A stretch of 61,439 nucleotides of DNA, filler included, from Vannella sp. (Eukaryota), in NCBI GenBank assembly GCA_023345925.1. It is 6 parts of 6 records of this genome, joined end to end, with 100 filler letters (N's around TTAATTAATTAA, not from the genome) between each part and the next. Parts side by side here need not be neighbours in the genome. Positions count along the whole stretch, not along the records: positions 45,190 to 53,508 come from JAJQQN010001115.1; 5 more parts are not named here. The stretch is one strand, 5' to 3'. Position numbers and translations under genes: made by a program. Under the pieces are notes generated by a model. That model ran no database searches. It saw nothing but the letters and a program-made list of their open reading frames with translations, and was not told the origin of the DNA. Positions 1 to 61,439 of the stretch are shown here, piece by piece. Every line of letters begins with the position of its first letter. The first letter of the stretch is position 1.

Positions 1-142
1 GTATTATACGCTTATGTGCCTCCGCCAGCTCCTAAAACCTCTCCTCTGCTCCCCCTCAAAGAACCAATCAGAATTCAGAGTGTCTGAGGGATGGAAAATA
101 AATAAACTGTTCTTGATTGAAATTGGCCACAGAATGGGCATT

Positions 143-1738
143 ATGTCTACGGAGGGGCTTTACGGCTGTGGCTGTGGGAGGGACTTTGCCCTTGCGCTGT
201 TATGCTATTGCCAGCGATGTGGTGTTGTGCGCTGCAAGTATTGCACGTTGGAAGCTGTCCAATCGATCTTCTGCCCCGCTTGTGAACAAAGCGTGCCCTC
301 AGGAGAGGCAGCGGACTCTGGCAACCGGTGAGGATCGTTCTCCTCGAATGTTTGATGGTTCTTATCAGCCTGATTCAGATGCAAACGTTGCTTCGAGTGT
401 CCTGATTGCCAGAGCACTCTCAAGATGTCCTCTCGCACGGAGGAAGGCCGAAGTTCCGTGTTCCTTCAATGTTCGGCTTGTCAGTACTCTACGATCGACC
501 GCCTTTCTGCTGGATCTCCTGAGGAGCTGCTGGGTTAGTTCGCTCCATCTGTCTTTCCTCCGTCTTACGTGAGAAGATCTCTACACCGAACAGGAAAAAG
601 ACAAGGAAGAGGGCGCCTTCCTCAAGCTTGTAGAGCAACTGAAGAAGGAAGAGGAGGAAGCTATCATGCAGGAGAGGAAAACCAAAAAGAGGTCTCTCTA
701 TAGAACCCTCTCCACGACAGTGGCGAGACCTGCTTCTTCGCGAGAAGGGCGAATCCGAGGTTGGGCATTCTTGACACCAGGGAAGCGTCTGATTCAGTTG
801 GGAGGGCAGTTGGGGATGGACTAAAGGGTCTGGAAGATTCCCAACGAACTAAGGAGGAAGCAGTGAGCTTCAACGGGAAGCTGAAGAAAGCAGAAGATGC
901 TCAGGCCCCTTCCTCAGCTTCCCAGGAGCCTTTCATTCCCGACTCTGACCCCCATTCTCTTCCTCCAGCTAGTGAAGGTAAGCATAAGGACACTTATATC
1001 TTAGTACCTGACTGAATCCACCGAAGTGACTTCGCTATCTCAGAGACTGGCGGGCTACCCTCTTTCTAATCGGAATTTACGGAAGGACCTTTTGCCTGGT
1101 CGGAAGCTTTTGGTCTCCAAAAAGACAAAGAGCTGTGCAACCTGTGATAAAGTCCTGGTCAAACCAGGCATCAACCCAGCCCAGGTCCAGTTCGACCTGA
1201 GACACGTTGCTTGGCTATTTCTTCCTCGATTCCGGCTTAGTTTGCAGAGCTCTCCGCTACCAGAGCGCTTCGTTAGTCAACAAGAGTATCAAATTGTGGT
1301 GGAAGTTCACCACCGTGTGAGAGACTTTATGTATTTCCGCCTTCGCCCTTTGGAAGAGGCAGGATCCTGTCGCCTTTTGCTTTCTGATGAAGCGGAAAGC
1401 CGTGACTCTTTCCAGTATATTCTGCCCTTTGAATTTGACCCAGATGTGGATACAGAGTTACAAGAGCAGTTGGAAATCCTCCTCAAGTCTCACACAGACC
1501 CACTTTGGATCGTCCAACGCCAAGGCAGTTTTGTCCGCATTTCTCTCCGTTTCAAGGTCCTTTCCTCGACTCCCCAGAGCCCCATTTCAGTAAGTTCCTT
1601 TTGAGTCTGTTTGGTGATCAAAGTTGGGCTCACTTTCGACAGCTCCGCTTTGGAGTGGATGCAAAGTTTACACTCCCCACAGGAGAACAAGAGACCTCCT
1701 TCGAAGTGTCTTTGCCTTTGGGGAGTGTCTCTGAGTAG
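143..1738 (+). CDS. DCTN4: Dynactin subunit 4 (p62), multi-exon
   Basis: Cys-rich N-terminus (CYCQRC..RCKYC..FCPAC) continues across intron 328-378 into RCKRCFECPDC. Later segment TSLSQRL...SKKTKSCATCDKVLVKP..F matches p62. Alternative start at ATG 134. Confidence 0.85.
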
Positions 1739-1780
1739 AGTAACGATGATAATACGATTGCTTTTGGATATTTATGCCCC

Positions 1781-4015
1781 TCACATCAGGGGAGAACGAT
1801 TCATGTGACTATGAAAATCATTGGCACCGTCTGGTGTGAACGACATCATATCATAATCATCGGGAAGGGACCCAGACAAGTCCAACTCGCCAGTCAATTC
1901 GTCCGAGTATGAGACGTCATCTTGAGCTCCTCGGTCATCCCAGCAGCAGAAGATGTCATCAATCCATTGGGAAGATGATTTGAGAAGGAAAGGATCGAAA
2001 GGGAAGATCGATTGGATGTGCGTTGGTGCAGTTGATCTCTGCCTTAGCGCAACCCGCTTGCACAATAACGTCAAACGGGTCACTCCCAAGTCTTCGCAGA
2101 TTCTAGTGAACTCGCGGACCACCAAAGGACTGCAAAAGTGGAAGGGATTCAACGAACTGTCGATGATCTCTTCAACAGCGAAAGTAGACAAACACTCCTC
2201 TTTGGTAAGACGATCAAGAATGCGTTCCAAGTGGAAACAGAACATGTAAAAGATTGCATCGCAGAGGTGGTAGAAGATCGAATGCTTCTCAATGCCTTCA
2301 GGCACACCGTTGTTATCTCGTGAGTATAGCACAGCCCACGAACAAAGAGTCTTAATTGTGCTATGAATGAGTGAAGACGATGCGAATTTGGCTCGTGCGA
2401 TGTAGCTGGCAATGTAAGCAATGGAAGTCACTTTCAGGAATTGGGAACTGCTCGTTTCGACTGTCTTCTGGACGAGATAGCCTAGGAATGCTTGGGAGAA
2501 GATGGGTGACTTGGAGCACATAAAGAAGATCAGGAATTGAGGATGCTTTGAGCCATGGGTGGGGAGAATGGAAGCATCGAACACTCTGAGCATCACTTTA
2601 AAGACCTCTTCAGAGGCTTGCCTATCTTCGCATACACCCTCCAAGAAAGTAAATGCACGAACCATCAGACAATCCAGCTTATCAGCCATCTGCCTTGACC
2701 TTGAACTAGGTGCTGAGCGCCCTTGAGTTAGATGATCGTCCAATTCAAACTGGAGATCAGAAGAGTCTCCCAGCTGAGCATCATCTCCATCAAAGTCCTC
2801 TTCGGAAGGAGTGATCTCGATCTCAGCATCAATATCAACCATCAGGAGAATCAGATACTCCAAGAGGCGCTCCCGAACCAACCGGCAATTCGCAGCAATG
2901 CGCAGAACGTGCATAGAGTACTGATCCAAGTTGATCAGCGCATTCACTTTGTTCGGAAAGTGCTTTGTCAGACTCTGCTCCTCGTGAGTCTCACAGAAAG
3001 GCAAGGAAGGGCCTGATCGTACCTCAACAAGGGAAGAAGGAGCTGTTGGAGAGACGGTGGTCAAGCGGATAGCGATTGATTCAGCAAAAGAACCTATCAG
3101 ATCCTCTTGGCGGAGTTCTAGACCCTCTTCGGGCTCGGGGGGAACCATATCGCGAGCAAGTTTCTCGCAAATCATCGTGGTGAAGCGCTGGTTGCACGAT
3201 ACCAAGCTGACAATCATCCTAAAGAGAGTTAGCGACGCAATGGAAGGGGAGAGAGATGGTGGAGAAGCCGAAATGCGTCGTAGTGCGTTCAAAAGGGACA
3301 AAGAAGGGGCGAAAGGGCCTCTGGTGACGGGTACTGCCACCATGCTCTCTGCCTCTTTCTCCAAATAGGAGCGGAGAAGCCAGGAAAGAACGGGAACGAT
3401 CCGTCTTCCGCGGAGGTGAACGACACAGTCAACCAAACGTTGAGTGAGAGCAACGTTGGCTAAATGGTTCGGTTCAGCCTCGCGCTTGCAGGTGGTAGGG
3501 ACACCTTGGGCTGCTTTATTTGCTGCACAGAGGCAGCATTGTCGCAAGTGCCTTCGAAGGCTGTCTCCGATCACTGACCATGACCAGGTCACCATTGCGA
3601 GATCTTTGCTGATCAGCGCAACTCGCGGGCCGGTCTCGCTCAAGCCTCATAGGCAGACGCTTTTCTTCTTCCGTACAGCCATGTCTCTGTTGAGAGCTGA
3701 GCTTACTCTTCGAATGCTTGGTTGGTGTAAAGGCCGCCATCATAGCGATACCGTAGGAGGAGAGTCACCAGCTCGACACAGTTGGGCTGCACAAGGCTGA
3801 TACATTTGACAAGTGCACCAAACCAAAAGACCAACGTGCTGATCGGGGTAGCCTCCAAAGCTTTCATAATCTTGATATAATCCGACGAGTTCCCAGCCTA
3901 CCAGCCCAGTGTAAGACAACCGCGATCGCGGCAACTTGTTCGTATCAACCTTCATCTTCGTAAGAGCTTGCGTCAAGCTCTTCAAAGCCTGTTGTTCAGC
4001 CTTCTCTCGGTCCAT
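1781..4015 (-). CDS. RRN3: RNA polymerase I transcription initiation factor RRN3/TIF-IA
   Basis: Motifs ADKLDCLM, ILPTHGSKHPQFLIF, YIASYIARAKF and FPFDPFLL. Spliced N-terminus MDREKAEQQ...|AGNSSDY...QAFEE|MIVSLVS uses a short intron and a 488-nt intron (3219-3706). Confidence 0.9.
3219..3706 (-). other. Unusually long (488 nt) hairpin-rich intron of RRN3; possible intronic ncRNA host
   Basis: GTAAGC donor at 3706 and CTAAC...CTTTAG acceptor at 3219. Removal joins GA|G ATG in frame. Several short inverted repeats lie inside. Confidence 0.65.
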
Positions 4016-4223
4016 GAGCCGCCTCGTCCTCCGAGACAAAAAATAATGACCAAAATTTGATCTTTTCAAAGTCCCTTGATTTGCATTAAAATCATGTTTG
4101 AAATGAATTCTGCGATTGCATTTGAATGGGCCTTGTGGATGGAAAAGTCTTCCTCATTGCTTCGTTGCCTCCGACAAGGTGCTTCATCCGGAAGCTTACA
4201 CGGTTCGCTCTGCGCCAAAGAAG

Positions 4224-7200
4224 ATGCCTCGGTTTGGGGCTAAGGATCCCTGGGATGCGATCAGGAACCCGGAGAACAAGTTCTCTCTGAAGCACATGCA
4301 GTATGTGGCTGCTGGCTGCTGTTGAAGTGTCTGATTTACTGGGGGATAGGCTGTTGTGCGAACTGTGTGAGAAGCAGACCTCTTCTGTGACGGAGAAGAA
4401 CCAAGAGTTCATGGTGGAAGTCCTTAGGCAACTGGCGGAGCTTATTCTTTGGGGGGATCAGCACGACCCCCAATTCTTTGAGTGCGCACCCCTCTCCTTT
4501 GTCCTGTGAAGGCTCTAAGAGTCTCTATTGTGTGTGGAAGGCCTTGAAGCTCACCAGTAGGGGTGTGGAATGTAGCATTTTCCTGGAGAGAACCACTTTG
4601 ACCTATTTGATGCGCGTGCTGCAGCAGGATGTCGTTCTAGTGAAGATACAACTCCTTCAGACCCTTAGTATCCTCATCCAAAACCTCAGGAGTGACATGG
4701 CACTCTGTAAGTGGGACCACTTCCTCCTCCCTTGGCTTACAGACTCGTGCAGACTTCCTCCTCTCCAACAACTACATCAACGAACTGATCACTTACGAGT
4801 GGGACTTCCGCAACGAGGACGTGATGGCCAACTACGTCTCTTTCCTCAAAACAATCTCTCTCAAGCTCAACTCCCGAACCATCCAGTTCTTCTTCAACGA
4901 GGTCCGGTTTCCTCGCTCAGAGAACATACTGGGAGCTGACAGGGGGTCACAAGATGAAGGGCACCTTCCCCTTGTACACAGAGGCGATCAAGTTCTACGA
5001 CAGCAAGGAATCGATGGTCCGGGTGGCGGTCAAGACACTGACACTGAACGTGTACCGCGGTTGGTTCTCTCTGGTACCTTGGGGTGGGTCTAACAGGATG
5101 GACAGTCCAAGACCCGCCCATGCTCAAGTTCGTTATGGACAAGACGGCGGCTCCCTACTGCAGTAACATCGTTCTTTTCATCGTTAAGCAACTGAAGAGA
5201 GTCCACGACTACCTCTGCAAGCCGTAAGAACCATGCTGCCGCCCTCTCCAATGGCAAGGTCAGAATTCTGATGGGAACGGGCGGATTGGGATAGTTCCTG
5301 CACTTCTGGGGAGCTTCAGGAAGTGATGGATGAGCTTCTGGATCTTTTGTATTACATCCAGGACATCTTCGCTCTGAATATGGACCAGATGAATCGGATT
5401 CTCACCTTCCATTTGATTCAATACTTGGTTGCTCCCATGTTAGTTGGCAATCTCACTCTTGTCTCTCCTTCTGGGTCAGAGAGGCGTCACCCAGCTCCTC
5501 CTGTTGAACTGAAACCTCGCCTGGTTCTTTATTTGTTGGCTCAATTCTTCCACATCTTCACACACGCTCCGTTTATTAACGCAGCGGGTGCGCTTTTGCT
5601 CCATCCCACTCCTACTCTCTATGATATGCATCACAAGTTACCTGCGGCATTCCAAACCTTCAACCAGATCCCTGACTTTGTCCATTGGAAGAGTAAAGAG
5701 TGTGAGGCTGTGGTGCCTCCACGAGCAGAGACACCCAATTCACAAAGGCCACGAACACGCTCTGGCCTCGATTCAATGTATTCGTCAATGAGAAAGCCTG
5801 CCACTCCTCCCAGGCCTCCTCCTCAGGCCTCTGTAGAGCCCACCCCAGCCCAAGTGCGCGGTAGAGATGCACTTCTCGACTATCTACGCAGTGATGAAGA
5901 TCAATTGGTTCTGGGCAGTCTCTGTGTATTGTATTCCATGTCCAAAAATCACACCTTTGAGCGGAAACTCCTGGGTGAGGCTGGACTCTTGCCTCATCGA
6001 CTGGTCAAGGTCCAAAACCTTTTAGATTCATTGATACTTGAGTCTCCTCGTTCTAAGACTTCCACTGATCTCTTTGGGGAAAGCACCGGTCCACTTGATC
6101 TTTTTGCAGATCCCAGTCAACCTCAGGTGAGTTTCATCAAGCCAGAGAATGAATCATCTAATTGGAGCTCAGGGAGAGGAAACCCCGGCCCAGTGCGGCG
6201 AATCTCTGACAAGCGCACTCATTTGTGCTCTTTTGCGACTCCAAAAGTATCGCGTTGTCACACTCGAATTGACTATTACGATGCTCCTTGAACTGGTGTA
6301 TAGCGAGGATAAGTGTCCCAATTTGACGAGCTCGCAAAGAGATCATCTCCAATTGGCCTTTGAGATGTCTGTAGCTAATCTTCGGGAGCGTTTAATCAAC
6401 TCTGAAGTGGGAGAAGTATTCCTTGAACTCTTTGAAGACGAAATCAAGTCGATGAAAGCTTTGCAATTCGAAGATTTGATTACCAACTATGATCTACTCA
6501 TGCCCATCCCTCACGGTCCTCAGCGGGGATTCTCCTTTGCGATGAGACTTCCTGAGGGTGACTTGGAAGAAACCAAGAAGGCAGTCCAGGAATTCCTCCG
6601 AACGAGGAAGCTCCAGCTCACCTTAGAGAGGAAAGAAGACGAGATTCTCCCTTTGAAGGTCAAGTCCAAAGACTCTGCCACTGTCCAAGAAGGAATGTCC
6701 GTCCCCCTGGGTGAGAAACCTTCCTTTGAGTGCGACATTATTTCACTACAAGGTGTTGGGAAGAGGACGCTGCTCACTGAAGAACCTTACTTTCTTGTGG
6801 TTCTTCCAGAGACAAAAACGGAGTCTGGAGAAGCTTCTGGTACCATTCAGCAGATCTTGGATCTTCAAAATATCGAAGTGGCCGTGAGTTCAGGAGATGA
6901 GCGAACGCTGTTGACAAAAGCTGGCTCAATGGCCTTTACTTCAGAAGAGCACTGCCAGGAAGCCAAGAATTGGATTGAACAGGCCAAGCAACAGGTCCGC
7001 CACGGCAAGTTGGAACAACTTTACTTACTTTTGGGCATTGACAAACAAGACGCCGCTTCCATTTCTCAACGACGAAGCAAGCCAATCATTGGGAACGAGG
7101 CCAAACCAAAACCTCACGTCAGTCGCAACCAAATGGATGCCAATTTGGAGATCACCACTCCCATCGAGGACGATCTCGATCTTCCCATGGAAACCGGAGC

Positions 7201-7246
7201 TGTCGAAGAAATGCAGTTGGAAACGCCTTTGAACAGCTCCACATAG
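4224..7246 (+). CDS. CLEC16A: CLEC16A/GOP-1/TT9 family (FPL domain) endolysosomal protein
   Basis: [65 protein letters not shown] and [16 protein letters not shown]. Introns include 4301-4349 and 6127-6172. Confidence 0.9.
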
Positions 7247-7269
7247 TCTCCAATAAACGTTAAATAACG

Positions 7270-8812
7270 TCAAATTACTTCGTTTAGGACGGTGCGTTCT
7301 TCCTCCCCCGCTCTCCACTCTATTTTTCAATGAGACTCTTGAAGAGATCAGGACTGGCGTTGTGTTCTCTTACTTGTGATGGTTTCATAATCTTCCGCAG
7401 AGAGTGGAATGTGGCCCAAAAGGTGATAGTATTCGGTCAATACTCCTTGAATGCACAATTTGGCTGCCCTGATAGGAATCAAACCTGGAGATAATTAGAT
7501 TCCTACAAGTCATGACCCTCGCTCTCCTACCATTCCGCCATAAAGCGAGGATTTCATGAATAGACTTGGAACAAATCGGGTCCAAGCGGAGAATCTCGTC
7601 GTACACTTGCACCCGGACATTCACTTCTTCTGGAAACTGGCTGCTGAGAAGCTCCTCCAAAGCTCTTATCCAAGATAAGTCCTAATCCACCCAAAAGACT
7701 AGAACGCAGCTCACCGGAAACCAAAAGGATTTGCCGGATTATTCCGGCAGAACGCATGCGCCATTTGACGGCCATCTTGCCACATCCCTTCTCCGTACAA
7801 GAGCTAAGTGAGGGTGAGGATGCTTCTATCAAAAGCAGGAGAGATGAATACGCGTACTTGGAGGGAATGAGCAAATGCAGTGACATTGGAGGGCTCCCAC
7901 GAGAGGGCCAGACGGAAGAACCCGAGCGCTCTCTCCCAATGGACATTGTGAAGTCCTGGAGGGTCTGAATGCACATGCAGGAGCTGCCGATAAGCCTTCT
8001 GCTGAGTGGAATCCAAAGTTCTGTCTGCCATATGAGTCCCTTTGACCACCCTGAAGCGCCGGCGAAGGTCTCCGAGGATCAATCGCCGAGCGGAAGCTTC
8101 ATCTTGAGCACTACTGAAGTCAATCAGAGTCTCAGTGGGCTGCCAAGTCCCCAAATCGTCCGGATCACTCTCCTCTTTGCCTGCGTCTTCCTCACTCTCC
8201 TCGCTACTTTGGGCCTCTCTCATCGTCTGATCTGACTCTTGCCACAATGAAAAGCTCGAAAGACCTAAGAAGAGGGCTGCTTCTAGCCGATCTAGCGCAA
8301 AGAACGACTCTCGAGTGAGGGCGAGCCACCGATCATAAGCGGCGCCGTTTTGTCCGCTCTTCCAGAGGAGTTTCGTCAGTTCAATGGTGATTGGTACTGC
8401 CTAAGAGTGTGTTAGACCATCATGTGGTGCACTGAGCTCTTCTAACCAGCTGAGGCTTGTGTAAGTGATGTCGCAACAAGGTGGTGAACACTTCCTGAGC
8501 TTTTGCGCTAGTAGAAGCATCTGAGCTTTCAAAGAGAGCAAAAGTACTCTACATAACCGATCCAGTTCCATCTATGAGTCCTCTACTCCTCACAAGAGCT
8601 CACAATCGACAAACCTGCACACAAAGTTCGTAGAACTCTCCAAAGTTGAAGTAAACAAGCGCCAGCATAGCCGCTGACTTGTCCAACTCCCTTGCTAACA
8701 ACGTCTCACGCAAGATATCCAACGCCAGAGCAAAGTACCGCCCTTTCCCCTTCAAAGGAGCCGTCGAAAGGAGATGGCGGCTCGCATCTCGCCCCGTTCG
8801 CCACTGGAACAT
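7270..8812 (-). CDS. Helical-repeat protein, probable TAF1A/Rrn11-like Pol I core factor subunit
   Basis: Spliced ORF from MFQWR (8812) to TGA (7270). LDILRETLLARELDKSAAMLALV and LQLLYGEG..GRQMAHAFCRNNPANP..YDEILRLDP resemble remembered TAF1A/Rrn11 segments. Middle exon boundaries are approximate. Confidence 0.45.
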
Positions 8813-8888
8813 CAAACAATGTTTGTCACCTCTTCGTATCAACCTACAGAGCCGCCCAAACCACCATTTCCTGGCAGCGGGTGGCCGG

Positions 8889-13234
<4,346 letters not shown>

Positions 13235-13532
13235 ACTTTACTCTAAATGAGTGCTCGTGTCTGATACTGGTATCTCGGAAAGGGCCTCCGGACTTGGAGA
13301 GAAGTCACGAGCGTCGAGGGCATTTTTCCCTTGTTGGGAGACCTTCTCTGCGCTACTTCGGTAGTTGCTGGAGTTAAAAGATCTCTCTGAGAATCACCAA
13401 CTTCACCCGAGCGAAATTCTTCCTCCTTGGTGATTGGTCCAAACTGAAAATTTCCTAGAAAACGGAGAATTGGATTGTTTTGCGTTTTTGGATCCCTTCC
13501 CGCTCCATCAACTGCCATAACTTTGCTGCGCC

Positions 13533-16150
13533 ATGGAATATGACGTCTTGCTTCCAGATAGCCAAGGCGATGATGTGGGACTACCAGACTGGATAGAGGG
13601 GAACACCCGTTGGACGTCGGAAGGAAGGGAAAGTGTGGAAGGGATCACCGAATATCGCAGTTTCTCCCGCATAGTGGACGGAACTGAACTTTTTGAGGTC
13701 TCAGTCGAAAGCTTCGTGTTTTGGGACAAGTATATCGTCCAGGTGGAGTGCCTGAGAGAGATGCCCGGCGGAGAAAGGCTTTGCCGCGCGCGACTTCTCT
13801 TCCGTCCCCGCCAGACTCAGCAACTAGAGCGTCCTTACCACGGTGTTTCAGAGCTTATCAACTCCAATATCACCATCGAAGGTTCTCTTGAACTCATCCA
13901 AGGCATGGTGAGAGGATCCCTCGTTCCCATGAAAGGGCTCGTTTAATCTTATGTAATGCGTCGCTTTAGTGCTCTGTGCAACCCTACGAGGAGTACTTGG
14001 AGCGAACTGACTTTCCCCCCAACACATTCTACACTAACAACCGCGAAATGTGTCAACTTGCGCCAGGAACTCCTCCTTTGACTGTTCATTCTCTCAATAC
14101 TCTGAACTTTGACTCAATCATCGTTCACAAAGTTTCAAGTCCGTTTCTTGGGCACCCAAAAGCCTTTCAGAATCAATCTCAGCCTCAGCAATCCCCCAGA
14201 ACAGCCAAAGTGCTGGAAATTGACCTTTCTGAGGATATTGAGTTTCCTTTGAACTCCTCTGCGTCTACTGTAGAAGGCAGTAGCTCCTGGAGCGATCCTT
14301 GTTTTAGTGAGAGCGACTCTCAATTCTTACTGGAGAGTGAAGAGTTGGAGAACCGACATCAGGAACTTCAGAAAATGTCCATTTCGGATCTGAGATTGGC
14401 TTGTGAGCGCTTGGGTCTCCCTTCTGGAGGCAAGAAACTGGACCTTATATCCCGCTTGTTTGCCTCGCATAAGACGAAAAGCACTCTGGCTCGCCACCAA
14501 TGGGAAACTCAAGAGAACCTCAGGAATGGAAAGATTATCCCCAAACCACAGCCTCGTCCTCCACCTCAATTCGCCCATTTCGGACCCAGGCCTTCGGAGA
14601 AGGCTGATGCAAAAGCTGCGGCAATGTATCCGAGAGTCAAGGCCAGCGCCAACGGAATGCCTGTCAGAAGCCACACTGAAGATGACTTTGCAAGCATCAA
14701 GCCCTCAGAGATGGTGACTGCCAAAGAAATTAAGAAGAAGTTCAACGATAAGAGCAGTTTCCCTTCTCCTGTCCAACTGAGAGCGGATGCGAATGAAGGG
14801 AAGGCTTTCATGTCCTTGCTGGGTGATATCTCACTACGCCTCAGTCCCCTGAAGCAAAGAACCTCCCTGAACACGCAAGCAGTTTATTCCAACCCTTCTC
14901 GCCATCTTGCGGAGTGGACAAAGCCGTCTCCAAGGAAAACTGTGGAGCAATCTTTCGACCCAATTCCTGATTTGGTTACTGTCCAACAGCGCGGGCGGCG
15001 AAGCGCCAGCTCAGCAAAGTTATCCGAAGACATCGACATCGATGTTTCTCCTCCAAGTTCTGATGATGAAGAACCCATCGTACTTCCAAGCCCCTCTCCA
15101 AAGGCGCGCTCCAGGTTACGGAAGATCGCACAACCCCAGCAGGTAGTATTCCCCAAGTTATCGATGTTGGAATTCAGTTCGGAAGAAGATGATGAACTGC
15201 CGCCTGAGTTTGAACTGAAGGGCACAAACAAAAGGGCCCGTCCCTCTTGGGGAGCCCCTTCAAGTCCAGATAGTGGCAGCGACTTGGAAGGTTTCATTGT
15301 GGATGATGATGAAGAGGAGGAACCAGCGCCTAAGAAAGCTAAGCATGAAAAGGAGGACTCTGATAGCGAATCTGAAGTGGTCATTCACTACCCAGAAGAA
15401 GTGAACTCATTTGCTCAACAACACTATTCAATGCGAAACGCGTTTTCCATTTACATCCAATATCTGTTGAGTTGCCAACTTGAAAACAACTTCGTGGATC
15501 AAATCATCAAAGATCCAGAAAGCTTCGCCTACTTTGAACCAGCCCGTAAAAAGATTGAGCACTCGTTAACGGACCGAAAAGATCTGATTGTAACGAGTAG
15601 TATTTGGAGCCAAGAGTTTCATCATCACCTCCTCCGTTTACCCCATTTTGAGTCTAACAGATCATTTATCAATCTTGATTGCCAAGTTTGCCGGCGGTCC
15701 AATCACCCCTCTATCTATTCGTTGAGTCTCAGCGGCATTCCATACAATTCCGAAAAAATGTGGGACACCCACGCAGCTGTAAGCCTTCTCCCATTCACAA
15801 GAGGGGCCCAAACTAACTAACTTACTAACTGTTTATCCGATTAGGAAATCGTTGAACATTCCAAAGAGCAAGAAGAACACAGTTACTTTGCTGGCCGAGT
15901 CTGTCACAAACGCACTTGGCTTTTTCACCGCCTCCATCACATCAAGTACAGAATCATTACAGCTCTTCATCAGAGAATAGCTGCAATGCCCGACCTTGAC
16001 GAAGCAACCATTGTCAGCACTATTACCGAGGACCAGGGCTTCGTCGAATCTCACTTTATGTACTTTTCCCAGCTCCTTTCAGAAGCGGATGATTTTGGAC
16101 GGAAAGGAATGGCCGACCGCGATGAAGATGACGTCGTTGCTCATCTTTAG
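13533..16150 (+). CDS. Nuclear protein with BAH-like, SAP and DUF4211/CCDC82-like domains
   Basis: Exon 1 ending ELINSN..ELIQGM|CSVQPYEEY..FY is BAH-like (intron 13908-13969). MSISDLRLACERLGLPSGGKKLDLISRL is a SAP motif. C-terminal SSIWSQEF..CQVCRR..GRVCHKRTWLFHRLHH resembles DUF4211 (intron 15779-15844). Confidence 0.6.
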
Positions 16151-16210
16151 TGAAGTACATGCTCCTGAATTCCTATTTACTTGATCCCACTTCCTCTTTG
16201 CTTGGGTTTC

Positions 16211-18320
16211 TCAGAAGGGAGGGGCTCTGTCCTGTGAGAGCTGAGGGAAGGCAGAACGAGGCATCTTTGTAGCTTGCGGGACTACTCCTGAGGAGATGAC
16301 TACGGTAGGGGGCTGGGAAACCATCGGGGTTGTGGGTGTTGAGGGAGGGCGACCACGCACCCCACTGACTTTGTTCCTGCGGCGCCCTTTTTGCTTTGCC
16401 TGTTGTGAATTAGTTCAAAGGCTCTTTGTGCTGGACTCCACGAAGAGACTTACCCCTCTCCGCCTGTAGATTTGTTCTACGACACGGAATTCTGCAAATT
16501 TACGGACAGATGCCCGATTGGCCTCCATACTTTGAGCAGCCATAGTATAGAAAGCCAGTCGCTTGTCATTGTTCGTTGTAATTCGATCCCGCAATTGCTG
16601 CTGAAGTAAGCGGATCTCAGAGCAGATCTCATCGTCTTCTCTCCTTGCCATATTCATGTCCTAACAAAGTCACTAGAAGTACCACAGAGTGTAGAGGAGT
16701 GTTACCTCATCAAGAAGTCCAATGCACATCAGCTCCATCCGAATCCGCTCTTCCAGCTTTAAGATGCGAGAAGAATTGTAATCTGTTGTTGGCGCAACAT
16801 CAATGGGGAGGAAGTTTCCTGCATCAGCTTCTGAAGACCGGTTAACTCTTCCACGAGTCCCGCTTAACTCTATCAGAGAAGCCATTACTCTCTGCGTCAA
16901 CTCTCCACACCCAACACCACGCGGAGTATCAGGCTCTTGTTCCATTTGACGGCCATCCTGCTGTCCATAATGCTTTCCAAGTGGAGGGATGATTGTCTGA
17001 ACCCCGTTGGGGTCTATAGGCTGCAGATGGGCGAGATCTACAGGGTTGAAGGGAGCCACATAAGGGTCCACACTGGCCCAGAAACCAACACTCGACACAA
17101 GTGGCGTCGCAGAGTTGTTAGCTGCTGGCTTGGAAGTGCCGTCGTCGTCCTCCTCCTCCTCATCGTCAGATGAATCCCTGTCCGACCGTTTTTTCTTCTT
17201 TCGTCGTCTCTTGGAGTTGGACTCGCTTCCATCCCTTCTCCTACGTCGCCCCTTCTTGAGAGTTATATCTTCATCGCTCAAGTCATCCATATCAGTGACT
17301 TCTACAGGGACTGGAAGCGCAGCCGCGAGTGTCTGAGTCGTTCGTGGTTCCTTTCGAGCTACCTGGCGAACAACACGAGTCGGAGTGCTCCTTTCCAACG
17401 TCACCGGCTCAGGGACTGCTTCTACTCTGACTGGGGCGATCGGAGGTGTTGTTGATCTCAAAGCGAGGGGTGTTATGGGACGGGGGGGCTCCTCTTCCTC
17501 ATCTATCAGCATCAAATCAGGGGCAGGAGGCCTCTCAAGCTTAGGAGCTGGTGGAGGTGGGATAGCCTGAGACGATTTGGGTCGACCACTCCCTTTGCGT
17601 TGACCAGAAAGCTCCGATTCCAGTTTCGCTAGCGCTCCTAGCCCTGCAGTGGGGCGATCTGGGTCGCACAGTTAGTTGTGAACGAGATGGGGAAGGAAGA
17701 ACTTACTTTTTGGTCTGGAAGTATGCGTTCCAGAGGTTTTTGAGCGCATCTGCTCCGCTTCTGTGATGAAAGGGATAGGGAACTCCTGCTTCTCTCGAAG
17801 GGCAGATAGATGATTCTCCTCTGCGCTGAAGAAACCACGAGCTACTCGTAACTCTCCACTGAAACTTGCCAAACTGTCTCGGAAAGAGCGCAGCTCCTTC
17901 CCGCTCCATTCCTCCAATGGGACCTTCCCATCCACCGGTTGGTTGCTTCTAATGGCAAACAATGGAATGGGTGCAAGGATATCCAACTTAGGTACGTCAA
18001 GAAGGACCACCGAGGGAGTGGAGTACTTGCGAGCAGGAGCGGCCTCTTCAAGAGAATCAGCCAAAACCGGGTTCCTGCAAGAAATAAATGATTAATTAAT
18101 GACCTCTAATTAATTATCAACTCTGGCGACTTTCAAAGGCTAGTTGGTGATGATGGTGAAGGGGAAGAGCAAAATGAAGGTGAAAGAAGGGAGAGAGATG
18201 AACATACTTTGGTGTTTCGGTGGGTGTCTTCTCTGTGGCTTGGGCCCACGAGGTTATCTTTTGCTGTCCAGCCTCCATCTTGGCCTTCTTCTTTGGGGGA
18301 CGACCACGCTTTGCTACCAT
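16211..18320 (-). CDS. TADA3: SAGA/ADA complex subunit ADA3 (NGG1/TADA3)-like
   Basis: FWASVDPY..F, IPPLGKHY, GELTQRVMASLIE, LEERIRMEL..IGLLD and REDDEICSEIRLLQQQL. Multi-exon; 3' end approximate. Confidence 0.8.
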
Positions 18321-18609
18321 CGTTCCTCTTTGTGAAATGTTCCGAGTGTTTGCTTCCAGGGCGCTGGCTTCAGAACTGAACTGGAAGACAGGTTTACTTC
18401 GCCTTCAGCGCTCGAACCAGCGGGAGAAACGACAAAGCTGTGTCTTTGACCGTTACATTTTTCGTTGCCCCTGCAAATTGAAGGAATTGAGCTTCATTTT
18501 ATCATTTAGATAACTTCGATTATCATTATAAAGGCTTTCTCACTTCTCACGAAAATTTTCGTAAGCTTGGCACTTGCGCCTTGAAGGAGTCCTTTTTTTC
18601 GCTTCTGCC

Positions 18610-19029
18610 ATGGGGTGAGTGACCCCACATGATCTGATCTTTCATGGGCCTAACGTCAGAATTAGTAAGCCCTCCGGTATCCGAGCTGGTCGCAAGTTGC
18701 ACACCGTACACAAGGACTCCCTCTGGGCCAAGAACTCCTACAAGAAGAAGATGCTTGGCACCGTCTGGAAGTCCAACCCCTTCCAAGGAGCCTCTCACGC
18801 TAAGGGCATTGTTGTTGAGAAGTTGGGTATTGAGGCCAAGCAGCCTAACTCCGCTATCCGAAAGTGCGTCCGTGTTCAATTGATTAAGAACGGCAAGAAG
18901 ATCACCGCCTTCGTCCCCCGCGATGGTTGCTTGAACTTTGTTGATGAAAACGTAAGGGAACTTGTCTGACGAAAGTTTTTTGTCTCACATCTTTCTTAGG
19001 ACCAGGTTCTCGTCGCTGGTTTCGGTCGT
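18610..19029 (+). CDS. RPS23: 40S ribosomal protein S23 (uS12), 3'-truncated by contig end
   Basis: [57 protein letters not shown]. Intron 18615-18665. Confidence 0.97.
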
Positions 19030-19129
19030 NNNNNNNNNNNNNNNNNNNNNNNNNNNNNNNNNNNNNNNNNNNNTTAATTAATTAANNNNNNNNNNNNNNN
19101 NNNNNNNNNNNNNNNNNNNNNNNNNNNNN
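19030..19129. other. Artificial contig linker
   Basis: 44 N + TTAATTAATTAA (stops in all frames) + 44 N. Confidence 0.98.
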
Positions 19130-20427
19130 AGAAGCCCTTCAACTTGTCTATCTCGCAGGTAAGTCACCCGTAGTGGTCCAAAGAGTGACTACTGACTGGT
19201 GCATGAAGGGAGGGACACCCTCGGAAGGCGAATTGTAGTCGTTGAAGCCTCCAATCTTCCTGTAAAGGAGGTCAACCTTGAAGAGGTTCTTCTCTTCTTC
19301 ATTCAAAAGCTTCATTCTGTCGTCTCTAACGAGTACGCTTTGGTCTTTATCAGTACAAACGCAAAAAGCTCCAACCGCCCACCACTCGAGTGGCTAAAGA
19401 AGGCGTATTCTATGTTCAATCGAGGGTAAGAGTGCTTCACACCTTCAGCCCCTTCTCACATGGAGGGACCACTCGAACCAGGTACAAGAAGAACATGAAG
19501 AGCCTTTACGTCGTCCATCCCAACCGACTCCTCCGAGCAACACTCACATTGTGTCGTCCCTTTGTCAGCGCCAAGTTTTGGAAGAAAGTGGTCTTCGTGG
19601 ATAACATCGACGACCTCTATCGCAGCATGGACCCCTCCCAGATCAAGATCCCTCCCTACGTCATTCGCTACAACATCAAGATCAACGAGCGGTTGCCTGT
19701 CTTTGGAGCCCACCTCGATGACGTGCTCAAGATCGAGCACAGCACTTCCGGTGTCCCTGAGGTAGGTCCTCCGGCTTGCATACCGTGAGAGTGAGGCTGA
19801 TTGTCTCCGTGTAGGTGATTGAGAAGACAGTGGACTACTTGTACGGGCACCTCCATGTCCAAGGCCTCTTCCGTCAAAGCGGGCTCGCCACCCACATTGC
19901 TGAGCTCAAGTCAGCCTTTAATCGAGGTGGGATACTTCTTTTGGAGACCCAGTCGTCCTTACAATGGTGGGACAGGGGAGGACGTGGATCTCTCTGATGA
20001 AGACGATCCCCATTCGATCGCTTCCCTCCTCAAGCTCTTCCTACGGGAGCTGCCAGACCCCATCTTCACATCACGCGCACACGATACCTTCATGCAGATT
20101 CAGATCAGCATGAAAGACATGGAGGACGCTTGGCTGTCCACCATCAGTAACCTTCTTCTGACTCTTCCTGAGAATAACCTCCGCGTGATGAGGATCATCT
20201 TCGATCTGGCGTATGCCACTCAAAAGTACTCGGATAAGAACCTCATGACCTCCAAGAACCTCTCCATTGTGTTAGGACCAAACCTCCTTCGGGGGAAGAA
20301 CCTTGACACGCTGGCCTCTATGACGGAAACTCCAGTGTGCAACGCACTCGTGAAGAACATCCTTGACCATTACGAGGTGATCTTCTTCACAGAGCCTTTC
20401 ACCAGCCTCCCCAACCTAAGTAAATAG
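19130..20427 (+). CDS. CRAL-TRIO/BCH domain RhoGAP (ARHGAP1/8-like), 5'-truncated
   Basis: GRDTLGRRIVV, YKKNMKSLYVVHP..PFVSAKFWKK (BCH). GLFRQSG, IASLLKLFLRELPDP and NLMTSKNLSIVLGPNLL (RhoGAP). Confidence 0.88.
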
Positions 20428-20536
20428 ACTTTTGTCGCTCTTGTCCCTCCTCGACCTCCTGTCTCTTCCTTTGAGCTGTTGTCTCGTTTATCTTCGTCAC
20501 CTGTTCTGATTGAGACACTCTCAGCTGCTGTGGGGC

Positions 20537-20880
20537 CTAGAAGGCACCACCCGCCTGAGAAATGGTCAGAAGGAGAAGAAGAGCAGAGGATTGGGCCTAC
20601 TTCGATGACAGCAATCATCTCATTGGTCATCTTTGAGGGCTTAAAGCGAAGAGGAAGATCCTCCCATGAGAGTACAGGCCCATTGGACTTGGTAGAAGCG
20701 GCCTTCTTCTCCACTGCCTTCTCTGTAGTCTTCCCACCAACTACCCAACCAACATCAACCCCATCCTTTCACACTCCTCCCCAACCAGTGCCCCTCACCT
20801 TGCGACCCTGAACGGTCAGGGAAGTGGACCAAAGGCTTGTGAACATGACGAGAGGAAAGCGCGCGTGCAGTCCGCAACAT
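20537..20880 (-). CDS. MRPS36: KGD4/MRPS36 (2-oxoglutarate dehydrogenase adaptor), three exons
   Basis: Arg/Ser-rich presequence MLRTARALSSRHVHKPLVHFPDR and C-terminal WEDLPLRFKPSKMTNEMIAVIE|AGGAF*. Not shown intact in the ORF track. Confidence 0.75.
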
Positions 20881-20944
20881 CCTACTTGGAAATGGACTGA
20901 AATATATTCTGTTTAGTGGCGATGGAGGTCACTTTCTCCGAGCC

Positions 20945-22348
20945 ATGAAGGCGGCTTCGTCTCGGCGTGGTCTCGTGATCGGTGACCAGGTGGCTCGTCG
21001 AGGAGCTAATCCTTTAGCGTCGATCGTTGTGCGTGTGCTGTTGTGCGTGGGATGCTTTATTGCAGTGTGTGTGATTTTGGTGGTTTCCATGAAGGGAGAT
21101 GGCGTTCTCCCTGAGCGCTTACCCTTTATTGGTGATGAGAAGACTCCTCTGATTGTTCTCTTACATGGAAAGCCGGAGGGTGCACCTTATGAATGGAACA
21201 CCGGCGTATGGACTGGCTGGGGAGAGCGTGAGTCTGTCCGACTCGTCCTACCTTTACCTAACGTGGGGTTCTCCACAGATGATGGAGATATGTTCAGTAA
21301 GGTTATCCCACAGAGGCTTAACTGGCAAGCAGAAGGCGCCTTTGTCATGAAAGGGTGTGTCGTTCACTGCCATATTACCCATGACCAGTCACTGATCCCT
21401 CAAGCTGACGCTGTCGTGATGGAGGTAAGAAGTTGGCAGGCTCAAGCTTCCAGAAGGACTGACATCGCCTGCCTCTTTAGCTCGTCAACCACTACAAGTT
21501 TTACGGACAAGACACCAAGTTGCCCTTGCCCATCCCCCGCAAGAGTTTGGACGGGAAGCCCCTGATCGGACTCTTCCACTACGAGAGTGAGACAGAGTAC
21601 GGGGCAAAGATTACAGGGAACTCTGAGGTGATGAAGCATGTCGACTTTACCATCATCCCTAAGCCTTCTGCGGATCTTCCCATCACTTTGATCTGCCTTT
21701 GGGGCTTCCCGTGGGAGCAATACCTCGCTCCACCACCTCCCAAAATCTTTGACACTCCTAATGTCCACCCATTCCCCGGATCTGATGTGTATGTTGCCGA
21801 CTTCCGCGGTGTGATCCCTCCAGGCTACACAAAGTTCTTCAAAGAGCTCTCCACCCTGATCAACATCGACTTCTTCGCTGGACCTTACCGTAATGCTGAA
21901 GCTCCCAGCCCATACGTCCTGTCAGAGCGTATTGCTCACATGGGACGCTACTCTTTCGTCATCATTGCAGAGAGCATCATCGAGGATGACTGGTACGTTG
22001 CTTTCACTTGTCCTTCCTGCCCCTCTGGTGACTCATTTGTGACATAGGATCTGCCCTGAGTTCTCCCAGGCTCTTTTGTCTGGTGCTGTCCCGATCTACA
22101 TTGGTGCTCCTAACATTGAAGAGTATCTGCCTGGAGAAGGGGCAATCCTCAATGCCAAGAGGTTCGAAACAGCAGCCGACCTCGCCGCTTATGTGGAGCG
22201 TCTCGGGCGCTCTCCATCGCTCTACCAAGGTATGCACATGATGTGGAAAGAGAAGGGCCTGTCCCCTTCGTTCCGAAAGCACTTGTCCCACTGCGCACAC
22301 ATCGCCGAGTGCCGAATGTGCACCCACGTTCTGTCCACGATGCAGTAA
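20945..22348 (+). CDS. Alpha-1,3/4-fucosyltransferase (GT10), type II membrane
   Basis: N-terminal TM helix, C.ITHDQSLIPQADAVV, YSFVIIAESIIEDDW, GAVPIYIGAPNIEEYLP. Confidence 0.82.
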
Positions 22349-22408
22349 AGAGGGAAACAAACGAATGAACGGATGAATGGATGAATTGGGTACTAAAAGA
22401 GGCCGTTC

Positions 22409-25400
22409 CTACTTCTCTCGCAGAACTTGAATCTTGCCCGCGTCGCTCATCAAGTATTGGGCTCGTCGGACAATGGCATCGAATGTCTCGCGCCGTTTCA
22501 GCATGCCGTTGATGTCGAATGTCTGTTTCACTTGTCAGCTGACATCACACCATCACAAATGAGACCGAGAGGGAGGGGGTGTTCTTACTGATCCATCCAA
22601 GAGCGCCACTCGACCTGAAGTGCCTTTGCCAAGAAGGCCTCCCTTCAGCTGTTGGTCCAATGGTCAGAGAATGTTCACTGTTCACGCTCGACATGTGCAC
22701 TCAGCGTACCTTGAATAGCTTGGTGACATCAGCAAGATGCGTGGCTCGGTGGTTGGACCCCGTCGGGGATTCCACGCACAGATACTTTTTGGTGAGGAAG
22801 ACGGAGCAGTTGGAGACCAAGGGGAAGTCTACACATGCAGTAAACGAGTGAGTCAACCAGTACGAAGAGGCATGCATCCACCTTCAACTCACATTCAATG
22901 GGAGACTCTGTGTCTGGCAAGTTAAACTTCTTCTGGAAGGCCAAGACGGCTGCTGGAATCTTTACCGTAGTGGAAGCTACCGTAGTAGGTGGAGCACTCT
23001 CTACTGGAGTCTCTATTTGTGTGAGTTTGGGGAGGGGTTCAACGAGGATAAAGTCGTCGCTTGTGCCAAGCTTTGGATCCTTCTTTGAGGGAACCTTGAG
23101 TTCCTGTGAGTGGGCAGAGGTCGTTGAGGCCTCAGGAGGGAGATGGATGGGAATCTCTGCTGGAATCTCTAACGGCGCTGGTGGCGGCGACGAAGCCAAC
23201 TCGCATTGGTCACGACGGTTCCGGAACTGCTCGGTATCGATCTTCAAGCCCACGCCAGGTAGATGCAGGTTGCTATTGGCTTGCTCTCGAGCGCGCTGCT
23301 CTCGCTCTCGCTCAGCTTGGATCTGTTGTTGGGCTTGTAACATGGCGCCGCGGGTCTTGAAAGAAGGCATTGACTGCGATGGCGCAACGTGAGACATGGG
23401 AGGTGTAGGCGCTGGTTCTGAAGGAGCATTCATCACAGCACTGGCATTGCGACCCAACACAGGAGATCCCTTCCCAGTCTCAGGCTTCTGCAAGCGAACC
23501 CGTTGATTCGCCGGAACATTGGCGGGAACGGGAGTGCTCGGCTTGGTCAGCGCGACGGACTTCTCCAGATTGACGAAGCGTTTCAGAGCAACCACCCACT
23601 CCTGAAGGAGCTGCTTGGAAGGCGCTGACAGGATGATTTGGCGCTTCCCGCCATCCAACTGGTTGAGCTCCACACAGAAGCGGGTGAAGTTCTCTGTCAC
23701 GTACATCCGTTGGATGCTGTACTCGTCCAGATGATAGGAGCGAAGCGGGGCAGAGTCTGTGTTAGTAGCAAAGGAGTAAAGGATGCCCAGTGAGCTAATC
23801 TGAATCCAGCGCTGCTTCCACGAGTGGATGATGGAGCCCTCCATCTTGTTGAGGTAGCCCTGCTTGGAGAACTGCTCGTCCTTGCTGGGTCCTGCTACAT
23901 GCCCACTGTCATCCCCACTGGAGAAGGCCGACCGGTCAGATTCTGCTGGCTTATCCTCCTTCCCTTCATCAGTGCCGCTCTTGTCAATGGAGGTGTGCCA
24001 GCACTCTGCAATGGTGTTGGAGATGGTGACCATCCACATGGCCTTGTCCTCTTCTGACTCTCCCACGATGGTCAAAAACTTGGTGTTCGTGGCATAGCAC
24101 ACACGGAAGGCGTAGGGGACGTCGGTATCGTCACGCACGACGGCGTCCCGAAGCATGATGACCCGATCGAAGACCAGATCTGCTGCAAAGGCAGCTGCTG
24201 CATCACGAGCAACACCCACCACACCTGAAAAGGAGGTTCCCTCTTGGATAGCAGCGGTAGCAGCTGCTTGGGTGAGTGGCCCGAGGTTCCAAGAGCGTTT
24301 GCGGGCTAAGAGGAGGAGATCGTTGAAGACAAAGACGTGGCGTCGGTGGATGCGGTCTGTAAGGATGAGTACAGAACCCTCCTTGACGTAGAAGCGATGG
24401 GGCTCCATCAGGTTGGGCATGGCAGACGAGGAGGAGCCGGCAAGCTTACTCTGGATCAGGAAGACAGCCTGTAGCTTCTCATTCGCTCTCTGAGACTCGT
24501 TAATGAACTCTGCTAGCTTTCTCGTCTCCTCAATCGTGTCACAGAGAGCACCACGGCCTGGATCATCCGGTGCAGTGTTGCTCAGCAACTCCTTTAGCAG
24601 AAGGACGTACCGCGGGATACGTTGAACAGGTGTGATAGAGAGATCCGTGAGATCACCGTTGGGATTGAGCTCCCCAGGGAAGGCATTCTGGGTCTGTGTC
24701 ATCCACTCGCGGAAGAACTTGTTCGAACTCTTCAGCTCTATGAGAGTGGAGAGGTGAGCTTGATAGCAGTTGACGTAAGAAGAGTACGCCTTAAAGTAAG
24801 GGATCATTCCAGAGAAGATACGGGCCATCTCCAGCGCATTGTTGGCGCTCGAGGCGTCTGGATCACCGTAGGCCCCTTGGAGGTCCTTGAAGAGCACTTG
24901 GTTCGTAGACTGGAGCACCTTAACGTTCATGAAGATCGTTTGGAACTGAGCACGGGTCAACAGCTTGCAAGAGTCCTCTCCAGCGTTGAGGAGATCCTCA
25001 AGAGGGACCATGTAGCAGTCAATAAAGAGGCGCAGTTGACGGTTGTAAGACTTCTCTGTCTCTATGATCTCACGTACGACTTGTCGCCAGCGCCGCTTCT
25101 GCCGTTGGACAGGATCCTCTTCATCTGAAGGTGCTGGTGGTTGCTCGGGAGCCTTCTCTTCCACAACCTCCTCAGCCTTCGCGCCCACCTGCCGAGCAAC
25201 AGGAACGGTGGGAGTTGCTGGGGCGCCATCTGCACGTACTCGACTACGGACTAAGTCGCGCAGAAGGCGTTGAGCGTCCTCATCGCGCTCATGAGCGTCC
25301 AACTCCAGCTTCTGGAGGAGATGAAAGAGGCTCTTCATGTCACTTTCTACCTCTACGTAGACATCCTTCTTGGTCAACTTGGCCTGCAAAGAGCGTACGA

Positions 25401-25467
25401 CCGCGTACGCCTCACTAAAGAGATCCTCACGGTGCTCCTCCTCGCTCCAATCCTCAAACGAGTCATC
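22409..25467 (-). CDS. RhoGEF (DH-PH-PH) with C-terminal GRAM-like domain, 5'-truncated
   Basis: VVREIIETEKSY and ITPVQRIPRYVLLLKELL (DH); two PH domains; FQKKFNLPDTESPIE..(GRAM-like). Confidence 0.85.
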
Positions 25468-25567
25468 NNNNNNNNNNNNNNNNNNNNNNNNNNNNNNNNN
25501 NNNNNNNNNNNTTAATTAATTAANNNNNNNNNNNNNNNNNNNNNNNNNNNNNNNNNNNNNNNNNNNN
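25468..25567. other. Artificial contig linker
   Basis: N44-TTAATTAATTAA-N44. Confidence 0.98.
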
Positions 25568-25934
25568 TCGGCGTCACATGCCCGACACCTAATCGGGAAT
25601 AAAACTCGATCGTTCCAAGAAATCATTCCTGAGAACCAGAGAAGAGAACGATGACCTCTTTCGATTCCTTGGGGTGTTTTTTACCCGATACAGTTCGGAG
25701 GAGGTCATCGTTCTCTTCTCTGGTTCGAACGATGCTGTGGAGCAGTTGTGGGGAGATTCCTTGAACCTCAAACAGGTATATTCAGCACAACCAAAGGAGG
25801 ATTGGCTTTAGGTCAGGTAGAACTGCTCCTGTGGAGAAAGCAGTGAGGGCGACAGCAGCCTCGGTCGGGGCGAGAATGATTTCTTGGAACGATCGGGTTT
25901 TATTCCCGATTAGGTGTCGGGCATGTGACGCCGA
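25568..25934. repeat. Nested inverted repeats / long fold-back structure
   Basis: 61-bp arms 25568-25628 and 25874-25934 with one T/G mismatch. Inner perfect 26-bp arms 25633-25658 and 25701-25726. Confidence 0.9.
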
Positions 25935-26170
25935 ATCGGTCCATTTAACTGGACCTGATCGTTGTCATCTCCCTTCTAATGTACGTGATTAGTTTAGGCT
26001 GAACGAGGTGGGAAGATCCCGTCCTGCCTGATGAATCACTCGCTTCTTTGGAGGTCAAACGCGCGAGGATGGATCTGCTGCTTTGGTGCGTTCAGATATG
26101 GGAGAGAGGAAAGAAGAGGTTGGTTTTAGTGGGTTTTGAAGGGTTTTGGAGGATTCTGAGTCATTTGGTG

Positions 26171-27085
26171 ATGGGTGAAGGTCCGCGCTCTACTTTGGGT
26201 CGGGCGAATGGCCTCTTTGTGTTGACCTTGGTGGAGAAGGACAATCGATTCCATCCTCAGCTGATGAAGGAGCTTCACGAGCACTTCGATGTCATTGAAA
26301 GGTGAGCGGGATGGGCTGGACGTGTTTGGAATGGCTCTTCTCATGATGGGACGAAGGGAGGATGGTCCTACGGCTTTGATTATCACTGTGTTGCCAGGAC
26401 AAGTTCTTCTCTAACGGACTAGACACGGACTCTCTCTTGAATGTTGCAGATCCGACCGAGTACATCAGAGCCTACCAAGCTGTCCTGGCACGCCTTCTTT
26501 GCCTCAATGTTCCGTACGAAGGGCAACCTGACCAGGGAGTGTCGCTCATTAGAACGTAGCACTATTGCTGTCATCAATGGACACGCTTACGCAGGCGGAT
26601 TGATGTTTGCCTTTGCATGTGACTACAGAATGATGCGAGAGGACCGCGGTTTCCTCTGTCTGCCAGAAGTATGCTCTTTGCTGGTTAAGCACCATTCGCT
26701 TCTTACTCTGTTAGGTTGACTTGGGCTTTGATCTGAGTCCTGGGATGACAGGTAATGGGTGAAGGCTGGGCGTTGTTGTGGCGTTCTCACTTCGACTTCA
26801 GCGTTAATCAAGGAGCGAATCAACTCTCCCGTCGGTGTAAGAGAGATGATTCTCATTGGAAAGAAAGTGGATGCGACGCAGGGCAAGGCGTTGGGGATCA
26901 TTGATTCAGTGCACAGTGATGAGACACTCTTCTCTGAAGCTCTTCTTCTTGCACAAAAAGTGGCGCCCAAGTCTGTTATCCGCTCTGCGTTCGGTCGTCT
27001 TAAGAAGAGCACCTATGTTCATGTCTACAATGCCTTATTGGAAGTCCCTTTAGTGACCCCACCGCAGCCAAAAGCATCTCTTTGA
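26171..27085 (+). CDS. Enoyl-CoA delta isomerase (crotonase superfamily); +1 frameshift near 26388
   Basis: DNRF, GPTALIIT..DKFFSNGLD, TIAVINGHAYAGGLMFAFACDYRMMREDRGFLCLPE. Confidence 0.82.
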
Positions 27086-27093
27086 GAGAAGGC

Positions 27094-28273
27094 TCATGGA
27101 CCTGAAGGGATGTAACGCTTTGCTAATACAAAGATGACACACTCGATACCGCCATGGTTGATACGAACTTGAGATTGATTGATCCAACGCCGGTCCTTGT
27201 TGATAATGCGATTGAGCAATTGGTTATGCGAAGTCAGCAATACCACTCGCCCTTTCTTCTTCAACACTCGAAAGAACTCCTCTAAGAGTCTTGGATAGTT
27301 ATAAGTGACAGATCCCTCGTTTGCTATGCGTTTGCCAAATGGGAGATCAGTGATAATCCCTTCCACAGAGTTGTCACGAAGTGGAAGATGTGACGCATCC
27401 CACTTCATCACGTCCACTTCACAAAGCTTATTTCTCTGCATAGAGGCAACAGAAGTAACGTTTTGTGTAGTCTTCAAAACGGCAACATCAGCATTGTCAC
27501 CGCAAATGCACGTTCCCCGAAAAGTGCCCAGATCTAACATTTCCAAAACAATCATTCCACTTCCGGTCATGGGCTCCAGAATGACGCCTTCGTGTTGGTC
27601 CAATAAGGTGAGCATTCCGTAGCAGATGGACGGTTTCAAGGAGGTCTTCCCCATACTCAAAGCTGGACCTTGGTAAGCTCTGTTCTTCCATAAAGCTGTC
27701 TTGGAGAGTGCAAGGCCCATCCACAGGTGACCTTTTCTCATATTGATGTAGAATTCAGCCTTCCAATCCTCAATATCAGCAACCAAATGGGGCAGAACCT
27801 CCCCAGTGGAAGAAGGCGAAAGTGCCTTGAAGCGATGTTCCAAGGTCTCGGCAGTTCGGTGAGAGAACTCCGTCTTCTCCACCAACTTCGTCTTTCCTCT
27901 TATCTTTGTCGTCACACGGAACTGGATTGGAAGGTGATTGGAGGATACCTGCTCGAGAGGCAGCAGCTTTTGCCACAAAGCCAAGGCCATATCCCATTGC
28001 TGACTGGTCCACACTGATATCCTCTCTTGTAGCTTGTTGAAGAGTTCTTCTGCAGTGGTAAAGTCCACCTCTGCCACAAGAATGAACACTTTCTCCGCCG
28101 ATCGAAGCGTGAGTAACGAAGCAACCTCCTGATCGTTCTCTAATCCGCTGACGAACACTCGCCCGATCTGTCTCTTCAGTTACCACTTTCCTTCCCAGCA
28201 AACCAGTTGTCTCCTGCTCGCAGATACGCTCCAAACCAGCCACCACTGTCACGACCAACACCGTTCCCTCCAT
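27094..28273 (-). CDS. THUMP-domain RNA m2G methyltransferase (THUMPD2/3, Trm14-like); +1 frameshift near 28175
   Basis: TVVAGLE, LRSAEKVF, TSLKPSICYGM, ILEPMTGSGMI, WDASHLPL, IITDLPFGKR. Confidence 0.8.
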
Positions 28274-28447
28274 CACACAATAAACTGTCCACAGAATAAT
28301 CTCGCAAGTCAACAGAAAGATCAGTTAAGAAGAGAACTGAAGCCCACCTGGGTACCTGAAAGGAAGGAAATGATGAGCAGACTGATTGTGGTTTATCAAA
28401 AATTTCAGACAACTTAGCAGTCTGAAGACGGAAGAAGACCTTCTCAT

Positions 28448-31400
28448 TTACTGCTTTCTGCGAAGGACTGGACCGGAAGAGTTCTGCTCAAGATCAGCAG
28501 GACGGGGGCGTTTGCCCAAAAGGGAGGAAGTTGCAGACTTAGGACAGGGGCTGATTTCAGCTCCAATTCTCTCCATTTGGGATTCAGAAGCAAATGCCTT
28601 CAACTGCTCCTCTGTCACCAAATGATTCTTGACCAGCTCCACGGCGATCGCCATGAATCGGGCTTCTACATCCTCTTCAGGTTCGAAGTACAGGAAAGGA
28701 GTGGTGACCAGATTTTTCTTTTTAGATCTGGTCACAATTCCTTTCCTCCCCTCGGCTTTTTCATTCCCTCCAGCTCCTTCTGATTCATCTGGTTCTCCTT
28801 CTTCTTCTTCTTCTGGCTCTCCATCTAGTTCTCCTTGTTCATCTGGTTCTCCTTCTTCTTCTTCTGGCTCTCCTTGTTCATCTGGTTCTCCTTCTTCTGG
28901 CTCTCCATCTGGTTCTCCTTGTTCATCTGGTTCTCCTTCTTCTTCTTCTTCTTCTGGTTCTCCTTGTTCTTTTGGTTCTTGTTCTTCTGGTTCTCCAGTC
29001 TCAGATTCTTCTTCAGCATTCCCCCAACTGATCTATTTTGCATGGTGAGAAAGCTTCTTTTTCAAGTTTCATTGGCACACCTCTTCCAAGAAGCTTTCAC
29101 CATCTTCAGGGGAGGGAATGTAGTCTTCCAGTTGCAAAAGCATCTGAACGACTGGAAGTTTCCCTGCTCTGATGGCAAAGTGAAGAGGCGTGCAGTTTTC
29201 CTCGTCCTATGACAGAAATGAGAAATGGAAGGAGATCACTTTGCACCCACTCTTTGGTTGAGTTGCTCAATTCCACCAAGCTTCAAACAGAGTTGAACAT
29301 CTTCAATCAATCCAGTCTCACAAACAAGGTGAATCAACAGAGCCTGCACCAGATGTATCAGCACAACAAATATGAAAAATGAGGTGGTCCGCTCACTCCT
29401 TCACCCGTTCGGATGGAGAGAAGCTCATTTCCACATGCATCCAAAAATGCCTTCACGACACCCGGCTCTCCCCTTCTTGCCATTTCATGAATCATTAACT
29501 GATCGAAAGTAAGCATTAGTTGAAAAAATAGACCACTTCCGTACTTCTCCGTCGACCTCGGTTGTGGCTTGCTCGAGGGGCTTGAACTTGAGAATGGCAT
29601 TGACGGTTTCAATGCTTCCTACATCAACAGCCGCTTCCAGACAAGAATGATCTCCCTAATTTTCCCACATAAGATAAAATCGCTGGCTCTATGGCGGACT
29701 TGCGTTCAGGAGTTCACCAACTCCTGCCCATTCCACGAAGTATGGAATGAGAGGGGATAGTCCATGGGAACACGCCAAGTATAATGGAGTGTACTAGATT
29801 GAAGTAAGATACAGGACATGTTGTCTTGGAATTACACACCATTCCTTCTCCATCTTCATCCTTGAGACGCCTGCTTCAGTCACTCAAGCTTCTGAACGTA
29901 TTTCAAATACCTTAACAGTGATGATACCTTCACCTTCAAACTTGAAGAGTAATTTGGCGCTCTCCACGCGTCGATCCGCAGCCAAGTGATGAATTGATTG
30001 TCCCTATCCTCTTGTCAGCTGCAAGACAGAAATTCGGAACTCTCCTTACACTCTCGTAGTAGATCTGTTGGCGTGTAAGAAAGCAGAGAAGTGACACCGC
30101 AAAGAACTTACTGGCTTAAACGAAGAGGGAGCATTGTCAAAGATATCAATCGGACTAAGGAAGCACAAAAGATGCATTGTCGTGGACTAAGCCCATCCCA
30201 AGTCAACAAAGAACTCTCTGCGAGTGATAAGTACCCCTTGGACTGTCTGCAAAGGCGCATCAGTAAACCAAATCCACAAAAAAGGAGAACGAGAATTGAC
30301 TTGCCTTCACGCCTTTCCGCCCCTCAAAAAGTGGATTGGAAAGGAGGATCCTGAGGATTCTTGGGTCTCCACGAATTGCAGCAAAGAAAAGTGGGAAGTC
30401 CTGCAGAGCTTGCCGGTTGGCGAAAGAACTTGAATGAAAAGGAATGTACGAACCCGGTACCCATGTCTGTTGTGGCGGTGCCACTAGAGAAAGTCAGAGA
30501 TGTTACAATCAGCAAGTAGAATACAAACAGAGTCATTCAGAATCTCTTGAGCAGCACTGTGGGACAGCATTTCTTGGACTAGATCAGGAGGCATCAGCAA
30601 GCAAGCTCTGTTGAAAGGTCGGATCTGAAACCCTCTGATTAGAGAAAAATCCCATAAAATCAGTTTTCCTCTGGGTCGTCTCACTCCATCTTCATCCTTT
30701 AACAGAGTAAGACACAAAATGAAGCCTGAAATGTCACAGGACTTACCCTGGCATTCATGTCGATGCGCTTTGAGTGTTTAAGGACAACTCGGACAACTTC
30801 AGGGTTCTCAGAACGAACAGCCACTTGCAAGGGGACTCGATCTCCTTTGCAAAGTGTCAACTCAAAATCAAACTCGCTGGCATGGCCACTTTCGAAAGGG
30901 GCTTCCTTGGCATTGGCTTTGTAGAGCAATTCAACCAATTCTGCACTACCAGAAGCGCATGCGAGGGTCAAAAATTCTCCCTAATCTAATTAGAAGGTAC
31001 AAATGTTGCCTCTTTGGATTACCTCGTCCTCTACCAGCAAACTGGGACACTTTTCCAGTGCATGGGCCGCAATCGAAGCGTGACCGCTCTTGCAAGCCGC
31101 AATCAAAACGTTGGCCCAAAATGAGCTCTCAGCTTTCCACTCAGCCTCTTGTTCCAGCGCCAGTAGAACAGGTAAGTGTCCATTTGCCGAGGCTTTCAAA
31201 GCCAATTCTGAAAGGACAGCTGAAAATGAACCTTTCTGGAGAAGGCATTTGACAACAGCTTCGTTTCCAGAGCAAACAGCTGCAGAAAGCATACTTTCAT
31301 CAGCTTCAGAGAACACCAAAGCGGTTAATTCAGCACTACAGTCTGAGCTAAGATCAACCAACGCCTTCTGCATTGCAAAGTTAGGACTAAAAGGGATAAA

Positions 31401-33062
31401 AGAGAATGTCGGACCAGTGGCAAGGGACTATCTGAGTGCTGAAGAGCTTCGCCATCGGAAGAAAGGAGGAAATTCACCATCTTTTCATCATTGCAAAGAA
31501 GGGCAAGTTGCAGTGGTACCATCTGCTCTCCAATATTAGACAAAGCTACTTCTGAATGGGTTTGACCTACTCCGCTGTCGTCCTTGAACCGGAGCTGCTG
31601 CAAATCGTATGTGCAGAGCAACTTGACGACTTCCAACTGTCCAGACTCCACCGCACAGTGAATGGGAAAGCTCTAGGAATGGATGAGAGATTCATCCATT
31701 CAAAGCTGATGCCAGCGCACCTTTTGAGAGGAAACAGCAAGATTAAGAGGTATCTTGAGTTCATCAATGAACCATTGAACCAAGGAAAGATCTCCTGACT
31801 CGCATGCACAGTGGAAGGGCAAAAACTGCGGAACTTATCAGTATTCCGGAACCAGAAACTGGTCCAATCCGTACCCCTGAGCCATCACAACTCTCGAGCT
31901 GCTCCTTTCCTCTTGTCTGAAGAAGAAGCTGAACCGTCGCCAAGCTTCCATTCCGACATGCTGAATGAATGGGAAGATTCTAGTCAAGTCAGAAACCGCC
32001 CCGCCCAAGACACGATCTCACTCCTTGTTCATCCTGTTCCCTTTTGAGCTTTTTCGTTGATTCATCCTGTCAAGCTCTTACTTGTTCCAACAGCTCTTCG
32101 CCATTCCCAGTAGAGAGCAAGATTTGTGCGAGAACGGGATTCCCCATTTCACAGGCGATGTGGAGTGGAAGACGCTATTCAGATGTCATTGGCCGCCCAC
32201 AGAGGGAGTTTTGACTCACACCAAAGGGATCCTGTGTATTCAGAGCGTTAGAAGGGTGAACCACAAGGATTTAGTTCGCTGTGATTGTTCTTACCTTGAT
32301 TGTTCTTGAGGAGGGAGCTTTCTCGACCAATGTGGCGATTAGATGTTCACAGTTACTCTCAATAGCCTTGTGGATGAAAAGAAAACCGTCCTCTCCCTGC
32401 ATTGTTGGTGAGAACTCTGAAACGGAAGGAAGTGATGGCGAACCGTTGCACTCAGTTCGTGGACACCCATCTCAGTGATGTAATAGCGTAGTAAATCATT
32501 GTGGTCTCCTTCAACCAGTCTCATGAAGGGAAGGGCCTTGGAAAGAACGAGTTAGAGAGGTGGGCATGGGACAAAGCAAAAGGTCCTCACTCCATCGTCG
32601 TCTGTGACTTGCAGGACCTTGCTTCCTGTGAAAGAAACCAAAGCTGTAACGAGTTCCACGCTTCCTGATTGGAAGGCAGAGTGAATCAACGGAGCAACCA
32701 AAGGAAGAGTCATCTCGTCAGCCTCAGTTCCACAAAGCTGGAGCCCCTCCCTCATCAGAGCCGATCAGCTTGTGACAGAACCCACTTACGAGCAAATCCA
32801 CACAAGCTAGAGGATTAAGCTTCAGCAGAAACGCTGTCGCGGCAACAAACCCACGCGAGAGGCACACTTGCAGCACCTCTCCGACAGCTCCCATGTGGCC
32901 CAGCACTCCTCTCTCCTCTTCAGTCCCCATCTCCGCAAGAATCTCCAGAGCACAAGCGTCATCTGTCGCAGAACACAACGCAGTGAACCAGGCAACCTCC
33001 GACCCCATCAGGATCGACAAAGTTCGGAAAAAGTGAACCGGCATTGGCTCATAATACGCCAT
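28448..33062 (-). CDS. Large multi-exon degenerate ankyrin-repeat protein with acidic C-terminal tail
   Basis: Repeated units such as RLPLHIACEMGN, NLPIHSACRNGS, RVPLQVAVRSEN, YTPLYLACSHG and CTPLHFAIRAG, separated by phase-0 introns and micro-exons. Ends approximate. Confidence 0.7.
28780..29010 (-). repeat. Coding tandem repeat encoding GEP(D/E)(E/Q)n units
   Basis: Plus-strand recurrences of TCTGGTTCTCC/TCTGGCTCTCC and (TTC)n. Minus-strand frame reads GEPEEEEEEGEPDEQGEPDGEPEEGEPDEQ.., in frame with the 28448-28735 ORF. Confidence 0.85.
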
Positions 33063-33479
33063 TATGGACCTGGCTGTGGGTCGCTCTTTGCGTGCCTTTC
33101 AAGTGAATGTCACTTTGACCCATTCCCGGGTTCCACTCCAAAAGAGCCACTTTGGACTGAAAGGAGGGAATTCCACCCCACTCAGAGCCTCATTGAAAAG
33201 TACCTCTAAATTTGATCGGGACCGGGTCTGGAGCCGGAGTCCGTAATAATTACGTCATTCAGGAGGAAGTTATTCGATTTCTACGTGTTTAAATTAAATA
33301 ATTCGAAGAAATGACTGAAAGGTAGATGCAGTTTGGGTTGTCTGTTTGAGACTCTTCTTTGTGGCTTCCTCGGCTATGAAGCGTAATTGCTCCCTCACAA
33401 AGTGGCGAGCCACGTTACTTCTTCTTTGTAGTCTCTCCTCCTTGGGCCACTGTTGAATCGATCAGACGCTTCGATGATG

Positions 33480-33579
33480 NNNNNNNNNNNNNNNNNNNNN
33501 NNNNNNNNNNNNNNNNNNNNNNNTTAATTAATTAANNNNNNNNNNNNNNNNNNNNNNNNNNNNNNNNNNNNNNNNNNNN
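33480..33579. other. Artificial contig linker
   Basis: N44-TTAATTAATTAA-N44. Confidence 0.98.
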
Positions 33580-33848
33580 CAAACACAAGTGTGAGTTGGG
33601 AGGAGGCTCTCCTCCACTTGTAAGACCTCACACAGCCAGGCTAGCCCTTCAGGAGCCTCAAAAGGATTCTCCAACTGACAATAGAAGCCATGGGACTGGA
33701 TGACATCTCCAAGGCTCGTGTCGAAGAAGCCATCTTCACTTCACCTGGCATGCTCAGTCTGCGAAGCAAACCTTCCATCACTCTCAAGCAAGAAGCCGAG
33801 ATGCTTCAACTCCTCCACCTTCTCTCTCAAATGCTCAAAACCGAATGA
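33580..33848 (+). CDS. 3' fragment of an unidentified gene
   Basis: Open frame PFRSLKRILQLTIEAMGLDD..LLHLLSQMLKTE* after an apparent intron at the contig start. Confidence 0.35.
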
Positions 33849-34005
33849 AGATCAAAGGAGGTAAAGTTAATTATATTTTAGCCACTCGCAAAGCCCCTTT
33901 TTTTAGTTGGTATGAGCAAAGCGGATGATTGCAACTGTTGCTAATAATAACACGTTTCTCATTATTATGGATTTTGATCATTTCCGTCAGGGAAGCTCTT
34001 GGAGG

Positions 34006-35167
<1,162 letters not shown>

Positions 35168-35262
35168 TTATCTCCTCCACCAAGCGGTGCAAGCCCTCTC
35201 TGGCGAGGAACCTATTCCTAAAGGAATGCTCTAAATCATGTCCCCAGACCTGCTTTATGTGA

Positions 35263-37302
35263 TCATCCTGAGGCGCCATTGCAGAAGGCGGACAGCGCAT
35301 TGACCCATTCCATTTGCTCTTCGCGGCCATCAGCACTGAAAGAGAACGTCTCAGAGCCACGTTGCAGCTGAAAGGCAAAGTCATGGTGCATCTCGTCAGA
35401 TGCCAAAGTGAATCCGCCAAGAAATACGGATCCTTCTGGCGTGCGGTCCTGAACCGATAGAGGGTTAGACTGGAGCGAGGAGAGTGCGTTCCGAACCTTT
35501 TCGAAGCAGTAATGGTGTAAGACACCTTCTGCCAAAAGGCAGAAGCGCTTCTCAAAGGATCCGCCCAAAGTGAATTTCACTCTCAAAGTGCCTTCTCTGA
35601 TGGCCACGGGGCGATGAAGAAACGGGCGCTCTTTTGGTTTGAACGAACCGCTAGAGATAGTCTTGCTCCACAAACCCTTTGCTGGAATCACCAGCTTTGC
35701 AAATGTACCAGAAGCAGAAGATGACGACGGGGGCGAAAAGGCTTCTCTGGGTCCACCAGAATCTGCCTCTGACTTCCTTTCTGGAATCTGATGCGATTGA
35801 GCATCAGAGGGAGCAGTTTTGGGTGCTGCCGCCTGGTCAGTGACTTGTTCACTTATCATGGCTGTTCTTCTTATTCGATAAGTGGTTCTCTTTTTTACCT
35901 CGGGCAGGGGATGGGGATTAGGAGCTGTTTCCTCCTGTGATTGAGTGTCTTCAGGTCTCTCATGAGGAGGATCTATTGCTTTGATTAAGTGGCAGGAAGG
36001 GGAGACGTTGAACATACGTTTTTTGCGAGGGTCTTGGGTATAGAGAGACTCAATAGTGTCTTCTATGATGTTACGAAAATCAAGACGGAACCGCTCTTCG
36101 GCAAAGAGAAAGACAAATGTGTGCCCTCCTGTGACTAGTTCCAAAGGAAACTTGTTTTCTTCATTCCTACGGGTCAACTCTTGTCCCAGTCTCACTGAGG
36201 TGGGTGGCACTTACCAGAGGCCTTTGGCAAGGTATTAGTCCAACAACCAGGAAGAGAGACAATTGTATCAAAAGAACGCATCTTTTGAGCCAGCCAGTCT
36301 CTCGTATTGGAGGCGAAGACAATTATGTCATTGAGGAGGTAGTAGTACACTGCTTTCGTTCCCCCAGAAGGATTCCGTTGACGTAGCTCTCCTTCTTGAA
36401 TAAAGTAGCGACGGGCGCCTATTAAGGCCTCCCAAAGGACTTAACCAAGGCAAGAGAATGAGAAAAGCACCTACCTGAGGCGCTCCAGTCTCTTCAATGA
36501 TCCGCCGAACATCAGAGAAGGACTTGACAATGCGCATCTGAAAATTGACATAACTTGCAACCTCCTTAATCTCCACCAGAGCCCGTTCCACATGCGCCGA
36601 GTCAGGATGCTCCCGAGGTATATTCTGGAAGAGATCTTCTAACAGCATACGATAGCGAGGTATCCGCTGCACCGGCAGAATCAGAAACGACAAAAAGTCC
36701 ATATTTTGCGTTTCCGGAAAAGCTGCGCAAATCCGCAGGAATCGACAAAACCTTTCGTTTTCCTGGCATTGCTGGAATGCGCACATGGCAGTGTCATAGT
36801 TGTTGCAGTAGGCAGTGTAGAGCTTCAGATAGGGGGACTGGAGTGAAGGGTGAGAGGATTGTCCCTTCGAGATGCGAAGATTCTCTTACTAGATGGAAGA
36901 ACACGTCGCCTAGGCATTGCTGGCTGGTCCATGAGGATACTCGTTGTTCTAAGGAGCTAAGTAAGGAGCAATGGAAGGCAAGAATCGCTTCCAAGTTGGA
37001 GAAGATGTCTCGAATGTCTTGTGATCGACAGAGAGGCTCAGGACCATTCGCACAAGCCTGCAGCGGATGTAGAAAGATCTACTCTCATGTTAGTATCGGT
37101 ATCCAGTGATCCCGGTAGCACCCGTCAGCAGGTGAACCCTTACCCCGGCGAGGACCTTCAAGTTGGCCACGTAGACGCGCTCAGTACCCAGAATCTCCCG
37201 GACGATGTGCTCCCGTCGTCTCGCCTTCTTCCCTAGGACCTTTAGAACACTCTGGGCCTGACTCCTCTGCAAAGCAGCCAACACGAGCTGCCCGGCCTCC
37301 AT
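35263..37302 (-). CDS. RhoGEF (DH-PH plus C-terminal PH; FGD-like)
   Basis: IVREILGTERVYV, LILPVQRIPRYRMLLEDL, C-terminal PH ending EQMEWVNAL. Start uncertain (37302 or 37395). Confidence 0.85.
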
Positions 37303-37399
37303 CCCCGAGAGGTGAAATGCGAATGTCTCGGTCTGGGAGGGCTTGTTGGATGCCTTGTTCGATTCAATGCGTAACCAGATTGATGTTTCATTCATTGGG

Positions 37400-40300
37400 A
37401 TGAGTGAGACCCTCACGGGAGGGTCGGGGAGCGAGGGGGAAGTTCGGTATCTGCTGATGGGCGAGCGTTTGCGCTTCCCTTGGAAGGCGTACCCTCCTCA
37501 GATGGCTATGATGACGCGTGCGTTGACCGCCGTTGGGAGGGGGGAGAATGCGCTCCTCGAGTCGCCCACTGGGACAGGGAAGACCTTGGCCATGCTCACC
37601 GCGCTCCTTGCGTGGCAAGAGAGCCACGCAGAGGACCGGTGCCAGATCATATTCGCTTCTCGTACTCATTCCCAGCTCGCTCAGCTCTTCGGAGAGCTTC
37701 GAAGAAGCCCCCACCATGAAGGATCGTCGGCGGTGTGTCTGGGTTCTCGAAAGCATTACTGTTTGCACTCGCGAGTGTCACAGTCACCTACTATTGACCA
37801 AGACTGTCGCATCGTTAAGAAGTCCCCAGGGTGCTCGTACTTCTCCCATGTCGAAAAGTCCATCAACACGTTGAAAGGGTCCATTGTTGATATGGAGGAT
37901 CTCAAGATAGTGGGTAAACAACACCACTCGTGTCCATTCTACGTCGCAAAAGGACTCTCTCAGACATCTCAAGTGGTATTCTGCCCGTACAACTATGTGC
38001 TTGGAGGTAAGTCACTTGTGAGTATATCACTTTCCTCTTTCGTTCTCATTTCTCCAGGTACTGGCGATCTTGCGTTGACAGGGTCGATTGTTGTACTTGA
38101 TGAGGCCCAGTAAGCAAGATGTCATTGCTAGAGAGGGCGCTAAGCCGATGTAGTAACATTGAGGATGTCTGCCGGGAAGCAGCGAGCAAAGACATTCTCG
38201 AGGAAAGACTTGATCCCTTGCATCAAGAGCTCAAGCTCATCCAGTTATCTGAGACATCTTCCTGGTGCTGTCTAGTGGTCGAGGTAAGGATCAGACTCCA
38301 ATCTTTTGGGGTTCTATTGACCATTTTCCTTCCCAGATAGTCGACCGATTGACTTCTTGGCTCACCGAAGCTATCTCAAAGTTTGAACCACAGAAAGAAA
38401 CCTCTTCTTTTGATAAGCAGTGCCAATAGTACGCTCACCTATCCAGCAAATCACTTGATACTGACTTTGACAGCTGGTCGCCTCAACAAACGGCTCAGAT
38501 TCTCGAAGAACAATGGGGATTCGCTCCTAATCGACGGAGGACTGTTTTCGAACAGATTGAGAAGCTTCTGGCTGAAACAGACCGCGGGTTTGATACCGAA
38601 GAAGAAGTGAAAGATTCACTTTACACGAGAGCGGCCGCTGCTACTCTGAGAGGTAACTCTCCTGACCTTTTCCAACCAGCTTCTTAACACAGGTACTCTT
38701 CAGACTTGTTTGTTGCGCTTAGATATGTCTTTGGGAAGCATTTAGGGCCCACAAGTGACCCTTCCTCTGCAACAGAGAATATCGAAGCCTATCACTTGGT
38801 GTTGCAAAGAGACCTCCAAAAGGGTAAGAAAGTGAACTGTTGTTCGTTTTTGACAAAAGAGCAGCTGTTGGGAGGACAGCAGCGAGCTGGTCGTTCTCCG
38901 TTTGTTTTTGGTGCATGAGTCCCGCCATTATCTTCTCCAGCCTTTCCATTTGCAAGTCAGTTATTGTGATGTCTGGAACGCTATCTCCCATGGACACCTT
39001 CAGCAAAGAGCTGGGAGCAAAGTTTGCTATCCAACAAGAAGCGCGTCATATCATCTCCCCTTCCCAAGTAAGAATCCAAGCTCATAGAGATAGAAAAATG
39101 ACAAGGAGAAGACTTGGGTTGAGGTGATTGGCAAGTCTCCAAAGGGGACTACCATCAAAGCCAACTACGAGAGTACTGACAAGGTTGAGTTTCAAGATGC
39201 AGTGGGAGATGTGCTTGTCTTGTACTCTCGTATTGTTCCAGAAGGACTCCTTCTATTCCTCCCATCTTATAGACTGATGCACTTGTTGGTCAATCGATGG
39301 AAACTGACTCGGCATTGGAGACAGTTGGAACAGCATAAGAGAGTATTTGTGGAGCCGCAGGATCTTACTCAACTACCTGAAGTTTTAAAGGGATACTATG
39401 ATGCTATTGATGCTGGAGAAGGCGCCATTCTTCTGGCAGTCTGCCGAGGAAAAGTGTCTGAAGGCATCAACTTTTCAGACCAATATGCCAGAGCCGTCTT
39501 GGTGGTTGGCATTCCTTTTCCTAATATCCGAGACCCAAAAGTAGTTCTCAAACAAGCCTACAACAATCGTAGGCACTCCAAGAACCGGGAAGAATTGTCT
39601 GGTAAAGACTGGTATCAGCAACAAGGCTTTCGAGCATTGAATCAAGCTCTTGGTCGCTGTATAAGGCATATTCATGACTATGGGGCAATCATTCTGATTG
39701 GTAAGTGGATGAAACCAACCAATCTGGTCTAAGTCCCTCCAGATGCTCGTTTTGAACAGGTTGGAACTAAGGCGAGTTTATCCAAATGGATTCGAGACCG
39801 AATAAGGCCTTCTGAAGTGGTTGGCCCAAGTTTAGAAGGTCTCAGACAGTTTTACCGAAAGCAAGAATCTTCAAATCTTCCAAAAAGCGCAGCAAACTCT
39901 CAAAAGCCCTCCGTTTCCTTGGAACGGAGACCAAAGTCCTCTCTCAGTACTCTTTCTCTCATGTACATGGCTCATAGGAAAAGGCCAGAAGCCCCTGCAG
40001 AGTCGGAGATTAACTCTCCAAGGGAGCTTGAAAGGTCTCTTCCAGCCCCCAAAGAGAAAGAGCCCTCTGTCACCTTTCGGATATCATGCAAATCCTGCAA
40101 AGCAGTCTTTTACGAAGCAAAGGACGCTTTGGAGATCCAAGAGATACACTGGAAAGGGACAGTGGCTGCATCTTGGATCGTTCTCTCAGCCCAGAATGTG
40201 GGTTTGGGGGACTCTTCCGCAGCTTCGTGGGAAGCAACCGACCAAGTAGTGTACGAACCTCTGCGCTGTACCTCCTGCTGTTCGAGTGCATTAGCCGCAT

Positions 40301-40464
40301 TAAAAGTGACAGCCACTGCCCCAAAACAGCAACACTTGGCCAATCAAATTGCCTTATTGGAGAGTGGATGCGTTTCCAATCAAAATGAGGCAAAGAAGCG
40401 TTATCTTCTCCACTCCTCTGCGTCTTTGGCCAAGAAGGTGAAAAAGGAAGTTCTCTCAGATTGA
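37400..40464 (+). CDS. BRIP1: FANCJ/BRIP1-like Fe-S DEAH DNA helicase
   Basis: LLESPTGTGKT, SRTHSQL, Fe-S cysteines, DEAH formed across a splice junction (CA|T), SGTLSP, AVCRGKVSEG, ALNQALGRCIRH. C-terminal CxxC..CxxC. Confidence 0.85.
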
Positions 40465-40520
40465 AGAATGTTTGGAAGTGTATAAACGAAAGTATGGGTC
40501 CCTGATTGCCATGGCAAATG

Positions 40521-43500
40521 TTAAACTGGCTGACGGCGCCACTCGAGAGTGCCGTGGTGACAATAACAGCAAGTTTCGTCGAGTTGCTTGACCTCAAGCA
40601 TGAAAATAGCATCGCAGAAGTTACAAACCAAATAACGGCTGTCCCTTATCTCCCGGAACGTCTGAGGGGAAGTTAGCTCCAATAGTCTGCTCAGGAGCGA
40701 GTGAACTTACAGAGAAACAGCACAAAGGCCGCAACAGGGAAATGTCTCCATCTGAATTCAGGAACCGTTCGCTGGCACATTCGGCAAGGACCTCTTCCAC
40801 ATTCTCAGCATTGTACAGAGATTTGGCCTTGATCACTCTGAGCAAGTCAGCGGCAACTCCGTAGTTTTTGGCCAAGAGGTTCTTGTCTGCTGCAATAGCG
40901 ATGGCAGCGATACGATGAACCTGCTTCAGTGGAACTGAGGCCAACAAACGGCAATAGAAGGCTACTTGTTGAATGTCTTCGGAGTGATCAAGTAACTTGA
41001 TTGTGGTTAACAACCTGATAGCATACTTGTAGAAGATACAGTATTTGACTTCTTTACGCCTTTGAACAGCAGTACTGGCATCCGCCGCTAAGCCTTCAGC
41101 GTGAGATTGTAGAAAAGGAAGATTTGGGAAACTTACTGAGCTGTTTGATAGATTTCTCAATGTGACAAAGAGCACTTGAGAACATACCAATATCAAACAT
41201 CTGTTGTGCGGCATTCATGGACTCTTTAGCACCCCCGTACGAAGCTCGGGTCGAGGTCTCCGCAGCTGATCGCATTCTATCCCGACGCTCCATGCTTCCA
41301 GTGTGCGAAGTGCGGGCATAACTGGTGCAAGGGTATTGCCCAAGATCAGTTTGGTCAAGTGTCACTGCGACAATAGGTAACAATCGAGGGGCTGCTGGAG
41401 GGGCTGAAGGTCTTGGAGGAGGGGCCCTCACAACTTCTTCAGAGGAAGGAACAACAGCTCCTCCACTCTCGTCCTCGTATCCATCACTGCTCTCTTCATG
41501 CGCTGAGATTGACAGGGACTGCATCGAATTGGAGTGTCTAACAAGATGGTCGCTGTCAAGATGGGGCAAATCTCTGCGAGTGAAGGTGGATAAGCTTCGA
41601 GAATGGGGCTTTGTTGCCGGTTGTTCCTCCTCTTCAGGCTCAGAATCTTCTCCAGAAACCTCGCTTGTGTCAATTGCAGAGGACTTGGGATCACTTGGGA
41701 CATCCACAGCGTTCTTAGAGAGGGCAGAGGAGGAAGAGATGTAATATTGCTGCCTAGAAAGACTAATGCGGGTGATTGGGGGAGGTAACAAGCGTTCACT
41801 TGGCCGAGACAACTTCCTCTCAGAAGCGCTAATCTCAGAAGAGGCCCCTTTCATACGCGTGATGAACAGTGAGACTATCTCCTTCTCAGTACTGGGGAAC
41901 TTGACGTTGGTAGCATCTGAAGGTATCTCTGAAAGAGAGGGGACCAAGTGCCGAGCATCGCTGAGCATTCTGGGGAACCACTTTGGAACTGTATCGAGGA
42001 AAGCCCAAGGGAGAATGTGCGCGTTGTTCTCCCCGACATTGCCAACCATATCTGGGATGACGATGGGGGTCAGGTCGAAGCTTCGGCTGCTGTTTACAAA
42101 GTCAAAGTTACCAGGCGGTGGGCCGCTGTTCATCCTTTCACTCTTGGCCAATCGCCTGATTCCAGCCACCAATGGGTTGTACCGAGAGTTGCCCTGTACC
42201 TTCTTCCGTAATTTCTTGAGGCCTTCTTGGTCGCGGTAGGTAGCACACAACTCCATAAGTGTGTAGTAGTCTTCGAGTAGCTCGAAACATCGGTAAGTAA
42301 GCTTGTACTGGCCATAGCTAATGCAGATAGCAGCCAACTTTTCAGCCATCTCCTTGGCCAATCCATCCAATGGAGGAGAAGACTTTTGGAAGCGGCATTG
42401 AGCCTCTAGAAGCTCCATTGCGGTCGAAAGTTTCCGGCTCAGGAGCGCTTGTTGGAATTTGACTTCCAAATTGCAGGCAACATGAGGGGACGACAATTGC
42501 TGAGCCAAGTCATTGTAGCCGTTGTGGTTGAGCATTTCAATCAAGCGGAGATCAATTCTCTTGTAGTCATAAGTGCTGACGACGTATTGCAACATGTCAA
42601 TGGACAACCGAGCAGGACGTCCACAGCGTCCAGCAGCTGCAATTTCACCCAGGATCAGCGGTTGTAGCAATCCTACACCGCTGGTGACAACTTGAATGTC
42701 CCTTGTGCCTCTAGTGGCAGTGACAATGCGGTCGTTCCACACAGAGGCAAAGACCGACTCTCCTGCATTAAGCTCGCAGAGGAGGTAGCAGTTGCCATCA
42801 ATGGTCATATAATGAACCTGGGACTCAGTGATGTAGAGCAGGGACATCCCCACCCAATAGATTGAAGTGAAGTACACTGTTGGGTAGCGATGGGGCGCCT
42901 CTACCGAAGCGAGCACTTCTAATTGATCAGTAACAATGAGCAACCGATGAGAGGTTAAGATAGCTGCTAAGCATTCACTTGGGTTCACTTTCTCGCCCTG
43001 CTCCTTTCCGCGACAGTTCCACCGCACCTCGTGAATGTGTTCGTGTTGCTTCAGCTTGATCTTACGGGAGAAGTCGAATCCGTAAGGAGAAGAGCCTCGG
43101 TAAGAGGGATCAGCATTCTGGGAATAAACCAAATAGTTCCCAACCACAAAGAGGAGCGCCCATCCATCAGCTCTCGGAGAAGTAAAGATGTGAGAGACAG
43201 GCTTCTCCAACGTTATCTTGTTGCCTCCAACAGTCAACTCTGTGTTATGCTGCCCTCCCAGAGAAACTACAGAGGGATCCGTAGCAAAGATGGGTATCAA
43301 CGCATCCACGCCTGGCGTCAATTTAACAGGCGAGTTGATTGCCGCAGTAAAGACAGAGAATGTCAAGTCCTGCTGCCGTGTCGAATGAGGATCCTCCTGC
43401 AAAGTGCACTTTTCAAAGAAGACAATAAACTGCTCCCGCCGAGGGAAGTATTTGACTTGGTATGGAACGATTCCAGTCGTCTCCAACTACAAGCACGTGA

Positions 43501-44951
43501 GATGGGAGCTCCAAGAAACGAGAAAACCAACCATGAAGGACAAGTCTTTGACGACCCGCGTTGAAACGTCTTTGAGATCGCAGCCCATCACTTGGCCAGT
43601 ACCGGACAGGTAGTAGAAGGTCTCTGAATAGCAGGCAGAAGTGCTATCCATGTACGTATCGGGTTGCGGGGTGACACCGCAAAGACTGGGGAGGAAAGAG
43701 TATCGATGTTGCGGATTCAACGCCGCGTACACCATGAAGTGACGTCGAGGCTCTGCACGATGGAATGGGAAAGTCACATAGTTCAGGGTGGGGTGGACAA
43801 CAAGGTCCTGGGGCTGATCGCGGGCCACCACCCAGTCACTCCCTTCATAACTGGTCCAATAGGCGAACTGCTCCACTGCATCCATCTCTGGGATGTACTC
43901 CGTGTTGAAGAGGCCCGTGTTGGCACAAGTGGAAGAGTTAAAAGCCTCCATCATGCCGTTGCTGTGAAGGACCCAAAAGAACTCTGCTCTGGGATGGTGT
44001 TGGATGGCTATTGGAACGAGCTTGTCATCTCTCACAGGAGCCACGTTACTACACATAGTTAAGCGATGTCCTGCACTCCTAACAGCGAAGATTGGGGCTC
44101 ACCTCTCCAAGAAGGAAAGTTGTTTCTCTTCAAACTCGAAGGAGAACAGTTGACGTCGTTCGTTTGTGACAGCAAGTAAGAAGCCATCCCCAGAGAACGA
44201 CAGGAATCCTCGTAGACTTGCGGAGCCCTTCGTCCCCAAATACTCCTTCTGGCGCAGCAAGTCTAGAAGAGGCACATGAGCAGCTTTCTCTGGGCTCAAA
44301 GGACTTACCATCGCACTGAGTGATTTGTGTGGAAGTTTCCAAGTCCCAGATGCGGATGGTTCCTTCGCTGTACACCGCAAGGAAGGGCAGAAGGGGATGG
44401 AGGGCCACTGCAGAGATGGGCTTCTTGCAGTCCAGGCGCACGGTTGGTTTTCGGATTCCCTTACGTGATACATCGTGTACTATCGAAAGGTTAGTCAGGA
44501 AGCGGCCCGCAGAGCCGGAGGTTCTTACCAAAGACGATCTTGCTTCCCAGGCGACAGAACACCAAGAGTGGTCGTACAGGGCAAAGCTTAACACCCAAGA
44601 TGGGTCTCTCTTCGTTGTGCTGATAGAAAAGGTTCTCCAGCGGCTCCAAGCTTGCATACTCCCAAACATGGAAGTCTCCGGCACCAGCTTTCGCTACCAG
44701 CGTGGTAGCGTTCAAAGTGAGAGCAGTCACAGGCTTAGAAGTCTCCACACGCCCCAACAGAAAGTTCCCGTTAACGTCAAACACTGCGAACCTCGTAAGA
44801 ACACAACAACAAGTCCACAAGACAGAGAGTACGAACAAGAGACACTGCGATCCATCGCAATAGCCACTACCGGCTTCGTTGGGTGAAACGCCACCCCAGA
44901 CACGGCAGCCCCATCCGGAACCTCCAATGCGCAGGCCCGGGACAAGTTCAT
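40521..44951 (-). CDS. TSET complex subunit TTRAY1/TWD40-1-like (WD40 propellers, solenoid, alpha-COP-like tail)
   Basis: N-terminal AFHPTKPVVAIA and DCKKPISAVALHPLLPFL. C-terminal CIFYKYAIRLL..LASVPLKQVHRI..KNLLAKNYGVA matches remembered plant TWD40-1. Confidence 0.75.
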
Positions 44952-45089
44952 GACCCCTCAATGGCCCGATCGAAGAAGTGAGCCAAATTAATCATTGATT
45001 TATACCCAAATCGTTGTAAAGAAGGAGTAAGGAGATCCTTAGGGCCCGCCAAACACCCATCTCACGCTGGAGGGCCGGTTAGGGAGCAG

Positions 45090-45189
45090 NNNNNNNNNNN
45101 NNNNNNNNNNNNNNNNNNNNNNNNNNNNNNNNNTTAATTAATTAANNNNNNNNNNNNNNNNNNNNNNNNNNNNNNNNNNNNNNNNNNNN
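45090..45189. other. Artificial contig linker
   Basis: N44-TTAATTAATTAA-N44. Confidence 0.98.
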
Positions 45190-47422
45190 CAAGGTCGTGA
45201 GTGATTATTATTGAACGAAATTCCAATCTCATTGAGAATGTCAATCAGAAAGTAAGTTGCCTTCGGATGAAACTGACTTTCTTCCGCCCGCCAGATTGGA
45301 CTAACTGAAATCCAAAGTGGGTAAGTCAATAATGCTCATCAATGCACTTTTCTTTGGGCAAAACTGACTTGGGTAGACGTTCCTTACATACGCCTGCTAT
45401 CAAGGGTACAGCGACATCATCCGTTTTTTGCTTTCCCTCCCCGAAGTGGATGTCCAACAGGAAGTAAGTTACATTCTATTGAGAGAAATGTGTCCCAACA
45501 GAGAATTTAGTGTGTACGTTAAAAGCTCTCCCTCAAGGCACCGTCTTTTGTGGGCTTGACTAAACCAAATAGTGTGTGAGTCTTCCTCTTTCGTAGAAAC
45601 AAAGGAGGAGTCTTCGAGCTGACCAAAATGGTGGCAAACAGATTGTGGGTAACTCTTTGAGCTGCCGTCATTAATTCACATTCACTTGGTCAGGAAGTTA
45701 GTATCTACTCTTTTCAATATCCTTCGAGTAAGAAGGGATCTAACATTTGACGTCTTTCAGGGTGTAAGTCTTAGGTTTATAGCGAATGATTCTTCCACAA
45801 GAGGAATCTAACTGAGTTGCTCCAGGAAGTAAGCTCAGATTCCAAGAAGATGAGAGAATGGCCTCTCATCCTATTTGATTGAAATTAGTTTGTATGTTAT
45901 CGCTATCTCCCTGATTCTTCATCCGCCTCACAAGTCAGCTAATTGGTTCACCAGTATGTAAGTGACAGTTCAAGAAAGTTAAGAAAATCGCTAACTTGAT
46001 TCTTTAGCTTGTCAGTAGCTCAATTCTGCGGGAGAGTACCGGACAAATTGGAACTAACCCACTCCTTGGACCTTATAGAAAGTGAGGAACATCAGATCCC
46101 GGGCTCTCGAACGAACTTTAAAAGATTAACGGGATTCAATTTAGCGCGTAAGCTATTCAATCTCCCCAAGAGAACTGACACTCACCTCATGACTAAGGGG
46201 GTAAGTGGAATCATATCTTAGCATTTGGGCTACTTAGCATATATCCAAAGGGAGTAAGTTGCCTTTAACGCTCTATTCATGGCCATTAGACTCAAGTTCG
46301 GACACTAATATTGGGATAGGCTGCGCTGGATCACGCCCTTTTGGGAGGAAACAGTGAAATCATTGAAATGGTCTTGTCTGCTGGTGGTACATGCAAAAAA
46401 GTGCGTTTCTAGTTTTCAAAAGGCAAGCCAGCTTACCAAAGTAGGATCGAAGGCAACTCGACCAATATCTGGCGAAGAAGGTGAAAGAAGGTGCGAATCG
46501 ACTGCCAGAGATCATTCAGAAAGCATTAGGAGTGCCAATGCGCATGGCAGTATCACTAGCATCTGTCAATCATCTGGAGAAGGAAGAAATGCGTCAATGC
46601 TTCGAAGAAGGCCGTTTGCCCTGCTCATTCTCGCTAAAGCTTCTGTGGGCCCCAGTTGCAGCCATTTTGGAACGGATTGAAGAGGATCTTTCTGGTAAGT
46701 TGCTAAGAATCGCTGAGGAACAAAGAAAGAGGCAAGAGGCCTTTAAGAAGAGAGAAAAGGCACAGAGGAAGATCCAGAAATTGGAAGACAGAATCGCCAC
46801 TTTCAAGGCAGCCGAGCAACACCACGAGAACCAAGAAACAACACTCAAGGAGGAGATAAGAGAGTGGCAAGCGTTGAATCTTCCCACTTTGAAGCAATTC
46901 GCTAGAACAGCCGCTGAGACCGAAGAGGAGTTGGTTACCCAACTTGAAGCCCAACTGGAAGTAGACCGAAGCCATTTGCTGGCGAACCACGAAAGAGGTG
47001 GTCCTAAACTCGGCTTACTGCTGAACTGTTTCGGTGCGGAGGAGGCAACCATCAACGTTCTTGCAGAATTCAACGGCGGAGACTTTGCCAAGCTTACAGG
47101 AACGCAACTGGACTCTTTGGTTTCTACCTTAGCCTCAAATCAGCGAACAGTGGTGCGGTACACCCATGAGAGGCTCAATAACGGGAAGTTGCCCTTTATT
47201 GAACACGATTGCATTCTATGTGACTGCGAGACTCCTTCTCAAATGGCGTCTTTCTTGAGGGAATGTGGACTTCCCGGTGTTACAGAAGAACTCATCCGCC
47301 AAACCGGCGCTTCTGGCCGTGGAGCTTTGCTATTTCTTTCAGCAAAAGATCTCAAGCTTGGCAACAGGAAAGCAATCCAAAAGGCTCTTACAAAGTCTCG
47401 TTCCAGACACCTCAAAAGGTAA
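45190..47422 (+). CDS. Ankyrin-repeat / coiled-coil / SAM-like protein built with single-codon micro-exon arrays; 5'-truncated
   Basis: 3-nt exons at 45194, 45249 and 45318. Ankyrin exon 45377-45463 (TFLTYACYQGYSDIIRFLLSLPEVDVQQE). Thirteen 3-nt exons 45511-46253. Ankyrin exon 46320-46400 (AALDHALLGGNSEIIEMVLSAGGTCKK). Terminal exon 46445-47422, in frame with the 46481 ORF. All introns GT-AG, phase 0. Confidence 0.85.
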
Positions 47423-47778
47423 CTCCATTCGCATCCAAAAGGAGAGGAATCAACACACTAGACTATCCATTAAACACATAAATTCGAGCTCATTGTTGGT
47501 AACTTGTTGGTGACTTGGACTATCAACAGTCGCAGGCTTGAAAGAGAGAGTTCACGGCCCCACTAAACCACGTCCCCTGGCCTACGTTGAACAGTGCTTC
47601 TAAATTCGAATGGCACCAATGAGAATGGGACCCAAACAAGGGGAAATACCCTCGCCACTCGTTACTTCTCTCCTAGTTTGCGTTGGTTTCTCTGATGACC
47701 TCCATCTCTTCAGGATAAGCTTTTAAATTGATTTCATTTTTTTACTTTCCACAAGGGAATTGGCCATTTTTGAACTGG

Positions 47779-50380
47779 ATGAGGTTGTTGGCTTGGAAGG
47801 CGTTGGGGGTTGTTGTGGGGCTTTTTGCTTTGGTTGGAGGTGAGTGAGGGAGGGGGGAGAGTAGTGGAAGGAGCCTAAGTTGTTTGAAAGCCCAGAGTAG
47901 TCCAGCAGAGATCAACCTGATTGGTTTGTTTGTTTTCAACGTCACCAAGAGCGTGGTTCGACTGGCTGTAGAGGACGTGAACAACGACCCAAGCATCCTC
48001 AATGGAGTGACTTTGTCTGTTTCCTACAACGACTCAAATCGGGACCCAGCGGTAGCTGCTGCTATCCTCCTGGAGAAGGTGAACATCCCGTACCCTCCCA
48101 AGATTGGCGTGATTGGAGAGCGGGTCTCACGTGTGTGCCTGAGTCTGAGCTACTTGGCCAGCTACTATCGTTTACCTCAGGTGGCCTACGGCTGCACCTC
48201 TCAGAACCTCTCCAACAGGAGCTCCACCTACTTTCTCCGCGGAACTCCCACGGACTTAGACCAAGCGCGTGCTTTGGCAGCTCTGATTGGAAGCTTTAAG
48301 TTCTCTGGGGATGCCAAAATCGAAGTTTCCACGATTTCTGCTTCAGATGAGTACGGAACGAGCTTCCAAACGGTTTGTATTCTCTCTTTATTCGGATTGT
48401 GGTGACTGACTCGAGTCGTAAAGGCGTTATCTTCAGTATCAGATGAGTTCAATTTTGCTATTGTACAATCAGAGCAGCTAGCTCCTACAACATCCACATT
48501 TACACAGAACTTTACATCAGCAATCACCCGATTGAAGAACAGCGGCGTTAAGATCTTTATTTCGATTTTCAATGCGGAAAAAGACAACTTTGCAATCTCA
48601 CAAGAGGTGTACCGACAGAATCTCTATGGAGGGGATTACCTGTGGTTCTTTGCTAGTGCAAGCCGGAAAAGCTTCTTAAATTCGACGGGCCTGGTGGACC
48701 CGATAGCCAACGCAACACTCTTTGGAAGCTTGGGAACGAGAGTACCAGCTAGACTTAAGGATACAAAGGATAGGGCGAGTGAGAGTAAGTAAGAATGCTA
48801 TCTCATCCGTTACTTACGCGAATCAAAGAGCTTCGTAGCCGATTGAGTGAAGCGGACCGCGAAGTTTTGCTGAACTTTGATGAGATTTCCTACGACATTG
48901 TCTGGGCGTATGCTTACGCTGCGCACACTCTTCTGTCTGAGGGAAAGTCTCTTGATGGTGATAACATGCTCAAGGCACTAAAGTCAGTCCGCTTTCAAGG
49001 CGTCAGTGGGAACTTTTCTTTCAATGAGCTGGGCAATCGTCCAAGCCGTTTTGATATTGTGAATAATAACGGTGGCGAGGACAAAAAAACTGAATTCTTG
49101 CAACCTCAAGTCATTGGCAGCTGGAATCAGGGAATTCTGAAAATTAATACGAGTGCGTTGGTCTGGCCATCAGGTACATCTGAAATTCCCAATTTGCGAT
49201 TGCCCGTCAAGTATTGGTCATGTCATGTCATGACCGCCGCAGCTACAAGGATCCTACTGGGTGAGTAAGCTCGAAGACTACATAAGTGGAGCTGATTATT
49301 ATGTTGTAGGAAGATCCATTTGGATCGCCCTGACGGGGGCGACGCCAACAATACAAAGAGGCTTATCGCTGCGATGGATTCATTGATTGTCAAAACATGA
49401 GTGATGAGGCAGGATGCAGCGCTTCGGTGATTCCAGCCATGATTGCGTTTGGTATTATTTCTGGGTTGATGGTGCTGAGTGCCTTTTCATTGTTAGTTAT
49501 ACTTTTATTCCTCATCTCTTTCATCAAGTCAGACAGGACTCAATCCAGCGGGCCATGCTTTCTCTTTGCAATCACTCTCGCCTCCCTACTTGGGATTGTG
49601 TCAACTTTCTCCTTTTATGGGAAGCCTACCAAGGCAAGCTGCGGGTTCCAACCATGGCTTTTGGGGTTGTCTATCATGCTCTTAATTTCGTGAGTTCTCC
49701 CGCTCCATCAGCCACCAATCAAACCTAATATTAATGATAGCTGCCTCTTCGTTCGCGCTGTCGCAAAGTTCATGGAACTCCGTACTCGGTCCCAGCTTCG
49801 GAAGTTGACCACATATTCCATTCCTGTTATGTGTTGTCGTATTGATGATACCTTTTATTGTTCGTACTACTCATGTGTTGAAACTGCTCTGACAGGGAAT
49901 GCGGAGCAGGTGATTCTTGTGGTCTGGTACATTGTGAGCACTCCGACTGCGGGTTTCAAGAAACTGAGAGCCGAGGAAAGACATTACATCTGCTTGTCCG
50001 AAGGGTTGGTTCCGGGTCTCACGTGGATCTTCTTTTTCCTTCTAGTGGGCTACGCCGGCTTTTTGCTGGGAGCAGCAGCGTTTTTCGTCTTCGTCACAAA
50101 AAGAGCAAAGACAAAGTACAAGGAAGAGCAAATCATCGCACTTTCAGTCTACAATTTGGCGTTCGTTGGAATGGTGGCAGTGCCTGTTCTCTTTGTTCTC
50201 AACTATCAAGAGAGTGTGTTAGCCTATTGGATCCTCCTCATGGTGATCATCAACTACGCCTTTGGCAGCACTTTGCTCTTCAACTTTGCTCCTCTTCTGA
50301 TAGGCACAGTCAAGGACAAGCTCTTCCCACCAAATGATGACAAAAAACCCGTTAAAACTCGTCCTGACGCGGAAGGATAA
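47779..50380 (+). CDS. Class C (GABA-B/Grl-like) GPCR with Venus flytrap domain; carries about 3 frameshifts (pseudogene or consensus errors)
   Basis: Signal peptide MRLLAWKALG.., RLAVEDVNNDPSILNG..IGVIGE..LPQVAYG, F.GVSGNFSFNELGNR. 7TM with CGFQPWLLGL and KYKEEQIIALSVYN. Confidence 0.8.
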
Positions 50381-50454
50381 AAGAGAAACACTTTAACTAG
50401 GATTGAAACCGAACAATCTACTGCATAGGTGGAAGGCAATACTTTGGATTGAAG

Positions 50455-51290
50455 TCACGCTTTCCTTCCCGCCACTGCTGCAAGAGTGGAATCACACTGT
50501 CTTCCTGTGACAGCAGAACCAGGAATGGAATGAGATCACGCAGCTCGGTGTCTCCTTCATCACCACTCCACCTTTGACAGAGGATGGAGTGTTTCGGTTG
50601 GAGCGAAAAGGAGCTGTCAGTATCATCGATAATGAGTGTACGACTGAGCTGGCGTCCAACTCGTGAGAGATCCTGGGAACAGGTTACTTACAGCTCAAGA
50701 GACGAAACTCACTTTGACATAAACCCCATCAATTAAGGTGCAATCGCTCCGATACAACCGGTGTTCGCACATAGAGTTGCCATCAACGCATTTCAGAACA
50801 GAGTTCGCGTACTAGAAAGGAAGAGAGTCCCCATTTCTCAAATCAAAACTCTGAATTGTTTCTGATTGGAGGATTACCTCCGCAACACTGGCAGTGAAGA
50901 TCACCACTTCAAAGTGCTTCCTCACTTCCTGTAGGAATAGATCGAGGAAGGGGCGCTTGCGAATCAACCATTCGGTGCATCCTCGACTTTTGGACTTGCC
51001 TTCGGGAAGATCTTCTTCCTGCTTCCACAATCAGGATCCAATGAAAGCAATGGCTAGAAGAATCACCTTAGGTGTGCAGTAAACGAGAGTCCTATCTAGA
51101 TCAAGCAACAAACACATCTTTCCTTCAGAATCAGGATTAGGTGCTGGAAGAAGCGCGTTCTTCGGTTCGACGTCGCTTTCAGTTCCTCTTCTTGAACACC
51201 GATTGAGTACCACGTGAAAATGCATCCGAGTAATGAATGGCTGACCTCACTTACAAGAGTGGCGCTTTCCTTTCCTAGAAACTGACTCAT
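50455..51290 (-). CDS. FCP1/SCP-family (NIF) CTD small phosphatase-like
   Basis: CLLLDLDRTLV, KRPFLDLFL..FEVVIFTAS, HRLYRSDC, VKDLSRVGRQLSRTLIIDD, DTELRDLIPFL. 5' end uncertain. Confidence 0.8.
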
Positions 51291-52161
51291 CGTTTTTTGA
51301 GAGCTCTTTGTTTCCCGTCGCTCTGATTATCTCCTTCTTCTTAATTAATGATCAAAATGAGCTGGTTGTTTGTCAGCATGTCGAACAAAAGAGTGCTGAT
51401 CACGCTGATAATGAGGTATCGATTCTGATAATTGACACCAAGTTTGTTCTCCAGAACTCATTTGATGGTTTTGGATGATTGATGTTCTTCAGATTGCTTG
51501 AGGCAATCTTTCTTTGAAATGCATCGGACCTTGTTGCAAGAGTTTCCAGAGTAATACCTCTCTTCACCTTCTCCCACGGGTTGACTAATGAGAATTGCAG
51601 TACTCATGGACTTTTAAGCTCCACCGCTGTCTGTTCAGTTCTATTGGATCAAACCTTGTGGAGTGTCAACGTGGGTGATTCTAATGCAAGTCTCTGTCGA
51701 CAAGAAAAGGCCATTGCTCTCAAAAAAGAGAACATCCCACAAGGTAAGTCAATTCGCCATCAAGTTCTCCGCGACTTCTAATCGACAATGTACCTCGCGA
51801 CTTATCGGGACTCCGCCCCCGGAGCTGTTCTACTAGCAGACTGCAACAAGATCAAGACAGGCGAGCATTGGAGACAACACTGTCGCTTGCCATCCTTTTA
51901 GTGCACAGCATACTTCAAACTCTCTAGAATCTGTGTCGATTGATGCGGAAAGCGAAGGAAAAGGCACCAAAACGAAAGGGAGAGAAGGACTTCCTAGAAA
52001 GTTGGGAGATTCATCTTTTCTAAGCTCTTCGCTGTTAGTAGCGGTTCTCTACTGAGATGGATGAGCCTAAAGCTTCTAATGCTTGTAAGGCTGAAGCAGG
52101 TGAATAGCTCTGACAACGTTCCATTAGACGTTTCTGACTTGCATGGACAGATCCCGCAAAG

Positions 52162-53366
52162 ATGGCCAAAGAGAGGATTTCACCATTCGTTGGTGAATTT
52201 TACCGATTTCCGGAGTTTGAGGCACTCTGGAAGCCTGTCCGCTTTGCATCGAGCAATTCTTCTTTCACTGGAAAGTATGGAACTGTAGAAGGATTGTCCT
52301 CTCCTCTTGCGAACGGAATCGATCTCCCTTTCTTTCAAGAGCTTCTGAGAGAATCAAATACTTCGAGTGGTGGGGAAGGGGCTGATTTTATCGAACATCG
52401 AGATTGCATGAGAATGAAGGATATCACAGACAAGTTCACTTTGGATCCTGAGTACCTCAAGAGCTTGGAAGATTGTCTTGCAAACCTTAAGGAAGTAATG
52501 AAGCTGGAAGAGATCCTCTCAAGATCTTTTTGTTTCAGCAGGGGGACTTCTTCCGCTCAAGTATCGACAGAACCTACACTGATGGACAAATGATGAGCCT
52601 GATGGTCGAGATACCAGTCAAAGATGACAGAAAGGGCGGGAAATTCGCGATTGAAGGCACCGAATTTGAGGCGCCAAAGGATACTTCTCTTGAGATTCTT
52701 TTCTTTAATGATACACTATATGACGTGACGGAGGTGGAGCGCGGTTACCGAGTTTCGTTGGTCTTCGATGTGATTCGGGAAGCGGACACTCCGTCTGTGT
52801 CTTGGAAGCAGGGAGGGCATGAGAGCTTTGCCGAAGGCCTGTGTGAGATTGCAAAAAGAGGCCACCAGCGAGTTGGCTTTCTCGCAAACAATCCTGGCAC
52901 TGAATTCATAGACGAAGAATCTCTCCATTTGGCGAACCTCTTGACTGGAATCGACCGAGTCATGTACGAATACTTGCTTGCTGTTTCTGTCCATATTCAG
53001 ATCGCTCCCGTCTTTTTCGAAGATGAAGGATCTGACATAAGCCTTACTGAGGTGATGACGCTCAATGGCAACGGTTCCTTCAGAGCGTATTATCGAAGAG
53101 ACGACGGTTTTGCGCCAATGACCCTCACAGGGAAAAAGTTGCACAAATACGAGACGATTAGACCGCATCTCTGTCCTGAACCCTCTGTGATCAAATCCCG
53201 GTACAAGTTGGGAGACGTCGTGTTTCTGGAAAGTGCAGCTCGCATGAGAAAGAGTGTTTGGGATGTAGATCATGGCCATTCGCGAGTACAATATGAAGGC
53301 TTGGCTGTTATTGCCACATTTCAGCAGAAAACCCCAAAGTCCGCGATGTCATCATTGATCCATTAA
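52162..53366 (+). CDS. 2OG-Fe(II) oxygenase-fold protein, frameshifted near 52515, metal ligands apparently lost
   Basis: LKIFLFQQGDFF, SLMVEIP..GGKF and DVTEVERGYRVSLVFDV match the DSBH pattern. Confidence 0.55.
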
Positions 53367-53508
53367 ACGAGTGCTAATCGTCAACTAAAGGGTAGAAGCT
53401 TCGTTCACTCGATTGGAAAACAACAATAAAACGGCATTCTTCCTAGTTCCATTTGAACTCATCAAGTGTATAAGGAAATAGCCCAAAAGCTAGTCCGGGC
53501 CTGACACC

Positions 53509-53608
53509 NNNNNNNNNNNNNNNNNNNNNNNNNNNNNNNNNNNNNNNNNNNNTTAATTAATTAANNNNNNNNNNNNNNNNNNNNNNNNNNNNNNNNNNNN
53601 NNNNNNNN
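53509..53608. other. Artificial contig linker
   Basis: N44-TTAATTAATTAA-N44. Confidence 0.98.
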
Positions 53609-53877
53609 AGTCATCTGTAAAGAAGTTCGCAAATCGCAAAGTCCTCATCGCAGAGCAAGCCGTCGGTCTTGACAACATCAATGAGGTTTGTGCAAGCGAG
53701 CTTTCCCTTGTGGAGGTCAACGTTATATCCTCGAGAGGCCAGAAGCGTTTTGAATTCAGCCAAGTTCAAGGCGCTCAAGGTGACAGCTTGGGTGCCAAGG
53801 ATTCGGCCACCATCCTGAGTGCCTCTGTTTCCGACGCTTGTGCCTGGCGCATTTGGGGGCGACTAGGCGCATTCTGA
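53609..53877 (+). CDS. 3' fragment of an unidentified gene
   Basis: Two exons reading FANRKVLIAEQAVGLDNINE|KRFEFSQ..AWRIWGRLGAF*. Confidence 0.4.
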
Positions 53878-55731
53878 TCACTCATGCTTTATCTTTCCCT
53901 TTTGATAAGAGAACCTGCAAAAGGAGAGGAGGAGAACAGTGAGGAGGGCTCCCAAAAAGAAGCCAACAATGTTCCGCAGCAGCGCCAATCCAACTTGATT
54001 GATCAAATAGCTCTCCCAACTCTCGTATTGGATACCAGACACAAGGATGATGAGATTGGTAATGCCAGAAGGATATAAGTCACTCCAGATAGTGCATATT
54101 TCGCTCTTGTAGTCACTGGTGAGACTGCTATTCGTACTCAAGATCAGGACTGACGGGTGTTCTTTGCTGTAACTGGGCCATAGAGGCAGATGGTTCATTT
54201 GAGGTGTCCCATGATGAGCAAAGTTGCTCCAAAGTGCGTTGATAGTAAGGCTCAGTTCTTTCTCTTCTGGAGTGAATGAAGAAGCCATCAGGAACCCGCG
54301 TTTAATCGGCTTTCCGAAGACGTAAACAAGCTCTGATGCGTGGAACGCTCCCAAACTCTGCTTCCCACTCCAAGAAAGATGATCGAAAACGTATCGAAAA
54401 GTGTTTGGCTGCGTTTTGCTCCATTGATTGGCAAGCATTCGTGTCCCACATTGAAAGTAGAGATCATTAACAATCTCACTAAGTACGAAACTCATGTTTT
54501 CCTCCTCTTTTGGAAGGTATTTGGCGAGGATCTTTGCAGAATCAGAGCCATTTTGTCCAGGAAATCCATCTTGAATGATATTAGTGAGAGCCTGCCTATC
54601 TAAACTGAAGCGGAATGGGAAATTGAGCCAAGTGAATAAGGTTCCTTCATCCTTGCAAGTGCCAATCAGGAGATTGACATGAACAGGACGCCCTCCCCCT
54701 GAGAAGGCCTTTCGCGGATCCGTCCGGAATACGGACGATTCTCCCCGACAAGGAGTGAAGAGAACCTCTGTTGGACTGAATGTGTGCCAAAGCAACTTGC
54801 GGAAAGCCACACTTTTGCCCGCCGCTGTTGTCAGCTTTTGCGGATCAATTGCTCGTAAGCAGCTCAGGTACTGAGAGCCTTGCAAGTGGTTGCATCCCAA
54901 GGAACCAAGAGACGCCCTTTGCGATTCGGCAATATCTCGACAAAGCTGAGACTCTCGATGAGGTGCGCTCTGTACTATGGCGCCCTTAATATGGTTCAGG
55001 ATCCTCTTGGACTCTTCAAGTTGACATTCCATGGCAGTCAATTGCCAAAGGACACTTGTAGCCCCAGCAGACTCTCCAAAGATAGTGATTCTGTCGCAAT
55101 CCCCTCCAAAGTGCATAATATACTTTGTGACCCATTCCAATGCCAAGCGCTGGTCCAGGAGACCAAAGTTCTCTGCGTTAGGGTCTTCCTCAACAGTTTC
55201 TTGGAGAGAGAGAAAGCCAAGGGCGCCAAGACGATAGTTAAGGGAGACGAGAATGACTTGGTTGTTGTTAAAAGACTCTCCATCAATGACTGGTTCTCCT
55301 CCAGAGCCAATGGAGAAGCCCCCTCCATGTATGAATACCATAACTGGCAAGCTACTACCATGGATTCGCAAAGGAGACTGCGAACGGTCCACTAATGAGG
55401 CGGGAATCCAAAGGTTGAGGAACAAGCAGTCCTCACTCTGTGCTTTGCTCCAGGGAGTGAGTACAGACTGAATGCATGAAGCACCGAATGAAGAGGCATC
55501 GAACACTGCCTCTGGTCCCCAACGGGACGACATCCGCGGGACTGTCCAGCGCAGAGCGGAGTTGATCGGTTCTGCGAAGGGCAACCCGAGGAACGCCAAG
55601 CTGGTATCTCCTTCCTCTAATCTTGCATGCAACTTCCCAATGGGTGTCACCAACTGCACGTTCTCTCTGCCAAGAACCAGAACAACACAGCAGAGAACCA
55701 CAGCAGCCACTCCCGCCCTTCCCCCAACCAA
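53878..55731 (-). CDS. Type-B carboxylesterase/cholinesterase-family enzyme, signal peptide and C-terminal TM
   Basis: FLGLPFAEP, SEDCLFLN, FIHGGGF, GESAG, KDEG and AFHASE (triad S-E-H). No in-frame ATG at the 5' end. Confidence 0.92.
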   Translation of the reverse strand: MVGGRAGVAAVVLCCVVLVLGRENVQLVTPIGKLHARLEEGDTSLAFLGLPFAEPINSALRWTVPRMSSRWGPEAVFDASSFGASCIQSVLTPWSKAQSEDCLFLNLWIPASLVDRSQSPLRIHGSSLPVMVFIHGGGFSIGSGGEPVIDGESFNNNQVILVSLNYRLGALGFLSLQETVEEDPNAENFGLLDQRLALEWVTKYIMHFGGDCDRITIFGESAGATSVLWQLTAMECQLEESKRILNHIKGAIVQSAPHRESQLCRDIAESQRASLGSLGCNHLQGSQYLSCLRAIDPQKLTTAAGKSVAFRKLLWHTFSPTEVLFTPCRGESSVFRTDPRKAFSGGGRPVHVNLLIGTCKDEGTLFTWLNFPFRFSLDRQALTNIIQDGFPGQNGSDSAKILAKYLPKEEENMSFVLSEIVNDLYFQCGTRMLANQWSKTQPNTFRYVFDHLSWSGKQSLGAFHASELVYVFGKPIKRGFLMASSFTPEEKELSLTINALWSNFAHHGTPQMNHLPLWPSYSKEHPSVLILSTNSSLTSDYKSEICTIWSDLYPSGITNLIILVSGIQYESWESYLINQVGLALLRNIVGFFLGALLTVLLLSFCRFSYQKGKIKHE

Positions 55732-55816
55732 TGAACGAGAATGAACCCGAGACTACTTCCAAACAATGGTAAATTGGCTAAAGCAATCCATTTGGGGGCG
55801 AGTGGGGACAAAAGCC

Positions 55817-56384
55817 ATGTCTCGCGCTCTTTCTAGCCTTCCTTCTTGTCGGCGCGTGCCCTCACGTGATCGGTCGGCATCGAAAACAAAGGCGTCCTTA
55901 TTGAAACTCCTCTTCTCGAGCGAGCGAGCACCAACGGGAGGAGATGAGCCGCCCTCCAAGATCCACCGTCCAAACCCTATGCCTCTCGACAGTGTGCTCC
56001 ATGCTATCGCCTCTGCGAACATAACAGAGCTTCGAATCCTACTTTTGAGGGAGAAAGCAAATGAGGCACTCCAATCGCGACTCGATGAAACCAAATCTGG
56101 CCCTTGCTTCTTTGAAGGACGCACTTTCTCGTGAATCTGACCGGAACCTGAAGTATCAAGAATGGATCCTGACCCACTCTGCCTTTGATCGTCCACCCCG
56201 CGATGTCAGCATGAACGAGCTTGTGAAGGGTTCACTTGAGACAACCATCACTCCTGGTTCCTCCCTGCCCAACCCTCATTCCTTGCAGGCACTCGTGCTG
56301 ACGAGACTAATGCAAGCTCCCCTGAGGACAACAAAAAGAAGGATCCGATACAAGGACGTGAGAAGTCATTCCTCAGTTGACTAA
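55817..56384 (+). CDS. Hypothetical protein with coiled-coil-like middle; two ORFs joined by a +1 shift near 56093
   Basis: Removing one A from ACCAAAT gives continuous ..LQSRLDETNLALASLKDALSRESDRNLKYQEW... Confidence 0.35.
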
Positions 56385-56693
56385 AGCGCGCCTTCGAGAG
56401 TTCATCACGCTTTCACACCAACGAACGAACTCCTTTCCCTCCTTTTTAGTCACTTTTCCAGTTGGCAGGTTGTCCTCTCTCTCTCCCCATCCCGAGCTCA
56501 ACTGGCAATCAAACCTGAGAGAGGATGGAGGATGGAGGGACAAGTGGCCCCTTCTGACATGTCGAAGAAGGGCAACAGCTCGCTGCACCTTCTGAGTTCC
56601 CTACGCTCTCGCTCTTGCATGGCGGGGAGATCTCCCCACATCTTTTGATGCAATGGGAAAGGCTTTCTTTATCCATTCCACTCATTCCTTTCG

Positions 56694-58445
56694 ATGTCGC
56701 TGCCCGCACCGCCTTCTCGTGAGAGCATGCTTCAGCTGTTGATGCCGCTGGTGGGACCACAGGGACCATTCACTATCGCAGTGAACCAAAGGGGCCGCTA
56801 CTTCCCAAAGGGCCCTTCCAGCTTGGCAGCGTTCTATGCGTCGCAGTTCCGGGAGTTCGCCCACTCTCCCTTCTTGGTGTACGAGGAGGAGCGCCTCTCC
56901 TACGCAGAGACTTGGATTGCAGCAAAGAAGCTTGCTTTGCTCATGAAGACTCGCTTCCATGTGGTACCAGGAGACCGCGTCGCCATTGGAATGAGGAACT
57001 ATCCCGAGTGGTGCATCGCCTTCATCGCATGCGGCGCGCTTGGTGCTGTTGCAGTGCCTCTGAACAGCTTCTGGAACGGAAAGGAGATGGCGTATGGACT
57101 CCAAGACTCAGGAAGTAAGCTTCTCTTCTGCGACGGAGAGCGCTTCAAGCAAGTGGAGCCGTTCCTCCCCACACTTGGCCTCTCCGCTATTGTAGCACGT
57201 AGTAGAGCTCCAGTTACTGAACGTGAACATGTCGTCTCTTATGCAAGCCTCCAACAAGAGATGAACGCGATGAACGAGCCTTCGGACTCTTCCATTCTAC
57301 CCAACACTTTGCAGAAGGATGACGCAGCCATCATTATGTACACCTCAGGCACTACAGGGAATCCCAAAGGGGTCGTACTGACTCAATTGGGTGTCACAAC
57401 TCAGATGGAGGCAGCCAGACTCCTCATCTTGTTGCAAGAGAAAGTTTCTGAGCTGCCAGGAATGCCTTCGATTCCTGCTGTTGATCAGCATTGTGTGTTG
57501 GCCATTGTCCCATTCTTCCATGTGACTGGCCTCCACCACTTGTTCTTAACTAGCCTGATAATGGGGCGGAAACTGGTGTTGATGTTCAAGTGGGATGCTC
57601 AACAGGCTCTCCGCCTTATCCAGCAGGAGCGTGTGACACAGTGGACTGGGGTCCCCACGATGGTGCTTGATATCATGGAGCACCCCTCTTTCAAGGAGTA
57701 TGACACGTCGTCGTTGCTTTCTATCGGGTCAGGTGGAGCGGCACCGCCGGCTCCCATGGCCAAGCGGATTGCTCAAACCTTCAAGAATGGACGCGGAACG
57801 AATGCATATGGATTGACAGAGACCAACGGGGCCATTTGTCTCAACTCAGCATTGACCTTCTTGCACAAGCCAACCAGTTGCGGAAGTCCTTTCCCCATTG
57901 TTGAGGTGAAGGTGGTTGATACGGAGACAGGGGCCACTCTTGGCCCTAATCAGAGGGGGGAGCTTCTTGTACGAAGTAATTTGGTGATGAAAGAGTACTG
58001 GAACAAGCCTGAAGCGACCGCGGAGGTCATCACCTCCGACGGGTTCTTTAGGACTGGTGACATTGCCACTCTGGACGAGGATGGGTTCATCTATATTGTT
58101 GACCGAGCCAAGGATATCATTATCCGAGGAGGGGAAAACATCTCATGCAGTGAAGTCGAGAACGCACTCTACGCACATCCAGCCATCCGAGAATGTGCTG
58201 TGTTTGGACTTCCTCACGAACGGCTGGGAGAGGAAGTAGGAGTGATGATTCTTCTCAAACAAAAGGCAACGGCAGAAGAGTTAGTCGTCTTTTTGCAAGA
58301 TAAGCTGGCTCCCTTCAAGATACCACCCATTTACAACATTTTCTTCACCCCAGAAGCTCTCCCGCGTGGCGGAACTGGAAAGATACTGAAGCGCAGCATC
58401 AAAGACCAAGTTCAGAAGAACGCCAAACTCCCCAGTCGCTTGTAG
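56694..58445 (+). CDS. AMP-binding long-chain acyl-CoA ligase, intronless, C-terminal PTS1 (SRL)
   Basis: YTSGTTGNPKG, YGLTET, FFRTGD, DRAKDIIIRGGENI, LPRGGTGKILK; ends PSRL*. Confidence 0.92.
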   Translation: MSLPAPPSRESMLQLLMPLVGPQGPFTIAVNQRGRYFPKGPSSLAAFYASQFREFAHSPFLVYEEERLSYAETWIAAKKLALLMKTRFHVVPGDRVAIGMRNYPEWCIAFIACGALGAVAVPLNSFWNGKEMAYGLQDSGSKLLFCDGERFKQVEPFLPTLGLSAIVARSRAPVTEREHVVSYASLQQEMNAMNEPSDSSILPNTLQKDDAAIIMYTSGTTGNPKGVVLTQLGVTTQMEAARLLILLQEKVSELPGMPSIPAVDQHCVLAIVPFFHVTGLHHLFLTSLIMGRKLVLMFKWDAQQALRLIQQERVTQWTGVPTMVLDIMEHPSFKEYDTSSLLSIGSGGAAPPAPMAKRIAQTFKNGRGTNAYGLTETNGAICLNSALTFLHKPTSCGSPFPIVEVKVVDTETGATLGPNQRGELLVRSNLVMKEYWNKPEATAEVITSDGFFRTGDIATLDEDGFIYIVDRAKDIIIRGGENISCSEVENALYAHPAIRECAVFGLPHERLGEEVGVMILLKQKATAEELVVFLQDKLAPFKIPPIYNIFFTPEALPRGGTGKILKRSIKDQVQKNAKLPSRL

Positions 58446-58490
58446 AGCTGAGTACAAGAGAAAGTTATTTTTACAATACAGAAATGTATG

Positions 58491-59436
58491 CTAATGTGCG
58501 GCAGCAGGTACATCACGAAGGAAGCTTGGTAACCCAACAGGGAGCCTTCCTTCTTCAGGGATTGAGAAAGTTCTCTTAGCAAAGGCATGGTACACTTTGC
58601 GTTGTTTATCCTTGTTGGCTGAACACTGCTTTCCCTTCCAGTCGCCCTTTAGCCACTTGCCCTCAATAATAACACTGGGTGTGCATGAAAGAGTCAGAAA
58701 TCCAGTATTCTGTAGTGCTGGGTATTCATCGGCAACTTCAAGTGGTCGAATCGTATTTTAACCCGCGGCAAGTTCCTCTGACAGATCGAGGAATTGGATT
58801 GGGATGACAGACTCATGGAAGTCCAAAACGCCGTTCAAATAGAGGGCGAACATGTATTAGGAGAGTCCATTCAGACTCTGAAAAGGAAATGATCCTCCGA
58901 AGTGCCCCGCAGTTCGGCAACTTTGGCGAGTCCTGATCCACCAAAAAGGCAACACAGAGTTGGCATACAAAGGAACAAGATAGATGGGACTACACCGATA
59001 AACAGGTTTTCAGCGACACTGCCAAAATAAGTCACCCAGGATCCCAGTATGAGCGCCACAATCGTTTCAATCAACAGCCCAATTGTAATTAAGATCATTA
59101 GACAAGAGGCCTGCAGAATGGGAAGGAATCTTGAGTGAGAAGCAGACTGAGGAGGATGTTGAACCTACGAGTAAAAGGGTTCTTTCTGGTCCTGCAGAAG
59201 ACCATGATCAAGTCCAATATAGCTATCACCAAGCATTGTAGAATGGAGAACAAAGGGATGCCAACACTTGCTCCCTCAACCATCACAAGAGAGAGGTAGG
59301 AGTTGATTCCAAAACCAAACAATACTCCTGAAAACAAGGCCTGTATCAATTCTGTCGGTCACTCAGCTTGCCTCCCAACACGAAGACTTACCAACAAGAC
59401 GCCCGAAATGCCGAAACATAGATCAACTCTCGTCAT
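58491..59436 (-). pseudogene. Disrupted multi-pass membrane protein gene
   Basis: Several hydrophobic ORF fragments (59098-59349, 58871-59098) and a downstream frame interrupted by TAA codons that I could not splice out. Confidence 0.3.
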
Positions 59437-59631
59437 CCCCGACTGCCGCCAGGACGAGATGCAAGTTCTCCAGCAGATGCTCCCAGTGTAGGGCCATAGA
59501 CCTTGGCGTTTGAAAGAATGAGCCGATTTTCTCTTCACTAGGTTTATAAGCACGCGTTGGTTCCTAGAATTTGGAATTCAGAACTTTCCTTAACGCCCAG
59601 GCGTTCTCAGGGCAAGAATTGAATGAGAATG

Positions 59632-61389
59632 TTAATCTATCTTTGGCTTGAGCTTGCGATTTCTGCAAACCTTAAAGCAGAAGAATCCAGTCGAACCAGC
59701 CAGGAGGAGCAAAAGACCACCAAAGGAGAAAAGAGCAATCTTGATGTGACGGAGGAGGAAGTAGCCGATGGTGTTGGCGAGAAGTCCATCCCAACCTTCG
59801 TGTAAAATCTCATCGGCACCTTCTCCCAAGAATGGGACTCCATTTGGATAGATTCCGTTCCAAAAAGTGCAAACATCCTTCTTGTAGTCATCAATAACCA
59901 ATGGAGAACTGTCCAAGATGAGAGTTGCGCGTTCAGATTCACTGTAAGATGGCCAATGGGGAAGATTATCTCCTCCTGGAGTTCCAGAATGAGCAAAATT
60001 GCTCCAAAGAGTATTCATAACGCGGCTGAGCTCTTTCTCCTCCGCCGTGAAATTGGAAGGCATCAGAGGGCCCCCAGGTGGTTTGCCGAAGACATAAGAC
60101 AACTCAGCTGCGTGATAAACCCCCAGATTCTGATTTCCACTGCTTGAGAAATGGTTAAAAACATAACGGAAGGTCAAGGGATGGGAACGACTGAGGTCGT
60201 CCGCATAAAGCCGAGAGCCACACTGGAAGTAGAGATCGTTGATGATCTCATTCAATGCTTTCTTTGTGTCGTTTTCTGACTCTTCAGAGCGATTCCAATA
60301 GTGCTCCAAAATTTTGGAGGCATCGTCGTCATCATCACTATCAAAGAAGCCGTCTTTGATCATGTTGGTGAGTCCCTGTTCATCGATACTGAACCTGAAG
60401 ATAAAACTAAGCCAAGTAAAGAGAGTTCCTTCATCTTTGCATGTGCCAATGATGATATTCGATCCATTAGAGTAAGCCCCGTCACTGAATGCTGTTCGGG
60501 GATTGGTGTTGAAAAGGGATTGGCTCCCCTGGCAGGGTATAAAGGTGAATTTCTCTTCTCTTGCAGTATGCCAAAAAACTTTCCGGTTGGTTCCAAAGCC
60601 GGGTAGGGCATGGGTAAGATATTGAGGGTCCAGATTCCTCAGGCATTCCAAGAAGCTCCCTCCAACAAGATGATTGCAGCCAAGAGGGCGTAGAACCTGC
60701 CGCTCTACTGGATGATAATCCTCACACTTGATAACTTCCAGGTTAGGAGCACTCTGAATTATGGCTCCTTTCAGTCTTTCCACCACACGGCGATCCTTTG
60801 GAAGATCACTTTCACTTGCTGTGAGCTGTGAAATAATGCTCATAGCCCCTGCTGACTCTCCAAAGATGCTAACCTTATCTGGGTCTCCTCCAAAGTGTTG
60901 AATATGCTGGAATACCCATTCCAGCGCCATATGCTGGTCGAGGAGTCCAAAGTTCTCTGCTTTCGGATCCTCCTCTACCAGCTCGCGGATAGCCAAGAAG
61001 CCAAGGGGCCCTAATCTATAGTTGAAGGAGATCAATATCACGTTGTTGGCGTTGAAGCCTTCAGCAGCAATGTAGTCATCCGCGCCTGAACCCATTGCAA
61101 AGGCTCCACCATGAAAGAAGACCATCACAGGCAGCTTCACTCCCTGCTTGATGGATGTACTCGAAGAACCTCTCCCTCTTTGTGCGATGGAAGAGGGCAG
61201 CCAGACATTGAGGAAGAGACAATCCTCGCTCTCAGGGATGTTGGGAGGCTTGAAGCGGGATGCTTGCCAGCAACGAGCACCAAACGTTCGACAATCAAAC
61301 AGCCTCTCCGAAGAACCAAACAACGAACTAGCTCGCGGTACCGTCCAACGCACAGTCGAGTTAATCGGCTCAGCAAACGGGATCCCCAT
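59632..61389 (-). CDS. Type-B carboxylesterase paralog, 5'-truncated
   Basis: GIPFAEP, SEDCLFLN, FFHGGAF, GESAG, KDEG, VYHAAE; C-terminal TM. Confidence 0.92.
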   Translation of the reverse strand: MGIPFAEPINSTVRWTVPRASSLFGSSERLFDCRTFGARCWQASRFKPPNIPESEDCLFLNVWLPSSIAQRGRGSSSTSIKQGVKLPVMVFFHGGAFAMGSGADDYIAAEGFNANNVILISFNYRLGPLGFLAIRELVEEDPKAENFGLLDQHMALEWVFQHIQHFGGDPDKVSIFGESAGAMSIISQLTASESDLPKDRRVVERLKGAIIQSAPNLEVIKCEDYHPVERQVLRPLGCNHLVGGSFLECLRNLDPQYLTHALPGFGTNRKVFWHTAREEKFTFIPCQGSQSLFNTNPRTAFSDGAYSNGSNIIIGTCKDEGTLFTWLSFIFRFSIDEQGLTNMIKDGFFDSDDDDDASKILEHYWNRSEESENDTKKALNEIINDLYFQCGSRLYADDLSRSHPLTFRYVFNHFSSSGNQNLGVYHAAELSYVFGKPPGGPLMPSNFTAEEKELSRVMNTLWSNFAHSGTPGGDNLPHWPSYSESERATLILDSSPLVIDDYKKDVCTFWNGIYPNGVPFLGEGADEILHEGWDGLLANTIGYFLLRHIKIALFSFGGLLLLLAGSTGFFCFKVCRNRKLKPKID

Positions 61390-61439
61390 GAAAGAAGACC
61401 ATCACAGGCAGCTTCACTCCCTGCTTGATGGATGTACTC
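61386..61439 (+). repeat. 54-nt exact copy of 61109-61162 at the window end
   Basis: CCATGAAAGAAGACC...GATGTACTC occurs twice. Confidence 0.9.

Follow-up and report, generated by a model that had tools for sequence, protein, structure and literature searches.

The gene at the start of one contig of the window encodes an ankyrin-repeat protein in which two loops would be spelled out by 3-nt units that are likely real one-codon exons. The window, by which we mean the whole analysed stretch of 61,439 nt, consists of six contigs joined by N-linkers, and the gene opens the contig at positions 45190-53508. The source of the window is a eukaryote, because the window genes carry short spliceosomal introns. 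Directly observed are the units, the signals of the introns between them, the reading frame, and a family of proteins with loops that vary in sequence and length beside conserved repeats; the pattern itself is confirmed as real and beyond chance. As an explanation we favour, with about even confidence, mostly full inclusion of the codons, which gene copies could gain, lose or exchange among each other without harm to the frame. The features of the gene are the following:

45190-45193, plus strand: contig start, four bases with AG at the end; they belong either to an intron beyond the contig start, as its acceptor, or to a longer exon, as part of its body.
45194-45196, plus strand: codon GTC (Val) before the donor GTGAGT, a one-codon exon or the 3' end of a longer exon.
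45197-45248, plus strand: intron of 52 nt, GTGAGT..CAG, with a weak branch site CTCAT at -21.
45249-45251, plus strand: predicted one-codon exon AAA (Lys) of loop 1, with splice signals on both sides.
45252-45317, plus strand: intron of 66 nt, GTAAGT..AAG, with the branch site CTAAC at -17 and a cryptic CTGAC..CAG acceptor inside (45292-45294).
45318-45320, plus strand: predicted one-codon exon TGG (Trp), the final loop 1 residue, based on splice signals and homolog loops.
45321-45376, plus strand: intron of 56 nt, GTAAGT..TAG, with the branch site CTGAC at -13.
45377-45463, plus strand: constant exon starting with TFLTYA, family ankyrin repeat 2, 87 nt, 29 codons, phase 0-0.
45511-46253, plus strand: downstream array, 13 predicted one-codon exons spelling loop 2, based on splice signals and reading frame; the units start at 45511, 45573, 45642, 45694, 45761, 45826, 45889, 45955, 46008, 46079, 46145, 46198 and 46251.
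46320-46400, plus strand: constant exon, ankyrin repeat 3, alignable with the part of P0006 and P0008 that matches Pfam Ank.
46401-46444, plus strand: predicted intron of 44 nt, GTGCGT..TAG, which restores phase 0.
46445-47422, plus strand: last exon, 325 aa, with a helical region, a long coiled coil and probable tandem SAM-like domains.

Altogether there are 15 bounded one-codon units and one open unit (GTC) in the gene, corresponding to 48 of about 1194 visible coding bases (4%). With 17 introns around 15 or 16 exons of 3 nt, the gene puts the spliceosome's handling of adjacent splice sites to an extreme test, and genes built like this would be overlooked by gene finders. Just downstream of it, a short element at 47544-47597 reaches a summed depth of hundreds-fold and has many unrelated flanking sequences in each of the three public DNA runs that contain this stretch (X1, X2 and X3, biofilm metagenomes of one study), and is a dispersed repeat. 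The neighbour gene at 47848-50380 (plus strand) encodes a family-3 G-protein-coupled receptor (Pfam ANF_receptor, E=1e-23; 7tm_3, E=3e-11).

The initial annotation had placed three one-codon exons, V-K-W, directly before TFLTYA. All three AG-NNN-GTRAGT motifs are indeed exactly placed, and the AAA and TGG units are bounded on both sides. The GTC codon, however, may be the end of a longer exon: it is not proven to be a one-codon exon, because only four bases are known upstream of it and the constant exon itself ends in a unit-like manner (CAG GAA/GT, 45461). The units precede the exon at 45377 in frame and would encode the loop in front of TFLTYA, the TPLH-equivalent. The constant exon matches Pfam Ank_2 with E=0.004, below the cut-off, and its region is 55% identical over 40 aa to the family protein P0147 (tblastn). 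The proposed loop-by-loop layout is supported; the 13-unit array of loop 2, like the loop 1 run, lies ahead of an ankyrin repeat exon.

All three introns of the run have 6/6 donors, and two of the three have a strict YTRAY branch site, at -13 and -17. The acceptor AAG at 45315-45317 lies 17 bases downstream of CTAAC, and AAG likewise ends two of four introns of the neighbouring receptor gene. Use of the CAG at 45292-45294, which has a branch motif of its own, had been named as a way to lose the TGG unit; the resulting 26-nt exon has a TGA when read in frame with the exon that follows, and in any other case it would cause a frameshift, so it was rejected and the TGG unit stands. Intron retention was rejected as well, since the unspliced region 45190-45376 contains stops in all three frames. 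The constant exon terminates with CAG GAA/GTAAGT, and this unit-like motif at 45461-45463 may be a former one-codon exon after loss of the upstream intron, or a seed for unit duplication.

Statistics of the splice signals set the gene apart from the rest of the window. GTRAGT donors carry AG at -5/-4 in 3/3 cases in 45190-45376 and in 9/9 cases in 45190-46330 (one of the nine being the 3' end of the long exon, at 45461). Elsewhere in the window this holds for 2/29 such donors on the plus strand and 3/24 on the minus strand, i.e. 5/53 in total. The corresponding Fisher p values are 0.002 for the run alone, 1e-7 for the gene and 0.014 for the two internal exons AAA and TGG alone. When AG-N(k)-GTRAG was searched in the gene with k from 1 to 12, k=3 gave 12 matches, k=12 one match and every other k none. 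The triple-unit pattern, which was designed from the run itself and is not an independent test, matches only this run in the window and had no match in 100 shuffles. The 14 introns flanking the downstream units are 47-68 nt long; 12 of them have a strict branch motif and two lack it, and in eight the donor matches at 5/6 positions. The mean donor match, out of six, is 6.0 in the run, 5.4 in the downstream array, 4.4 in a CDK gene and 5.5 in the receptor gene, the controls being introns of 44-60 nt chosen by eye (five from the CDK gene and four from the receptor gene). In both length and donor strength, the introns of the arrays resemble these ordinary introns of the window. Splicing of the CDK control gene yields an open 298-aa kinase. 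A donor at 46387 was discarded, the frame that results from it stopping after about 78 codons.

The mutual similarity of the array introns is 0.527, compared to 0.522 after shuffling, while the splice signals are kept in all of them. Since the introns are only as alike as shuffled ones, the array does not represent a satellite or a recent duplication. No pair of array introns shows recent duplication, so that the introns give no sign of current unit turnover. A tandem-repeat origin of the signal was rejected because the window introns are not repetitive. Repeats do imitate the signal elsewhere: a search for the triple-microexon pattern in metagenome contigs returned at least 109 loci, and among the 109 listed 81 are AGTA microsatellites and at least one (L069) is a CRISPR-like repeat array. 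Both kinds of sequence mimic AG-NNN-GTAAGT and are a trap for scans.

These mimics, together with the missing 5' end of the gene, speak for a chance arrangement, an assembly artefact or an unspliced dead gene. We nevertheless regard this explanation as very improbable, given the non-repetitive introns, the p value for the gene, and an open model that matches uninterrupted homologs. In addition, three other assemblies concur: contigs from X1-X3 cover the array, among them an X2 contig that extends over 45451-46649 and an X1 contig over 45190-46015. In 45190-46400, we counted 15 differing places and two 1-nt deletions, none of which falls in the exons and splice signals that occupy 30% of this region (p of about 0.02 for 11 events; at the depth of 2-6 some of the differences could be erroneous, and the window itself may derive from one of the runs). 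At this depth, no codon differences in the one-codon exons were found across the three assemblies.

With the last exon as query, 30 proteins were found at E<=0.01, one of them the window's own, and a profile search yielded 111 representatives. The sole named member is P0135 from the amoebozoan Vannella robusta, and a tree built from 34 selected rows places it far from the clade of the window. The family is likely amoebozoan, as the window's own lineage is likely to be. In the open-access literature we found no account of one-codon exon arrays in amoebae or of the protein family itself, which so far appears to be undescribed. No Sowah-named protein is among the homologs (judged by name only). 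A search for related loci via the family alignment gave 106 pattern matches, of which none was confirmed, and a weak search that covered 7988 candidates yielded no family protein of 726-2070 aa.

The model in which all codons are included reads through 397 aa without a stop and can be aligned over its full length with P0048 (25% identity, E=2e-39); BLAST scores do not tell it from models with fewer codons. In homologs the Pfam Ank domain passes the cut-off (P0048, E=6e-7; P0008, E=1e-5). Among the ten homologs with a visible ankyrin N-terminus, three repeats and two loops are the rule, being present in eight (five distinct N-termini); P0108 contains only two repeats and P0107 more than three. 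By comparison with these proteins, the run corresponds to the end of loop 1. Loop 1 measures 4-10 aa in six distinct homolog forms, and in two of the six (P0135 and P0108) it ends with Trp as in the window. Loop 2 occurs in seven homolog forms of 14, 13, 12, 10, 9, 6 and 5 aa. With all 13 codons included, loop 2 of the window has 14 aa, at the upper limit of what the family shows, and subsets of four or more codons would fit as well.

How strongly the loops vary is best seen in four close homologs from the source 'merc', which we take to be derived from marine eukaryote transcripts: their repeats are 84-88% identical, whereas the loops are 46% and 30% identical. In three homolog pairs both loops are identical while 20-49 other positions differ. 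One scaffold with two different loops was seen in 0/3 closely related pairs, a weak result because assembled transcripts collapse isoforms and may be chimeric. The loop-bearing homologs are distant from the window (about 25% identity, long branch), and the nearest relatives are ORFs that start no earlier than the last repeat. Directly before TPLD, P0006 and P0008/P0031 have a Gln, which is compatible with a CAG acceptor and hints at the same exon boundary. The N-terminus of P0008, considered as a similar loop, was set aside as most likely intron read-through. P0108 fuses loop 1 to repeat 3 and lacks repeat 2 and loop 2, with break points at the window exon starts; this arrangement could reflect exon skipping, a deletion or an assembly chimera. 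Ankyrin hairpins line the binding groove. In the AlphaFold model of P0147, loop 1 is predicted to form a beta-hairpin (E41-44, E47-49), and loop 2 is extended and less certain (pLDDT 67).

The homologs also bear on what lies upstream. The run begins four bases past the N-linker, so that its 5' side is cut by the contig start, as had been noted, and an X3 contig (160 nt, 95 placed) and an X1 contig (834 nt, 825 placed) extend beyond 45190. As predicted, the gene must reach further upstream; most likely, judging from the homologs, 1-7 further loop 1 residues and one degenerate repeat are missing. The prediction of more arrays upstream was not supported, since 8/10 homologs with a visible ankyrin N-terminus have just three repeats and two loops. 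Further arrays therefore seem unlikely, although the distant P0107 has more repeats.

According to the explanation that we favour, the short introns would be excised one by one by intron definition, so that the tiny exons would not have to be recognised as such. The majority of mRNAs would retain most or all codons, giving the 14-residue loop 2. A single unit could be lost by a splice-site mutation, or could be deleted, duplicated or swapped between gene copies, and such changes would not shift the frame, as every unit is a single codon in phase 0. For recombination, the introns would at the same time make each loop a target about twenty times as long. Over generations, gene copies would come to differ in their loops; this would be the main source of loop diversity, and a certain amount of exon skipping would add to it. 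As suggested by the architecture, the loops likely bind variable ligands, for instance molecules of prey or parasites, and signalling likely proceeds through oligomerisation of the coiled coil and SAM-like domains.

Alternatively, combinatorial splicing could be the main function, with codons being skipped often and independently and yielding up to 2^13 forms of loop 2 times at least 2^2 forms of loop 1. We regard this as possible but on the doubtful side. The suggested multiplication of diversity across loops would require exon skipping of this kind; inclusion of every codon already leads to a loop 2 of a length known from the family (14 aa). Any subset of units would stay in frame, every unit being 3 nt long and in phase 0, and the family tolerates loops of 5-14 aa. 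The 5/6 donors and the two introns without branch motif in the downstream array would fit frequent skipping, P0108 lacks exactly what skipping at the window exon boundaries predicts, and a precedent exists in the ankyrin-repeat genes of Tuber (PMC4986451, PMC13449251, as far as the accessible parts of these papers go). However, the array donors are at least as strong as those of the housekeeping introns, with 3/3 in the run at 6/6; the array is no longer than the longest family loop, which is unlike a library of alternatives; and the 0/3 homolog pairs mentioned above show no scaffold with two loops. A still more far-reaching proposal is that amoebae independently evolved DARPin-like ankyrin-coiled coil-SAM receptors with both loops encoded as one codon per exon and with splicing picking subsets. 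This seems unlikely to us; if true, one gene would give rise to thousands of binding surfaces, and residue-level somatic diversification would exist in a single-celled eukaryote.

The exons could also be real yet constitutive and non-adaptive, i.e. an old, fixed split of the loops similar to the Sowah microexons. In line with this, the introns are fully diverged and there are zero codon variants among the three assemblies. Moreover, Table S4 of the Drosophila sowah study, in the accessible part of the paper, contains annotated microexons of 3, 3, 6, 12 and 27 nt (PMC8042270). We consider such a split improbable, because the units are confined to two loops that are hypervariable in the family, while the repeats and the C-terminal part are in ordinary exons, and because 13 units in one loop stand against at most a few in sowah. 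The shared feature is the exon size of 3 nt, and the difference is that, as far as that table goes, sowah has four exons of 3-12 nt and one of 27 nt, whereas here 13 units fall in one loop and the family loops are hypervariable.

Closest to the gene in its working is the layout of the NACHT-ankyrin (nank) genes of Tuber melanosporum. According to the accessible parts of the reports, these contain many codon-sized exons which are alternatively spliced, in an expanded, receptor-like family (PMC4986451, PMC13449251). The gene described here shares the many codon-sized exons in an ankyrin-repeat gene, but it combines ankyrin repeats with a coiled coil and probable tandem SAM domains, and it is not a nank gene because a NACHT domain was not found: there was no match in the 325-aa last exon or in full-length homologs (e.g. 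P0048), which have no room for one. Furthermore, it is likely amoebozoan while Tuber is fungal, which makes an independent origin probable; the array here has the size of one loop, and its exons are predicted ones, in contrast to the alternative splicing reported for Tuber. One-codon arrays in ankyrin loops would thereby be extended from a truffle NLR family to another protein family, probably in another eukaryotic supergroup, and this points to convergence on residue-level receptor diversification. Since the arrays are tied to demonstrably hypervariable loops and a family member exists in the cultured amoeba Vannella robusta, the question is testable.

Two further systems are comparable in part, in both cases as described in the accessible parts of the papers. 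In the micro-exon genes (MEGs) of Schistosoma, microexons make up as much as 75% of the coding sequence of secreted proteins (PMC4015677). The tiny symmetric exons, which keep the frame on skipping, are common to both; here they account for 4% of the visible coding bases, are all exactly one codon long and lie within a folded repeat domain. In the brown algal ROCO and NB-ARC-TPR receptors, one exon corresponds to one whole repeat (PMC13449251). There, as proposed here, the exon architecture diversifies the repeat domain of candidate immune receptors, but in the gene described here one exon corresponds to one loop residue.

The C-terminal part was analysed with a structural model of the last exon (mean pLDDT 89.5), in which a long coiled coil (residues 68-173) is followed by two small helical domains. 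The helical domains resemble the SAM domain of SAMD1 (VIA Z 8.0, rmsd 1.9, 66 aligned), and the C-terminal part resembles the tandem SAM domains of liprin (VIA Z 7.6, rmsd 5.2, 155 aligned), which was also the best Foldseek match (E=0.17). Pfam SAM_3 matched 5/30 members (best E=0.006), and the Atlas top clusters are ANK+SAM at 0.93; an Atlas search with the last exon gave no usable match. The single lines are consistent and none is decisive alone; the C-terminal part probably contains tandem SAM domains.

The metagenome search mentioned above also returned at least 12 loci on 11 contigs with long arrays of apparent one-codon exons, comprising 7-32 units with varied codons (L012, L015, L045, L046, L060/L061, L073, L075, L080, L085, L095 and L099). 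None of them is related to the gene, and among the 109 loci listed tblastn with the window model and three homologs found no relatives at E<=0.01. Within an array their introns are 53-85% alike, and the intron style looks fungal. Such arrays may be widespread and recently duplicated. At L015 (6049-6510, minus strand) and L075 (2584-2967, minus strand) the array is preceded, on its own strand, by a P-loop GTPase-like exon, and these exons have weak Pfam matches to Arf, MMR_HSR1 and Roc (E from 4e-4 to 0.02). The flanking ORFs of L073 resemble those of L015 and L075, and L046 has similar introns. Judging from these sequences, L015, L075 and L073 look like members of a GTPase-linked gene family with one-codon arrays.
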